This document shows positions 1 through 64,000 of a stretch of 64,000 bases of DNA, one piece after another; the first letter of the stretch is position 1; each line of letters begins with the position of its first letter. The notes beneath the pieces are model-generated. The model searched no databases and had not been told where the DNA came from. It saw only the letters and a list, made by a program, of their open reading frames with translations. The stretch lies in contig CAWFGP010000003.1 in assembly GCA_963815515.1 (NCBI GenBank), positions 1,026,429-1,090,428 on the forward strand, read 5' to 3'. The translations under genes were made by a program, and so were the position numbers. Origin of the DNA: an uncultured Gemmatimonadales bacterium. Lineage in GTDB: Bacteria > Gemmatimonadota > Gemmatimonadetes > Gemmatimonadales > GWC2-71-9.

Positions 1-1716
1 ACCGTTTCGGTCCCACCAGGCACGGGCGGCTCGGCCGCGACCGCCGCGACGGCGCCTCCCGCGGGCGTCTCGGCGCGCGGCAGGAAGACCGTGAAGGTGC
101 TGCCTTCGCCGGGGCGCGAGGCCACCTGGATCTGTCCGCCGCTCTGCCGCACGATGCCGTATACCGTGGCAAGGCCCAGGCCCGTGCCGCGGCCCAGCTC
201 CTTGGTGGTGAAGAATGGCTCGAACAGATGCGCCAGCACGTGATCGTCCATGCCGATGCCCGTGTCGCCCACGCTCAGGGCGACCAGGGGACCACCGAGG
301 GACAGGCCGTCCGCCGATCGCGTCGTCGGTCCGGCGCCGCTCACGTTGGCGGTGGTGAGCGTGAGCGTGCCGCCGGTGGGCATGGCATCGCGTGCGTTGA
401 CGCCGAGGTTGGCGATCACCTGCTCGAGCTGCCCCGGATCGGCGACGACGTCGCCCAGCGACGGGTCGAGATGGAGCTGCAGGGCGATCCGCTCGCCGAC
501 CACGCGCCGGAGCATGCCGCCCATCTCGTGCACGATCGCGTTGAGGTTCACCAGCCGTGGCTGCAGCACCTGCTTCCGGCTGTAGGCCAGGAGCTGGCGC
601 ACCAGCCCGGCCGCGCGGTGGGCCGCACGGCTGATCTCCTGCAGGTCTTCCCGCCGGGAATCGAATGCGGGCGTTCCGGCCAGCAGCAGCTCGGTGCTGC
701 CCAGGATGGCCGTGAGCAGATTATTGAAGTCGTGCGCGATGCCGCCGGCGAGCTGGCCGACCGCCTCCATCTTCTGCGCCTGCCGGAGCTGGTCTTCCAG
801 GCTCTTCCGGTCGGTGATGTCCCGGAGGTACGCCAACAGCGAGACCGGACGTCCATCGGCGTCGGGGACGACCGAGAGGTTGAGGTATATCCAGAGCACC
901 CGGCCGTCGGCGCGCGGCCAGCGAGTCTCCAGGTCCACGCTCCGGGTCTCGCCCGCCAGGAGCCGATCCCGCCCGGCGCGCTCGGCGGCCACGTCGTCGG
1001 GGTGCAGGAGCGCTCCCATCGGCGTGCCCAGCAGGCGGGTGTCGTCGATCCCGAGCAGCTGGCACAGGGTGGGCGGGACCTTGAGCCAGCGGCCGTCCAG
1101 GCTCAGGTGCGCCGTCATGACCAGCGCGAATGCCTCGGTCCGTGCGAGCTGCTCTCGGCTCTCCAGCAGCTCGTGCTCGATCCGGAGCCGCTCGATCGCG
1201 CCGCCGCAGTGATCGGCGAGCTCCTGGAGGGTCGCGAGCGAGTCGTCGTCGTAGGCGTCCGTGGTATAGCTCTGGATGGAGATGATGCCGGTCGGACGGT
1301 CGCCGTAGCGGATCGGCACGAACATCAGCGAGCGGGAGCGACGGCCGGTGTCACCGAAGGTGACGAGGCCGTCGGTGGGCTCGGCGGTGGGCCGGAGGAT
1401 CAGGGTCGCGCCCTCGCGCAGGATGCGCGAGAACATCGGCCCGGGCGTGGTCTGGGTGTAGGCGGGCGGCACGTCGACGGGGGGGCCGCCGTCGAGCGAG
1501 TCCAGGGTGAGAACGTCCTGGACCTGGTCGGTCTCGGGATCGTACAGATCGAGCGTGCACGCGTCCCACCCGATCAGCTCCTGCGCCACGCCGACGATGA
1601 TGCGCGCGGCCTCTTCCGGGGTCCGGGCCGCGCTCAGCCGCCGGCTCACCTCGAAGAATGCCGCCCGCTGGCGCTCGGCGCGGCGGTGCTCGGCCGATTC
1701 CCAGCTGCTAGCCATG
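1..1716 (-). CDS. Sensor histidine kinase (GAF-PAS-HisKA-HATPase_c); 3' end lies outside the window
   Basis: Absent from the ORF track because it has no stop in the window. My minus-strand translation from ATG 1716..1714 gives MASSWESAEHRRAERQRAAFFEVS.... It continues through a PAS-like segment, the H-box 'AVGQLAGGIAHDFNNLLTAILG' (about 700-770) and the G-boxes 'GDTGIGMD..FEPFFTTKELGRGTGLGL' (about 150-260). Track ORF 228..1829 + is its antisense shadow. Confidence 0.8.
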
Positions 1717-3054
1717 GCCCTTTGCGTCGCCCGGCTTCACCTCGGCGGGCGGCGCGGTGTGCAGCCGCAGGCTCCGCACCCGGCGGCCGTCCATCTCCAC
1801 CACCTCGAAGGTGTGGGGGCCGACCGTGACGCGGTCACCCGGCCGGGGCAGCCGCCCGAGCTGGCCGAAGACGTACCCGCCGATGGTGGTGTAATCGGTG
1901 TCGTCGAGGCTGGCGTCGTGCTGGGAGTTGAATTCGGTGATCGGCAGCGCCCCGTCGAGCCGCGCGGCGCCGTCGGCGGTGCCGGGCCGGTCCTGCGGAT
2001 CGTACTCGTCGAAGATGGGGCCGACGATCTCCTCCAGCAGGTCTTCCATGGTGACCAGTCCGGCGGTACCCCCATACTCGTCGAGCACCACGGCCAGATG
2101 GGTCTTGAGCCGCTTCATGTCCGCCAGCACGTCCTCGACCTCGCGGGTGCCGGGGACGAAGAGCGGCGGGCGCATGATCCCCCGCACGGTCTCATGCGGT
2201 CGCGCCCGGATCGCCGTGAGGATGTCCTTGGCGTGGACCACCCCCACGATCTCGTCGAGCGATTCGGTGTACACCGGGTACCGCGAGCGGCGCGCCACCG
2301 CTACCTCGTCGGCCGCTTCCTCGACGGACAGACTGGAATCGAGGGCGACCATCTGGGTCCGGGGCGTCATCACTTCCTGGGCGGTCTTCTCGCTGAACTC
2401 GAAGACCCCTTCGAGCAGCCGCGCATCCTCCTTGAGCAGGCTGCCGCCCTCGGTGCTCTGCTCCACCAGCATCCGGATCTCCTCGGGCGAGTGCAGCCGC
2501 TCGTGCTCGCCCGGCGGGGAGATCCGCATGAGCCGGAGCAGCCAGTTGGCCGTCCCGTTGAGGAACGCGATCGGCCAGGCCATGATCCACGCGAACCCCA
2601 TGAGCGGCGCCGCCACCCAGGTGCTCAGGGTCTCGGGATAGAGCAGGGCGAGCGCCTTCGGCACCAGCTCGCCCAGAATGATGTGCAGGATGGTGATGAT
2701 GATGAAGGCGATGATCGAGGCGAGACCATGCGTGGCAACGGTGGCCAGCGTGGCCGGCAGCCAGCCAAAGCCGCCGACGATCAGCCCGGCGAGTGCGGGC
2801 TCGCCGATCCAGCCGAGGCCCAGCGACGCGAGGGTGATGCCCAGCTGGGTGGCGGAGATGTAGCGGTCGAGCGATTGTACCGCGCGGCGGGCCAGCCTAG
2901 CTTTGCCATCCCCCGCCCGGGCCATCTCGTCCAGCCGCGTGCGCCGAGCGCCGACCAGGGCGAACTCGGCCGCCACGAAGAAGGCGTTCGCGAGCACCAG
3001 GACGACGACCGAGACCAGTCCGAGACCTATCGCAGGGGAAGCAGCCGATTCCAT
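1708..3054 (-). CDS. CNNM/TlyC-family hemolysin-like protein (DUF21 membrane domain, CBS pair, CorC_HlyC)
   Basis: Track ORF 1708..3330, trimmed to ATG at 3054 (MESAASPAIGLGLVSVVVLVLANAFFVAAEFALV...). Shows the DUF21 motif, a CBS pair (TAQEVMTPRT.., VVLDEYGGTAGLVTMEDLLEEIVG) and a C-terminal CorC_HlyC-like 'TFEVVEMDGRRV'. The stop overlaps the start of the downstream kinase by 9 nt. Confidence 0.9.
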   Translation of the reverse strand: MESAASPAIGLGLVSVVVLVLANAFFVAAEFALVGARRTRLDEMARAGDGKARLARRAVQSLDRYISATQLGITLASLGLGWIGEPALAGLIVGGFGWLPATLATVATHGLASIIAFIIITILHIILGELVPKALALLYPETLSTWVAAPLMGFAWIMAWPIAFLNGTANWLLRLMRISPPGEHERLHSPEEIRMLVEQSTEGGSLLKEDARLLEGVFEFSEKTAQEVMTPRTQMVALDSSLSVEEAADEVAVARRSRYPVYTESLDEIVGVVHAKDILTAIRARPHETVRGIMRPPLFVPGTREVEDVLADMKRLKTHLAVVLDEYGGTAGLVTMEDLLEEIVGPIFDEYDPQDRPGTADGAARLDGALPITEFNSQHDASLDDTDYTTIGGYVFGQLGRLPRPGDRVTVGPHTFEVVEMDGRRVRSLRLHTAPPAEVKPGDAKGHG

Positions 3055-3100
3055 ACGCTTTAAGTGTAGTACTCCAAAGATGTTACCGCGAGGTCCCCCA

Positions 3101-4420
3101 ATGATGCGCGTGCTGGCCGTTCCGCCTTTCGAGGCGCTCGACCCGCTGCTCCCCCGCCGCGCCGGCAGCGATCCGGAGACCCGGGACGCGGTGCGCCGCA
3201 TCCTGGAGGACGTGCTCGAGCGCGGCGACGAGGCGGTACGCGAATATACCCGCCGGTTCGACGGCGTGGACCTCGGCCCCCGGGAGTGGGAGCTCGACGC
3301 GAGCACCTGGCAGAGCGCGCTGAGCCGCATCGCCCCCGGGCTTCGGGCGGCGCTGGCTCTGGCCGTAGATCGCGTTCGCGGGTATCACGAACACCAGCGG
3401 GAGCCCGGGTTCACGCTCGCCGAGGCGGACGGCAGCATGGTGGGCATGAAAGTGACGCCGCTCGACCGGGTCGGGCTATACGTCCCCGGCGGCAAGGCGA
3501 GCTATCCCTCGTCCGTCGTCATGAACGCGGTGCCGGCGCTGGTGGCGGGCGTGCAGGAGATCGTGGCCGTGGTGCCGCCGCAGGGAGTGACCGACATGGT
3601 GCTCGCGGCCTGCGCGCTCTCCGGTGTGACGCGGATCTTCCGGATCGGCGGGGCGCAGGCGGTGGCGGCGCTGGCGTACGGGACGGCCACGGTGCCGCGG
3701 GTGGACAAGATCGTGGGCCCAGGGAACCGCTGGGTGGCGGAGGCCAAGCGGCAGGTGGTGGGGCAGGTGGGCATCGACATGATCGCCGGTCCGACCGAGG
3801 TGCTCATCCTCACGGACGCGACGGCGCGCCCGGCACGGGTCGCGGCGGACCTGATTGCCCAGGCCGAGCACGACGAGGACGCGGTGTGCTGGTGCGTCAC
3901 GACCGATCCCGCGCTGGCCGAGGCGCTGCCGGCCGCGCTCGAGGCGGCGCTGGCCGCGGCGCCCCGGGCGGCCATCGCGCGGACCGCCCTCGAGCGCAAC
4001 GGGCTGATCGTCCTGGTGCCGTCGATGCGCGAAGCGATCGAGGTGGCCAACCGGCGGGCTCCGGAACATCTCGAGATCGTTGCCGAAGGCGCCGAGCGCG
4101 TGGCGGGCGGCATCCGGCATGCGGGCGCGATCTTCCTCGGCGACGACACGCCCGAGCCCGTGGGCGACTACATCGCCGGCCCGAGCCACGTCCTCCCCAC
4201 CAGCGGCACGGCGCGGTACGCCTCGCCGCTCGGCGTGTACGACTTCGTGAAGCGCACCAGCGTGATCCGGTACACCCGGGCCCGGCTGGCCGAAGACGCG
4301 GAGGCGATCATCGCGCTGGCGGAGGCGGAGGGTCTCTACGGGCATGCGGAGGCGGTGCGGATCAGGCAGTCGCAGGGAGGGCGACGGGATTCGGGGGCGG
4401 GGCGGATCGTGTCGGACTGA
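3101..4420 (+). CDS. hisD: Histidinol dehydrogenase
   Basis: Track ORF 2903..4420, trimmed to ATG ATG at 3101 (MMRVLAVPPFEALD...). Typical HisD blocks are 'YVPGGKASYPSSVVMNAVPA', 'IGGAQAVAALAYGT', 'DKIVGPGNRWV' and 'AQAEHDEDA'. Confidence 0.92.
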   Translation: MMRVLAVPPFEALDPLLPRRAGSDPETRDAVRRILEDVLERGDEAVREYTRRFDGVDLGPREWELDASTWQSALSRIAPGLRAALALAVDRVRGYHEHQREPGFTLAEADGSMVGMKVTPLDRVGLYVPGGKASYPSSVVMNAVPALVAGVQEIVAVVPPQGVTDMVLAACALSGVTRIFRIGGAQAVAALAYGTATVPRVDKIVGPGNRWVAEAKRQVVGQVGIDMIAGPTEVLILTDATARPARVAADLIAQAEHDEDAVCWCVTTDPALAEALPAALEAALAAAPRAAIARTALERNGLIVLVPSMREAIEVANRRAPEHLEIVAEGAERVAGGIRHAGAIFLGDDTPEPVGDYIAGPSHVLPTSGTARYASPLGVYDFVKRTSVIRYTRARLAEDAEAIIALAEAEGLYGHAEAVRIRQSQGGRRDSGAGRIVSD

Positions 4421-4427
4421 GACCTGT

Positions 4428-4493
4428 GTCATCCTGAGCGAAGCGAAGGAGCCATGCCTCCGGTGATGGCTCCTTCGCTCCGCTCAGGATGAC
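4428..4493. repeat. Palindromic intergenic element, family 1 (GTCAYCCTGAGCGAAGCGAAGG...CCTTCGCTNCGCTCAGGRTGAC), copy A
   Basis: Near-perfect 27-bp arms around a roughly 12-nt loop, immediately after the hisD stop. The same element recurs at 5533, 27070 and 49493. Confidence 0.85.
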
Positions 4494-4535
4494 CACCGGA
4501 ACCCCCGCTCGCCACGTCGGAGCTAAATTTCCCCC

Positions 4536-5492
4536 ATGCCCGCGACCCCCCGCCGCGCCGACTGCGCCCACCTGACCCAGGGCCCGGCGACCCCCATGCC
4601 GCGCCTGTGGCTCGTGCTGGGACTCACGGGCACCTTCATGGTGCTGGAGGTCATCGGCGGCTGGCTGAGCGGCTCGCTGGCGCTGCTGGCCGACGCCGGC
4701 CACATGCTGACCGACGTCGGCGCGCTGGCCCTGAGCCTGCTCACGGCCTGGATCGCCCAGCGGCCGGCCGACGATACCAAGACCTACGGCTATCTCCGCT
4801 GGGAGATCCTGGCCGCGCTGGTGAACGGGGCCGCCCTCTTCGGCATCGCGGGCTGGGTGGTGGTCGAGGCCATCCAGCGGATTCAGCACCCCGAGCCGAT
4901 CCGGACCGGGCTCTTCCTGGCAGTCGCCGCCGCGGGGCTGGTGGTGAACCTCATCAGCCTGGGCCTGCTGCACGGCTCGCGTGAGGGCAGCCTCAACGCC
5001 CGCGGCGCCTACCTCCACGTCCTCGGCGATGCCCTTGGCTCCGCCGGGGCGCTCGGCGCCGCGGCGATCATCTGGCTCACCGGCTGGCTTCCCGCCGATC
5101 CGATCGCGTCGATCGGCCTCTCATTGTTGATCCTGGCCGGCGCCTGGCGCCTCATCCGCGAAAGCACCGACATCCTGCTCGACGCCGTCCCCCGCCACGT
5201 CGTCCTTGCCGAGGTTCACCGGCGTATCCTGGAAGTCCCGGGGGTGGCGGCGGTCCACGACCTCCACGTCTGGACGGTAGTGAACGGGGTCGTAGCGATG
5301 AGCGGTCACGCGGTCGTCCCCGAGCTGGAGAGCCATCCGGTGGTGCTCGACGGGATCCGGACGGAGATGGCCGGCCTCGGCATCGACCACGTGACGATGC
5401 AGCTCGAGGTGGCGGACGAGTGTGAGGAGGTCCGGGTGGGGGTGGGGTCGGCCGCTCACGCAGGCCACGGGCATCACGGGCACGGGCATTAG
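4536..5492 (+). CDS. czcD: Cation diffusion facilitator (CzcD/ZitB-type) metal efflux transporter
   Basis: Shows 'LALLADAGHMLTDVGALALSL', 'YGYLRWEILAALVNG', 'AYLHVLGDALGSAG' and a His-rich tail 'AAHAGHGHHGHGH'. The start could alternatively be the ATG at 4596. Confidence 0.88.
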   Translation: MPATPRRADCAHLTQGPATPMPRLWLVLGLTGTFMVLEVIGGWLSGSLALLADAGHMLTDVGALALSLLTAWIAQRPADDTKTYGYLRWEILAALVNGAALFGIAGWVVVEAIQRIQHPEPIRTGLFLAVAAAGLVVNLISLGLLHGSREGSLNARGAYLHVLGDALGSAGALGAAAIIWLTGWLPADPIASIGLSLLILAGAWRLIRESTDILLDAVPRHVVLAEVHRRILEVPGVAAVHDLHVWTVVNGVVAMSGHAVVPELESHPVVLDGIRTEMAGLGIDHVTMQLEVADECEEVRVGVGSAAHAGHGHHGHGH

Positions 5493-5532
5493 CCACCGAG
5501 ATCGGGGTTGGGCCTCGAGCCCTTTGCCGAGA

Positions 5533-5598
5533 GTCACCCTGAGCAGAGCGAAGGGGGCATGATCCGGGTCATGCCCCCTTCACTCCGTTCAGGGTGAC
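5533..5598. repeat. Palindromic intergenic element, family 1, copy B
   Basis: GTCACCCTGAGCAGAGCGAAGGGGGCATGATCCGGGTCATGCCCCCTTCACTCCGTTCAGGGTGAC, located between the CDF gene and typA. Confidence 0.85.
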
Positions 5599-5656
5599 TC
5601 CCGGTGGGGCTGGTCCCGCGCGCCCGACCCCCAGCCACCCGCCCGGACAAAGGTTC

Positions 5657-5685
5657 TTGCGGCCCCGCCCGGCCTAGTCTATATA
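5657..5685 (+). promoter_or_regulatory. Sigma70-like promoter candidate for typA (TTGCGG-N17-TATATA)
   Basis: -35 TTGCGG at 5657..5662, a 17-nt spacer, and -10 TATATA at 5680..5685. This is a conspicuous AT hexamer in a GC-rich intergenic region, about 60 nt upstream of the TTG start at 5744. Confidence 0.45.
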
Positions 5686-5743
5686 TGCGCCGCGGAGGCC
5701 CGGGCGTTCGGGCCTCATCCGTTCCGACCGAAGGAAGTGCCGT

Positions 5744-7588
<1,845 letters not shown>

Positions 7589-7630
7589 GACGCCGGACTT
7601 ACACTCTTTCTGAGATGGGCGGAGGGCATC

Positions 7631-7846
7631 ATGTTGGCCTGGGAGACGTCGGTGGAGAGCCTGGAGCTGCGTCGCAAGTTCGACGAGGATGAAGACGAGT
7701 TCGAGGACGACGGCTTCACCTTCGACGACGACGAGGACGACGACGAAGACCTCGACAACGAGGACGACGTCGACGACGAGGACGACTTCGACGACGAGGA
7801 GCTCGAGGAGCTCGAGGATCTCGACGAAGAAGAGGAGATGCGGTGA
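7631..7846 (+). CDS. Hyper-acidic small protein (71 aa, mostly Asp/Glu)
   Basis: GGAGGG lies 4 nt upstream of the ATG. Sequence is MLAWETSVESLELRRKFDEDEDEFEDDGFTFDDDEDDDEDLDNEDDVDDEDDFDDEELEELEDLDEEEEMR. No family recognised. Confidence 0.5.
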   Translation: MLAWETSVESLELRRKFDEDEDEFEDDGFTFDDDEDDDEDLDNEDDVDDEDDFDDEELEELEDLDEEEEMR

Positions 7847-7936
7847 GTCTTGCCGCTCCGAACGCAGTCCGGCGTAGCCCCGGTTCGTCGGGCTTGCGCC
7901 GGTGCGGGCGGCTGGCTATGCTCCCGTCCCTGTTAA

Positions 7937-8010
<74 letters not shown>

Positions 8011-8049
8011 TTCGTCCGACTCATCGACAACTGGTTGCAGCGCTCGCGC

Positions 8050-8079
8050 GACCTCTCCGGCCTCGGCGCCGGAGAGGTC
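8050..8079 (+). terminator. GC-rich hairpin downstream of tRNA-Ile
   Basis: GACCTCTCCGG-cctcggcg-CCGGAGAGGTC has an 11-bp perfect stem, but no clear T tract. Confidence 0.35.
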
Positions 8080-8286
8080 GCCGGCTTTCCGGGCCGGGTG
8101 GGGGGAGTGGCTGCCTGCATGGTTGGCCTCCTTGAAGCGGTTGTGCTCCGCCAGACCAACGCGATCGGCGGGCGGAACCGGACATCGGTGCCCGGTCCAG
8201 GTTCCGGCCTTGAATGGGGACTGTATCTTCGAAGGCATGACCTCCATGGTCGAGTTGATCCGCACGGTGCCGAGGGCCGACGCGCC

Positions 8287-9393
8287 ATGACAGACCCAGA
8301 TCCGGTCACCTCGCGGCCCCTCGAGGACAAGGTCTTCGTCTTCCTGGTCATCGCGGTGACGCTGGCGTTCGCCTGGATCCTCCGGCCGTTCCTCGGCGCG
8401 GTGCTCTGGGGAGTCATTCTCGCGATCGTGTTCCAACCGCTCTACCGGCGGCTGCTCAGTTCCGGGCGCCGGCGGCGCACCCTTGCCGCGCTCGGCACAG
8501 TGCTCATCATCCTGGTGCTCGTGATCCTGCCGGTGACGCTGCTCACCGTGTTGCTGGTGCAGGAGGGCGTCGGCACCTATCAGCGGATCCAGTCGGGAGA
8601 GCTGAACGTCGGCCAGTACTTTCAGCAGGTCTTCGACGCCCTGCCCGCCTGGGTGACCAATCTGCTGGACCGCGTCGGGCTGACCAGCCTCCGCCGAGTG
8701 CAAGAGCGATTGACCTCCGGCCTGACGCAGAGCCTGCAGTTCCTGGGGACGCAGGCGCTGAACATCGGACAGAACGCGCTCGAGTTCGTCCTCAGCCTGT
8801 TCGTCATGCTCTACCTGCTGTTCTTCCTGCTGCGCGATGGGGACGCCCTGTATCGGCGCATTCGGGATGCGGTCCCGCTGCGCCCGGAGCAACGGCGCAA
8901 TCTCGCCGAGCGGTTCGCGACCGTCATCCGCGCCACAGTCAAGGGCAACATCGTGGTGGCCCTGGTTCAGGGGGCGCTGGGCGGTCTGATCCTCTGGCTG
9001 CTGGGCATCGGCACGCCGGTTCTGTGGGGGGCGGTGATGGCCCTACTTTCACTGCTCCCTGCGGTGGGAGCCGCCATCGTGTGGCTGCCGGTCGGCGTGT
9101 ACCTCCTGATGACGGGCGCGGTGTGGAAGGGGATTGTGCTGATCGCCTTCGGCATGCTCGTGATCGGCCTGATTGACAACATTCTGCGCCCAATCCTGGT
9201 GGGGAAGGACACCCAGATGCCCGACTACCTCGTCCTGCTCTCCACCCTGGGCGGCATCGCCGTCTTCGGCCTCAACGGGTTCGTCCTGGGGCCGGTGATC
9301 GCGGCGCTGTTCATCACCATCTGGGATATCGCGTCGGCGTCGAGGGCGGGACGGCGGCTCGGCGGGTCCGAGCTCGAGCCGGGGGCGGAGTAG
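8287..9393 (+). CDS. AI-2E family transporter (PerM/UPF0118)
   Basis: Track ORF 7978..9393, trimmed to ATG 8287 (MTDPDPVTSRPLEDKVFVFLVIAV...). Multi-pass membrane protein with 'LSLLPAVGAAIVWLPVGVYL' and 'ILRPILVGKDTQMPDYLVLLSTLGG'. Confidence 0.88.
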   Translation: MTDPDPVTSRPLEDKVFVFLVIAVTLAFAWILRPFLGAVLWGVILAIVFQPLYRRLLSSGRRRRTLAALGTVLIILVLVILPVTLLTVLLVQEGVGTYQRIQSGELNVGQYFQQVFDALPAWVTNLLDRVGLTSLRRVQERLTSGLTQSLQFLGTQALNIGQNALEFVLSLFVMLYLLFFLLRDGDALYRRIRDAVPLRPEQRRNLAERFATVIRATVKGNIVVALVQGALGGLILWLLGIGTPVLWGAVMALLSLLPAVGAAIVWLPVGVYLLMTGAVWKGIVLIAFGMLVIGLIDNILRPILVGKDTQMPDYLVLLSTLGGIAVFGLNGFVLGPVIAALFITIWDIASASRAGRRLGGSELEPGAE

Positions 9394-9585
9394 CGGGCAC
9401 AAGCCGAGGTGGCACCGACGGGTCGCAACGAGTTTCACCGGGATTTCAGCCTCCTTTCATGGCGGCTCACGTAGCCTGGAATGGGGTAGAGTGTCGAGAA
9501 GCTGTTGGGGCAGTAATACCGCCGCCCGGCGCAGCCTCGGCAGTGCCGCCGTGCAAGGCGACCACGCTCACCCGGGAGAACGACG

Positions 9586-9936
9586 ATGCTTCGATTCCGC
9601 TGGTCCTGCGCCGCCGGCGCATTGATCCTCGCCTTTGCCGTCTCGCGTCCCGCGGCTGCGCAGGCCCCGGCGCCGAGCCCGGCCGCAGCGGCTCCCACGA
9701 TCTCGTTTGCCCCCACGCTCGCCGCTACCCACCTCGGCTTCCCGGCTGAGGACCAGGCGTCTCTCACGGTCAATGCCGCCGCCACCCGCATGGACCGTCG
9801 CGAAGGCCGGATCTTCGCGATCGTCGGCGGCGCCGCGGTGATCACCGGGATCCTGATCGGCGGGGACGCCGGCACCGTGATCGCCGTCGGCGGCGCCGGC
9901 CTCGGCCTGTACGGCCTCTACATCTGGCAGCGGTAG
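9586..9936 (+). CDS. Hypothetical exported/membrane-anchored protein
   Basis: N-terminal signal peptide (LILAFAVSRPAAAQA) and a Gly-rich C-terminal TM segment (IFAIVGGAAVITGILIGG...GLGLYGLYIWQR). Confidence 0.55.
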   Translation: MLRFRWSCAAGALILAFAVSRPAAAQAPAPSPAAAAPTISFAPTLAATHLGFPAEDQASLTVNAAATRMDRREGRIFAIVGGAAVITGILIGGDAGTVIAVGGAGLGLYGLYIWQR

Positions 9937-9967
9937 CGCGCTGGAACCACGAAAAGAGGAGAGCACA

Positions 9968-10048
9968 ATGAACTCGACCACTCTGCTCATCATCATCATC
10001 GTGGTGCTGCTACTCGGTGGCGGCGGATTCTTCTTCCGCCGGCGCTAG
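9968..10048 (+). CDS. 26-aa hydrophobic micro-protein (MNSTTLLIIIIVVLLLGGGGFFFRRR)
   Basis: Too short for the ORF track. A strong SD (AAGAGGAGA) lies 5 nt upstream of ATG 9968. It has a single TM helix with a basic tail. Confidence 0.45.
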   Translation: MNSTTLLIIIIVVLLLGGGGFFFRRR

Positions 10049-10106
10049 AGGGCACGGCGGGCGCCCATGTCCATCCGCCGTGGGCGTCCATACTGACATC
10101 GTCAGC

Positions 10107-10901
10107 ATGAACCCGCTCGAGCTGCTGGCGCGCACCGGCTTCCTGGTGAAGGGCTTGCTGTACATAGTCATCGGGGTGCTGGCGCTGCAGGTCGCCACGG
10201 GGCTCGGCGGACGAGTGACGGGCACCCGCGGCGCGCTCATGACCGTGCTCGGGCAGCCCTTCGGGCGCACGCTGTTGCTGATCGCCGCCATCAGCCTGTT
10301 TGGCTATGCGGTCTGGCGGGTCCTGCAGGGCCTCCTCGATTCGGACGGGCTGGGACACGAATGGCGCGCGATTGCATTGCGCGTGAGCTACGTCGGACGT
10401 GGCGCAGTGTACGCGGCGCTGGGGCTGCAGGTGGTTCGCATTTACCGTGGGCTGTCGCAGTCATCCGGCACCAGCGAGCGAGAAATAGCCGCCGAAGCGT
10501 TCCGGTGGCCATTCGGTGATTGGCTCGTCGTTCTGGCAGGACTGGCCTTGATCGGTTTCGCAGTCCAGCAGGTCTACGCTGCCATCACTTCCCGGCTGGA
10601 ACGCAACCTCGATCTCGCCAAGCTGAGGCGCGACGCGGGCGAATGGGCGGTGTCCCTCAGCCGGTTTGGCATGGCGGCCCGGGGCGTCGTCTTTGCGCTA
10701 CTCGGCTGGTTTGTCGTCGGGGCGGGCTTGTCCCGTGACCCGTCTGAGGTCGGCACCACCGCATCGTCGATGCGTCTGCTGGCGGGGCAGCCGGGCGGGT
10801 TGGGGCGCTGGCTGCTCGGCATCACCGCCGCCGGGTTCATCGCCTATGGGTTCTACCAGTTGGTTCACGCGCGCTATCTGCGGATCCGGCGCATGGGCTG
10901 A
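10107..10901 (+). CDS. DUF1206 domain membrane protein
   Basis: Track ORF 10017..10901, trimmed to ATG 10107 (MNPLELLARTGFLVKGLLYIVIGVLAL...). Carries three repeats of the DUF1206 two-helix unit ('RGAVYAALG', 'ARGVVFALLGWF'). Confidence 0.8.
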   Translation: MNPLELLARTGFLVKGLLYIVIGVLALQVATGLGGRVTGTRGALMTVLGQPFGRTLLLIAAISLFGYAVWRVLQGLLDSDGLGHEWRAIALRVSYVGRGAVYAALGLQVVRIYRGLSQSSGTSEREIAAEAFRWPFGDWLVVLAGLALIGFAVQQVYAAITSRLERNLDLAKLRRDAGEWAVSLSRFGMAARGVVFALLGWFVVGAGLSRDPSEVGTTASSMRLLAGQPGGLGRWLLGITAAGFIAYGFYQLVHARYLRIRRMG

Positions 10902-10986
10902 GGGTGGGTGGTGGGTCAACAGTTCGCCGAAATGATCAAGCCCGGCCGGCTGCCATCGAGCCAAGTGGCCCCATCGCGCGAGCGGG

Positions 10987-11778
10987 TCACGGGCCTGCGG
11001 GTCGGAGCGCGGTCATCATCACGGCCTTCACTCCGTATGCCTCCGCCGCATCCTGCGTTGCCCCTTTCCGGAATCGGAACCCCGGTACCACCGCGGAGCG
11101 CACGCGCGAGAAGCCCGACTCCTCGAGCAACCGGAACATCTCTCCCTCCGGGAGAGCGCCGCCGATTCACGAGGCCCACAGCTTGGGATCGTTCACGATG
11201 GACTGCGAGAGCTGCTTGGCGCTCACGATGTCGGTAATCGAGATCCGGCCGCCGGGCCGCAGCACGCGGAAGAGCTCCTGGACCACGCGGCGCTTGCGAA
11301 AGGAAAGATTGATCACCCCATTGGAGAGCACGACGTCAACCGACGCGTCAGGAAGCGGGATGGCCTCCATACTCCCCTCCCGGCACTCCATCTGCATCCC
11401 GGTCGTCGCGGCATGGGCTTGCGCTTTCACGCACATGGCCGGATTCAGATCGACTCCGACCACCCGGCCTCCGGGGCCCACCTGCCAGGACGCAATGATG
11501 GCATCCAGCCCCGCACCGCTGCCGAGATCGAGTACCGTCTCGCCTGCCTGCAGGTGGCTGCGCTCGTGCGGATTCCCGACCCCTGCGAAGGAGGCAACCG
11601 CGCCGGCCGGCGCCCGATCGAGCCAGTCCGCCGAGTAGCCGAAGAGCTCCGCGGCCACTCGGCCGTGGAAGAAGTGAAAGGCGCTCTCCGGCTGGTCGGC
11701 GACTGCCTGGTACATGCGGAGGATCTCCTCCTTGAGAACGGCCTCCAAGGGCGCCTGCGTATCGGCAATGTCCGTCAT
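10987..11778 (-). CDS. ArsM-like class I SAM methyltransferase with an in-frame TGA (11169..11167) at the conserved Cys position; candidate selenoprotein or nonsense-truncated gene
   Basis: SD AAGGAGGA precedes ATG 11778. Sequence runs MTDIADTQAPLEAVLKEEILRMYQAV..., with the SAM motif 'VLDLGSGAGLD' and 'RPGGRISITDIV'. The track ORF stops at TGA after 'DPKLWAS'. The same frame then stays open for 59 codons (IGGALPEGEMFRLLEESGFSRV...AYGVKAVMMTALRPAGP*) and still resembles ArsM C-termini. If the TGA is a true stop, the CDS is 11167..11778. Confidence 0.6.
11140..11156 (-). other. Hairpin 10 nt downstream of the in-frame UGA (SECIS-like candidate)
   Basis: The mRNA reads UGA-AUCGGCGGCG-CUCUCCC-GGA-GGGAGAG. 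This is a 7-bp perfect stem with an apical loop beginning GG, and the loop lies about 17-20 nt from the UGA. Confidence 0.4.
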
Positions 11779-11897
11779 CGCGATCCTCCTTGTCAGCTCG
11801 GGCCCAGCCATACGTCTCACCGTCGATCTCACAGCATGCGGCATCGCCATCCGGCCTTCGAAGGGCCGCGCCCACCCTGCAGCCGAACGACGTGGAC

Positions 11898-11945
11898 TTG
11901 ACGCGCGCAGGAGGCCATTCCAGTATTCTATGGACTTTTAGAATA
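11898..11945 (+). promoter_or_regulatory. Promoter plus palindromic operator candidate upstream of the ArsR-rhodanese gene
   Basis: TTGACG (11898..11903), N17, CAGTAT (11921..11926). This overlaps the AT-rich inverted repeat TATTCTA-N8-TAGAATA (11924..11945), which ends 13 nt before the ATG at 11959. The region is a divergent intergenic shared with the methyltransferase. Confidence 0.45.
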
Positions 11946-11958
11946 GTCAAGAGGCCTC

Positions 11959-12702
11959 ATGACCAGCGACCATCGCGCCTTCAAGGACGCCCTGTACACC
12001 CAGTTCGCCCGGATCGGCCACGCGGTCGCGAGCCCCAAGCGGCTCGAGCTGCTGGATCTCCTGGGCCAGGGCGAGAAAACCGTTGAACAGCTCGCCGAGC
12101 AGACGGCGACCGCGGTCAAGAACACCAGCGCTCATCTGCGCGCGCTCCGGCAGGCGCGGCTCGTCGAGACCCGGCGCGACGGCACGTACGTCTGGTACCG
12201 GCTTGCCGACGACGGCGTGGCTGCATTCGTCCTCGCGCTCCAGGCCCTCGGCCGCCATCGCTATGCCGAGGTCCGGGAGGTTGCCGAGTCGTACCTGGAG
12301 CGGCGCGACACGCTCGAGCCCATCCCGCCCGGGGAGCTTCGGCGCCGGCTGAAGGCCGGTGATGTGACGCTCATCGACGTCCGGCCGGAGGACGAGTTCG
12401 CCGCCGGGCACATCCCGGGTGCGCTTTCGGTGCCGGTGGCCGAGCTGGCGGATCGCCTCAGCGAGCTTCCCAAGCGCAAGGAGATCGTGGCCTACTGCCG
12501 CGGCCCATACTGCGTCCTGGCGGTCACGGCCATCGAGCTGTTGCGCCAGCGCGGCTACCGCGCGCGCCGGCTCGCCGAGAGCATTCCTGCGTGGCGCGCC
12601 CGCGGGTACCCCGTCGACCATGACCCCGCCAGCCGCCAGCGTGCCGCTACCGAGACGGCCCCCACGCGTGTCACGCGACGCCGTGGAGGACGCCCCTCAT
12701 GA
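11959..12702 (+). CDS. ArsR/SmtB-family transcriptional regulator fused to a rhodanese domain
   Basis: wHTH region 'PKRLELLDLLGQGEKTVEQLAEQTATAVKNTSAHLRALRQARLVETRRDGTYVWYRLAD', then rhodanese 'TLIDVRPEDEFAAGHIPGALSVP...IVAYCRGPYC'. Confidence 0.88.
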   Translation: MTSDHRAFKDALYTQFARIGHAVASPKRLELLDLLGQGEKTVEQLAEQTATAVKNTSAHLRALRQARLVETRRDGTYVWYRLADDGVAAFVLALQALGRHRYAEVREVAESYLERRDTLEPIPPGELRRRLKAGDVTLIDVRPEDEFAAGHIPGALSVPVAELADRLSELPKRKEIVAYCRGPYCVLAVTAIELLRQRGYRARRLAESIPAWRARGYPVDHDPASRQRAATETAPTRVTRRRGGRPS

Positions 12703-12902
12703 TCCTGCGTCAGTATCTGCACGCCGATCACCTCTCTGCCGGCAGGGGGCTGGCCGCGGCGGCGGGCGCCGAGTACATCCTGCACGCCTCTGCGGAGGCC
12801 CGGTTTCCGTTCCGCGCGGTGGAGGACGGCGACGTCCTCTGCCCAGGAGCTCCGGGCGGCGAATCTCGGCCTGCCCCTGCCAGCCGAAGCCTGAGCCGAT
12901 GA
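12699..12902 (+). pseudogene. Remnant of an MBL-fold hydrolase (persulfide-dioxygenase-like), internally deleted and truncated
   Basis: The 67-aa ORF 'MILRQYLH|ADHLSAGRGLAAAAGAEYILHASAEARFPFRAVEDGDVL' joins the usual N-terminus (MI.RQYLH) directly to the HxHxDH-motif region (HADHxSG), about 55 aa downstream in intact homologues. Similarity is lost after DGDVL. It overlaps both neighbours by ATGA. Confidence 0.5.
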
Positions 12903-14224
12903 GCCTCGCCTCCGCAGCGCTCCGGCAGGCAGATCCCGCACCGGCCGTCGCGCTGGGTCTGCGGGCCAACTGGCGGCAGTTCTGGCTGTTGGTGCTCATC
13001 AACGCGTTCGTCGGCGCGATGGTGGGCATGGAGCGAACCGTGCTTCCCCTGCTGGCGCAGGCGGAGTTCGGCCTGGCCAGCAAAAGCGCCGTGCTCTCCT
13101 TCATCGCCACCTTCGGCGTGGTCAAGGCGCTTACCAACTTCTTTGCCGGTCGGCTGAGCGACATCTACGGCCGCAAGCACGTCCTCCTGGCCGGCTGGCT
13201 CATCGGCCTGCCGGTTCCGTTTCTGGTGATCTGGGCACCCAGCTGGTCATGGATCGTGTTCGCGAACGTGCTGCTGGGCCTCAGCCAGGGGCTTGCATGG
13301 TCTACGACGGTCACCATGAAGATGGACCTCGTGGGACCGGAGCAGCGCGGATTGGCGATGGGGCTCAACGAGTTCGCCGGGTACCTCGCAGTGGCCCTGG
13401 CGGCGCTCAGTACCGGGTACCTGGCCCAGGCGTATGGGCTGCGACCCGAGCCGTTCTACTTGGGGATCGCCTGTGCCGCCGCGGGCCTCGCCCTCTCGCT
13501 ACTCTTCGTCCGCGAGACGCGCCACCATGTGGCGCTCGAGGCCAGGGACTTCCCGTCGCTCCCGGAGGAGGCGGACCACCGCGTGGAGCTCTCCACGCGC
13601 GAGATCTTCGCACGGGCGAGCTGGCGCGATCCCGCCCTCGCCAGCGCGAGCCAGGCAGGGATGGTCAACAACCTGAACGACGGTCTCGCCTGGGGCCTCT
13701 TCCCCCTTTTCTTCGCAACGGCGGGGCTGAACGTGGCCCAGATCGGAATCCTCAGCTTCACCTATCCGGCCGTGTGGGGCCTGCTCCAGCTGTGGACGGG
13801 CGCGCTCTCCGACCGCTGGGGGCGCAAGTGGCTGATCGCGGGGGGCATGCTGGTGCAAGGCGGCGCCCTGGCCACGATCGCCCTCGTCCGCGGGTTCTGG
13901 CCCTGGGCCGGTGCGGCCGCGCTGCTCGGCGTGGGCACCGCGATGGTCTACCCCACGCTGCTGGCCGCCGTCGGCGATGTGGCCCACCCGCGCTGGCGGG
14001 CCTCGGCGGTAGGCGTCTACCGCCTCTGGCGCGACAGCGGCTATGCCGTGGGGGCGCTGCTCGCCGGTGCCCTGGCCGACCTTTTCGGCATGGCATGGTC
14101 GATCGGAGCCGTAGCCCTGCTCACCTTCGCCTCGGGTCTGCTGGTGGTCGTGCGGATGCCCGAGACGCTCCGCGCTCTTGATTCGGGGAGCGCCGGGCCG
14201 CGTCCTGACGTGAGCCATGCCTAG
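12899..14224 (+). CDS. MFS transporter
   Basis: Track ORF 12419..14224, trimmed to ATG 12899 (MSLASAALRQ...). 12-TM profile, MFS motif A-like 'GRLSDIYGRKHVLL' and a second-half 'ALSDRWGRKWLI'. Confidence 0.85.
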   Translation: MSLASAALRQADPAPAVALGLRANWRQFWLLVLINAFVGAMVGMERTVLPLLAQAEFGLASKSAVLSFIATFGVVKALTNFFAGRLSDIYGRKHVLLAGWLIGLPVPFLVIWAPSWSWIVFANVLLGLSQGLAWSTTVTMKMDLVGPEQRGLAMGLNEFAGYLAVALAALSTGYLAQAYGLRPEPFYLGIACAAAGLALSLLFVRETRHHVALEARDFPSLPEEADHRVELSTREIFARASWRDPALASASQAGMVNNLNDGLAWGLFPLFFATAGLNVAQIGILSFTYPAVWGLLQLWTGALSDRWGRKWLIAGGMLVQGGALATIALVRGFWPWAGAAALLGVGTAMVYPTLLAAVGDVAHPRWRASAVGVYRLWRDSGYAVGALLAGALADLFGMAWSIGAVALLTFASGLLVVVRMPETLRALDSGSAGPRPDVSHA

Positions 14225-14370
14225 TTGCCAGCGTGTGGCGACGGATCGCCATGCTGGAGTGGCCTCGCACGGGCGACAGGGCCGCGGCCATCCACGAGGC
14301 GGTAAGGCACCCCGATAGGAGCTGCTGGAGTCGCGGAGACGGCGGACCAACGCGCGTGCCGCCTGAGGTC

Positions 14371-14712
14371 GTGAGCACGCCGACGGTGACCGCGTTCGTG
14401 CTCGCGGGTGGAGGAAGTCTCGGCGCGATTCAGGTCGCCATGCTCCGCCCGCTGAAACGCGGCGTCATGCGCGCCTTACGTCGCTCGTCGGTCGGCGCCA
14501 CCACGCCGCCTATTTCGCCGGGGCTGCGACCAGTGCCGGAGGGCGGCTTCTCCGGGCCACCGCTCGACGGGCGCTCTTCGTGCCGTTTCGCCATGGGTAC
14601 CCGTTGGACCGCCTGGGTGATCCGGTCCGGCGACACCGGGTGCTCGATGCCGCGCTGGCCCTGCAGCCGTCAGGCCCCTTCGGAGATCGAGTCTCAGCCC
14701 CATTCCCGCAGT
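14371..14712 (+). pseudogene. Patatin-like phospholipase remnant (frameshifted and truncated)
   Basis: 'TAFVLAGGGSLGAIQVAMLR' matches a patatin oxyanion-hole N-terminus. '..SSVGA' (GxSxG region) and 'AAYFAGA' lie in different frames about 10 nt apart. Only about 110 of the expected 300 codons remain. Confidence 0.4.
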
Positions 14713-14804
14713 GAATCGCATCGCGGACGGACTTGGAGTGGAGCTCGAGCCGAGATCGTTTTCCTGAGACCGGTGGCTGGTGCTTGCTCGCGGCTCGACC
14801 CTCG

Positions 14805-15796
14805 TCAGGCCTCACGACCGCGCCTGATCCACACGCCGGCCGCCGCCGCCCCGGCCCCGATCAGGAGCGCGAGGCCGCGGTGCTCGGTCAGCCAGAGCTG
14901 CGGGCTAGGACGCCGCGCACGGGCGTCGAATCGGCCGTGCGTCCCGTGATCGCCAGGCACCGGCCACCAGAGATTATCTGCGCGGGACGGCGGTTCGGGC
15001 TCCGCCGTCTGCTGGGAACCGTATCCGGTTCGGGCCAGGTAGCGATCAACCAGCCGAGGCGCGATGCGATTCCCCCAGATGGCTGTCATCGACGAGAGCC
15101 CCACCGTGAGGTCGCGCCGCTCGGGGTGGAGCACCGCATACACGACTGCTTGGGCGCCGACCTCCGGCTGGAAGATCGGGGGAACCGGCTGGGGCCGGTT
15201 CGGCAGCCGGCTCTTGACCCAGTCGAACTGCGGTGTGTTCAGCGCCGGCATGTGCACCATCGTCACGCGAATCCCACTGCCGTCATGCAGAAGCTCGGTC
15301 CTCAAGGATTCGGTGAACCCCTTGATGGCATGCTTGGCCGCGCAATAAGCCGACTGCAGCGGGATGGCGCGGAACGCTAGCGCAGAGCTGACCTGAACGA
15401 TGGTCCCTCCGTCCCGGGGGAGCATGCGCTCCAGGGCCGCCAGCGTACCGTACGTAGCCCAGGTAAGTCACCTCGGCACGCGCCGGTACTCCGCGGCCGA
15501 CATCGCCTGACCGGAGCCAGCACGCTGACCATGGCGTTGTTCACCCAGACGTCCACCGGCCCCAGCTCACCCTCGATCCGGTCGGCCGCCGCTGCCACGG
15601 CTTGCGCGTCGGCGACGTCGGCCGGTACGGCGAGGGCGCGGCCCCCTCGATCGCGGATCTCCCGCTCCGTCGCGGTCAAGCCCTCCACACCGCGGGCCAG
15701 CAGTCCGACTGCCGCCCCGCGTTCGGCGAACGCGTGGGCGATGGCTCGGCCGAGCCCCGCGGACGCCCCGGTCACTACGACAACGCGCGGTACCAT
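14805..15796 (-). pseudogene. Short-chain dehydrogenase/reductase (SDR) with about three clustered frameshifts
   Basis: The N-terminal part (from ATG 15796, SD GGAGG) reads 'MVPRVVVVTGASAGLGRAIA...VDVWVNNAMVSV'. The C-terminal part, in another frame, reads 'MLPRDGGTIVQVSSALAFRAIPLQSAYCAAKHAIKGFTESL'. The connecting segment 'MSAAEYRRV','EVTYLGYV','YGTLAALERM' can only be read by switching frame three times between about 15430 and 15520. Confidence 0.65.
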
Positions 15797-16047
15797 GCGA
15801 CCTCCAGGTCGAACGAGAGCCTCACCCCGCACCCTCTTCCCGCAGTGTAGCCGGTTCCGGGGCAGGGGCAACGCCGCGTTTCTCGCCCGAGCCGACCCCG
15901 TGACCTGCCTCACGTATCTGACGTGCCGATCGCGCAAGACTGATCCACCTCGGAGGCAGGCGGCAGCGCCGTCCGGGTACGATTCGGAACGAAGGCGCAA
16001 GCTCGCAGTTAGGTTTCCTCCGATTACGTCATTCACCGAGGCCGTCT

Positions 16048-18057
16048 TTGAGATACGCCATCGTCCTGCTCGTGGCGGGGATCATCGCCCCCGCCGCCGT
16101 CGTCTCCGCCCAGACCCGGCCAGCCCCGACAGGGTCCGGAGCACTCGACAGCGGAGGCCGACCGCTCCCGGGGCCGGTCTACGAGAAACCCGCATTCTCA
16201 CGGGCGGTGGCACGCGGTACCCGCTCTCGCACTGGCCGTCCCGGGTCGGCCAACTGGGTCCAGCACGCTCGCTACCAGATCGAGGCCTCGCTCGACCCGT
16301 CCGCGGCGCGGCTCAGCGGCCGCGAGAGCGTGGTATACCTGAACAACTCTCCCGATACGCTCCACCGGCTTGCGGTGTACCTGCGGCAGAACGCCTTCGC
16401 CGCGGGTGGCGCCCGCCGCGGCCCCTTGCCGGTGACTGGGGGAGTGGCGCTCTCACGCGTGAGTGCGGGCGGGAGGAGCCTGTCGGCGCTGGCCGAGGCC
16501 GACTCCACTTCCCCGGGAACCCATCTGGAGGGCACGGTCCTCTGGATCCGGCTGCCCACTCCCCTCGCCCCGTCCGACAGCGCTCGCCTCGAGTTCGACT
16601 GGTCGTTCACTCCGCCGCCCGCTCCCTCCGACGGCCGCCAGGGACGCGAGTCCGATGTGTACTTCCTCGGCTACTGGTATCCGCAGATGGCGGTGTACGA
16701 CGACGTGAGCGGCTGGGTGACCGATCAGTACCTCGGCGGTGCCGAGTTCTACATGGACCCGGCCGACTACGACGTGCGGCTCCGGGTGCCGAAGGGATGG
16801 GTCGTCGGGGCTACCGGCACGCTGGAGGATTCGTCGTCGGTGCTGTCGAAGCGAACTCTCGACCGGCTCGCCGAGGCGAGGCGTGGGCGCGACGTCGTGC
16901 ATGTCATTGCGCCGGAGGAGGTCGGAAAGGGCGGGGCGCTGGAGACCGGCGGTCGACGGGACTGGCACTACACCGCAGCGGACGTCCGCGACTTCGCCTG
17001 GGGTACCGGCAACCACTATGCATGGGATGCTGCCGTCGCGATGGTGCCCGACTCCGCCCGCGGAGCCACCGACACGGTCATGATCAGCAGCTTCTTCCGC
17101 ATCAGTCCCGCGGCATCAGCGTGGCAGGCCGGCGGTGCACGGTACACCCGTGACGCGATCGAGCGGATGTCGGCGTGGTTGTGGCCCTACCCCTGGCCGC
17201 AGATGACCTCGATGGAAGGCGTGCTCGCGAGCGGCGGGATGGAATACCCCATGATCACTCTCATGCAGTCGTGGTCCGACACCCTCTCCCTGGCCGGCGA
17301 CCTGATGCACGAGACGGGGCACATGTGGTTCCCGATGCAGGTCGGTTCCAACGAGACCCGGCACCCGTGGATGGACGAGGGGCTCACCCAGTTCGACGCC
17401 GCGCAGGGGATGCGTGCTCTCTACGGCGAGCCGCGCGCCGGCGGGCGCCCGACCGATTCCGAGCAGGGGCAACGCGAGCTGTACCTGAAGGCGGCCAAGG
17501 CGGGCCGCGACTAGCCGCTGATGCAATGGGGCGATCTCAGTCCGGACGACCTCTACTTCATCTCTTTCTACGACAAGACGGCGCAGACTCTGGTCGCCTT
17601 GCGGGGCCTCCTGGGTGATGAGCGATTCCACCGGGCGCTCCGCGAATATGGGAAAAGCTGGATCGGCCGCCATCCCGATCCTGCCGACTTCTTCAATACT
17701 TTTGACCGCGTGACCGGGCGAGACCTCTCATGGTTCTGGGTGAGTTGGTTCTATGAGGCGTGGCCGCTCGACCAGGCGATCGCCGGCGTGCGGCAGGATG
17801 GCGACTCCGCCACTATCACGATCGAAGACCGTGGTCTCGCCCCGATGCCGGTGCGGCTGGTGTTGACGCGCGACGGAGGTGGCGTCGAGCGCTTGGAGAT
17901 CCCGGTGGAGCGATGGCTCGAGAATAGGCGAAGCGTCACGGTCGGTGTCCGTGAGGGCCAGGCCATCGTCCGCGTCGAGATCGACCCCGAGTCGGTCTTT
18001 CCCGACCTCGACCGTAGCAATCAGGTCTGGGAGCGGGCAGCGGATTCGACGCATTGA
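16048..18057 (+). pseudogene. M1-family (gluzincin) zinc metallopeptidase interrupted by an in-frame TAG at 17512..17514
   Basis: Signal peptide MRYAIVLLVAGIIAPAAVVSAQ (TTG start), followed by 'HETGHMWFPMQVGSNETRHPWMDEGLTQF' (HExxH-18-E). Track ORFs 16048..17514 and 17521..18057 are in the same frame, reading '...AAKAGRD*PLMQWGDLSPDDLYF...'. Confidence 0.65.
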
Positions 18058-18293
18058 GGCCGGGCACGACTCGAGCCGCAGGCGGGGGAAGGCCGGAATG
18101 GGCCGTGGAGCTTGCACGGTGGCGCGAGGCCCAGGGTGATGTCCCGGCCGCGCTCCGGGCCGTCCGGCGGTACCCGCGCGGGCGCGATCAGGGAGCTTGT
18201 TGCGGCCCAATGACTTGGCGCCGCCGAGTACGAGGCGGGCTCCTGGAAATCAGCTGCCCCGCAGCGACATCCATGTCGGCGGGGCTGTTCCGC

Positions 18294-18470
18294 TCACAGG
18301 AGACCCCACCCGCGTCGGGCGATCGCCACGGTGAGCAGGAAATACTCCTCCATGACGATCGCCCACAGGAGGGCTCGACGGAGGTTGACCTTGACGAGGC
18401 TGGCATCACACAGCGGGCACCGGAGCTGATCGGCAACCGTGACTCCGCAGGACGGGCATTTCTTGGACAT
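18294..18470 (-). CDS. Small zinc-ribbon membrane protein (58 aa)
   Basis: SD AGGAGG lies 7 nt before ATG 18470. Sequence is MSKKCPSCGVTVADQLRCPLCDASLVKVNLRRALLWAIVMEEYFLLTVAIARRGWGLL (CxxC..CxxC plus one TM helix). Confidence 0.6.
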   Translation of the reverse strand: MSKKCPSCGVTVADQLRCPLCDASLVKVNLRRALLWAIVMEEYFLLTVAIARRGWGLL

Positions 18471-18705
18471 TGGAATTCCTCCTACCAGGCCCAAGTTCAT
18501 CAACCGTCCCGCTGATCGCAATGGACGGGCCCCGCCGGAGGGCTCGGGGGCTTCCCTCTAGCGGGAACCGGTGTCGGGCGCGTAAGATCTTGCCAACTGA
18601 TCCACGGGATCCCCCCGGCTCGGGGCCGGACGGCGCATCCCCTCTTCATCCCGACCCTCATCGTGGGGAGGGCTCTCGGCCGTCTCGCACGGCCTCGGAG
18701 CCGTC

Positions 18706-19371
18706 ATGCCCACGCAGCTCGTCAGCGCGCCGCCCGTCGGTGCCCTCGGTGTTTCGCTTCCCGCGATCGATCCCATCGTCCCCCTCCCCCGGCCCGACGC
18801 CTTCGACGACGCGGCCTGGACCTTCGAGCCCAAGTACGACGGGCTTAGGGGCTTCGTCTACGGCTCCGAGGCGGGATGCGAGATCCGCTCCCCCTGGGAC
18901 AACCAGTTCGAGGGCTTCGCCGAACTGCGGGCGCGCGTGGCCCGCGTGCTCGGCCAGCGCGAGGTGATTCTCGACGGGGAGATCGTCTCGCTCGATCCCA
19001 AGGGCCGCCCGGTCTTCCGCGAGTTGCTCCGCGGCCGCGGCTACCTGGCGTTCGCGGCGTTCGACCTGCTCTGGCTGGACGGCCGCGACCTCCGTTCCGC
19101 CCCGCTCGGCGAGCGCAAGCGGGAGCTCGGCGCCCTGCTGCCGTCCGACACGGGGCCACTGTACAAGATCTTCGCGCTTGCCGAGCACGGCCGGGCGCTG
19201 TACGAGGCCACCAGGAAGATGGACCTCGAAGGCATCGTGGCGAAGCGGACGGCCGACCCCTACTCCCCGGACACCATCTGGTACGCGATCCGGAATCCGG
19301 CCTACCGCCAGAGCGATGGCCGGGCGCCGGTCGCGCGCACCCGGCGAATGGTGCTGCGCCGGGAGCGCTAG
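18706..19371 (+). CDS. ATP-dependent DNA ligase, nucleotidyltransferase domain only (221 aa)
   Basis: Motif I 'EPKYDGLRG', motif III 'VILDGEIV', motif IIIa/IV 'FAAFDLLWLDGRDL', motif V 'LEGIVAKR'. It ends right after the 'WYAIRNPAY' segment, and no OB-fold domain is encoded. Confidence 0.75.
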   Translation: MPTQLVSAPPVGALGVSLPAIDPIVPLPRPDAFDDAAWTFEPKYDGLRGFVYGSEAGCEIRSPWDNQFEGFAELRARVARVLGQREVILDGEIVSLDPKGRPVFRELLRGRGYLAFAAFDLLWLDGRDLRSAPLGERKRELGALLPSDTGPLYKIFALAEHGRALYEATRKMDLEGIVAKRTADPYSPDTIWYAIRNPAYRQSDGRAPVARTRRMVLRRER

Positions 19372-19404
19372 CCGGAGTCGGGTGGACAGCACCAGCCTCA
19401 GCGC

Positions 19405-19565
19405 CTACTGGGCGCGGCCGTAGGTGCACATCGGGGCGTGACCGTGCCCCTCCATGCCGACCGCATCGATGCACGCATCGGGTCCGCGCCCGCCGGTCAG
19501 CTCCTCGAGGCGCTCGAGCACATCCTCCTCTGCACAGTTGATCGTGTCCGACACCGCGCCGCGGT
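19405..19565 (-). pseudogene. Internal fragment of a Zn-dependent alcohol/formaldehyde dehydrogenase
   Basis: The tail of track ORF 19405..20088 reads 'TINCAEEDVLERLEELTGGRGPDACIDAVGMEGHG', a typical MDR-family segment. No N-terminal catalytic domain is present and only a short tail follows. Confidence 0.45.
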
Positions 19566-19577
19566 GCGCCGTCCGGC

Positions 19578-20012
19578 TCAGGCTTCGCGGCGTCTCGACT
19601 CGAGGTGCTCGGAAGGAAACTGGGACAGCCACGAACGAACGGCGCGGAGAACGTCGGGCAGGTCGAAGGGCGGAGCGAGGAAGCGCAAATCCTGGGGGAG
19701 TCCCGAGGGGTCGTCGGGGGACGAGCCGATCTGGTCCGCGATGCCCAGCATCGGGACCGAAGGAGCGAGTGCCCGCAACCGGTGAGCGAGCGCCACCGTG
19801 CTCGCATCCAGTACCCGGGCGGCCAGCACGAGCAGCGACGGCTGGGTCTTGCGCTCGGTGAGGGCCTCCGCTGCGGCATGGTCGTCGGGACAGGCCATCA
19901 CCTGGAACCCCGAGCGGTCGAGGAACTTGGCCATCGTCTGGCGGAGCATGGGCTCGGCCTCGACGAGCAGGATGACGGGACGGACGGACGGGTTGAGCTG
20001 GGGCGGCGGCAT
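19578..20012 (-). CDS. Receiver-like (REC) single-domain protein lacking canonical acidic pocket and phospho-acceptor Asp
   Basis: From ATG 20012: MPPPQLNPSVRPVILLVEAEPMLRQTMAKFLDRSGFQVMA...PSLLVLAARVLD...PPFDLPDVLRAV. The fold signature is CheY-like, but 'EAE' replaces DD/ED and 'LVLAAR' sits where 'LxxxD' is expected. Confidence 0.6.
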   Translation of the reverse strand: MPPPQLNPSVRPVILLVEAEPMLRQTMAKFLDRSGFQVMACPDDHAAAEALTERKTQPSLLVLAARVLDASTVALAHRLRALAPSVPMLGIADQIGSSPDDPSGLPQDLRFLAPPFDLPDVLRAVRSWLSQFPSEHLESRRREA

Positions 20013-20176
20013 GCGGTCCCTGCGGTAGGGGCGACGTGAGCGCGGGCGAATGTTGATGAAACTGCCGGGTGAGAGCATCATTGGGCAATGGGCGGACCGG
20101 CCCACCATCCGTGCCTGGGGCATCCTGGCCAGGAATCCCGCAGTCGACCGCCCCTTTGCCGAGCGAGAGTGCCTAC

Positions 20177-20761
20177 ATGCCGACGCAACGCCGCCCGCTG
20201 CCCTCGAGCCTCCTGTTCGGCCGCGCGTTTCTCCGGCATCCGCGGATGCTGGGGTCCGTGGTGCCGAGCAGCCGGTTCCTGATCTCGCGCATCCTGCGCC
20301 AGGCGGACTGGGGGCGCACGCGGGTGGTGGTGGAGGCCGGCCCCGGCGTGGGCACGCTCACCACGGGGATCCTCGACCGGCTCCACCAGGATGGCACGGT
20401 CGTGGCCTTCGAGATGAACCGGACCTTCGTGACGCACCTGCGCGGTGAGATCGCCGATCCCAGGCTGGCGGTGCTGCATCGCTCGGCCGCCGACGCCGGC
20501 CCCGCCCTGGCCGAGCGTGGCACCGGGCAGGTCGACTTGCTGGTGTCGGGTATCCCGCTCAGCGGGCTCACCCGGCAGGCCCGCCTCGACCTCGTGGCGG
20601 GATGGCGGCAGCTGCTCAGTCCGGGTGGGGTCATGGTGGTCTATCAGTTCACCCGGTCCGTCGTACCCGACCTGCGCCGAGTGTTCGGCCACGTGCGGCA
20701 GGAATTCGAGCCGCTCAACGTGTTGCCTGCATGGGTGTGGCGCTGCGAGGCACCGGCCTGA
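20177..20761 (+). CDS. Class I SAM-dependent methyltransferase (phospholipid N-methyltransferase / RrnaAD-like)
   Basis: Track ORF 20069..20761, trimmed to ATG 20177. Shows 'FLRHPRMLGSVVPSSRFL', the SAM motif 'VVEAGPGVGTLT' and 'LVSGIPL'. Confidence 0.7.
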   Translation: MPTQRRPLPSSLLFGRAFLRHPRMLGSVVPSSRFLISRILRQADWGRTRVVVEAGPGVGTLTTGILDRLHQDGTVVAFEMNRTFVTHLRGEIADPRLAVLHRSAADAGPALAERGTGQVDLLVSGIPLSGLTRQARLDLVAGWRQLLSPGGVMVVYQFTRSVVPDLRRVFGHVRQEFEPLNVLPAWVWRCEAPA

Positions 20762-20774
20762 AGTCAGGAGCGGC

Positions 20775-26285
<5,511 letters not shown>

Positions 26286-26391
26286 GGGGCGAGGCACGAG
26301 GTTCGTGCCGCCATGGAGTTTACGGGTCCTCGGGGCGGGCTGCCAGGGGTGGGCGGCGTGGGGGATGGCGGCCGAGAGTACATTTGACCCC

Positions 26392-27033
26392 ATGGTCCTC
26401 CACCTGCGCCTTGCCATGCTTTTCCTGCTCGCCCTTCCCGCTGTGCTTTCCGCCCAGGAGCGGACGCCGCGACGCGGCCCTCGACCGTCGGTGGGCGGCG
26501 AGGTCGGCTATTCGCGGAGCGATCTCGGCGGCCCTGATGCGGAGCGCATCCGGAGCCGCCAGGGGGCCCTCACCGGCGTCTACCTGCAGCTGCCGCTCGC
26601 CGGGCCCCTGAGCCTCCGGCCGGAGATCCTGTTCGCCCTCAAGGGCGGGCGGGTGCAGACGGATGTGGCGGGCGGCGGCACGGTGGACATCGGGCTCGCC
26701 TACATCGAGCTGCCGGTGCTGCTCCGGGCAGGACCGCGCCGGGGGCGGTTTCGGCCGGTGGTGTTCGGGGGCCCGGCCCCCGCGCTGCAGATCGGCTGCG
26801 ACGTCCAGGTCGCCGACCCCAATACCCCCGTGCGGGCCACCTGCGGCGAGACCGACCTGCCGGCCTTCCGTTCGTTCGACGTGGGACTGGTCGCCGGCGG
26901 CGGGCTCGAGGTGCGGTGGCCGCAGTCGGCGCTGGCGCTCGAGGCGCGGTACACGACGGGGCTGCGGTCGGTGCTGAACGAGGTGGATGTGAGGAATCGG
27001 TCGTTTGGGGTCGTGTTGTCGTTGACGTTTTGA
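26392..27033 (+). CDS. Outer-membrane beta-barrel protein (OMP_b-brl/porin-like)
   Basis: Track ORF 26275..27033, trimmed to ATG 26392. Signal peptide MVLHLRLAMLFLLALPAVLSAQ, alternating beta-strand pattern, terminal '...VVLSLTF'. Confidence 0.75.
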   Translation: MVLHLRLAMLFLLALPAVLSAQERTPRRGPRPSVGGEVGYSRSDLGGPDAERIRSRQGALTGVYLQLPLAGPLSLRPEILFALKGGRVQTDVAGGGTVDIGLAYIELPVLLRAGPRRGRFRPVVFGGPAPALQIGCDVQVADPNTPVRATCGETDLPAFRSFDVGLVAGGGLEVRWPQSALALEARYTTGLRSVLNEVDVRNRSFGVVLSLTF

Positions 27034-27069
27034 GGGGGACGGAGCGGCCTGAAAGGCACGGCACCTGAA

Positions 27070-27135
27070 GTCACCCTGAGCGAAGCGAAGGGGCCATGAC
27101 TGGAACCATGGCCCCTTCGCTTCGCTCAGGGTGAC
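27070..27135. repeat. Palindromic intergenic element, family 1, copy C
   Basis: GTCACCCTGAGCGAAGCGAAGGGGCCATGACTGGAACCATGGCCCCTTCGCTTCGCTCAGGGTGAC has perfect 27-bp arms. It lies between convergent genes. Confidence 0.9.
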
Positions 27136-27157
27136 TCGCTACTTCCGTATTTCCGTC

Positions 27158-30100
27158 TCAGAACAAATACCGTCCCCCCACCTGAAACTGCCGTGGCTCG
27201 CCGAGGCCGCTCCGGAGCGTGCCGTCGAAGTTGAGGAAGACCCCACCAGCGCCCGGATCCCGGAAATTGTCGGTATTGGTGACGTTGAACACCTCTAGAA
27301 TGGCCTCAAACGTTCCCTGGCGGCCCAGGTTGAACGGCCGGGAAAGCCGGATGTCCCAGGAGAAGTAGGCGTTGTCCTTGCGGATCGTGTTGCGCTTGAG
27401 GATATGGCCATCGGGGCAGATCCGCAGTGCCTGTCCCGACTGCGCCGCCGACGGCACGCGCACTCCGGTGCCCTCGTTGTTCGCCCCGCAGATCTCGGAC
27501 GCCGGCTGCGCCGAGTACGCGCTGACCCGGTTGTTGAGGTAGAAATCGCCGGGCAGCACGGCCAGAAACCAGGCGTTGAAGCGGTGCCGCTGGTCCCGGT
27601 CGCTCCAGTTGTACTCGGCCTGCAGGGAATCCGCCTGGGCATAGCGGAAGGTGAACGGATCCCGCTCGTTGTCGTCGTCGGCCTTGTCGAACGAGAGGGT
27701 GTAGTTGACCTGGAACTGCAAGTGCGGATCGATCGTCCGCCGCAGCTCCGCGGTGAAGCCGTTGTAGCGCGACTTGGCGCTGCTCTGCACGACGAACAGC
27801 TGGCCGATGCCGTTGGGCCCGCCGTTCAGGCCGGTCGACCAGGGACCGTTCACGTCGTCGCCGAACACCGGATCGTTCGCGTTGAAGAAGCGCGTAAGGT
27901 GGTCGGTGCGGGCGTGGGTGTAGCTCAGGGAGCCGGCCAGGCCTGGAGCCAGCTCGCGCTCGAACGCCACGGTGGCGGTGAACGTCCGGGGGTTCTCGAA
28001 GTTCTCGTCGAACACGTGCACTTCCGGCCGGAACGGGCCGCCGGTCGGCGATGCGAGCAGGTCGCCATAGTTGGGTGGGGGGCCGCCGAACACGGCGTCG
28101 AGTCCGCTGATGCGCACCAGCGTCTGGCCGCGCGAGCCGTCCGTGCTGCGGACGCTGGCCAGATTGAGGCCTGGAATGCGCGCGTAGTAGAGGCCCGCGT
28201 TGGCCCGGAGCACCTGCTTGCCGTCGCCCTTGAAATCGTAGGCCAGGCCGAAGCGCGGCTGGAACATGCTGTAGTCGGACGGGATGGTGCCGTCGGACGG
28301 GAAGCTGAACGTCCCCGCCGGCGTGGTGACCGTCTGGCCGATGAACGGAGCGTAGAACAGATCCGAAATCGGCGTGATCAGGTCCGGCTCGATCTGCGCC
28401 TCCCACCGGAGGCCGTAGTTGAGCGTGAGCTTCGAGCTCGGCTTCCAGCTGTCCTGGAGGAAGAGCGCCAGCTCGTGCTGGATGATCGTCTGGGTGCCCG
28501 CCTCCTCGACCGTGATCGGCGGGACGCCGGCCTGCTGGAGGTAGAGGACGACGGGGCCGGTGATGTGCTCGCCGGCAGGGCAGGCGCCGGTGGTCTGACT
28601 GGGCGTCGGCGCCTGGGTTACGTCGTCCGCGCACTCCACGTAGCCGTTGCCGTTGGCCACGTAGTTGAGGAATCCGTCCACCGAGCCGAACGCCATGCGC
28701 CCGTTGGCGAACCCGAGGAAGGTCTGGTTCACGCCCGTCCGGTTCCACTCGGCGCCGAGCTTGAACAGGTGGTCGCCTTTGACCAGCGAGATGTTGTCCA
28801 GGACCTGGAATCGGTAGTCATAGGCCGTGTGCAGCGGGATGAAGAACGGCATGCCGATCCGGTACTGGCCCCCGAAATCGATGTCGGTGTCCGGAAACGG
28901 CCGTCCCGTCGAGGGGTTGGTCGCGCCGGTATAGGGCCGGGGCCGGTCTTCGCGCGCCCACTGGAACCGGAACTCATTGGAGAGCGCCGACGAGAACAGC
29001 GAGGTCAGGCTCCCGTTCACCGCGTGCGAGTGATCGTTTTCCAGCGCGTTGGCACTCCGACCCCAGGTGTCCACGTCGAAGGTGCCGTTCTGCTGGCTCG
29101 AGCGGGTGTAGTTGTACTTGAGGGTGGCGTTGTGCTTCGGGCTCAGCCGGAAATCGAGCTTCGCCAGGAGCGCGTTGGCGTCGTTGGTGCGCGCGATGGG
29201 CCCGAAATCCCCCGCGAGCGCCCCGCCGAAGGCCGTATCCGTGAACGCCAACAGCCGCGGATCGATCAGCCCCGTCCGGCTCTTCTGTTTGGTCTCGCTG
29301 AATTCCTGCTGGTCGTACGCAAGGAAGAAGAACGCCTTGTCACGTACGATCGGGCCGCCGAACGTCGCGCCGAACTGGTGCTGCTGGAAATCCGGGCTGA
29401 AGCCCGACGCGTCGTGCCTGAAGTCGGCCGAGAGTCCGTCGTACTTGCCGAAATAGTGCGCCGAGCCGTGCAGCTCGTTGGTGCCCGACTTGGTGATGAC
29501 GTTGATGAACCCGCCGCTCGAGCGGCCGAACTCGGCGTTGGCCCCGTCGGCCACGACCACGAAATCCTGCACCGCGTCGAGGTTGAACGTGAAGGCCGGC
29601 CGCTGGCCGCCGCGCTGCTCGCCGAAGAACGGATTGTTGAAGTCGGCCCCGTCGACGGAGACGTTGTTGTGGATGCCGCGCTGGCCGCCGACGCTGATCT
29701 CGTCGCCGTCCGGGCCCTGCACGATGGCCACGTTCGGGGTCAGGGTCGTGAAGTTGAAGATGTTGCGGCCGTTGTTGGGCAGTCCCTCCACCGCCTCCAC
29801 GCCGAGCCGGGTGGCACCCTCCGACCGGGTCACGTCGATCGTCGGCTCGGCGCCTGCCACCGTGATCTCTTGCAGCTGCACGGCCTGCGGAGTGAGAGCG
29901 AACGGAACGTCGAGCGTTTCCCCCAGCCGGAGGGACAGGCCGGTCTTCCGGGATTCCTGGAACCCAACCGCGCGGGCGGCGATGTCGTAGGTACCGACCC
30001 GGAGCAGCGTCGCCGCGTACACACCGCGCTCGTTTGTGGTGAGGACCCGCTCGGCGTTGGTCTCGACGTTCCGGAGTGTCACCGAGGCGCCGGCCAGCGC

Positions 30101-30241
30101 GCCGCCGGACGAATCGCTGACGATACCGCGGATGACACCGGTCGTGGCTTGCGCCTGCGCCGCCAGCCGGCCCGGAACCGCGGCCAGGGCGAGACCCAGC
30201 AGGACGAGAGTGGAGCGTTGCAGCAGACTGGGCAGCGGCAT
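27158..30241 (-). CDS. TonB-dependent receptor with N-terminal carboxypeptidase-regulatory-like domain (Oar-like)
   Basis: Signal peptide, 'GVIRGIVSDSSGGALAGASVTLRNVETN...ERGVYAATLLRVGTYDI' (CarboxypepD_reg), plug 'GLPNNGRNIFNF', a long beta-barrel and the terminal 'QVGGRYLF'. Confidence 0.9.
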   Translation of the reverse strand: MPLPSLLQRSTLVLLGLALAAVPGRLAAQAQATTGVIRGIVSDSSGGALAGASVTLRNVETNAERVLTTNERGVYAATLLRVGTYDIAARAVGFQESRKTGLSLRLGETLDVPFALTPQAVQLQEITVAGAEPTIDVTRSEGATRLGVEAVEGLPNNGRNIFNFTTLTPNVAIVQGPDGDEISVGGQRGIHNNVSVDGADFNNPFFGEQRGGQRPAFTFNLDAVQDFVVVADGANAEFGRSSGGFINVITKSGTNELHGSAHYFGKYDGLSADFRHDASGFSPDFQQHQFGATFGGPIVRDKAFFFLAYDQQEFSETKQKSRTGLIDPRLLAFTDTAFGGALAGDFGPIARTNDANALLAKLDFRLSPKHNATLKYNYTRSSQQNGTFDVDTWGRSANALENDHSHAVNGSLTSLFSSALSNEFRFQWAREDRPRPYTGATNPSTGRPFPDTDIDFGGQYRIGMPFFIPLHTAYDYRFQVLDNISLVKGDHLFKLGAEWNRTGVNQTFLGFANGRMAFGSVDGFLNYVANGNGYVECADDVTQAPTPSQTTGACPAGEHITGPVVLYLQQAGVPPITVEEAGTQTIIQHELALFLQDSWKPSSKLTLNYGLRWEAQIEPDLITPISDLFYAPFIGQTVTTPAGTFSFPSDGTIPSDYSMFQPRFGLAYDFKGDGKQVLRANAGLYYARIPGLNLASVRSTDGSRGQTLVRISGLDAVFGGPPPNYGDLLASPTGGPFRPEVHVFDENFENPRTFTATVAFERELAPGLAGSLSYTHARTDHLTRFFNANDPVFGDDVNGPWSTGLNGGPNGIGQLFVVQSSAKSRYNGFTAELRRTIDPHLQFQVNYTLSFDKADDDNERDPFTFRYAQADSLQAEYNWSDRDQRHRFNAWFLAVLPGDFYLNNRVSAYSAQPASEICGANNEGTGVRVPSAAQSGQALRICPDGHILKRNTIRKDNAYFSWDIRLSRPFNLGRQGTFEAILEVFNVTNTDNFRDPGAGGVFLNFDGTLRSGLGEPRQFQVGGRYLF

Positions 30242-30490
30242 AGGCGGGACTTCCTTTCGAGGCGACGGTAGAGACGCGGGCCGATCGCGCGCCCGGGCGG
30301 CTCCGGGCCGGAACGGCGGCGCGTTTGGGGTTGGGTCGGGATAGCATACCGTTTCGCTGGGCCGTCGGCAAGGCAGGTGTGGGGTCCGTCACAGAATTGT
30401 CGCGTTCCGGGGCCGATGTTGCTACGGCCTTACGGCCCCCCCGTCGTCGTCCCTTCCCCAACCGGCGGCACGCCGTCGCCAGCGGAGCCC

Positions 30491-32965
30491 ATGAGCCAGA
30501 GTGGCGCCACGCCCAGCCTGCCCGTCAGCCGCGATCTCCTCCGCCTGATCGCGGGAGACTCGCCCGATTGGGCGCGCGTCGCGGCGTGCGTGCGTGGACC
30601 GCTCCTGACGATGGCCGCCGTGGTGCTGCTCGACATCCTGCGCCGGCACGACGTGGGCCTCGTCTCGCCGTTCCCCGTCCTGGTGCTGACGGTGGTCTAT
30701 TCCGCGTACGTCGGCGGGCTCCGGCCCGCCCTCGTGAGCGTGGCGGTAAGCCTGCTGTATGCGCTCCATTTCTTCGCGGAGCCGGGGCTGCCACTCCACT
30801 ACTCCACCGTCCAGGGCAGGAGCCTCATGGCCGTGGCGGCGTCGACGGTGCTCGCGGGCGTGCTGGCGTCGCGACTGTACGACCGGGCCCGGCAGTCCGA
30901 GGCGCCCGAGGTCTCCCGGGCGGAGGTCGAGGCGCTGGCGCGTCGGTTCTCGTTCCTCGAGCAGGGATCGCTCATCCTGAGCTCCGCCCGCCAGTTCGAC
31001 GAGATCTTCCGCGACCTCGCGAGGCTGCTGGTTCCCGCCCTGGCCGATTGGTGCGCCGTCCATGTGGCGGCCGAGGACGGCGCGCTCCGGTTCGTCGCCG
31101 GGGCCCACCGCGATCCCTCACGCGAGCTCGTGGTCCGGGCGCTCGCGGACTACGGCCCGCGCACGCTGCCGTTCGCCTCCGCGCCGACGGGCCCGTGGGT
31201 GGTGGAGGTCACCGAGGCGCTCCTCCGCGACTCCGCTGTGGACGCGGAGGCGCTCAAGCTGTACCGCGCACTGGCGCCGAAGGCGGTGCTCCGGCTGCCG
31301 GTCCGCGCGGGCGACCAAACGGTCGGGTTCCTTACCCTGGCAATGGCGAGCGATTCCGGCCGCCGCTTCGCGCCGGCGGACATCGCGCTGGCGGAAGAGC
31401 TGGCCCGCAACTCGGGCCTCGCCCTCGAGCAGGTGCGCCTGCGCCAGGACGCGCGGGAAACCGACCGCCGTGCCCGGCTGGTCTTCGACGCGCATCCCCA
31501 GCCGATGTGGATCTTCGACGTGGACACGCTGGCGATCCTGGCGGTCAACGAGGCCGCGCTGCAGCACTACGGCTGGACCCGTGAGGAATTCGGGGAGATG
31601 ACCATCATGGACCTGCTGGCGCCCGAGGACCTGGCGCCGCTGGCATCCGCCGCGGTCGACCACGCCCCGCTGCGCGGAGAGGTGGCGCGGGCCCACCACC
31701 AGCGACGGGACGGGTCGCTGGTGGACATGGAGCTCGTCAGCCACGAGGTCGAGCTCGACGGCCGCCGCGCACGGCTGGTCCTGGCCACGGACACGACCGA
31801 TCGGACGCGAACGCGGGCAGCGCTCTACCAGAGCGAGGAGCAGCTCCGCCACGCGCATCGCACCGAGGCGCTGGGACGGATCGCGGGTGGGGTGGCACAC
31901 GACTTCAACAACCTGCTCACCACGATCCGCGGGTTCGGAGAGATGCTGCTCCTCGACATGGTTCCCGACGACCGCCGCCGGCACGACGTCGAGCGCATCT
32001 GCCGGGCCGCCGACCGCGGGGCGCTCCTGACCCGCCAGCTGCTCGCGTTCGGACGGCAGCAGGCGCAGGAGCCGCGTGCGGTCAACGTCAACGACGTGGT
32101 GCGCGGCATGGAGCCGCTGGTCCAGCGGCTGGTCGGGGCCGATGTGCGCCTCGACGTGCGACTGTCCGCCGGAATCGGCGCGGTGCGGATGGACCCCGCA
32201 CAACTGGAGCACGTGGTGGTGAACCTGATCCTCGGCGCGCGCGATGCCATGCCTGCGGGCGGGCACCTCACCATCGAGACGACCGAGCGGCGGATCAGCG
32301 GGATCAGCCGCGGGCGTCCGGTGCGCCCGGGCCGCTACATCGTGCTGGCCGTGGGTGACTCCGGGAGCGGCCTGGATCAGGATGGGAGCGGCCCGGCGGA
32401 CGATCCGTTCAGGCCTCCGGCGGCCATCGGGCGGGCGATCGTGTTCGGCATCGTCCGGCAGTATGGTGGCGTCGTACGGGTATCGAGCGAGGCCGGGGAG
32501 GGAACGCTGGTGAAGGTCTATCTGCCGCGACTCGAGGCCGACGCCGGCGAGGTTCTCGTCGAGGAGCCGGACATCGCCTCGCTGCGGGGCTCGGAGACCG
32601 TGCTGGTGGCGGAGGACGAGGACGGCGTACGCGAGCTGCTGCGCAAGGTGCTCGCCGAGTTCGGGTACACGGTGCTCACGGCCCGGCATGGGCGCGACGC
32701 CCTGATGGTGGCGGGCGACCGGAGCGAGGACATCGACCTGTTGCTGACCGACGTGGTGATGCCGGAGATGAGCGGGCGCGAGCTGGCGGAGACGCTCCGC
32801 TACCGTCAGCCCGACCTCAAGGTGCTCTATATCTCGGGGTACACGGACGACGAGGTGGTCCAACGGGGCGTCAGCGGCCCGGAGATTGCCTTCATGCGGA
32901 AGCCGTTCGCCTCGGAGGAGCTGGTGCGCCGGGTGAGGGCGCTGCTGGACGCCGCCCCGGTCTGA
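30491..32965 (+). CDS. Hybrid sensor histidine kinase/response regulator (membrane N-terminus, GAF-like, PAS, HisKA, HATPase_c, REC)
   Basis: Track ORF 30377..32965; the start is uncertain (30377, 30416 or 30491). Shows 'PMWIFDVDTLAILAVNEAALQHYGW' (PAS), 'GGVAHDFNNLLTTIRG' (H-box), 'AVGDSGSGLD' and 'VLVAEDEDGVRELL...LLLTDVVMPEMSG' (REC). Confidence 0.88.
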   Translation: MSQSGATPSLPVSRDLLRLIAGDSPDWARVAACVRGPLLTMAAVVLLDILRRHDVGLVSPFPVLVLTVVYSAYVGGLRPALVSVAVSLLYALHFFAEPGLPLHYSTVQGRSLMAVAASTVLAGVLASRLYDRARQSEAPEVSRAEVEALARRFSFLEQGSLILSSARQFDEIFRDLARLLVPALADWCAVHVAAEDGALRFVAGAHRDPSRELVVRALADYGPRTLPFASAPTGPWVVEVTEALLRDSAVDAEALKLYRALAPKAVLRLPVRAGDQTVGFLTLAMASDSGRRFAPADIALAEELARNSGLALEQVRLRQDARETDRRARLVFDAHPQPMWIFDVDTLAILAVNEAALQHYGWTREEFGEMTIMDLLAPEDLAPLASAAVDHAPLRGEVARAHHQRRDGSLVDMELVSHEVELDGRRARLVLATDTTDRTRTRAALYQSEEQLRHAHRTEALGRIAGGVAHDFNNLLTTIRGFGEMLLLDMVPDDRRRHDVERICRAADRGALLTRQLLAFGRQQAQEPRAVNVNDVVRGMEPLVQRLVGADVRLDVRLSAGIGAVRMDPAQLEHVVVNLILGARDAMPAGGHLTIETTERRISGISRGRPVRPGRYIVLAVGDSGSGLDQDGSGPADDPFRPPAAIGRAIVFGIVRQYGGVVRVSSEAGEGTLVKVYLPRLEADAGEVLVEEPDIASLRGSETVLVAEDEDGVRELLRKVLAEFGYTVLTARHGRDALMVAGDRSEDIDLLLTDVVMPEMSGRELAETLRYRQPDLKVLYISGYTDDEVVQRGVSGPEIAFMRKPFASEELVRRVRALLDAAPV

Positions 32966-32983
32966 GGCGACGTCCGGTGGGAG

Positions 32984-33330
32984 CTAGCGAACCCGCGGCC
33001 GGTAGGTGCGAAGGGCGTCGGGCGGGACCTCGCCGTGGAGCCAGATGGCGGTCTCGCCCAGCACCCATCCGAGCGGTGAGCCTTGCGGGGCCGGCTGCCC
33101 CGTACGGAGCCGCTGCTGGTCCAGCATGATCAGGCGGCCCTGCGAATCCTGGTACACCACCCGCACGACCGGCCGGGTGGCATCGGCGCCGGGCACCGCG
33201 ACCCCCTGCGCCAGACCCATGAACATCGCACTCATTCCCTCGATCACATGCGCCGGACCACCGAGCTGGCGCGACGCCTCGTCGAGACCGATCCGGAGAT
33301 AGACCTGCGCGCGCTGCTCGAGCGTGGGCG
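32984..33330 (-). CDS. C-terminal domain of the anti-sigma factor, in a different frame from its N-terminal part
   Basis: Track ORF 32984..33247. The same frame is open further upstream and reads 'PPPPTPPTLEQRAQVYLRIGLDEASRQLGGPAHVIEGMSAMFMGLAQG...'. There is no ATG/GTG/TTG upstream of 33247 in this frame within the roughly 290 nt I translated (up to about 33540). Confidence 0.5.
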
Positions 33331-34452
33331 GGGTCGGAGGTGGCGGGGCCGCCTGGGCGGCCCGCCCGACGGTCGGGGCGGCTCCGGCCGCTGCGCCGCG
33401 GGGCGCCGCCGGCGCTGGGCATCGAGCGCGGCGGTGGCGGCAGCGGCCTGGTTGCGCCGCCGCTCGCGATCGAGGTCGGCAAGTGCATCGGCGGCGCGCG
33501 CCCGGACCGTCGCGAGATCCTCGGTGCCCGAAGAGTCCTGGCTGGGTTCGTCGGCCGGCGCAGGAGTGTCCTGCGGTGCCGCGGCCAGGTTCCCATCCGA
33601 TGCTTCGGCAGCCCCACCGGAGTCCTTGCCGGCATCGTTCTCGGCGACCTTCCCGGCATCGGCGAGTTTCCCTGCCGCTTTGGGAGCCTCCTTCAGTGCG
33701 TCCCGCGGAGCGTCGGCGCGCGCCGGTGACTTCGGCGGGGTCTCTTCCTTGGCCAGGCGAGGCCTGGTGGCGAGTGCAGCCGCGGCGGTGTCCGAGGAAC
33801 CCGCCGGGGGCTGCGGGGCTTCCTCGGGGCTCACGATCGCATCCGCCGCCTTGCTCTCCTGGGACGCTTCGAAAGCCGCTTGAGCCGGCTTGCGGAGGCG
33901 CGTGCCGATGAATCCGGCGCCAACGATCACCACGACCATTGCCGCCCAGCCGTATTTCCTGAATCGGCGCATGCGCCGGTCGGCGGCCGACTCGTTGTCG
34001 GGCATCAATAGCGGGGGCGGCGGCGCGTTCCAGGTTTCCTTGCCGGCCGGACGGTCGGGCACGGGCCGCGGTTGGGGGCGGGGGGGCGACGGCTCGGGGC
34101 GCGCGGCGGGGCTCGGGCGAAGGCCGGCGACGGGCTCGGCGCGCGCGGGCTCCGCGCGGATTGGCTCGCGGACAGGTTCGCGACGCGCAGGCTCAGGGCG
34201 CGGCGGCTCGAGCCGCGGCAACTCGGGCGTTCCCTCCATGGGCGCCAGGCGCCGCATCGGCGCCGCCGCCGCGCCATCCATCTCGACGGACGCGATCAGG
34301 CGGTCGGCCTCGTCGAGAAACTGCCGCACCTCGCGCAGCCGGAGCCCGCACGACGAGCACGAGGCCAGGTGGGCCTGAATCTCGGCCACATCATTGGGCT
34401 CCAGCTCCCCATCGAGCATGGCGTGCAGCGTGCCTTCATCAAGATGCGACAT
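33244..34452 (-). CDS. Anti-sigma factor (zf-HC2 N-terminus, one TM, long Pro/Ala-rich region)
   Basis: 'MSHLDEGTLHAMLDGELEPNDVAEIQAHLASCSSCGLRLREV' (zf-HC2), TM 'YGWAAMVVVIVGAGFIGT'. The last roughly 50 aa (RPRHLRPRPRSSSARRSISG...) look like out-of-frame read-through. It overlaps the sigma-factor gene by 14 nt. Confidence 0.75.
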   Translation of the reverse strand: MSHLDEGTLHAMLDGELEPNDVAEIQAHLASCSSCGLRLREVRQFLDEADRLIASVEMDGAAAAPMRRLAPMEGTPELPRLEPPRPEPARREPVREPIRAEPARAEPVAGLRPSPAARPEPSPPRPQPRPVPDRPAGKETWNAPPPPLLMPDNESAADRRMRRFRKYGWAAMVVVIVGAGFIGTRLRKPAQAAFEASQESKAADAIVSPEEAPQPPAGSSDTAAAALATRPRLAKEETPPKSPARADAPRDALKEAPKAAGKLADAGKVAENDAGKDSGGAAEASDGNLAAAPQDTPAPADEPSQDSSGTEDLATVRARAADALADLDRERRRNQAAAATAALDAQRRRRPAAQRPEPPRPSGGPPRRPRHLRPRPRSSSARRSISGSVSTRRRASSVVRRM

Positions 34453-34957
34453 GCTTCCCCCGCTCCTTCAGCCTGGCTCGCTCCTGGGCCCGATAGGCCT
34501 CCACCATCCGCCGGCGGGCCCGCGCCAGGGTGGTACCGATCGCCCCCTTCGCGAGCCCCAGCGTGGCGGCGATCTCCTCGTAGTTGAATCCCTCCGCCCG
34601 GAGCAGCAGAGCCTCGCGATCACGCTCGTTCAGGGTCGCGAGCGCCGCGCGCACCCTCGCCGTCTCCTCCCGCCGCTCCAACTCCTTGTCCGGCGCGTTC
34701 GACGGCTCGTCGTGCTCGGCCCGCAGCAGCTCGAGCCGCCGGCCGTGCGTGGCCGCACGTCGTCCATCTTCACGCACCAGATTGAGTGCCACCGCGAATA
34801 ACCAGGGCCGAGGGTTGTTGGGTGGCGCCGCCACGGCCCGGGCAAAAGTCTCCTGGGCCAGATCCTCCGCCCGATCGCGATCCCCCGTCCGACGATAGAG
34901 CATCCGGACGAGCGAGGCGTAGTACTGCTCGAACAGCTGGGCGAGGTCGGCCGTCAT
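34439..34957 (-). CDS. ECF (sigma-70 family group IV) RNA polymerase sigma factor
   Basis: Region 2 'DRDRAEDLAQETFARAV...PRPWLFAVALNLVRE' and region 4 'LNERDREALLLRAEGFNYEEIAATLGLAKGAIGTTLARARRRM'. Confidence 0.9.
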   Translation of the reverse strand: MTADLAQLFEQYYASLVRMLYRRTGDRDRAEDLAQETFARAVAAPPNNPRPWLFAVALNLVREDGRRAATHGRRLELLRAEHDEPSNAPDKELERREETARVRAALATLNERDREALLLRAEGFNYEEIAATLGLAKGAIGTTLARARRRMVEAYRAQERARLKERGKHVAS

Positions 34958-35194
34958 GACTCCGAACGGTGATGGGCATGCCTCCCCAACGTCCCAAATT
35001 GGCGGACGGGAGACAATCTGGCTGTGATGCGCATCCTAATCGGGCCACTGAAGTTGCGTCCAGCCCCGGCCCCGGCACTGACGCAAATTACTACACCTGT
35101 TGTACTTAGCGGCACATTGACAGCCCCGCGCAAAGCGCCCCGAGCCAGAGGAGATGTTCCCATGGCCCGGGGTTGCACGTCCTGTGCCCGGCGG

Positions 35195-36943
<1,749 letters not shown>

Positions 36944-36966
36944 CTCTCACAGGGCCGGCCGCGCGA

Positions 36967-38844
36967 TCAGGCGCGCGCGTCGGCCTCTTCCATCAAAAGA
37001 ATCACGCCGCGAGCTTCGTCGCCCGGGCCGGTTGCCAAGGGGGTGCATGTCACGCGGACCTGCACCGGTCGGCCGCGACGATTGGTGGCGTCCAGGGTCA
37101 TCTCGAGAAACTCGGACTCGCGCGCCAGGCAGGCGCGGATCGGCGCCCTGAGCCGGTCGACCGGAAGCCCGATGTCCAGATTGAGAAAGTTCTTGTGCAG
37201 CGCCTCGTCCTGCCGGAGCCCCCACATGTCCTCGGCCCGGCGGGACCACTTGCGGATGTGAAGATCGCGATCCACCACCGCCACGGCGCTTCGGAACGAG
37301 GTGAGGATCGACTCGAGGAACCCGTTGAGCTCGCCCAGCTGGTCGCCCCGCTCGCGCGCCTCGTCGTTGATCGTCTGGAGCTCCTCGTTGGTCGACTGGA
37401 GCTCCTCGTTCATGGTCTCCAGCTCCTCGTTGGTCGACTGCAGCTCCTCGTTGGTGGTCTCCAGCTCTTCGACCGTGGATTGCAGCTCCTCGTTGGTCGT
37501 CTCCAGCTCCTCGTTGGTGGACTGCAGCTCCTCGAGCGCCGTCTCGAGCTCCTGACTGGCGCGTTGCACTTCCTCCTGGAGGCGCCGCTGACGGCTCACG
37601 TCGGTGAACTGGACGCTGACGCCGAGAGGAAGACCCGCGAGGTCGACGAGAGGGACGACCGCAAGCTCGAGGAAGACGATCTGGCCGCCGGGGCCGGTCC
37701 AGCGGCCTTCGACCGATGCCGTAGGACGCCGCTCGAGATAGGCGCGCTCGATGCTGGAGCGCAGCTCGAACGGCCGGTAGGAGAGCTCGAGGTCCTGCAG
37801 GGGCCGGCCGATGTCCCGCGGGCTCACCCCGAACATCGCGCGCAGGCGCTGATTGGCCTGGACCACGTATCCGTCACGATCGACCACCAGCTCCGCGACG
37901 GGTCCGACGTCGCCGGCGGCCTCGCGCAGGTGGCGAGTGGTGTCGTGCTCGTTGGAGTTCGCGAAGGTCAGGTGCCGCACCTCCGTTTGGTGCTCGGTCT
38001 TGGCGAAAAGCCGCCGTTTGACGTCCACCGGCTCGAACGCGGCGCTCTGGGCCAGCAGCGTCTCCGCCTTGCCCAGGAATAGTACCCCGCGGGGTACCAG
38101 CGCGAAATGGAACCGCGACAGAATCCGCGCCTGCGCTTCGGTGTTGAAGTACATCAGGCAGTTGCGGCAGATCAGCAGATCTACGCGGGAAATCGGGGCG
38201 TCCTGGATGAGGTCGTGCCGGCCGAAGATGACCCCTCGCCGGAGCTCCTTGTTGAAGACGAACCGGTCATCCTGCCGGTCGAAGTACCGGTCCAGCAGCG
38301 GGGCCGGAACGTCCTCCACGGCGCGAGGGGCGTACATGGCATGGCGGGCCTCCGCGAGAGCCTCTTCATCCGCGTCGGTGGCGTAGATCTTCACCCGCTC
38401 GCGAAACGCCTCGGTTCCCATCGCCTCTGCGAGGAGGATGGCGATCGAATAGGCCTCTTCTCCCGAGGCGCAGCCCGCGCTCCAGACCCGGAGCGGGCTG
38501 GTCGCCTCCGGCGGGCCGATGAGGCCCGGCAGGATCTCGTCGCGGAGGTATTCCCAGTTCGCAGGGTCACGGAAGAAGCTGGTGACGTTGATGAGGATGG
38601 TATTGAACAGCCGGGTGAACTCCTCGGGGTCCACCTGCAGGAAGTCGAGGTAGGCGGCGAACCGCATCAGGCCCAGCGTCTGCATGCGCACCTGCACGCG
38701 GCGCATCAGGCTGGCCCGCTTGTAGGCGGTGAAATCGAAGCCCCGGCTCTGCTTCAGATGGGCGAGCAGAGCCTCGAATTCGGCGGCCGCATCGGCATCG
38801 TCCGGCGGAATCTGCTCGCTGACGCTGGGCGTGGGCCTGGTCAT
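36967..38844 (-). CDS. cheR: CheR-type protein-glutamate O-methyltransferase fused to PAS / ELQSTNEEL coiled-coil / PAS
   Basis: Track ORF 36967..40044, trimmed to ATG 38844 (ATGA overlap with the upstream gene). Shows 'GFDFTAYKRASLMRRVQVRM', 'FFRDPANWEYL', 'RVWSAGCASGEEAYSIAILL', 'LICRNCLMYF' and the repeat 'LEELQSTNEELETTNEELQSTVEELETTNEELQSTNEELETMNEELQSTNEELQ'. Confidence 0.9.
   Translation of the reverse strand: MTRPTPSVSEQIPPDDADAAAEFEALLAHLKQSRGFDFTAYKRASLMRRVQVRMQTLGLMRFAAYLDFLQVDPEEFTRLFNTILINVTSFFRDPANWEYLRDEILPGLIGPPEATSPLRVWSAGCASGEEAYSIAILLAEAMGTEAFRERVKIYATDADEEALAEARHAMYAPRAVEDVPAPLLDRYFDRQDDRFVFNKELRRGVIFGRHDLIQDAPISRVDLLICRNCLMYFNTEAQARILSRFHFALVPRGVLFLGKAETLLAQSAAFEPVDVKRRLFAKTEHQTEVRHLTFANSNEHDTTRHLREAAGDVGPVAELVVDRDGYVVQANQRLRAMFGVSPRDIGRPLQDLELSYRPFELRSSIERAYLERRPTASVEGRWTGPGGQIVFLELAVVPLVDLAGLPLGVSVQFTDVSRQRRLQEEVQRASQELETALEELQSTNEELETTNEELQSTVEELETTNEELQSTNEELETMNEELQSTNEELQTINDEARERGDQLGELNGFLESILTSFRSAVAVVDRDLHIRKWSRRAEDMWGLRQDEALHKNFLNLDIGLPVDRLRAPIRACLARESEFLEMTLDATNRRGRPVQVRVTCTPLATGPGDEARGVILLMEEADARA
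37375..37563. repeat. About 9 imperfect tandem copies of a 21-nt unit (CTGSAGCTCCTCGTTGGTSGW) encoding the ELQSTNE heptad coiled coil
   Basis: Unit boundaries counted by hand at 37375, 37396, 37417, 37438, 37459, 37480, 37501, 37522 and 37543. Lies inside the cheR-PAS CDS. Confidence 0.75.
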
Positions 38845-39449
38845 GCCGGGACTCCGCAACCTAGGAGGGTCTCCAGCTCGGCGGCGATGTCGCCGAGCGG
38901 CAGCACACGATCGACGCCGCCGGCCCGCCGGGCGGCGCGGGGCATGTCCGGGCAGGCCGACGTGGCATCGTCCTGCACCAGCACGGTTCCGCCCAGGCGC
39001 CGCAGCACCTGCGCGCCTTCGGCGCCGTCGACCCCGTACCCGGTCAGCACGACGGCGATGGCCCACGGACCGTACCTGGCGCCGACCGACGCGAAGAGCC
39101 GGTCGGCCGAGGGGCGGCACCAGTGGACTGGCGGCAGGTGCGACAGGACGAGCCGGCCGTCGCCACCGACGAGAAGATGCGCGCCCGGCGGGGCCACGTA
39201 CACCACTCCATGCTCGAGCCGCATGCCCTGCGTTGCCTGGCGGACGGCGAGCGGCGTGCGCTCGGCAAGAATCTCGGTGAGATGGCTCCGTTGGTCGGGT
39301 GACAGGTGCTGCAGGACGAGGATGGCCGCCGGCAGCGTCGCGGGCAGCGTCCGGAGCACCTCGGAGAGGGCGGCCAGCCCGCCGGAGGAGGCGGCGATGG
39401 CGATCACCCGGGTGGCGGCCTTCGGTCGGCGCATCGTCACTGCGCTCAT
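38841..39449 (-). CDS. cheB: CheB-type methylesterase domain protein (no receiver domain)
   Basis: C-terminal part of track ORF 38841..40580, starting at ATG 39449. Shows 'VIAIAASSGGLAAL', 'VLQHLSPD' and 'VLTGYGVDGAEG' (Ser/His/Asp triad positions). ATGA overlaps at both ends. Confidence 0.85.
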   Translation of the reverse strand: MSAVTMRRPKAATRVIAIAASSGGLAALSEVLRTLPATLPAAILVLQHLSPDQRSHLTEILAERTPLAVRQATQGMRLEHGVVYVAPPGAHLLVGGDGRLVLSHLPPVHWCRPSADRLFASVGARYGPWAIAVVLTGYGVDGAEGAQVLRRLGGTVLVQDDATSACPDMPRAARRAGGVDRVLPLGDIAAELETLLGCGVPA

Positions 39450-40528
39450 TGGTACTCGGCTTCTCGTGACAGTGCGGCCAGGTCCTTGTTCTGGGGCTCG
39501 GCCTCGGCATCCAGCGGCTCCTGGACCGGACTCTTGAGCAGGGTCTGGCGGAGGAGGTTGGAGCCGTGCTCGGCCTGGCGGGCGGCGACTTCGAACTGCG
39601 CCACGGCCCGGTGGAGGCCGCGATGTCCGCACTGCTCGGCCAGGCGCCGGGAGAGCTCGGCCTTTTCCTCGAGCGCGCGGACGGCGGACCAGAGGGCGCC
39701 CTCCAGCGCCCGCGACTGACTGGCGAACAGCGCTTCCTCGCTGAACGCATGGCCGACGTGGCAGCGGAAGTGGAGAAAGCTGTCCTGTTCCCGCTCGAAC
39801 AGCACGCCGCCGCATTCGGGACAGACCATGGGGGATGGGCGGCCGAGCGCCGCCGGGTTCCGGAGGGCGGCGGTTCCGGCCATCGCAGGCTCCGGTACGT
39901 CGTCGGCGCCGGCGGCAAAGTCCCGATGCAGATCGGGTGGAGACGGTTCCTTTTCGGCGCCCTCTGCTCGAGCCACCCGGTCGAGGATGGCTGCGAGCTC
40001 CTGGGCCGGCGCAACGTAGTCCACCGCGACGGACCTGAGCGCACTCATGATCATGCCGGAATAGGCGGCTTCCTCGGGCTCTTGTACCAGCGCCATCCCG
40101 CCGCGGGCCTTGATCTCGATCAGGCCGACCGTGCCATCGTCGAGAGTTCCCGACAGGAGCACGCCGGCGACCCGGGACCCGAACGTCCGAGCCGCGCTCC
40201 GAAAGAGGGGATCGATGGCCGGACGGTGTCCCTGCTCCCGGGGTCCATTGGTGCAGCGGACAAGGCCACCGGTCAGCACCAGATGTTGGTCGGGGCGGGC
40301 GACGCAAATGCTGCCCGGCACGATGACGTCGCCGTCGACCGCCTGCGCGACGTCGAGCGCCGAGACGCGCTGGAGGATGCTGGGGAGCGCGCTGACGCTC
40401 TGGGGCGGGAAATGGTGGACGACGAACACGGCGCCGGGAAAGTCGGCGGGCAGGGCCCCGACCAACCGAAGGAGGGGCTCGATGCCCCCAGCCGAAAAGC
40501 CCAGCACTACAATGTCGTGAACTGGCAT
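39446..40528 (-). CDS. CheB-type methylesterase domain fused to a C-terminal zinc-ribbon/helical domain
   Basis: Track ORF 39446..40537, with ATG 40528. Shows 'IVVLGFSAGGIEPL', 'VVHHFPP', 'LSGTLDDGTVG', then 'CPECGGVLFEREQDSFLHFRCHVGHAFS' and a helical tail. Confidence 0.85.
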   Translation of the reverse strand: MPVHDIVVLGFSAGGIEPLLRLVGALPADFPGAVFVVHHFPPQSVSALPSILQRVSALDVAQAVDGDVIVPGSICVARPDQHLVLTGGLVRCTNGPREQGHRPAIDPLFRSAARTFGSRVAGVLLSGTLDDGTVGLIEIKARGGMALVQEPEEAAYSGMIMSALRSVAVDYVAPAQELAAILDRVARAEGAEKEPSPPDLHRDFAAGADDVPEPAMAGTAALRNPAALGRPSPMVCPECGGVLFEREQDSFLHFRCHVGHAFSEEALFASQSRALEGALWSAVRALEEKAELSRRLAEQCGHRGLHRAVAQFEVAARQAEHGSNLLRQTLLKSPVQEPLDAEAEPQNKDLAALSREAEYQ

Positions 40529-40664
40529 GCCACCCACGCCTTTCTGAACGTAACATAGCGGCCGCTCCAGACCGGCGCAAAGCCGTGGATCACACCGATT
40601 GGCGGGACGCTAAGCCGTTGGGTATCTTTTTCTTGTGTCATCGACGACGCCCACGGAGGACCGC

Positions 40665-41873
40665 ATGCAGACCCAGGCCATGACCGCCCCCGCCCTCACG
40701 GGCGACACCTTCCCCATCAACGGCACCGACTACATCGAGTTCTGGGTCGGAAACGCCAGGCAGGCCAGCCAGTTCTACCGCGCGGCGTTCGGATTCCACC
40801 TGGTGGCATACCGAGGCCCCGAGACCGGGGTCCGGGACCGGGCCAGCTACCTCCTCCAGCAGGAGAAGATCCGGTTCGTGCTGACCACGCCGATCCGGCC
40901 GGACCTGAGCGACGAGGCCCGGATGGTCGCCGACCACATCTACCGCCACGGGGACGGGGTCCGGGACCTGGCGCTGTGGGTGGACGATGCCCGGGAGGCC
41001 CACGCCAAGGCCGTCGAGCGGGGCGCGGTTTCGGCTCAGGAGCCGCGGGTCATCAAGGACGACGACGGCGAGATCGTGATCGCAGCCATCCGGACCTACG
41101 GGGACACCATCCACTCCCTGGTCGAGCGCCGGAACTACCGGGGCCTGTTCATGCCCGGATTCCGGCCGGTAACGCCGCGCTACCAGCCGGCCCAGGTCGG
41201 CCTCAAGTACGTGGATCACTGCGTCGGCAACGTCGAGCTCGGCCGCATGGACACCTGGGTCCGGTTCTACGGCGACGTGATGGGGTTCCGCAACCTGCTC
41301 ACGTTCGACGACAAGGACATCTCGACCGAGTACTCGTCGCTGATGTCGAAGGTGATGGCCAACGGGAACGACCGGATCAAGTTCCCGATCAACGAGCCGG
41401 CGGCCGGGAAGCGGAAGTCGCAGATCGACGAGTATCTCGAGTTCTACCAGGGGCCCGGCGTACAGCACATGGCGCTCGCGACCGACGACATCATCGCGAC
41501 GGTGACGGCGCTCCGGGATCGCGGAGTCGAGTTCCTCACGGTGCCGACCACGTATTACGAGGAGCTGCAGGGCCGCGTGGGGGCGATCGACGAGCCGCTC
41601 GACGCGCTCGCCTCGCTCGGGATCCTGGTCGACCGTGATCCGGACGGCTACCTGCTCCAGATCTTCACCAAGCCGGTCGAAGACCGGCCGACGGTGTTTT
41701 ACGAGATCATCCAGCGCAAGGGCGCGCAGGAGCTTCGGGAAGGGCAACTTCCGGGCGCTGTTCGAGGCCATCGAGCGGGAGCAGGCGGCGCGCGGAAATC
41801 TCTGAGGATTGCGATGGGCTTCACCACAGAGGCACAGAGGACACGGAGAGGCAGGCACCAGGAGGCTGGGTGA
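40665..41873 (+). CDS. hppD: 4-hydroxyphenylpyruvate dioxygenase; C-terminal frame broken near 41730
   Basis: SD GGAGGA precedes ATG 40665. Shows 'YIEFWVGNARQASQFY', 'HVDHCVGNVE', 'SKVMANGNDRIKFPINEP', 'GPGVQHMALATDDI' and 'FYEIIQRKGAQ'. The canonical tail 'SFGKGNFRALFEAIEREQAARGNL*' (stop 41803..41805) is in the +1 frame, whereas the track frame runs on into the palindromic element, ending at 41873. Confidence 0.85.
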   Translation: MQTQAMTAPALTGDTFPINGTDYIEFWVGNARQASQFYRAAFGFHLVAYRGPETGVRDRASYLLQQEKIRFVLTTPIRPDLSDEARMVADHIYRHGDGVRDLALWVDDAREAHAKAVERGAVSAQEPRVIKDDDGEIVIAAIRTYGDTIHSLVERRNYRGLFMPGFRPVTPRYQPAQVGLKYVDHCVGNVELGRMDTWVRFYGDVMGFRNLLTFDDKDISTEYSSLMSKVMANGNDRIKFPINEPAAGKRKSQIDEYLEFYQGPGVQHMALATDDIIATVTALRDRGVEFLTVPTTYYEELQGRVGAIDEPLDALASLGILVDRDPDGYLLQIFTKPVEDRPTVFYEIIQRKGAQELREGQLPGAVRGHRAGAGGARKSLRIAMGFTTEAQRTRRGRHQEAG

Positions 41874-41921
41874 ACAGCACACATCCGCAGTCCTCCGCGT
41901 CCTCTGTGCCTCTGTGGTGAA
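41820..41921. repeat. Palindromic intergenic element, family 2 (CACCACAGAGGCACAGAGGACACGGAG ... CTCCGCGTCCTCTGTGCCTCTGTGGTG), copy A
   Basis: About 29-bp arms at 41820..41848 and 41893..41921, between hppD and hmgA. Confidence 0.8.
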
Positions 41922-41961
41922 TCGGATCTTTGTCGGTCAGTGATTCAAGGAGAGATGCACG

Positions 41962-43155
41962 ATGCCGATCTATCACACGATGGGCCAGATCCCCCGCAAG
42001 CGGCACATCGCGTTCCGCCGGCCGGACGGGGGACTGTACGCCGAAGAGCTGATGGGGCACGAGGGGTTTACGGGGACGTCCTCGCTGCTCTACCACACGC
42101 ATCCGCCCACGACCGTCAAGAGCGTGCGGCGGCTCCGGGAGACGAAGTTCGAGGCCGACCCGGACCAGACGCTCCGGCACCGGCACTTCCGCACCTCGCA
42201 GGTGAAGCGCGGGGGGAGTCCCACGCTCGACCGCATTCCGCTGCTGTTCAATCAGGACATCGCGATGCTGTACGTCGAGCCCGACGAGAACGACGCCCAC
42301 TTCTACCGCAACGCCCAGGCCGACGAGCTGGTCTACGTGGCCAAGGGCACGGGCACCCTCGAGTCGGTGTTCGGGGATCTGCCGTACCGCGAAGGGGACT
42401 ATCTCGTCATCCACCGCGGCATCATGCATCGCTGGCGGCTCGATCTCTCGGCCGAGCCGACCAAGCTCCTGGTCATGGAAAGCCGCGGCCACGTGCGCTG
42501 GCCCAAGCGGTACCGGAACGAGTTCGGCCAGCTCATCGAGGGCGCGCCCTACAGCGAGCGCGACATCCGGCGGCCCGGCACGCTCCGGACCCATGACGAG
42601 CGCGGGGACTTCCCGATCCTGGTGAAGCAGTACGACGGGCTCAACGAGATCATCCTCGACCACCATCCGTTCGACGTCGTGGGCTGGGACGGCTATTTCT
42701 ACCCGTGGGCGTTCAACATCTACGATTTCGAGCCGATCGTCGGCCGCGTGCACCAGCCGCCGCCGGTGCACCAGACCTTCCAGGGCGACGGGTTCGTCGT
42801 CTGCAGCTTCTGTCCGCGGCCGTACGATTTCCATCCCGAAGCGGTGCCCGCGCCGTACAACCACAGCAACGTCGACTCGGACGAGGTGCTGTACTACGCC
42901 TCGAGCGAGTTCATGAGCCGGAAGGGGATCGAGTTCGGCAGCATCACCCACCATCCCGACGGCATCCCGCACGGCCCGCACCCGGGTCGCGCCGAGGCGA
43001 GCATCGGCGCCAAGTATACCGAGGAGCTGGCCGTGATGATGGACAGCTTCCGGCCGCTCAAGGTCGCGACGGCGGCGACGACGATCGAGGATCCGGAGTA
43101 CCACAAGTCCTGGCTGGACGCGCAGCACGCGCAGTTCAATCCGCCGACTTCGTGA
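41962..43155 (+). CDS. hmgA: Homogentisate 1,2-dioxygenase (short bacterial type)
   Basis: 397 aa: 'MPIYHTMGQIPRKRHIAFR..GGLYAEELMGHEGFTG', 'YRNAQADELVYVAKGTG', 'FDVVGWDGYFYPW', 'PYNHSNVDSDEVLYY' and 'HPDGIPHGPHPG'. Confidence 0.85.
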   Translation: MPIYHTMGQIPRKRHIAFRRPDGGLYAEELMGHEGFTGTSSLLYHTHPPTTVKSVRRLRETKFEADPDQTLRHRHFRTSQVKRGGSPTLDRIPLLFNQDIAMLYVEPDENDAHFYRNAQADELVYVAKGTGTLESVFGDLPYREGDYLVIHRGIMHRWRLDLSAEPTKLLVMESRGHVRWPKRYRNEFGQLIEGAPYSERDIRRPGTLRTHDERGDFPILVKQYDGLNEIILDHHPFDVVGWDGYFYPWAFNIYDFEPIVGRVHQPPPVHQTFQGDGFVVCSFCPRPYDFHPEAVPAPYNHSNVDSDEVLYYASSEFMSRKGIEFGSITHHPDGIPHGPHPGRAEASIGAKYTEELAVMMDSFRPLKVATAATTIEDPEYHKSWLDAQHAQFNPPTS

Positions 43156-43202
43156 GGACTCGGGGCGCGCGGCGGCGCTCCGAGGATCCGCAGTGTCTTC
43201 TC

Positions 43203-43279
43203 TTCCACCACGGAAGCACGGAAGGCACGGAGGACAGCGTTGTTATGTTCTCCGTGCCTTCCGTGTTTCCGTGGTGAGG
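43203..43279. repeat. Palindromic intergenic element, family 2, copy B (CCACCACGGAAGCACGGAAGGCACGGAGGA ... TCTCCGTGCCTTCCGTGTTTCCGTGGTG)
   Basis: Arms at 43203..43234 and 43249..43279. They are related to, but not identical with, copy A. The motif ATCCGCAGT is also shared (41883 and 43186). Confidence 0.75.
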
Positions 43280-43300
43280 CCATAGCCTAACCACACTTCC

Positions 43301-45314
43301 ATGTCCGCTGAATTCGCCACCACCGATCCGATCTGGACCCCGAGCCCCGAGCGCATCGCGCGGGCAAACATGACGCGGTTCCTGGCGCATGTGCGGCACG
43401 CGCGGCCGGCCGGGGCGGAGGAGGTGTGGGACGTTGGCTCGCTCTACCAGTGGTCGGTCGCCCGGCCGGAGGCGTTCTGGCCCGAGGTGTGGCGGTTTTG
43501 CGGGGTGGTGGCGGAGGAGCGGCCGGGACGGGTGCCGTGGGACGAGGTCGTCGCCGGCCTCGATCGGATGGCACCGCCGGCCCCGGCACTGGGCCCGAAA
43601 TGGTTCACCGGCGCGCGGCTCAACTTCGCCGAGAACCTGCTGCGGCACGATGGCGACGGTGACGCGCTGGTCTTCTGGAACGAGGGCGGACGGCAGCAGC
43701 GGCTGAGCCGTGGCCAGCTCCGGCAAGAGGCCGCGGCGGCCGCGGCCGCGCTCGCGGCGTTCGGCGTGGGGCCCGGTGACCGGGTCGCCGGCTTCCTGCC
43801 GAACCTGCCCGAAACCGTCATCGCCATGCTGGCCACGGCCAGCCTGGGAGCGGTCTGGTCGTCCTGCTCACCGGACTTCGGCGCCAACGGCGTCATCGAT
43901 CGCTTCGGCCAGATCCGGCCCAAGGTGCTGATCTGCGCGGACGGCTACCGCTACGCGGGGAAAGGCCATCGACTCGCTCGCGCGGGTGCGTGAGGTGTGC
44001 GTGCGGCTGCCGGGGATCGAGCGGGTGATCGTCGTTCCCTACCTCGACCCGTGGCCCGACCTCGGGGCGCTGCCGGGGGCCGTGCGCTGGGACGAGCTGC
44101 TCGACGCGCACCGCGGACAGGCCCAGCCCGCCTATGCCCACCTGCCGTTCGATCATCCGCTCTACATCATGTATTCCTCGGGCACGACGGGGCTGCCCAA
44201 GTGCATGGTGCACGGGGCCGGCGGCACGCTGCTGCAGCACTTGAAGGAGCTGGCGCTGCATACCGATCTCGGCCCCGACGACCGGGTCTTCTACTTCACC
44301 ACGTGCGGCTGGATGATGTGGAACTGGGTCGTCTCCGCGCTCGCGCTCGGGGCGACGGTAGTGCTGTTCGACGGCGCGCCGCTCGCGCCGCCGCCGATTC
44401 TGTGGCGGCTGGCCGCGGAGGAGCGGGTGACGGTGTTCGGGACCAGCGCAAAGTACCTCGCCCTCGCGGAGAAGGAGGGGCTCACACCCGCACGCACGCA
44501 CGATCTCTCGGCTCTCCGCGCGATCCTCTCGACCGGCAGCCCGCTCGCGGCCAGCAGCTACGACTACGTCTACGGGTCGATCAAGCGCGACGTGCACCTG
44601 GCGAGCATCAGCGGCGGCACCGACATCATCTCCTGCTTCGCGCTCGGCAACCCGGTGGGTCCGGTCTGGCGCGGCGAACTGCAGATGCGCGGGCTGGGCA
44701 TGGCGGTCGAGGTCTTCGACGCGGCCGGCCAGCCGGTGCGGGGAGCCGACGGGGAGCTGGTCTGCACGCGTCCCTTTCCGAGCATGCCCGTCGCGTTCTG
44801 GGACGATCCCGATGGCGCGCGCTACCAGGCCGCGTATTTCGACGTGTTCCCGGGCGTCTGGCGGCATGGTGACTGGGCGCGGCTGACCGGCCATGACGGG
44901 CTCGTGATCCTGGGCCGGAGCGACGCGACCCTCAATCCGGGCGGTGTCCGAATCGGCACGGCGGAGATATATCGCCAGGTCGAGCCGCTGCCCGAGGTCG
45001 TGGAAAGCCTGGTCGTGGGGCAGGAATGGGACGGGGATGTGCGGATCGTCCTGTTCGTGCGCCTGCGCGAGGGTGCCGTACTCGACGACGGCCTGCAGGA
45101 CCGGATTCGCCGCCGGATCCGGGAGCACGCGAGCCCTCACCACGTACCGCGTAAGATCGTGCAGGTGGCCGACATCCCGCGGACCATCAGCGGCAAGATC
45201 ACCGAGCTGGCCGTGCGCGAGGTGATCCACGGGCGGCCCGTCGCGAATGTGGACGCGCTGGCGAATCCCAAGGCCCTGGACCTGTACCGCGATCTGGAGG
45301 CGCTCCAGAGCTGA
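43301..45314 (+). CDS. Acetoacetate-CoA ligase (acetoacetyl-CoA synthetase); frame broken near 43957..43966
   Basis: Track ORFs 43301..43993 and 43986..45314 are two halves. '...[10 protein letters not shown]' is in frame 1, and '[28 protein letters not shown]...[18 protein letters not shown]' is in the next frame. This is consistent with one extra G in 'GGGGAAAGG'. Confidence 0.85.
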
Positions 45315-45518
45315 TCAGCGACCCCCGAAAGTGTGATCTATGACCTATCGCCATTTGGGCGACCCGGGTAGCTTGGTGCCTCAGATTGATCGCGAACGTG
45401 CAGGCGACTTGGAATCGAACGCGAATTATTGCAGACTATCTGCAGGCCCGCAGCTGACGAACGATCGGCGACGACACCCAGTGCGGGCATGGGCTCGGTC
45501 GCCACTAGGAGCGAACTC

Positions 45519-45971
45519 ATGAAAACTCTCTGGATCCTGGCGGCGGCTGCCACTTTCGCCGCCTGCCACAATCGGTCGGACGAGGGCGTCGGTGCAGCCC
45601 CTGACCGTGGAGACACCACGGCCGTGAGCGGGTACGACACCACGGCCGCCAATCCGAACGCCACGATCGACACCACGAGCACGACGCAGCCGACCGCGCC
45701 TGCCGACACGTCGGTCGTGCAGCCCTCGGCGCCCAGCGCCGATACCTCGGCCGCCCCGGAGCCCACGACGCCGAGCCCGAGCTATGACACCACGTCGGCC
45801 CCGAGCGCGGGCTATGACACCACGTCGACCCAGCCGACGGCGCCGAGCGCGGGCTATGACACCACCAGCACCGCGGTTCCGCCGACGACCACCGACACCA
45901 CGATGAGCAATCCGAGCGCGGATGCCGTCGACACCACCATGAGCCAGGACAGCTCCAGCACCCAGCGCTGA
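45519..45971 (+). CDS. Thr/Ser/Pro-rich low-complexity lipoprotein
   Basis: Track ORF 45429..45971, trimmed to ATG 45519. Signal plus Cys 'MKTLWILAAAATFAAC', with internal repeats 'PSAGYDTTST'. Confidence 0.6.
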   Translation: MKTLWILAAAATFAACHNRSDEGVGAAPDRGDTTAVSGYDTTAANPNATIDTTSTTQPTAPADTSVVQPSAPSADTSAAPEPTTPSPSYDTTSAPSAGYDTTSTQPTAPSAGYDTTSTAVPPTTTDTTMSNPSADAVDTTMSQDSSSTQR

Positions 45972-45995
45972 CGCGCGCTGAGTACACCGGAGATA

Positions 45996-46027
45996 GAAGC
46001 GGCCCCGGCAGACGCCGGGGCCGCTTC
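45996..46027 (+). terminator. Stem-loop terminator candidate
   Basis: GAAGCGGCCCCGGC-agac-GCCGGGGCCGCTTC (14-bp perfect stem) followed by GTATTA. Confidence 0.55.
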
Positions 46028-46035
46028 GTATTAGA

Positions 46036-46551
46036 ATGGTCGCCATGTCCACGCTGGTCACTCGCACGTATCTCGAGCTCGGCGCTCCCGCCGAGCTCCA
46101 CCCCGTGGCGGCGCCGGACCCGGCGCCGCGGGTCGAGCGCGTGGGGGAGTGCCCCGCGTCGTTCTATCGCTACCTGTACGCGGAGGTGGGCCGGGCCTTC
46201 CACTGGGTGGACCGGCTGCGCTGGTCGGACGAGACGGTCCGGGCACACCTCGCGACGCCGGGCCTTTCCCTCTGGCTCCTCACGTGGGAAGCGGCACCGG
46301 CAGGGTACTTCGAGCTCAAACCTCACGACGACGGGTCGACGGAGATCGCATACTTCGGGTTGCTGCCGGAGTACATCGGCCGGGGATGGGGCAAGTGGCT
46401 GCTGAGCGAGGCGGTGCGAGCGGCGTGGGCGACGATGCCGTCGCGCGTGTGGCTCCACACGTGCACGCTGGATCATCCGGCGGCGCTGCCGAATTACTTG
46501 AAGCGCGGATTTCGGGCGGTACGGGAGGAGACCTATACCGTGGAGGGATAG
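46036..46551 (+). CDS. GNAT family N-acetyltransferase
   Basis: 'EIAYFGLLPEYIGRGWGKWLLSEAV', 'VWLHTCTLDHPAALPNYLKRGF'. Confidence 0.8.
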   Translation: MVAMSTLVTRTYLELGAPAELHPVAAPDPAPRVERVGECPASFYRYLYAEVGRAFHWVDRLRWSDETVRAHLATPGLSLWLLTWEAAPAGYFELKPHDDGSTEIAYFGLLPEYIGRGWGKWLLSEAVRAAWATMPSRVWLHTCTLDHPAALPNYLKRGFRAVREETYTVEG

Positions 46552-46572
46552 CGCCCGCTGGGACGCGCGCGG

Positions 46573-46586
46573 GTGACGCAGGTCAC
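46573..46586. promoter_or_regulatory. Short palindrome GTGAC-gcag-GTCAC upstream of xoxF
   Basis: Perfect 5-4-5 inverted repeat about 70 nt upstream of ATG 46656. Its function is unknown. Confidence 0.2.
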
Positions 46587-46655
46587 GGCAAGCGCTCTTG
46601 AAAAGAGGCCATGTAGCGATGACGCCAATGTCTCGGCCACAACGGGATCGCCTGC

Positions 46656-48551
46656 ATGCCTGCCGCTCTCCATTTCCTCCTCCTTCGCGCACGCTTCGCT
46701 GGGATCAGGCTCGCAGTGGCGACATTGGCCGCCGCGCCGCTCACGGGCTGCGGGGATGGGCCGACACGTAGCGCCCGGATCGAGCGTGCATCCGCTGGTG
46801 CCGGCGTGGCCGCGGCAGCCTCGACCGGGCGCGACTCGGCCGCCTTCCCGCAGCCCGGTGCAGCGCAGCCCGGCGAGTGGACGCTACCCGGCCGCGACTA
46901 CGCGGGCACGCGATACAGCCCGCTGTCGCAGATCACGACCGCCAATGCCAAGGACCTCGCCGTCGCCTGGACTTTTTCGACGGGAGTCCTGCACGGGCAC
47001 GAGGGCCAGCCGCTCGTGGTGGGGAGCACGATGTATCTCGTCACTCCCTGGCCCAACATCGTCTATGCCCTCGACCTGACCCATCCCGACGGCCCCGCCA
47101 AGTGGACGTACAGGCCCAATCCCGACCCCGCGGCCCAGGGCGAGGCGTGTTGCGACATCGTGAACCGGGGCGCCTCGTACGGCGCCGGCAAGATCGTCTT
47201 CAACACGCTCGACAATCACACCATAGCGCTCGACGCGAAGACCGGGCGGGTCGTCTGGTCGGCGAAGATGGGCGACATCAACCTGGGCGAGACCACGACC
47301 ATGGCCCCGCTCATCATCGGCGACAAAGTGATCACCGGCATCAGCGGCGCCGAGATGGGCGTTCGCGGCCGACTCGCCGCGCTCGATCTCGCGACCGGGA
47401 AGGAAGTGTGGAGGGCCTACAGCACCGGCTCCGACGCGGACGTGCGGATCGGTCCCGGCTTCCGGGCATTCTATCCTGGCGACCGGGCCAAGGATCTCGG
47501 TCTCACCACCTGGACGCCCGGCCAATGGAAGATCGGCGGCGGGACCACGTGGGGCTGGGTGACGTACGATCCGGGACTGCATCTCCTCTACTACGGCACC
47601 GCCAATCCTGGCGTGTGGAACCCCGACATGCGTCCGGGCGACAACAAGTGGTCGATGACGATCTTCGCACGCGACCCCGACACGGGCGATGCCAAGTGGG
47701 CCTACCAGACGACGCCTCACGACCGCTGGGACTACGACGCGGTGAACGAGAGCATCGTGGCGGACCTCCCCATCGACGGGAAGCCGCGGAAGATCGTGCT
47801 CCACTTCGACCGGAACGGGTTCGCATATACCATGGACCGCGCCACCGGCGAGGTGCTGGTAGCGCAACCCTACCAGTTCCTCAACTGGTCTACCGGCGTC
47901 GACCTCAAGACCGGCCGACCGGTCGAGGTGCCGAGCAAACGCACCAACGAGACGACCAACACCACCGACATCTGCCCGTCATCTACGGGCGCGCGGGACC
48001 AGCAGCCGGCGGCGTTCTCGCCGCGGACCGGCCTGTTCTACACCCCGACGACGAACCTGTGCATGGACTACAAGGGCGTGGAGACGAGCTACATCGCCGG
48101 GACGCCGTACGTCGGCGCCGAGGTGATGATGTACCCCGGTCCGGGCGGCAACCGCGGCGAATTCATCGCGTGGGACGGCGTGCACGGCAGGAAGGCGTGG
48201 GGCATCAAGGAACGGTTCCCCGTCTGGACGGGTGCGCTCGTCACGGCGGGCGACGTCGTGTTCTACGGCACGATGGACGGCTGGGTGAAGGCGGTGGACG
48301 CGCGGAACGGCAGCGTGCTCTGGAAGTTCAAGACCGGCTCGGGACACGTCGGCAACTTCATCAGCTATACGGGCCCCGACGGAAAGCAGTACGTGGCGGT
48401 CTTCGCCGGGGTCGGCGGCTGGGCCGGTGCGGCGGCGTTCGGGCTGTCGCCGGATGATCCGACCGGTGCGCTGGGCTTCGCCAACGCGATGAAGGATCTG
48501 CCGGATTACACCGGGCCGGGAGGCATGCTGTATGTCTTCGCGCTGCGGTGA
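46656..48551 (+). CDS. xoxF: PQQ-dependent methanol/ethanol dehydrogenase, XoxF-like (lanthanide-type)
   Basis: Lipoprotein-like signal 'LAAAPLTGC', 'DYAGTRYSPL', 'HGHEGQPLVV', the vicinal 'EACCDIVNRG', 'TTWGWVTYDP' and 'PHDRWDYDAVNE', with Asp-Tyr-Asp codons at 47730..47738. Confidence 0.88.
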   Translation: MPAALHFLLLRARFAGIRLAVATLAAAPLTGCGDGPTRSARIERASAGAGVAAAASTGRDSAAFPQPGAAQPGEWTLPGRDYAGTRYSPLSQITTANAKDLAVAWTFSTGVLHGHEGQPLVVGSTMYLVTPWPNIVYALDLTHPDGPAKWTYRPNPDPAAQGEACCDIVNRGASYGAGKIVFNTLDNHTIALDAKTGRVVWSAKMGDINLGETTTMAPLIIGDKVITGISGAEMGVRGRLAALDLATGKEVWRAYSTGSDADVRIGPGFRAFYPGDRAKDLGLTTWTPGQWKIGGGTTWGWVTYDPGLHLLYYGTANPGVWNPDMRPGDNKWSMTIFARDPDTGDAKWAYQTTPHDRWDYDAVNESIVADLPIDGKPRKIVLHFDRNGFAYTMDRATGEVLVAQPYQFLNWSTGVDLKTGRPVEVPSKRTNETTNTTDICPSSTGARDQQPAAFSPRTGLFYTPTTNLCMDYKGVETSYIAGTPYVGAEVMMYPGPGGNRGEFIAWDGVHGRKAWGIKERFPVWTGALVTAGDVVFYGTMDGWVKAVDARNGSVLWKFKTGSGHVGNFISYTGPDGKQYVAVFAGVGGWAGAAAFGLSPDDPTGALGFANAMKDLPDYTGPGGMLYVFALR

Positions 48552-49647
48552 CAGCGGACGGTCGGACGGTCGGACGGTCAGACGGTCGGGCAGGCGGACG
48601 GTCGGACGGACGTACCGGCGTTGGCTGATCGCGGCGCTCGCCCTCGGCGCGATAGGCGGCGGGTTCGGACCGCAGGCCTTCGGTGAGCGGCCGACCGCCC
48701 GGCCGTCCGACCGTCTGACCGTCCGACCGTCTGATCGTCCGCCCGCCCTTCGCGTCTGCGCCGATCCCAACAACCTCCCGTTCTCGAACCGTGCGCGGGC
48801 GGGGTTCGAGAACCGCATCGCCGAGCTGGTCGCGGGCGAGCTGCACCGGACCCTGAGGTATGCCTGGTGGCCGCAGCGACGCGGGTTCGTACGCAACACG
48901 CTCGACGCGGGGCGGTGTGACCTGGTGATGGGGATGCCCGCCGCCGCCGGGCGGATCCTGGCCACCGCGCCGTATTACACCTCTACCTATGTCTTCCTCT
49001 CACGCCGGTCGGCCGGCCCGCCGATCGCCTCGCTCGACGATCCCCGGCTTCGGCGGGTTCGCATCGGGCTCCACTTTATCGGCGACGACTACCACAACAC
49101 CCCGGCGGCCACGGCGCTCGCGCGCCGGGGCATCGTGCGCAACGTGGTCGGCTACAGCATTTACGGCGACTACGCGAAGCCCAATCCGCCCGCGGCCCTG
49201 GTGTCCGCCGTGGCCCGGGGAGATGTGGACGTCGCGATCGTGTGGGGGCCGTTCGCGGGGTACTTCGGCCCGCGCACCGGCGTGTCGCTGGTCTCGACCC
49301 CGGTCGTCCCGGCAATCGACGGGCCGGGCGCAGTGTTCACGTTCGCGATCTCGGCTGGGGTGCGGCGTTCGGATACGGCGCTGCGTGCGGCGGTGGACCG
49401 CGCGATCGTCGCGGAGCGTCCGGCGATCCGGGCGGTGCTGGCGAGGTATGGCGTGCCAATGCTGCAGGAGACGGCGCACCGTTCCAGGGCCCGTCATCCC
49501 GAGGGAGGCGAGGGGCCTTCTCGCTCCATCTCGGATGGCAGCCGGGTTCCGGCAGAGTCGAGCAGGTCCCTCGCTTCGCTCGGGATGACGGGGGGAACGG
49601 ATTGCGTGGCGGGCCACCCCTCGCCGGGGAGACGCTCATGCGAATGA
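48532..49647 (+). CDS. xoxJ: XoxJ/MxaJ-like periplasmic substrate-binding protein (quinoprotein dehydrogenase-associated)
   Basis: 'LRVCADPNNLPFSNRARAGFENRIAELVA', 'RCDLVMGMP', 'VDVAIVWGPFAGYF'. The only in-frame canonical start (ATG/GTG/TTG) upstream of the signal-peptide core is ATG 48532, which overlaps xoxF by 20 nt. The C-terminal roughly 55 aa are encoded by palindromic element copy D, so the true end is uncertain. Confidence 0.75.
   Translation: MSSRCGDSGRSDGRTVRRSGRRTVGRTYRRWLIAALALGAIGGGFGPQAFGERPTARPSDRLTVRPSDRPPALRVCADPNNLPFSNRARAGFENRIAELVAGELHRTLRYAWWPQRRGFVRNTLDAGRCDLVMGMPAAAGRILATAPYYTSTYVFLSRRSAGPPIASLDDPRLRRVRIGLHFIGDDYHNTPAATALARRGIVRNVVGYSIYGDYAKPNPPAALVSAVARGDVDVAIVWGPFAGYFGPRTGVSLVSTPVVPAIDGPGAVFTFAISAGVRRSDTALRAAVDRAIVAERPAIRAVLARYGVPMLQETAHRSRARHPEGGEGPSRSISDGSRVPAESSRSLASLGMTGGTDCVAGHPSPGRRSCE
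48556..48746. repeat. Inverted pair of octamer arrays: (GGACGGTC)n 48556..48611 and (GACCGTCN)n 48691..48746
   Basis: The left array has 7 consecutive 8-nt units (4 perfect). The right array has 7 units of the reverse complement. A 79-nt spacer between them encodes the XoxJ signal-peptide core. Confidence 0.8.
49493..49589. repeat. Palindromic intergenic element, family 1, copy D (longer centre)
   Basis: GTCATCCCGAGGGAGGCGAGGGGCC...GGTCCCTCGCTTCGCTCGGGATGAC. The arms are related to copies A-C, with a central part of about 47 nt. Confidence 0.7.
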
Positions 49648-50195
49648 CTCGCCTTGTCCTGCTCGTGCTGCCCATGGCGGTGTTTGTCGCCCTCGCCTGC
49701 CAGCGGCACGAGCGTCCCAGCGGCCGCGCGCTATCGCCCGCCGCCATGCAGCTCCGTGCGCGGCCAGCTGCCCCCGACCGCAGCGTGGACAGCGGCGCCA
49801 GCCGCGGACCCGGCGTCCGGCCTGGCATCAACGCGTCGGTCCTCATCGGTGCGACCAATCCCTATACCGGACGCACCGCTGCGATCGTCACCGGACGGCA
49901 GCTCTTTACCGGCATGAACTGCTCGGGCTGCCATTCCGGGTATGCCGGGGGCGGCATGGGTCCAAACCTCCGCGACAGCCTCTGGATTTACGGCTCGAGC
50001 GATGCCGACCTCTACGCCACCATTGCAGAGGGGCGACCCAACGGGATGCCCGCCTGGGGTGAGCGGCTTCCCGAGCAGCAGATCTGGCAGATCATCGCCT
50101 ACCTCCGCACGCTCGGTAGCGACGCCGAGCCGGTGAAGCCGCCGACGCCCACGCGGACCACCGAGTCACACAACTCTGCGGCCAAGGCGAGCTGA
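49638..50195 (+). CDS. Class I c-type cytochrome (XoxG-like, or electron donor to the oxidase)
   Basis: Track ORF 49242..50195, trimmed to ATG 49638 (MRMTRLVLLVLPMAVFVALAC). Haem motif 'CSGCH', 'GMPAW' (Met ligand region) and 'IIAYLRTL'. Confidence 0.8.
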   Translation: MRMTRLVLLVLPMAVFVALACQRHERPSGRALSPAAMQLRARPAAPDRSVDSGASRGPGVRPGINASVLIGATNPYTGRTAAIVTGRQLFTGMNCSGCHSGYAGGGMGPNLRDSLWIYGSSDADLYATIAEGRPNGMPAWGERLPEQQIWQIIAYLRTLGSDAEPVKPPTPTRTTESHNSAAKAS

Positions 50196-50197
50196 GT

Positions 50198-51145
50198 GTG
50201 ATGGAATCGAGCCCGAGTTTCCTCCGCACGTCTGGCTTCGTCGCCGGCCGCGAAGCCTGGCTCGGCTGGATCCTGCTCGTGATCGCGGCGGCCGTGGTGC
50301 TCGTGGTCAGCGCACTGGTGCTGGCGGGCGCGCTCCGGGGCGGGCGTTCGGAGACGAGGCCGATCGAGCGAGAGGGGGAAGGCCTGCGGTGGATCGTGAT
50401 CGGCGGCGTCGTGGTGCCGTCGCTCGTCCTGGTGGTCGTCCTGGTGCTTACGGTGACGACGCAGGCCGCGATCGCGACGCCGGTCAGCGCCGACCTGACG
50501 GTGCGCGTGACCGGCCGCCAGTGGTGGTGGGAGGTTCGCTATCTCGGCCCGTCGCCCAGCCTGATCGCGACGACCGCGAACGAGATCCACATCCCCGTGG
50601 GCCGGCCGGTCCGGCTGGAGGTGGTGAGCGGCGACGTGATCCACAGCTTCTGGATCCCGGAGCTTGCGGGCAAGACGGACCTCGTCCCCGGTCAGGAGAA
50701 CGTCATGTGGATCGAGGCCGACCGGCCGGGGGTCTACCACGGCCAATGCGCCGAGTACTGCGGCCTCCAGCACGCGAAGATGGCGATGGAAGTCGTGGCG
50801 GAGCCGCCCGAGGCGTTCGCGCGGTGGCTCGAGCGCCAGCGAGCCCCGGCGGCCGCGCCCGCCGGGGCTGACGCAGCCGCGGGGGCACGGGTGTTCGCCA
50901 CCACCGCCTGCGCCCTCTGCCACACCGTGCATGGCACGATGGCGGGCGGCCGCCTGGGTCCGGACCTCACCCACCTGGCTGGCCGCCGGACAATCGCCGC
51001 GGGCACGGTCGCCAACACTCGCGGCAGCCTGCTCGGCTGGATCGAGAATCCGCAGGCCTTCAAGCCGGGCACGCTGATGCCTGCCGTCCCGCTGGACGCC
51101 AGGCAGCTCCATGACCTCACGGCCTATCTGCAGTCACTCCAGTAG
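50198..51145 (+). CDS. coxB: Cytochrome c oxidase subunit II with fused C-terminal cytochrome c domain (caa3-type)
   Basis: CuA site 'HSFWIPELAGKTD...GQCAEYCGLQHAKM', plus the C-terminal haem motif 'CALCH'. It starts 2 nt after the preceding stop. Confidence 0.9.
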   Translation: MMESSPSFLRTSGFVAGREAWLGWILLVIAAAVVLVVSALVLAGALRGGRSETRPIEREGEGLRWIVIGGVVVPSLVLVVVLVLTVTTQAAIATPVSADLTVRVTGRQWWWEVRYLGPSPSLIATTANEIHIPVGRPVRLEVVSGDVIHSFWIPELAGKTDLVPGQENVMWIEADRPGVYHGQCAEYCGLQHAKMAMEVVAEPPEAFARWLERQRAPAAAPAGADAAAGARVFATTACALCHTVHGTMAGGRLGPDLTHLAGRRTIAAGTVANTRGSLLGWIENPQAFKPGTLMPAVPLDARQLHDLTAYLQSLQ

Positions 51146-51155
51146 CGAGCGCACC

Positions 51156-53075
51156 GTGGCCACGACCGCACCGCCTTCCGCCGTCCTTTCGCTCCACGAG
51201 CGACTGCTCCGCATCTGGGAAACGCCGCCCGGCCTGTTCGGCGTGCTCGGCACGGTGGATCACAAGAAGATCGGTAAGCGCTACCTCGTCACGGCCTTCA
51301 CCTTCATGCTGCTGGGCGGACTCGAGGCGGCCGCGATGCGCGCTCAGCTCTCCGCGCCCGACCTTCGCCTGCTCAGTCCGGAGACGTACAACCAGCTGTT
51401 CAGCATGCACGGGATCACGATGATCTTCCTGTACGCGTCGCCGATCCTGTCGGGGTTCAGCAACTACATCTGGCCCCTGATGCTGGGCTCGCGCGACATG
51501 GCGTTCCCCCGGCTCAACGCCCTGAGCTACTGGCTGTTCCTGTTCTCCGGGCTGTTCATCTATTCGAGCTTTCTGGTCGGGCAGGCGCCGGACCGAGGCT
51601 GGTTCGCGTATGCGCCGCTCACCGAGCGGGCCTATTCGCCCGGACTCAACATGGACTTCTACGCGCTCGGGCTGCTCTTTCTGACGGTCTCGACCACCGT
51701 GGGCGCGATCAATTTCATCGTGACCCTGTTCAAGCTCCGGGCGCCGGGAATGTCGATCAACCGGCTGCCGATCTTCATCTGGGGCACGCTCACGACCTCG
51801 TTCTCGATGCTGTTCGCGCTGCCCGCGCTCACGGTCGCCTGCACCATGCTGTACTTCGACCGGCGGTTCGGCATGCATTTCTTCGACGCCGCGGCCGGGG
51901 GCAACCCGCTGCTCTGGCAGCACCTCTTCTGGATCTTCGGGCATCCGTGGGTCTATATCGTCGTGCTGCCGGCCATGGGCATCATGTCCGACCTGATCCC
52001 GACGTTCTGCCGGCGGCCGCTCGTGGGCTACACCTTCGTGGCGCTCGCCACCGTCTCGACGGGCATCCTCGGCTTCGGGGTCTGGGTGCACCACATGTTC
52101 GCGACCGGGATTCCCGACCTCTCCGCCGACTTCTTCAGCGCGGCCAGCCTCGTCATCTCGATCCCGAGCGCGGTCGCGGTCTTCGCCTGGCTGGCCACGA
52201 TCTGGCATGGGCGTCCGGTCCTGAGCGTTCCATTCCTGTTCGCGGCGGGGTTCATCGTGCTCTTCGTGCTCGGTGGTGTCTCCGGCGTGGCGACGGCGGC
52301 CGTACCGTTCGACCGGCAGCTCACCGACAGCTACTTCGTCGTGGCCCATCTGCACTATGTGCTCGTGGGAATCAACGTCTTTCCGGTGATCGCCGGCTTC
52401 TACTTCTGGCTGCCGAAGATGACCGGCCGCCTGCTGAATGAGCGGCTCGGTCGCTGGAACTTCTGGACCATGTTCCTCGGCTTCAATCTCGGCTTCTTCC
52501 CCATGCACATCGCCGGGCTGCTCGGGATGCCGCGGCGGATCTACACCTATCCGGCGGGGATGGGGTGGGGCACCGTCAATCTGATCACCACGATCGGGGC
52601 CTATGTGTTCGCCGCCGGGGTGCTGCTGTTCCTGGTGAACGTGATCTGGAGTCTCCGGCGCGGCGCGCCGGCCGGCCCCAATCCGTGGGACGCGGCCACG
52701 CTCGAGTGGGCCACCCCGTCGCCGCCCCCCGCGTACAACTTCGCGGTGCTGCCGTCGGTGGGGAGCCGGCATCCGCTCTGGGAGGGCCGGCTGCAGGAGG
52801 GCCGTACCCGGAGCGTCCTCGACCAGGGCCCCGTGCTCGACGAGGGACGCGAGACGCTGGGCGTGACGCCGCTCGACGCCGAGCCGTCGGAGGTGCTCAC
52901 GATGCCGGAGGATTCGCTCTATCCCTTCCTCCTGGCGCTCTCGATGCTGGCGGCGTTCTACGGCCTGCTCACCGCGCTCTGGCCGCTCGCGATCGCGGGC
53001 GCGACGCTGGTGGCGGCGATGACGATCGGCTGGCTCTGGCCCGCGGCGCCGCATGGGGCGGAGGACGCGGCGTGA
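51156..53075 (+). CDS. coxA: Cytochrome c oxidase subunit I
   Basis: Track ORF 51111..53075; GTG 51156 lies just after the coxB stop. Shows 'TVDHKKIGKRYL', 'LFSMHGITMIFL', 'WQHLFWIFGHPWVYI' and 'VWVHHMFATG'. Confidence 0.92.
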   Translation: MATTAPPSAVLSLHERLLRIWETPPGLFGVLGTVDHKKIGKRYLVTAFTFMLLGGLEAAAMRAQLSAPDLRLLSPETYNQLFSMHGITMIFLYASPILSGFSNYIWPLMLGSRDMAFPRLNALSYWLFLFSGLFIYSSFLVGQAPDRGWFAYAPLTERAYSPGLNMDFYALGLLFLTVSTTVGAINFIVTLFKLRAPGMSINRLPIFIWGTLTTSFSMLFALPALTVACTMLYFDRRFGMHFFDAAAGGNPLLWQHLFWIFGHPWVYIVVLPAMGIMSDLIPTFCRRPLVGYTFVALATVSTGILGFGVWVHHMFATGIPDLSADFFSAASLVISIPSAVAVFAWLATIWHGRPVLSVPFLFAAGFIVLFVLGGVSGVATAAVPFDRQLTDSYFVVAHLHYVLVGINVFPVIAGFYFWLPKMTGRLLNERLGRWNFWTMFLGFNLGFFPMHIAGLLGMPRRIYTYPAGMGWGTVNLITTIGAYVFAAGVLLFLVNVIWSLRRGAPAGPNPWDAATLEWATPSPPPAYNFAVLPSVGSRHPLWEGRLQEGRTRSVLDQGPVLDEGRETLGVTPLDAEPSEVLTMPEDSLYPFLLALSMLAAFYGLLTALWPLAIAGATLVAAMTIGWLWPAAPHGAEDAA

Positions 53076-53671
53076 CGACCGCCGTCCTCCGCCGGCTGCC
53101 GCTGGACGGCACGGGATCGAACGTGCCCGGGGCGTATGGGATGATGCTGCTCATTCTCACCGAGGCGTCGCTCTTCGGCTACCTGCTGTTCAGCTACTTC
53201 TACCTGGCCTCCATGGCGCGGGGACCGTGGCCGCCGGCCGGTCTGCCTGAGCTGAGGCTGGCGCTCCCGAACACGGGCATCCTGCTGCTGAGCAGCGGCG
53301 CTATGTGGTGGGCCGAGTCGGGGATTCGCCTGGGCCGGACGGGCCGGCTCCTGGGCGGCCTCGTCCTGACGCTCGTGCTCGGCACCGTGTTTCTCGGGAT
53401 CCAGGTGGTCGAGTACCGGCACCAGACCTTCGGACCTTCGACCGATGCCTACGGGTCGCTGTTCTTCACGATCACCGGATTCCACGGCGCACACGTGGCG
53501 GTGGGCCTGCTGATGATCGCCGTCGTGGCGCTGCGGGCCGGGCTGGGGCACTTCGCCGCGAGCCGCCATCTGGCGGTTACCAACGTCGCGTGGTACTGGC
53601 ACTTCGTGGACGCGGTGTGGTTGGCGGTGTTCACCTCGCTCTACCTTTCGCCGCGGCTGGTTGGCACATGA
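53072..53671 (+). CDS. coxC: Cytochrome c oxidase subunit III
   Basis: C-terminal part of track ORF 52565..53671, with GTG 53072 (GTGA overlap with coxA). Shows 'GSLFFTITGFHGAHVAVGL' and 'AWYWHFVDAVWLAVF'. Confidence 0.88.
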   Translation: MTTAVLRRLPLDGTGSNVPGAYGMMLLILTEASLFGYLLFSYFYLASMARGPWPPAGLPELRLALPNTGILLLSSGAMWWAESGIRLGRTGRLLGGLVLTLVLGTVFLGIQVVEYRHQTFGPSTDAYGSLFFTITGFHGAHVAVGLLMIAVVALRAGLGHFAASRHLAVTNVAWYWHFVDAVWLAVFTSLYLSPRLVGT

Positions 53672-54096
53672 CCGCGCCGGCCGAGGTTCACCCCGTGCGC
53701 GCGGTTCGTGCGGCGACACCGCCGGCACTCTGGTTCGGCCTGTTCGGGGCGCCGGTGGCCTGGAGCCTGCAGCTCCTCGCAAGCTACGCACTCGTGGCGC
53801 ACGGCTGCTATCCGGATGCGGTGCCGATGACGATCCCGGTGGTCCCTGGTCTCAGGACACTCGTCCTGGGAACGGGCGCGGCGGCTCTGGTGGTGGCACT
53901 CCTCGCTGCCGGCTCGGCGTGGCGGAGCTGGCGCGCAACGCAGCACGGGCATCAAGCCGAGCACGAGGCCCTGCTCGAGGTCGGCGAGGGGCGCACGCGC
54001 TTCATGGCACTCTCGGGGCTGCTGCTGAGCACTGTCTTCGCCCTGGGGATCGTCATGAACGTCGTCCCGCCGCTGTTGCGGCGCCCCTGCGGCTGA
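53668..54096 (+). CDS. Small integral membrane protein co-transcribed with coxBAC (possible subunit IV-like)
   Basis: ATGA overlap with coxC. Three predicted TM segments ('ALWFGLFGAPVAWSLQLLASYAL', 'LVLGTGAAALVVALLAAG', 'LSGLLLSTVFALGIVMNVV'). Confidence 0.6.
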   Translation: MTAPAEVHPVRAVRAATPPALWFGLFGAPVAWSLQLLASYALVAHGCYPDAVPMTIPVVPGLRTLVLGTGAAALVVALLAAGSAWRSWRATQHGHQAEHEALLEVGEGRTRFMALSGLLLSTVFALGIVMNVVPPLLRRPCG

Positions 54097-54159
54097 CGCC
54101 GGGCATCCGGCCCGGCAACCTCCTCACCTCTCCCATCGGCGATCGCGCCACCTTTCTCC

Positions 54160-55305
54160 ATGCCCACTTCCCGCGCGGCCCCCTGGCGAACGCCTGACAT
54201 GCTGCGGGCCGCGCTGATCGTCGCGGGCGTGTGGCTGACGCTGCAGCTTCTCTGGGTCGCCCGGTCGGTCTTCTTCCTGGCATTCCTCGGGGCGCTGTTC
54301 GGCGTCACGCTCTCGGCCGGCGTCACCTGGCTGCAACGCCGCGGCGTGCCGCGCGGCGTGGGGACGTTGCTGCTCGTGGCTGTGTTCTTCGGCGCCGTCG
54401 CGGGGCTGGGCGCGCTCGCCGCGCCACGGATCTCGGAGCAGTGGGGGGAGCTCCGGCACCAGCTGCCGGACGCGCTCGATAAGGTCGAGCAGTGGATGAG
54501 GCGACGGCAAGGGAGCATGACGGAGCTGCTGAACACACCGGCGGGGACGCCATCCGCCGCTCCCGAGCCGCGCGGCGGCGACCATCGAGACACGGGTGAC
54601 GGCGCACGGGCTCAGCGCGAGCCGTCGACGGACGTGCGGCAGACCATCGCCCAGCAGGTCGGGAATCTCAGTACGCATTTCTTCGCGGTCTTCTCGAGCA
54701 CGCTGGCGGCGCTCGGCAGCCTTCTCGTCGTCACCTTCGTCGCCGTCTACGTCGCGCTGGATCCCCGCACGTACCGGCGTGGGATCCTGCACCTCGTGCC
54801 GCACCGCGGGCGGGCCAAGGCCATCGAGGTGATGGACGCCACGGGCGTGACCCTCCGGCGCTGGCTGGTGGCGCAGCTCATCGGCATGGCGCTGATCGGC
54901 GCGCTGACGACCGCGGCGCTGCTGCTGCTCGACGTCCGCGCTGCGGTGGCGCTCGGGATCATCGCCGGCATCCTCGAGTTCGTGCCGTTCTTCGGGCCCA
55001 TTCTCTCGTCGGTGCCGGCGATCGCCATGGGCTTTCTCGACGGGCCGGAGAAGGCGCTGTGGGTGGCGCTGACGTACCTCGTCATCCAGCAGCTCGAGGG
55101 CAACGTGGTGACGCCGCTGCTCATGAAAGAGGGGCTGGACCTCCCGCCGGCGCTGACGATCATCGGCCAGTCGGTGATGGCACTGGCGTTCGGGTTCGTC
55201 GGCTTGGTGATCGCGATGCCGCTGATCGGCGCAGTGATGGTGCCGATCAAGCTCCTGTACGTGCAGGACATCGTGGGCGACGAGGTGGATATGCCGGGCG
55301 GATAG
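54160..55305 (+). CDS. AI-2E family transporter (second paralogue)
   Basis: 'LRRWLVAQLIGMALIG', 'IIAGILEFVPFFGPILSSVPA', 'QQLEGNVVTPLLMKEGLDLPPALT'. Confidence 0.88.
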   Translation: MPTSRAAPWRTPDMLRAALIVAGVWLTLQLLWVARSVFFLAFLGALFGVTLSAGVTWLQRRGVPRGVGTLLLVAVFFGAVAGLGALAAPRISEQWGELRHQLPDALDKVEQWMRRRQGSMTELLNTPAGTPSAAPEPRGGDHRDTGDGARAQREPSTDVRQTIAQQVGNLSTHFFAVFSSTLAALGSLLVVTFVAVYVALDPRTYRRGILHLVPHRGRAKAIEVMDATGVTLRRWLVAQLIGMALIGALTTAALLLLDVRAAVALGIIAGILEFVPFFGPILSSVPAIAMGFLDGPEKALWVALTYLVIQQLEGNVVTPLLMKEGLDLPPALTIIGQSVMALAFGFVGLVIAMPLIGAVMVPIKLLYVQDIVGDEVDMPGG

Positions 55306-55333
55306 GCCTGGCGGCCGGGATGCGCACCAGACG

Positions 55334-55909
55334 CTATTTCCCGAGCTTCCCGAGCATCGCTCCGATATCGTCCATCACCGACCCGTCGTGATCGCGATCG
55401 AGGAACGAGGCCAGCATCCCCATCACGCCGGGTGCTGCGTTCGCTGCGCGTTGTTGCTCGCTGCCGAGCATGTCGGCCAGGCCGCCGGTGTCGAGGCCGT
55501 TCTCGCGCTGCGCCTTGCCGAGCGCTCCCATGACGAGCGGAGCGAGCATGGCCAGCAGCGTCCCCGCCTTCGTCGGGTCGAATCCAGCCGCCTGTCCGAG
55601 GCCGGTCTGGACGGCCTCCTTCCGGCCGCCGAGCACGTGCCCAAGGATGCCGTTCCCGTCACCGGTGTTACCGCGGCCCAGGTAGCCGGCGACGTCGTCG
55701 AGCACGCTGCCATCGTGGCGGCCGAGCGCGTCGGCGAGCGCGCCGGCCTTGCCGGGATCCTGCGCGTTTCGGGCGAGCGCGCCTACGAGCATGGGAAGTG
55801 CCGCCGCGATCGCCGCCTGGGTGGTGGTGGGGTCGGTGCCGAGCTGCTTGCTGATCTGGTTCACGGCGTCGTCGCCGAGTCGCTGCTGGAGCATATCGAG
55901 CAAGGACAT
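55334..55909 (-). CDS. DUF937 domain protein
   Basis: 'MSLLDMLQQRLGDDAVNQISKQLGTDPTTTQAAIAAALPMLVGALARNA' and the repeated 'DGSVLDD/DGSVMDD' units. Confidence 0.8.
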   Translation of the reverse strand: MSLLDMLQQRLGDDAVNQISKQLGTDPTTTQAAIAAALPMLVGALARNAQDPGKAGALADALGRHDGSVLDDVAGYLGRGNTGDGNGILGHVLGGRKEAVQTGLGQAAGFDPTKAGTLLAMLAPLVMGALGKAQRENGLDTGGLADMLGSEQQRAANAAPGVMGMLASFLDRDHDGSVMDDIGAMLGKLGK

Positions 55910-55973
55910 GGGAGCCTCGTAGTGGGGGAGAACGATGATACCCCCAAGATCGGGGCTCGGTTATCTTCGCGCC

Positions 55974-56888
55974 ATGTCCGCCCGTCCCGCCGCGCGAGTC
56001 CAGCTTGCGGTCGCCGCACTCCTGTTCTCGACCGGGGGCGCCGCGATCAAGGCCGCCGAGTTCGGCGCGTGGCAGGTCGCGAGCTTCCGGAGCGGCGTGG
56101 CGGCCCTCGCCATCCTGGTGATCGCGCCGGCAGCGCGGCGCGGCTGGAGCGTGCGGGCGGTGCTGGTGGGGTTCGCCTACGCGGCGTGCCTCACCCTGTT
56201 CGTGCTGGCCAACCGGCTCACGACCTCGGCCAACACGATCTACCTTCAGAGCACGGCGCCGCTCTACCTGCTGGTGCTCGGGCCCTGGCTGCTGAAGGAG
56301 CGGATCCGGCGACAGGACATCGGGTTCATGCTCGCGGTCGCGCTGGGGCTGGCGCTGTTCTTCGTGAGCGCCGAGGCGCCGCGGGCCACGGCGCCCGATC
56401 CGACGAAGGGGAACCTGCTCGCCCTGGTCAGCGGTTTCTTCTGGGCCCTCACGGTGTGCGGGCTCCGGTGGATGGGCGCCGCCGACGGCGAGCACGGGTC
56501 GCCGGTGGCGGCGGTGGTGAGCGGTAACCTGACGGCGTTCCTGGTCGCGCTTCCGATGGCGCTGCCGCTCGGCCCGCACGCGCCGGTGGATTGGGCCGTG
56601 ATCGCGTACCTCGGCGTCTTCCAGATTGCGGTGGCCTACGTGCTGGTGACGTCGGCGCTCCGGCACATCGCGGCGCTCGAGGCGTCGCTGATCCTGCTGA
56701 TCGAGCCGGTGTTCAATCCGGTGTGGGCCTGGCTGGTCCAGGGCGAGCGGCCGGGGCCCTGGGCGCTGCTCGGCGGCGCGCTCATTCTTGGAGCGACGAC
56801 GATGAAGGGCTGGCTGGACGCCCGGGCGCACCGCGCCGTGGTGCCGCCGGCGGAGCTGGCAGTGAACCCGGAGTCGGCCGCCCGGTGA
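55974..56888 (+). CDS. EamA/DMT-family transporter
   Basis: Track ORF 55935..56888, trimmed to ATG 55974. 10-TM profile, with 'LFSTGGAAIKA' and 'VFQIAVAYVLVTSALRHI'. Confidence 0.85.
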   Translation: MSARPAARVQLAVAALLFSTGGAAIKAAEFGAWQVASFRSGVAALAILVIAPAARRGWSVRAVLVGFAYAACLTLFVLANRLTTSANTIYLQSTAPLYLLVLGPWLLKERIRRQDIGFMLAVALGLALFFVSAEAPRATAPDPTKGNLLALVSGFFWALTVCGLRWMGAADGEHGSPVAAVVSGNLTAFLVALPMALPLGPHAPVDWAVIAYLGVFQIAVAYVLVTSALRHIAALEASLILLIEPVFNPVWAWLVQGERPGPWALLGGALILGATTMKGWLDARAHRAVVPPAELAVNPESAAR

Positions 56889-56925
56889 GGCGGGGCGGCT
56901 GCCCTGGATGGGAGGAAGGCGATCG

Positions 56926-57558
56926 ATGGACACCCTGATCGAGACCGTGCGCCTCCGGAACGGCGCGGCGCCACTCTGGTACCTGCACGTACGCCGGCTG
57001 GCGACGAGCTGCCGTGCGCTCGGCGTGCCGATTCCGGTCGAATTGCCCACGCCTGAGGGCGGGGCCGACCGGGTCCACCGGCTGCTGGTCAGCCGGCGCG
57101 GCGTCGTGGCGGGCGAGCGACCGGTGGGGAGCACGGCCCCGGTGCGGCTGATCACCTCGAAGGTGGTCCACCGGCCCTATCCGCATAAGCTGGTGGACCG
57201 CGAGCGATTCGACCGGGCGCTGGCCGACGCCAAGGCGATGGGGGCGGACGACGGGCTCCTGCTCACGGTGGGCGGACAGGTGGCGGAGACCGCGATCTGG
57301 GGCGTGTTCTGGTGGGAAGACGGCCGGGTGGCGGCGCCGGCGCTCGATATCGGAATCCTGCCCGGGGTGGCGCGGGCCCGGATCGGGGAGATCGTGGGGG
57401 CGATCGACGAGCGCAAGGTCACGCTGGACGAGATCCGGGGCCGATCGCTGTTCGTCGCGAACTCGGTGCGCGGCATCGTGCCGGTGGCCGCCCTCGACGG
57501 CACGGTGGTGCCGGATACGCCGGACACCGAGGCGCTCGCGAGTCGCTTCTGGCCTTGA
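56926..57558 (+). CDS. Aminotransferase class IV family protein (aminodeoxychorismate lyase-like)
   Basis: Track ORF 56908..57558, with ATG 56926. Shows 'HKLVDRERFDRALADAKAMGADDGLLL', 'ILPGVARARI' and 'LFVANSVRGIVPV'. Confidence 0.7.
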   Translation: MDTLIETVRLRNGAAPLWYLHVRRLATSCRALGVPIPVELPTPEGGADRVHRLLVSRRGVVAGERPVGSTAPVRLITSKVVHRPYPHKLVDRERFDRALADAKAMGADDGLLLTVGGQVAETAIWGVFWWEDGRVAAPALDIGILPGVARARIGEIVGAIDERKVTLDEIRGRSLFVANSVRGIVPVAALDGTVVPDTPDTEALASRFWP

Positions 57559-57618
57559 CCCAAGCCCATCGGACGCGGTAGTTTATGCGGCTCTGGATCG
57601 GGGCTCAGGCTCCCCGCG

Positions 57619-57693
57619 GTGGTTGTAGCTCAATCGGTTAGAGCGCCGGACTGTGGCTCCGGAGGTTGCGGGTTCAAGTCCCGTCAGCCACCC
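57619..57693 (+). tRNA. tRNA-His (anticodon GUG)
   Basis: G(-1)GTGGTTGTAGCTCAATCGGTTAGAGCGCCGGACTGTGGCTCCGGAGGTTGCGGGTTCAAGTCCCGTCAGCCACCC. The extra 5' G pairs with C73, and the anticodon loop is CTGTGGC. Confidence 0.88.
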
Positions 57694-57707
57694 TGGTGAA
57701 GGTGCAG

Positions 57708-57780
57708 AGGTCCGTAGCTCAATTGGTAGAGCACCGGTCTCCAAAACCGGGGGTTGCAGGTTCGATTCCTGCCGGGCCTG
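57708..57780 (+). tRNA. tRNA-Trp (anticodon CCA)
   Basis: AGGTCCGTAGCTCAATTGGTAGAGCACCGGTCTCCAAAACCGGGGGTTGCAGGTTCGATTCCTGCCGGGCCTG, anticodon loop CTCCAAA. Confidence 0.88.
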
Positions 57781-57842
57781 CTGATTCCGCATGCTGATGA
57801 CCGCATGCTGATGCATGTTGGTTGGGTGCTGATCGGACGCTT

Positions 57843-57915
57843 GGCGCTATCGTCTAGGGGACTAGGACGGGGCCCTCTCAAGGCCCAAACACGGGTTCGA
57901 ATCCCGTTAGCGCTA
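57843..57915 (+). tRNA. tRNA-Glu (anticodon CUC)
   Basis: GGCGCTATCGTCTAGGGGACTAGGACGGGGCCCTCTCAAGGCCCAAACACGGGTTCGAATCCCGTTAGCGCTA, anticodon loop CTCTCAA. Has a G1-U72 wobble. Confidence 0.8.
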
Positions 57916-57934
57916 CTCGGTTGAAGGGGAGCAG

Positions 57935-58006
57935 GGCCCCATCGTCTATCGGTTAGGACGGGACCCTTTCAAGGTCCAGAGAGGGGTTCGACTCCCCTTG
58001 GGGCTA
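57935..58006 (+). tRNA. tRNA-Glu (anticodon UUC)
   Basis: GGCCCCATCGTCTATCGGTTAGGACGGGACCCTTTCAAGGTCCAGAGAGGGGTTCGACTCCCCTTGGGGCTA, anticodon loop CTTTCAA. Has a G1-U72 wobble. Confidence 0.8.
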
Positions 58007-58033
58007 TGGTGGGGAGGGGTGGAAGCCGGGCGC

Positions 58034-58106
58034 GCGCCGCTAGCTCAATTGGCAGAGCAAGTGACTCTTAATCACTAGGTTGTAGGTTCGATTCCTACGC
58101 GGCGCA
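58034..58106 (+). tRNA. tRNA-Lys (anticodon CUU)
   Basis: GCGCCGCTAGCTCAATTGGCAGAGCAAGTGACTCTTAATCACTAGGTTGTAGGTTCGATTCCTACGCGGCGCA, anticodon loop CTCTTAA. Confidence 0.9.
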
Positions 58107-58108
58107 CT
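58065..58108 (+). repeat. 44-bp direct repeat, copy 1 (3' half of tRNA-Lys; attL-like)
   Basis: CTCTTAATCACTAGGTTGTAGGTTCGATTCCTACGCGGCGCACT is identical to 59683..59726. Confidence 0.9.
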
Positions 58109-58145
58109 CATCACAAGTCATTACAGCACAACAGAGTAAAAAAGA

Positions 58146-58180
58146 ATGGCCACCGCCGCTCGCCGGTCGGTGGCCATTTT
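58146..58180. terminator. Bidirectional rho-independent terminator
   Basis: AAAAAAGA-ATGGCCACCG-ccgctcgccgg-CGGTGGCCAT-TTTT. An A-run and a T-run flank a 10-bp stem. It lies between the tRNA cluster (+) and the HAF-repeat gene (-). Confidence 0.7.
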
Positions 58181-58254
58181 AGTGCCCATTTAGTTCCCGT
58201 TTCAGTACCCAATCCGAGACGATACCAATCCCGCGCCGCCGGTGCTCCGAGGGC

Positions 58255-59304
58255 CTATTTGCGCGTCCAGAGCGTAGCCCGGCCCCCCCGCTCCGTAGTG
58301 CTAACGCCGACCATCTGGCCCGCATCGTTGATTGCGGTAGCCGAACTGGGGAATCTTCTATCGAGGGAGACCAATGCCGTCATGACCCCCTTCTCCCAGA
58401 CAAACGCGCGATCCGCACTCTGGCCGACTATCTGTCCCCTCGAGTTGATGTCGAAGGCCGAGCTGTTCCCGCCTAGGGTGCCCAGATCGGTCATGACACC
58501 CCTCTCCCACACAAAGGCGTGGTAAACTTCGTTTCCCGGTAAGTAGCTGTAGCCCACCACTTGTCCGGCCGGGTTGATGGCATTGGCAGCGGTGCAACAG
58601 CCGCCCAATGTGCCCAGATCCGTCACGACACCGTTGTCCCAGAGAACTCCACCCGCCACCACGCGCCCAGCGGGGTTGATGCCCGCGCCTGACTCGAGGA
58701 AGAGCACGCCGATTCCGAGATCGGTCATCACACCCTTGTCCCATAGAAAGACGTCGGGAGCACTTATCCCTCCCCCGATCTGGCTGAGCCCCAACACTTG
58801 GCCCGCAGGGGTGATGTCCGCCGCCACACTCTCAGGACCGCCCAGGGTGCCCAGATCGGTCATGAGGCCGTTCGTCCAGAGAAAGGAGTGCCTCCCATAT
58901 GGCAGGATGAAGCTCCAGCCCACCACCTTGCCCGCAGGGTTGATTCCGGTGGCGATGCTGAAGTTCCCCCCCAGCGTGCCGAGATCAGTCATGACGCCTT
59001 TCTCCCAGAGGAAGGCGTGGTAGAACAATGGGTCCCCGCGCCTTCCCCCACAGCACCCGACCGGGGTGGACAGTCCCACGACTTGGCCTGCGTCGTTGAT
59101 GTCGGAGGCCGAACTGAAGGAGAGGAGCCCGGACTGCCCAGTGGACGCGCCTGCGACGCCCAGATCGACCGCAGTGTACGTCTTGGCGACGGCCATCTCC
59201 GGCTTCGCGCCAGCGGTCGGGTCGGTCGGGGTCTCCTCCGAGGTGCACGCCAGCAGGCCCAGAGCGGCAACCGAGAACACAATGAGTGATCGCATGGGAA
59301 TCAT
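58255..59304 (-). CDS. HAF-family extracellular repeat lipoprotein
   Basis: Signal plus lipobox 'LIVFSVAALGLLAC'. About eight repeats of the type 'HAFLWEKGVMTDLGTLGGNFSIATGINPAGKVVG'. Confidence 0.8.
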   Translation of the reverse strand: MIPMRSLIVFSVAALGLLACTSEETPTDPTAGAKPEMAVAKTYTAVDLGVAGASTGQSGLLSFSSASDINDAGQVVGLSTPVGCCGGRRGDPLFYHAFLWEKGVMTDLGTLGGNFSIATGINPAGKVVGWSFILPYGRHSFLWTNGLMTDLGTLGGPESVAADITPAGQVLGLSQIGGGISAPDVFLWDKGVMTDLGIGVLFLESGAGINPAGRVVAGGVLWDNGVVTDLGTLGGCCTAANAINPAGQVVGYSYLPGNEVYHAFVWERGVMTDLGTLGGNSSAFDINSRGQIVGQSADRAFVWEKGVMTALVSLDRRFPSSATAINDAGQMVGVSTTERGGRATLWTRK

Positions 59305-59682
59305 CCTAGCTTCGAAAAGGAGCGTTGCTCACCGGTTGTGGCGTGAGCAGCGCCGATATCCTATACGACCCCCATCAAGCGGGTCTCAAGTGAGATGAGT
59401 CGGAGAGCCCCCGGAAGCTCGCATCCCTCGACGCCGGGGCAGGATCGTAGCGGTGCCGTGAGCGAGGCCGCCCAAAGTCACAGGCTCCGGGTGACAACGA
59501 TAGGGGAGAGGTGCGCGGAGTCAGGTGCCCATTCAGTGGCCAATTTCCGAGAAATGGCTGGGAACAGGCCCGGATGACACTAGGGCCTTGGGTGTCGTGC
59601 CGCGACGCAAAGGCTGTCCCGCGAAGCAGTTGCCGTGTCGCGGACCGACGCCGTTTTCGCGGTGCGACCGCCCAGCAAGAGC

Positions 59683-59726
59683 CTCTTAATCACTAGGTTG
59701 TAGGTTCGATTCCTACGCGGCGCACT
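59683..59726 (+). repeat. 44-bp direct repeat, copy 2 (partial tRNA-Lys 3' half; attR-like)
   Basis: Identical to 58065..58108. The upstream 'GCAAG' is also shared, but the 3 nt between it and the repeat differ (AGC versus TGA), so no anticodon stem or 5' half is present. Confidence 0.9.
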
Positions 59727-60188
59727 AGAGTATCAACAACTTAGGGTCTTCGGGCGCCCGCTGCGTGGCAGTGGCCTGGCGCCGAATGCGAACGCGGCCT
59801 CGGGATCTCCCGGGGCCGCTTGTCGTAGTACACCCGCCATGGACGGTAGTCAGGAGCTGCGCATTCCCTCGGGATCTGGTCTCCGGGGCCGAAGCGATGC
59901 GCAGCGATGAGCGAGGTGCCGAGCGCGAGGGGAGCGCTGCGCGATAGGAGCGCTGAAGGATGCGGGGTAGTCGACCGCGCCTCGATCCGGGCGACCCTCG
60001 CGGTGGCGATGCCGGGATCGAGACGCTATCTCGTGGACGTGAGCGTCGTTCATCCGGCTCCCGTGATGCGGGCCTACATTACCATTACCATTCGGCAGGA
60101 GGGCGAGGCGCTTATCCGCGCGCGCCGTCATTCGTTTCTGGGAGGTTCCGAGCCTGCGACGTCAGGCCGGACTGTAAACGGAGGATCG

Positions 60189-60845
60189 ATGTCGACTTTC
60201 TATACTGATGGGCAACGCGCGGTGCAGGACCAGTTCCAGACAACCAGGATGGCCGACCTCCTGCACCAGGTGATCGTCCATGCCGACGTGCAGGATGCCG
60301 AGCGGGCATTCATCGAGAGTCGCGACATGTTCTTTCTCGCGACGGTCGATGGCAGGGGCCAACCGACCTGCTCCTACAAGGGCGGCGATCCCGGCTTCGT
60401 GAAGGTCGTCGATGCCGGGACGATCGCGTTCCCCATTTACGACGGCAATGGGATGTTCCTCTCGCTCGGTAACATCCGGACCACTGCCCAGGTCGGAATG
60501 CTGTTCATTGACTTCGAGACCCCGCATCGGCTTCGGGTCCAGGGCACCGCGTCCGTGGATCCCGCGGACCCGCTGCTGAGCCACTTCCCGAGCGCCGATG
60601 TCGTCGTCCGCGTGGCCGTCTCCGAGATCTTCGTCAACTGCTCGCGGTACGTCCACAAGTACCAGCGCGTGGCCGCCTCGCGGTACGTCCCGCGTCCGGA
60701 TTGTGCGGCCCCGTTCGCCGAATGGAAACGTATCGATCTGGTGCAGGAGGCTCTCCCGCCGCGGGACGCGGGGAAGACCGAGCAAGCTGGCGGGACGATC
60801 ACGGTCGACGAGTACGAGGCGAAGCGCGCGGCCGGGCGGGCCTGA
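60189..60845 (+). CDS. Pyridoxamine 5'-phosphate oxidase-family FMN-binding protein
   Basis: Track ORF 59907..60845, trimmed to ATG 60189 (SD GGAGGA). Shows 'FIESRDMFFLATVDGRGQPTCSYKGGDPGFVKV' and 'FPIYDGNGMFLSLGNI'. Confidence 0.75.
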   Translation: MSTFYTDGQRAVQDQFQTTRMADLLHQVIVHADVQDAERAFIESRDMFFLATVDGRGQPTCSYKGGDPGFVKVVDAGTIAFPIYDGNGMFLSLGNIRTTAQVGMLFIDFETPHRLRVQGTASVDPADPLLSHFPSADVVVRVAVSEIFVNCSRYVHKYQRVAASRYVPRPDCAAPFAEWKRIDLVQEALPPRDAGKTEQAGGTITVDEYEAKRAAGRA

Positions 60846-60909
60846 GGTTGCACAGGTGACAGCAAGAGTTGGACAGTCCTCGAGCGACGGCGCGTCCATC
60901 GGCGCTGGC

Positions 60910-62655
60910 ATGGTGCTCGGCCGGTACCGGCTGGTCGAGCATATCGGTCAGGGCGGGATGGGCGAGGTGTGGAAGGCGCACGACGCCAACCTGGACCGGG
61001 TCGTCGCCATCAAGATGCTCCTGCGCGGAGCGCTGAACGACGCGCTGGCCCGCGAACGGTTCCGCCGTGAGGCGCTGGCCCTGTCCCGCCTCTCCCACCC
61101 TGGTGTGGCGACCGTCTTCGACTTCGATACCCAGAACGGTTACGACTTCCTGGTCATGGAGTACGTGCCCGGCGGCACGCTCGAGTCGCGACTCGCGGCG
61201 GGCCTCCTCCCGATCGAGAGCGTGCTCCACCTCGGCGCGGCCATCGCCGACGCGCTCGAGAATGCTCACCGGCACGGCATTCTCCATCGCGACCTGAAAC
61301 CGGGAAACGTGCTGCTCACCGCCGATGGCCATCCGAAGATCCTCGACTTCGGATTGGCGCTGCTCCTGTCCGGCGGCAAGACGACCGGCCGAATGACCCA
61401 GATGGGCATGATCGTCGGGACGCTGCCCTACATGGCGCCGGAGCAGCTGTTGGGCGACGCCGATGATGCCCGCACCGACGTCTACGCCCTCGGCACCATG
61501 CTGTTCGAGATGGCCACCGGACGGCTGCCGTTCGTCAAGGACCGCCCGGAGGCGCTGATGTTCGCCATCATCAACACGGCGGCGCCGAGCGTGACCTCCA
61601 GCCGGCCGGACGCCCCTGCCGCCCTCGACCGCCTGCTCAGCGAGTGCCTGCACAAGGATCCGGCGCAGCGTCCCGCCTCGGCCGCACAGGTCGGCGAGGC
61701 CTTGCGTCGGATCCGGGACGGGGTGCCCGTGGTCTCCTCCCCCGTCCCCGCGAGTCCAGCCATCCGGGCGATCGCGGTGCTCCCGTTTCGCAACATTTCC
61801 CGGGACCCCGCCCAGGAGTACTTCGCGGACGGAATGACCGAGGCGATCATCTCCGACCTGGCGCGCATCCGGGCGCTCCGGGTCATCTCGCGGACTTCCG
61901 CCATGCGCTACAAGGGCACGACGCTCTCGCTGCCCGAGATCGCGCGGGAGCTGAATGTCGACGCGGTGCTCGAAGGCTCGGCGCTGCTGCTCGGCAACCG
62001 CGTGCGTCTGAGCGTGCAGTTGATCTCCGCCCGGACGGACGAGACGCTCTGGGCCGACCGCTACGATCGCGAGCTCGAGGACGTTCTCGGCCTGCAGAGC
62101 GAGCTCGCCGAGACCGTGGCGCACGAGATCGCGATCAAGCTGACCCCCATGGAAGCAACGCAGCTGGCGCAACGGCCCGCGGTCAATCCCGAGGCGCACC
62201 TCGAGTTCCTCAAGAGCCGGCACTCCTACTTCGCGGCCTCACCGCAGGCGGTCGAGGTCGGCCTCCGTCACGCCCGGCGCGCGCTGGAGCTCGACCCGAC
62301 GCTCGCGCCGGCCTGGTCCGCGCTGGCCGACTGCCATTCCTTTCGCGCGCTACGCGGGATGGCACCACCGGCCGAGGCCTTCGCCGAAGGGACCGCGGCG
62401 GCGGAGAAGGCGCTCGAGCTCGATCCGTCGCTCGCCGACGCGCACGCGGCGCTGGGCGTGATCCGCTCGCACTCGGGCGACCTCGCCGGGGGCCTGCGTG
62501 CCCTGCAGAAGGCGATCGAGCTCAACCCCGGCCTGGCCACGGCGCATGACCGGCTCGGGCGCGTGCTCTACGCCTACGGGCGGCACCCGGAAGCAATCGC
62601 CGCGATGCACAAGGCGGTGAACCTCGATCCGCTCTCGACGTCAGCTGCACTCTGA
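60910..62655 (+). CDS. Ser/Thr protein kinase with C-terminal TolB-N-like and TPR domains
   Basis: Track ORF 60598..62655; start at ATG 60910 (or GTG 60856). Shows 'YRLVEHIGQGGMGEVWKAHD', 'VAIKML', 'HRDLKPGNVLL', 'DFGLA', 'GTLPYMAPEQ', then 'IAVLPFRNISRDPAQEYFADGMTEAIISDLAR' and TPR-like repeats. Confidence 0.88.
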   Translation: MVLGRYRLVEHIGQGGMGEVWKAHDANLDRVVAIKMLLRGALNDALARERFRREALALSRLSHPGVATVFDFDTQNGYDFLVMEYVPGGTLESRLAAGLLPIESVLHLGAAIADALENAHRHGILHRDLKPGNVLLTADGHPKILDFGLALLLSGGKTTGRMTQMGMIVGTLPYMAPEQLLGDADDARTDVYALGTMLFEMATGRLPFVKDRPEALMFAIINTAAPSVTSSRPDAPAALDRLLSECLHKDPAQRPASAAQVGEALRRIRDGVPVVSSPVPASPAIRAIAVLPFRNISRDPAQEYFADGMTEAIISDLARIRALRVISRTSAMRYKGTTLSLPEIARELNVDAVLEGSALLLGNRVRLSVQLISARTDETLWADRYDRELEDVLGLQSELAETVAHEIAIKLTPMEATQLAQRPAVNPEAHLEFLKSRHSYFAASPQAVEVGLRHARRALELDPTLAPAWSALADCHSFRALRGMAPPAEAFAEGTAAAEKALELDPSLADAHAALGVIRSHSGDLAGGLRALQKAIELNPGLATAHDRLGRVLYAYGRHPEAIAAMHKAVNLDPLSTSAAL

Positions 62656-62795
62656 GCCTCGTCGCGCCAGGGCCATGCCCTGACGCCTCGTCAGACGTGC
62701 TGGAGCGGGCACGCTGTCAGGTGGAGCTGTCGCATTCGGGCCGGTTTCCGGGCATATGAACCGCAGCCTTGGCGCTCGTTCCGGAGCGCATCCAT

Positions 62796-64000
62796 CTAGC
62801 GGCGGCCTGCAGGCGGCGCCTGCTCCCGCGCCACCTCTCCCAGCACCCCGATCGCGTCCTCCAACTGCCGGTCCGACAGGTAGGGCGCCGGGCCAAGCCG
62901 GAGCACATCGCCGCGGGCATCCGTCCAGACCCCGCGGGCATGGAGACTCCGGGTCAGCGCGGTCGCAACCGGTGATCGGAGTGCAAGAAATCCGCCGATC
63001 TCGTCGAGCCGACAGCTGCGGTCCCGGTTCACGACCGCGGGGTCGAGATCGAGCGCATCGAACGTGGAAGCGAGCAGCCCGATCTGATGCTGGCTCACCT
63101 CCCGGAGGAGCACGGGCGTCAGCCCCCGCGCATGGAAGAAGTCGAAGACCGCCACGGCGCGATAATGGCTCGTCGGATCGTAGGTCGAGCCCGCGAACCG
63201 GTCGCCCCCCTGTCCGTAGACCACTCGCTCCCCGCGCTGGCGGTCCGCCAGGGCGGTGAACTCGCTGAACCACCCCGTGACCACGGGCCGCAAGTCGGTG
63301 TCGGCCGGGATCCTCAGGAAGCAGTTCCCCTCCCCCAGCTGACAGTACTTGTACCCGCCGCCCACGACGAAGGCGTCGCCGAGGCCCTCCTCGGCGAGTG
63401 AGAGCGGCACCACGTTGAGCGCGTGGTACGCATCCACCAGCAGCCGGGCTCCGTGCCGCCGGCAGCTCGCCGCCACGCCGGCGAGCCCGCGGGCGATGCG
63501 TCCGGTGTCGAAGAAGACGGCTGAGACGAGGACCATGGCCGTGCGATCGTCCACCACACCGCCGAGCCTGGCGGCCAATGACTCGACGGGCGCCTCGGGA
63601 ACCCGGACGACGGTCAGACCTTCCTCTTCCAGCCGATCGAGCTGCCGCCGGATGCTGTGGAACTCGCCGTCGGTCGTGACCAGCCGCGGTCTCGTCCGAA
63701 GGGGCAGCGCCGAAAGCAGCCGGACTACCAGGTCGTGGGTGTTTGCCGCCAACGCGATGCCGCCGCCCGCGTCTCCCAGGAGCCGGGCGAATCCCGCGCG
63801 AACCCGCTCGGCCTGGTCGAAGGCGTGCTCCCACTTGTCGTCCACGTAGCGCGCCGCATCCAGCCAGGCGGCCATGTGGCCGTCGAAGCCGCAATCCGGC
63901 CAGGCCTGGTGGGAGTGCCCGGTGAGCAGGAGGCGCCCGGATACCCCGAAGCGCGAATAGTGCGCCGCAAGGACGTTAGGGGAGCCGTAGAGCGACGCGG
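62796..64000 (-). CDS. PLP-dependent class V aminotransferase-fold enzyme (kynureninase-like); 5' end outside the window
   Basis: Track ORF 62796..63875. The frame stays open upstream to the window edge ('...LLLTGHSHQAWPDCGFDGHMAAWLDAARY'). Shows 'LLVDAYHALNVVPL', 'GGGYKYCQLGEGNCFLRIP' and 'LRLGPAPYL'. Confidence 0.7.
   Translation of the reverse strand, partial: ASLYGSPNVLAAHYSRFGVSGRLLLTGHSHQAWPDCGFDGHMAAWLDAARYVDDKWEHAFDQAERVRAGFARLLGDAGGGIALAANTHDLVVRLLSALPLRTRPRLVTTDGEFHSIRRQLDRLEEEGLTVVRVPEAPVESLAARLGGVVDDRTAMVLVSAVFFDTGRIARGLAGVAASCRRHGARLLVDAYHALNVVPLSLAEEGLGDAFVVGGGYKYCQLGEGNCFLRIPADTDLRPVVTGWFSEFTALADRQRGERVVYGQGGDRFAGSTYDPTSHYRAVAVFDFFHARGLTPVLLREVSQHQIGLLASTFDALDLDPAVVNRDRSCRLDEIGGFLALRSPVATALTRSLHARGVWTDARGDVLRLGPAPYLSDRQLEDAIGVLGEVAREQAPPAGRR

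Follow-up and report, generated by a model that had tools for sequence, protein, structure and literature searches.

The in-frame TGA at 11169..11167, on the minus strand of the window (the whole 64,000-nucleotide stretch of DNA that was analysed), very probably served as a selenocysteine codon, supplying Sec204 of a 263-aa methyltransferase of the ArsM/AS3MT superfamily. This interpretation was preferred because the UGA was invariant among orthologues while their real stop codons varied, and because it was accompanied by Cys-containing homologues, a conserved downstream extension and a conserved hairpin. The gene had been put forward in the initial annotation as a candidate selenoprotein, and the comparative signature of one was present in full (i.e., a Cys-aligned and invariant UGA, a selected extension and a conserved hairpin). 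That selenium is inserted at the UGA is inferred from these features, the hairpin being one that covaries. The elements of the gene were as follows:

10987..11778, minus strand: predicted selenoprotein methyltransferase CDS, 263 aa, by translation; start codon ATG 11778, Sec-UGA 11169..11167, final stop codon TGA 10989..10987
11785..11791, minus strand: Shine-Dalgarno sequence AAGGAGG, 6 nt 5' of ATG 11778, read from the sequence
11431..11433, minus strand: Cys116 codon, invariant in the clade (C in 80/80 aligned orthologues)
11383..11385, minus strand: Cys132 codon, invariant in the clade (C in 80/80 aligned orthologues)
11167..11169, minus strand: in-frame UGA, residue 204, equivalent to CmArsM Cys224 and to Cys208 of the Halomonas ramblicola homologue
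10990..11166, minus strand: post-UGA extension of 59 codons for the C-terminal portion of the protein, IGGALPEGEMF...YGVKAVMMTALRPAGP
11140..11156, minus strand: SECIS-type hairpin CUCUCCC-GGA-GGGAGAG, with a 7-bp stem and the apical loop GGA at 11149..11147

Translation of the minus-strand frame from ATG 11778 gave 203 + 1 + 59 codons, reading ...SIVNDPKLWAS, the TGA, and then IGGALPEGEMFRLLEESGFSRV...GVKAVMMTALRPAGP up to the stop at 10989..10987; if decoded with Sec, the peptide across the UGA would be LWAS-U-IGGALPEGEMFR. It had been reported previously that the ORF stops at this TGA and continues in frame for 59 codons, and translation agreed; the read-through length of 263 aa was likewise confirmed, and a 264-aa Cys homologue from Halomonas aligned with the product from end to end. 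More than 100 homologue clusters, all of them 203-aa models, had N-termini in agreement with the start at ATG 11778. Matches to Methyltransf_31/11/25 and to ArsM-type NCBIfam models covered residues 13-256, and so spanned the UGA; the Methyltransf_31 score of 90.7 bits showed that a class I SAM-dependent methyltransferase domain was present, while the SAM motif VLDLGSGAGLD lay opposite its ArsM counterpart in 5EVJ and 4FR0. This was the single domain of the protein, which ended in ...LRPAGP-stop. Besides position 204, the only cysteines were Cys116 and Cys132, both lying opposite non-Cys residues of CmArsM. Among relatives, the Cys116 column was mostly non-Cys (often Leu, Ile or Arg, with Cys in a few distant representatives) and the Cys132 column was hydrophobic (mostly Phe, also Val, Ile and Leu). 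An AlphaFold2 model of the methyltransferase, built from a shallow alignment, was discarded (pLDDT 48).

Orthologues were compared across 80 related loci, which were species representatives from different assemblies, mostly of Gemmatimonadota, making 81 sequences with the window gene. The 80 loci were distinct sequences, showing 77-88% amino-acid identity. Complete or near-complete Gemmatimonadota assemblies carrying the gene included CP070722.1, CP070666.1, CBDFJJ010000013.1 and CAVPRU010000002.1. TGA was found at codon 204 in 81 of 81 orthologues, and TAA, TAG or TGC never, while the true stop codons of the same genes were mixed (TGA 47, TAG 21, TAA 11), TAG and TAA together making up 40%. 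Elsewhere in the window TGA was an ordinary stop; a GC3-periodicity scan identified no other coding frame running through a TGA in the window, and nothing convincing was seen in the 80 loci. More than 110 protein clusters, at 82-97% identity, were all annotated at exactly 203 aa. A few public gene calls (P0001, plus 3 representatives) placed W at the UGA site, which is probably due to a different translation table.

The residue expected at this column was indicated by homologues. Representatives with Cys in the UGA column numbered 31 of the single-Cys kind and 62 of canonical ArsM. Among the relatives there were also other truncated subfamilies, for example one reading IDLWTG-stop. In the alignment to solved ArsM structures, lwasC/UiGGAL lay opposite lygeCLGGAL and the UGA corresponded to CmArsM Cys224, while P0132 (Halomonas ramblicola, 264 aa) showed 43% identity that was continuous across the UGA to the C-terminus, with Cys208 at the UGA. 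The earlier assignment of the UGA to the conserved Cys of an ArsM-like motif was therefore correct, as judged by CmArsM Cys224, P0132 Cys208 and the alignment of the representatives; alignment of the read-through product, which had been suggested as a check, gave Cys in the UGA column and TGA in the close relatives also. In the two Cys-form genes that were checked, the column was encoded by TGC and there was no comparable hairpin. The other two arsenic ligands were replaced, Cys72 by Val66 and Cys174 by Gly153, so that the loss of two arsenic-binding Cys first read from the segments AGVGNP and LSNGVINL was upheld by the structural alignment. Because of these replacements, the enzyme was placed in a large 'single Cys/Sec' branch, the Cys-bearing members of which were named only 'methyltransferase domain-containing protein', 'UbiE' or 'arsenite methyltransferase'.

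The stem of the hairpin begins 10 nt past the UGA, the spacing from UGA to loop is 17 nt and the total length is also 17 nt. The same geometry (7 bp, GGA loop, 10 nt past the UGA) was observed in 81/81 sequences, and 98.8% of the cells in paired positions of the hairpin alignment were paired. Taken alone, the hairpin had an MFE of -11.5 kcal/mol (z = -2.7 against shuffles), or -9.8 kcal/mol for the other variant; in a 60-nt context the value was -29.7 kcal/mol (z = -2.7). The closing pair of the stem covaried (C:G 40, U:A 38, U:G 3, C:A 0), having switched at least 6-8 times independently on an NJ tree. Synonymous sites were frozen across GCU CUC CYG GAR GGA GAG, third-position entropy being approximately zero in codons +4..+9, compared with 1.7-1.8 bits in the two Gly codons just before. 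The published bSECIS model specifies a loop of 3-9 nt, a stem of 4-16 bp, G at the first two loop positions, a UGA-loop spacing of 16-37 nt and an MFE <= -7.5 kcal/mol (PMC13188914), and the hairpin agreed with all four bSECIS criteria of that source (loop 3 nt, stem 7 bp, spacing 17 nt). The suggestion of a SECIS element downstream of the UGA was thus borne out by these criteria, by conservation in every sequence and by covariation. With the TGA, the open frame beyond it and the hairpin recurring in all 80 loci, the feature goes well beyond what chance would produce. Searches of Rfam returned no SECIS family match in the whole window at gathering thresholds, or in 11040..11260 at E <= 10.

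Some bacteria have systems that recode UGA as Cys, and the hairpin might assist the recoding of UGA to a residue other than Sec, either Cys (by way of a tRNA with a UCA anticodon and a factor resembling SelB) or near-cognate Trp. Such recoding would accord with the W placed at the site in a few public gene calls (P0001 and 3 representatives), and with the failure to see Sec machinery in the window or the flanks of the loci. ARAGORN detected no tRNA-Sec in the 64-kb window or the 80 loci; selA, selB and selD were absent both from the 64-kb window and from a total of about 1.2 Mb flanking the 80 loci; and tblastn with approximate E. coli SelD, SelA, SelB and FdhF queries produced no match but one G-domain. 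That match, at 5744-7588, was rejected as SelB, the GTPase there being TypA. The absence of sel genes near the locus would be expected if they are unlinked to it. Decoding as Cys or Trp was considered unlikely: the hairpin agrees with the SelB-dependent bSECIS model in where it lies, in its size and in having G in the loop, the ArsM family has established Sec/Cys pairs at this exact site (PMC13188914, PMC2398784), and TGC would provide Cys without a recoding element, as it does in the Cys forms.

Beyond the UGA, the extension ranged from 56 to 67 codons among orthologues, and its mean column conservation (0.868) compared with 0.874 before the UGA. Entropies at the three codon positions of the extension were 0.44/0.26/1.23, that is, variation was chiefly at third positions. 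Within the nine codons from the UGA to the first downstream ATG, Ile was variously ATC, ATT or ATA across orthologues, and the two Gly codons past the UGA used all four synonyms with positions 1 and 2 invariant. These substitution patterns indicate that the extension is under purifying selection of the coding type, i.e., that it is translated. They bear on a second alternative, in which the TGA is a real stop and a separate 50-aa protein is produced from ATG 11139 by translational coupling, with the hairpin governing re-initiation. The arrangement is suggestive, given that this ATG lies 10 codons past the TGA with GGAGGGAGAG just before it, that it is present in 75/81 sequences, and that the purine-rich 3' arm of the hairpin, GGAGGGAGAG, would be its Shine-Dalgarno sequence. 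However, the nine codons that separate ATG 11139 from the TGA evolve as coding sequence and match a C-[IV]-G-G-A-L motif conserved in full-length homologues, 3 of the 81 sequences have CTC or CTG, not a start codon, and the putative stop is TGA in all 81 although TAG and TAA account for 40% of true stops; coupling was judged very improbable. A recent TGC-to-TGA nonsense mutation, leaving a truncated 203-aa product or no functional product and a decaying downstream frame, had been regarded as a serious alternative and might appeal to a frameshifted SDR gene 3.6 kb away and to the termination of gene callers and NCBI annotation at 203 aa, but it was effectively excluded, because the TGA and the conserved extension occur in distinct genomes (77-88% identity), the TGA being found in 81/81 orthologues from species-level genomes across the phylum and the 56-67 downstream codons being conserved like the upstream part, with coding-type variation by codon position.

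If selenocysteine decoding here follows the usual bacterial mechanism, the hairpin of 17 nt located 10 nt past the UGA would act as the SECIS, recruiting SelB-GTP-Sec-tRNASec to a ribosome paused at the UGA; Sec would be inserted and translation would go on for 59 codons. Homology suggests that Sec204 would occupy the site at which Cys224 of CmArsM binds the metalloid beside the methyl group of SAM, and that in the single Cys/Sec branch the substrate is probably held through one Se-X bond instead of a tri-thiolate chelate, after which the bound substrate would be methylated from SAM.

Two arsenic-ligand Cys have been lost and the scores fall under the NCBIfam ArsM and selenoprotein cut-offs; the substrate is therefore uncertain. 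The best NCBIfam models were all far below cut-off (NF047649, 188 bits against 460; NF041537, 207 against 510; NF041536, 176 against 575), and PRK11873 scored 203.9 bits, below its cut-off of 263. A published criterion for arsM demands at least three of four conserved Cys, CmArsM Cys44, 72, 174 and 224 (PMC5552862). Here, at most one of the four positions was occupied, Cys224 as Sec, because the protein has only three Cys/Sec residues. 'ArsM-like' is, on this alignment evidence, a statement of ancestry and not of demonstrated function. Candidate substrates would be soft chalcogen or metalloid species, e.g., sulfide or persulfide, selenide, or a thiol-ligated metalloid, although any specific class can be proposed only tentatively. 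A fuller proposal, speculative at present, is that of a phylum-wide and as yet unannotated selenoenzyme that is not an arsenite methyltransferase; its selenol would be the sole active-site nucleophile and the enzyme would methylate chalcogen or metalloid species such as sulfide/persulfide, selenide or tellurium compounds by way of one Se-X adduct or of an intermediate methylated on Se, Cys116 and Cys132 perhaps adding a redox or regulatory role. On that proposal, soil Gemmatimonadota would commonly decode Sec.

The genomic neighbourhood of the methyltransferase included the following:

11922..11950, minus strand: promoter candidate, sigma-70-like TTGACT-17-AATACT (consensus scan, 1 site against 0.2 expected)
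11924..11945: inverted repeat TATTCTA-N8-TAGAATA, overlapping the promoter candidate
11959..12702, plus strand: divergent, BigR-like fusion regulator of ArsR/SmtB HTH and rhodanese (NF033788; Pfam HTH_5 and Rhodanese)
14805..16036: frameshifted short-chain dehydrogenase (SDR)

The ArsR-rhodanese protein scored 72.8 bits against NF033788 (cut-off 55). It is possible that it regulates the methyltransferase in this genome, and that the inverted repeat is an ArsR-type operator for both genes. The initial annotation had taken this neighbour as a sign of a sulfur, selenium or metalloid context; the neighbour is indeed present, but the argument from context is weak because an ArsR-rhodanese homologue adjoins the methyltransferase in only ~10/80 loci. 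No conserved operon was found across the 80 loci, where neighbours recurred in minorities only (Ser/Thr kinase 14, ArsR-rhodanese ~10, SQR-like 6, DsrE 5, MFS 5). SQR-like, DsrE or rhodanese genes were neighbours of the methyltransferase in some loci. The decayed gene said to lie nearby corresponds to the frameshifted SDR and has no bearing on the methyltransferase.

For annotation, the consequence is that hundreds of public Gemmatimonadota models end at 203 aa, where the real product would be ~260 aa long and carry an active-site Sec; these models are named only 'methyltransferase domain-containing protein' and are missed by the NCBIfam selenoprotein models. If the Sec codon is true, Sec use would be widespread in a major soil phylum; no report of Sec use in Gemmatimonadota was found in the literature searched. 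For enzymology, the Sec position would mark the catalytic residue of the methyltransferase, and a large ArsM-like branch, from which two of the three arsenic ligands are missing, would contain a Sec/Cys pair. Where soil arsM is surveyed by homology alone, these genes may be miscounted as arsenic methylases, the substrate probably being different.

ArsM-family selenoproteins with a UxxG Sec site have been known since 2007-2008, according to PMC13188914 and PMC2398784; they are attributed to Fomenko et al. 2007 in PMC13188914, which lists the motif, and also appear in the GOS survey (PMC2398784). An ArsM-type Sec at UxxG is therefore already known, and the window gene is a further, unannotated case rather than a new class. 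It shares with the PRK11873/NF008823 ArsM selenoproteins the superfamily, the Sec column (U-I-G-G for UxxG, equivalent to CmArsM Cys224 and human AS3MT Cys206) and a SECIS right past the UGA, and differs in having no equivalents of Cys72 and Cys174, in belonging to Gemmatimonadota and in the termination of its public models at 203 aa. NF047649 (methyltransferase/UXPK-star, double selenoprotein), NF041537 (ArsM/AhpD) and NF041536 (ArsM/DUF2284) originate with Haft and Tolstoy 2025, as cited in PMC13188914. The window protein matched their methyltransferase domain and has the UxxG Sec site in common with them, but it has no AhpD, DUF2284, second Sec or U-x-P-K C-terminus.

The hairpin resembles the SECIS of E. 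coli fdhF in being an intra-coding stem-loop directly 3' of the UGA; its first loop positions are G, and its UGA-to-loop spacing of 17 nt falls within the 16-37 nt of the consensus model (PMC13188914). The minimal E. coli SECIS is a 17-nt stem-loop ~11 nt past the UGA. There is no sequence similarity between the two, however, and the loop in the window is a GGA triloop with no bulged U evident.

Among enzymes of volatile sulfur metabolism, MddH is a cytosolic H2S/methanethiol S-methyltransferase of the UbiE family, 24 kDa in size, with a threshold of >45% identity for homology to verified MddH (PMC11445057). By description, it could offer a functional analogy for what a single-nucleophile enzyme of similar size might do, since it is small and soluble and uses SAM to detoxify a volatile chalcogen hydride, but it differs in its size and UbiE family, ~28 kDa being expected for the window protein. 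The possibility that the Halomonas Cys form is itself MddH was set aside, the described size of 24 kDa and UbiE family being unfitting; going by their descriptions, MddM1 and MddM2 are also unrelated.

The closest solved structures were those of CmArsM and Chlamydomonas ArsM (4FR0/4FS8/4KW7 and 5EVJ; E = 2e-25 to 3e-24), which have in common with the window protein the SAM motif VLDLGSGAG and the motif surrounding the third Cys. These enzymes chelate As(III) by Cys72, Cys174 and Cys224, whereas the window protein would present a chalcogen (Se) at the last position only, and the algal enzymes, at 377-387 aa, have a C-terminal domain that it lacks. The single-Cys ArsM-like enzymes (Halomonas P0132; Billgrantia, Ectothiorhodospiraceae) are similar to it in length, in identity (43% for P0132), in having Val and Gly at both lost Cys positions and in a C-terminal YGVK motif; they are distinguished by TGC without a hairpin, and by lacking the clade-specific pair of Cys116 and Cys132.

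The methyltransferase frame of the initial annotation, with its in-frame TGA, 59-codon continuation and hairpin, was present in full when the sequence was read again:

11778, minus strand: start codon ATG of the methyltransferase, with AAGGAGG upstream
11169..11167, minus strand: in-frame TGA, directly after ...SIVNDPKLWAS
11156..11140, minus strand: hairpin CUCUCCC-GGA-GGGAGAG, starting 10 nt after the UGA
10989..10987, minus strand: terminal stop of the extended frame, after the 59-codon extension

The upstream part comprised 203 codons from the ATG, while the 59 sense codons beyond the TGA read IGGALPEGEMFRLLEESGFSRV...YGVKAVMMTALRPAGP. In a protein search, over 110 clusters were recovered at 82–97% identity, nearly all of exactly 203 aa, some carrying the NCBI name 'methyltransferase domain-containing protein [Gemmatimonadales bacterium]'. 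Eighty loci were taken from species-representative genomes (77–88% identity to the query); the majority are Gemmatimonadota, some bear the label Eisenbacteria and a handful that of Acidobacteriota or another phylum. Without exception, these 80 loci and the window had TGA, never TAA, TAG or TGC, as the codon following ...DP[KL]LWA[SA]. Past it, the frame ran for 56–67 codons to a terminal stop (TGA in 47 loci, TAG in 21, TAA in 11); mean column conservation was 0.868 in the extension versus 0.874 upstream, and variation in the extension lay mainly at third codon positions (entropy by position 0.44, 0.26 and 1.23 bits). Judged from these comparisons, the invariant TGA, the conserved extension and its third-position variation show that the sequence beyond the TGA is read by the ribosome in the methyltransferase frame. 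Public gene calls for P0001, a full-length relative, and three other representatives translate the TGA as Trp and are full-length but wrongly translated, presumably the result of calling genes on the contig under a non-standard translation table.

By itself the hairpin folded at -11.5 kcal/mol, and its 60-nt context at -29.7 kcal/mol (z = -2.7). The 7-bp stem and GGA loop were kept in 81 of 81 sequences, and the six hairpin codons (GCU CUC CYG GAR GGA GAG) were essentially without synonymous variation (GCU 79/81, CUC 81/81, GGA 81/81, GAG 77/81); GCU and GGA are not preferred codons in this 69% G+C genome, yet here they were fixed or nearly so. The two Gly codons just upstream used all four synonyms, with third-position entropy of 1.7–1.8 bits. 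The loop-closing pair covaried, being C:G in 40 sequences, U:A in 38, U:G in 3 and C:A in none, the 5' substitution being non-synonymous (Pro/Leu) and the 3' one synonymous (GAG/GAA); at least 6–8 independent switches were placed on a neighbour-joining tree from the remainder of the gene. Such patterns indicate selection on the hairpin at the RNA level. An Rfam search found no family matching the hairpin, and bacterial SECIS elements are usually without one. The hairpin agreed in every respect with the published bacterial SECIS model (PMC13188914): a loop of 3–9 nt, a stem of 4–16 bp, G at the first two loop positions, a UGA-to-loop distance of 16–37 nt (here 17 nt) and a minimum free energy of -7.5 kcal/mol or lower.

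A Sec/Cys pair is a hallmark in finding selenoproteins. P0001 served as query against representatives clustered at 50% identity, searched exhaustively, and the best 150 matches were classed by the three arsenic-ligand positions of the crystallised arsenite methyltransferase CmArsM (Cys72, Cys174, Cys224):

62 of the best 150: canonical three-cysteine ArsM proteins
31 of the best 150: 'single-Cys' proteins, with non-Cys, Gly and Cys at the three positions
25 of the best 150: ORFs stopping exactly before the UGA column, each with Gly where CmArsM has Cys174
3 of the best 150: Trp at the UGA column, probably through another translation table in gene calling
Remaining 29 of the best 150: fragments, sequences without coverage at the UGA site, or other residue patterns

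The single-Cys protein of Halomonas ramblicola (P0132, 264 aa) was 43% identical to the window product, aligning from residue 15 to the C-terminus without gaps at and after the UGA; its Cys208 occupied the UGA column and the C-terminal YGVK motif was common to both. Two Cys-form genes carried TGC in place of the UGA codon, and their next 26 nt folded weakly, at -3.3 and -5.5 kcal/mol. From these observations, a Sec/Cys pair is judged to be present, and the hairpin to be specific to TGA forms among the genes compared. Relatives of P0132 in Halomonas, Billgrantia and Ectothiorhodospiraceae had generic names only; the most specific names found in the single-Cys/Sec branch were 'methyltransferase domain-containing protein', 'UbiE' and 'arsenite methyltransferase'. 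Separately, several single-Cys ArsM-like subfamilies (P0148, P0151, P0153, P0168, P0176, P0179, P0185 and others; ~41–48% identity) had ORFs ending exactly at the UGA column, for example IDLWTG-stop, and some were fused to an N-terminal domain of ~200 aa; this suggests that they may be further unannotated Sec forms.

The original reading of the UGA as a Sec codon was supported by the invariant TGA, the translated extension, the hairpin and the Cys homologues. Recoding to a residue other than Sec seems improbable, and nothing favoured it. Global reassignment of TGA was not supported, since other Pfam-supported window genes terminate at TGA and no second coding frame in the window passes through one. 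In another reading, translation would truly end at the TGA and a coupled ORF of 50 aa would begin at the ATG at 11139, using the GGAGGGAGAG arm for ribosome binding. Evidence at the codon level contradicted this: the nine codons in between (I-G-G-A-L-P/L-E-G-E) are translated and match the conserved C-[IV]-G-G-A-L motif in alignments, CTC or CTG replaces the ATG in three orthologues, and the stop at the UGA position is invariably TGA. A pseudogene or recent nonsense mutation, the alternative raised initially, was excluded by TGA in all 80 loci (81/81 with the window) and by a coding-type extension conserved like the upstream part and varying at third positions.

None of selA, selB, selC and selD was found within the window or ~1.2 Mb of flanks, and tRNA-Sec was absent among the tRNAs found in the window; the sole SelB-like match was TypA. 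No report on Sec in Gemmatimonadota was found in the literature that the search covered.

5744..7588, plus strand: translational GTPase TypA
7937..8010, plus strand: single tRNA-Ile-GAT
57619..58107, plus strand: tRNA cluster His-GTG, Trp-CCA, Glu-CTC, Glu-TTC, Lys-CTT

Pfam identified a class I SAM-dependent methyltransferase domain (Methyltransf_31, 90.7 bits). Among NCBIfam models, the top matches were the curated 'exception' models for ArsM-type selenoproteins, together with generic ArsM; every score was below its cut-off and every alignment extended across the UGA:

NF041537: 207 bits, cut-off 510
NF047649: 188 bits, cut-off 460
NF041536: 176 bits, cut-off 575
PRK11873 (generic ArsM): 203.9 bits, cut-off 263

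The closest solved structures were algal arsenite methyltransferases (5EVJ, 4FR0/4KW7; E ~1e-25). Alignments to these proteins matched the UGA column to CmArsM Cys224 (lygeCLGGAL), Val66 (faGVGnp) to Cys72 and Gly153 (SNGVINLS) to Cys174; the three cysteine positions had therefore been placed correctly in the initial annotation. A published definition of ArsM asks for three or more out of four conserved cysteines (PMC5552862); the window protein, with one of three arsenic ligands kept and a score below the PRK11873 cut-off, falls outside the ArsM criteria. It is a member of a large single-Cys/Sec branch. Cys116 (11431..11433, minus) and Cys132 (11383..11385, minus) were invariant in 80 of 80 Sec-clade orthologues, most relatives having other, mostly hydrophobic, residues there; the two are possibly a contacting pair.

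In the window, the methyltransferase and an ArsR/SmtB-rhodanese (BigR-like) regulator are transcribed divergently, and an MFS transporter comes after the regulator. Other features of the neighbourhood were:

4536..5492, plus strand: CDF-family cation efflux transporter (ZitB-like)
8290..9393, plus strand: AI-2E family transporter
10017..10901, plus strand: DUF1206 membrane protein
11924..11945: AT-rich inverted repeat TATTCTA-N8-TAGAATA, between the methyltransferase and ArsR-rhodanese genes
within 11922..11961: promoter-like site TTGACT-17-AATACT, overlapped by the inverted repeat

The inverted repeat looks like a candidate ArsR/SmtB-type operator. Of the 80 loci, only ~10 had the divergent arrangement; an SQR/FCSD-like flavoprotein, a DsrE-like protein or Ser/Thr kinases were likewise neighbours in a minority. 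Cys-form loci included a methyltransferase-MerC fusion, an SBF/ACR3-type carrier and a TPMT-like gene. The fusion lay beside an ECF sigma/anti-sigma pair in Halomonas ramblicola (L081, 3621..4838, minus). In an Ectothiorhodospiraceae genome (L082, 8459..9843, plus) the carrier was followed by a 98-aa protein, whose precomputed PF28096 'CC_Se_fam' match was not reproduced by our own Pfam scan. In two Eisenbacteria-labelled MAGs (L024/L025, ~10786..11835, plus) the ORF just 3' of the methyltransferase appears to be a fusion, with an ArsR-rhodanese part and, C-terminally, a DsrE/DsrF-like domain. On one metagenome contig, a generic SAM-methyltransferase ORF and the 203-aa part downstream had been called as one 372-aa protein (P0042); therefore, a second methyltransferase gene lies directly upstream in that organism. 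Elsewhere in the window, a short-chain dehydrogenase gene (14805..16036, minus) was split between two frames, ORF 15377..16036 matching adh_short 1–94 and ORF 14805..15425 matching 123–186; this is read as a frameshift, through either pseudogene formation or assembly error.

By homology, Sec204 would occupy the metalloid-binding position adjoining the SAM methyl group. The neighbourhood offers hints only, and these point less to a classical ars operon than to the handling of chalcogens and soft metal(loid)s; tentatively, a soft substrate might be captured on the single selenol and then methylated from SAM. ArsM (PRK11873) is a listed selenoprotein family with the same UxxG site (the GOS survey, PMC2398784; PMC9312934; PMC13188914), a listing that dates back to Fomenko et al. 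2007, as cited in PMC13188914, and NCBIfam already has three ArsM-type selenoprotein models. Because the family, site and models predate this analysis, the gene is a new, currently mis-annotated member of an already known kind of ArsM-type selenoprotein; its interest lies in its breadth across Gemmatimonadota and in the single-selenol active site. MddH, an H2S/methanethiol methyltransferase (PMC11445057), offers a functional analogy only. Compared with CmArsM, the window protein keeps the Cys224 position alone, as the predicted Sec204, with Val66 and Gly153 replacing Cys72 and Cys174.
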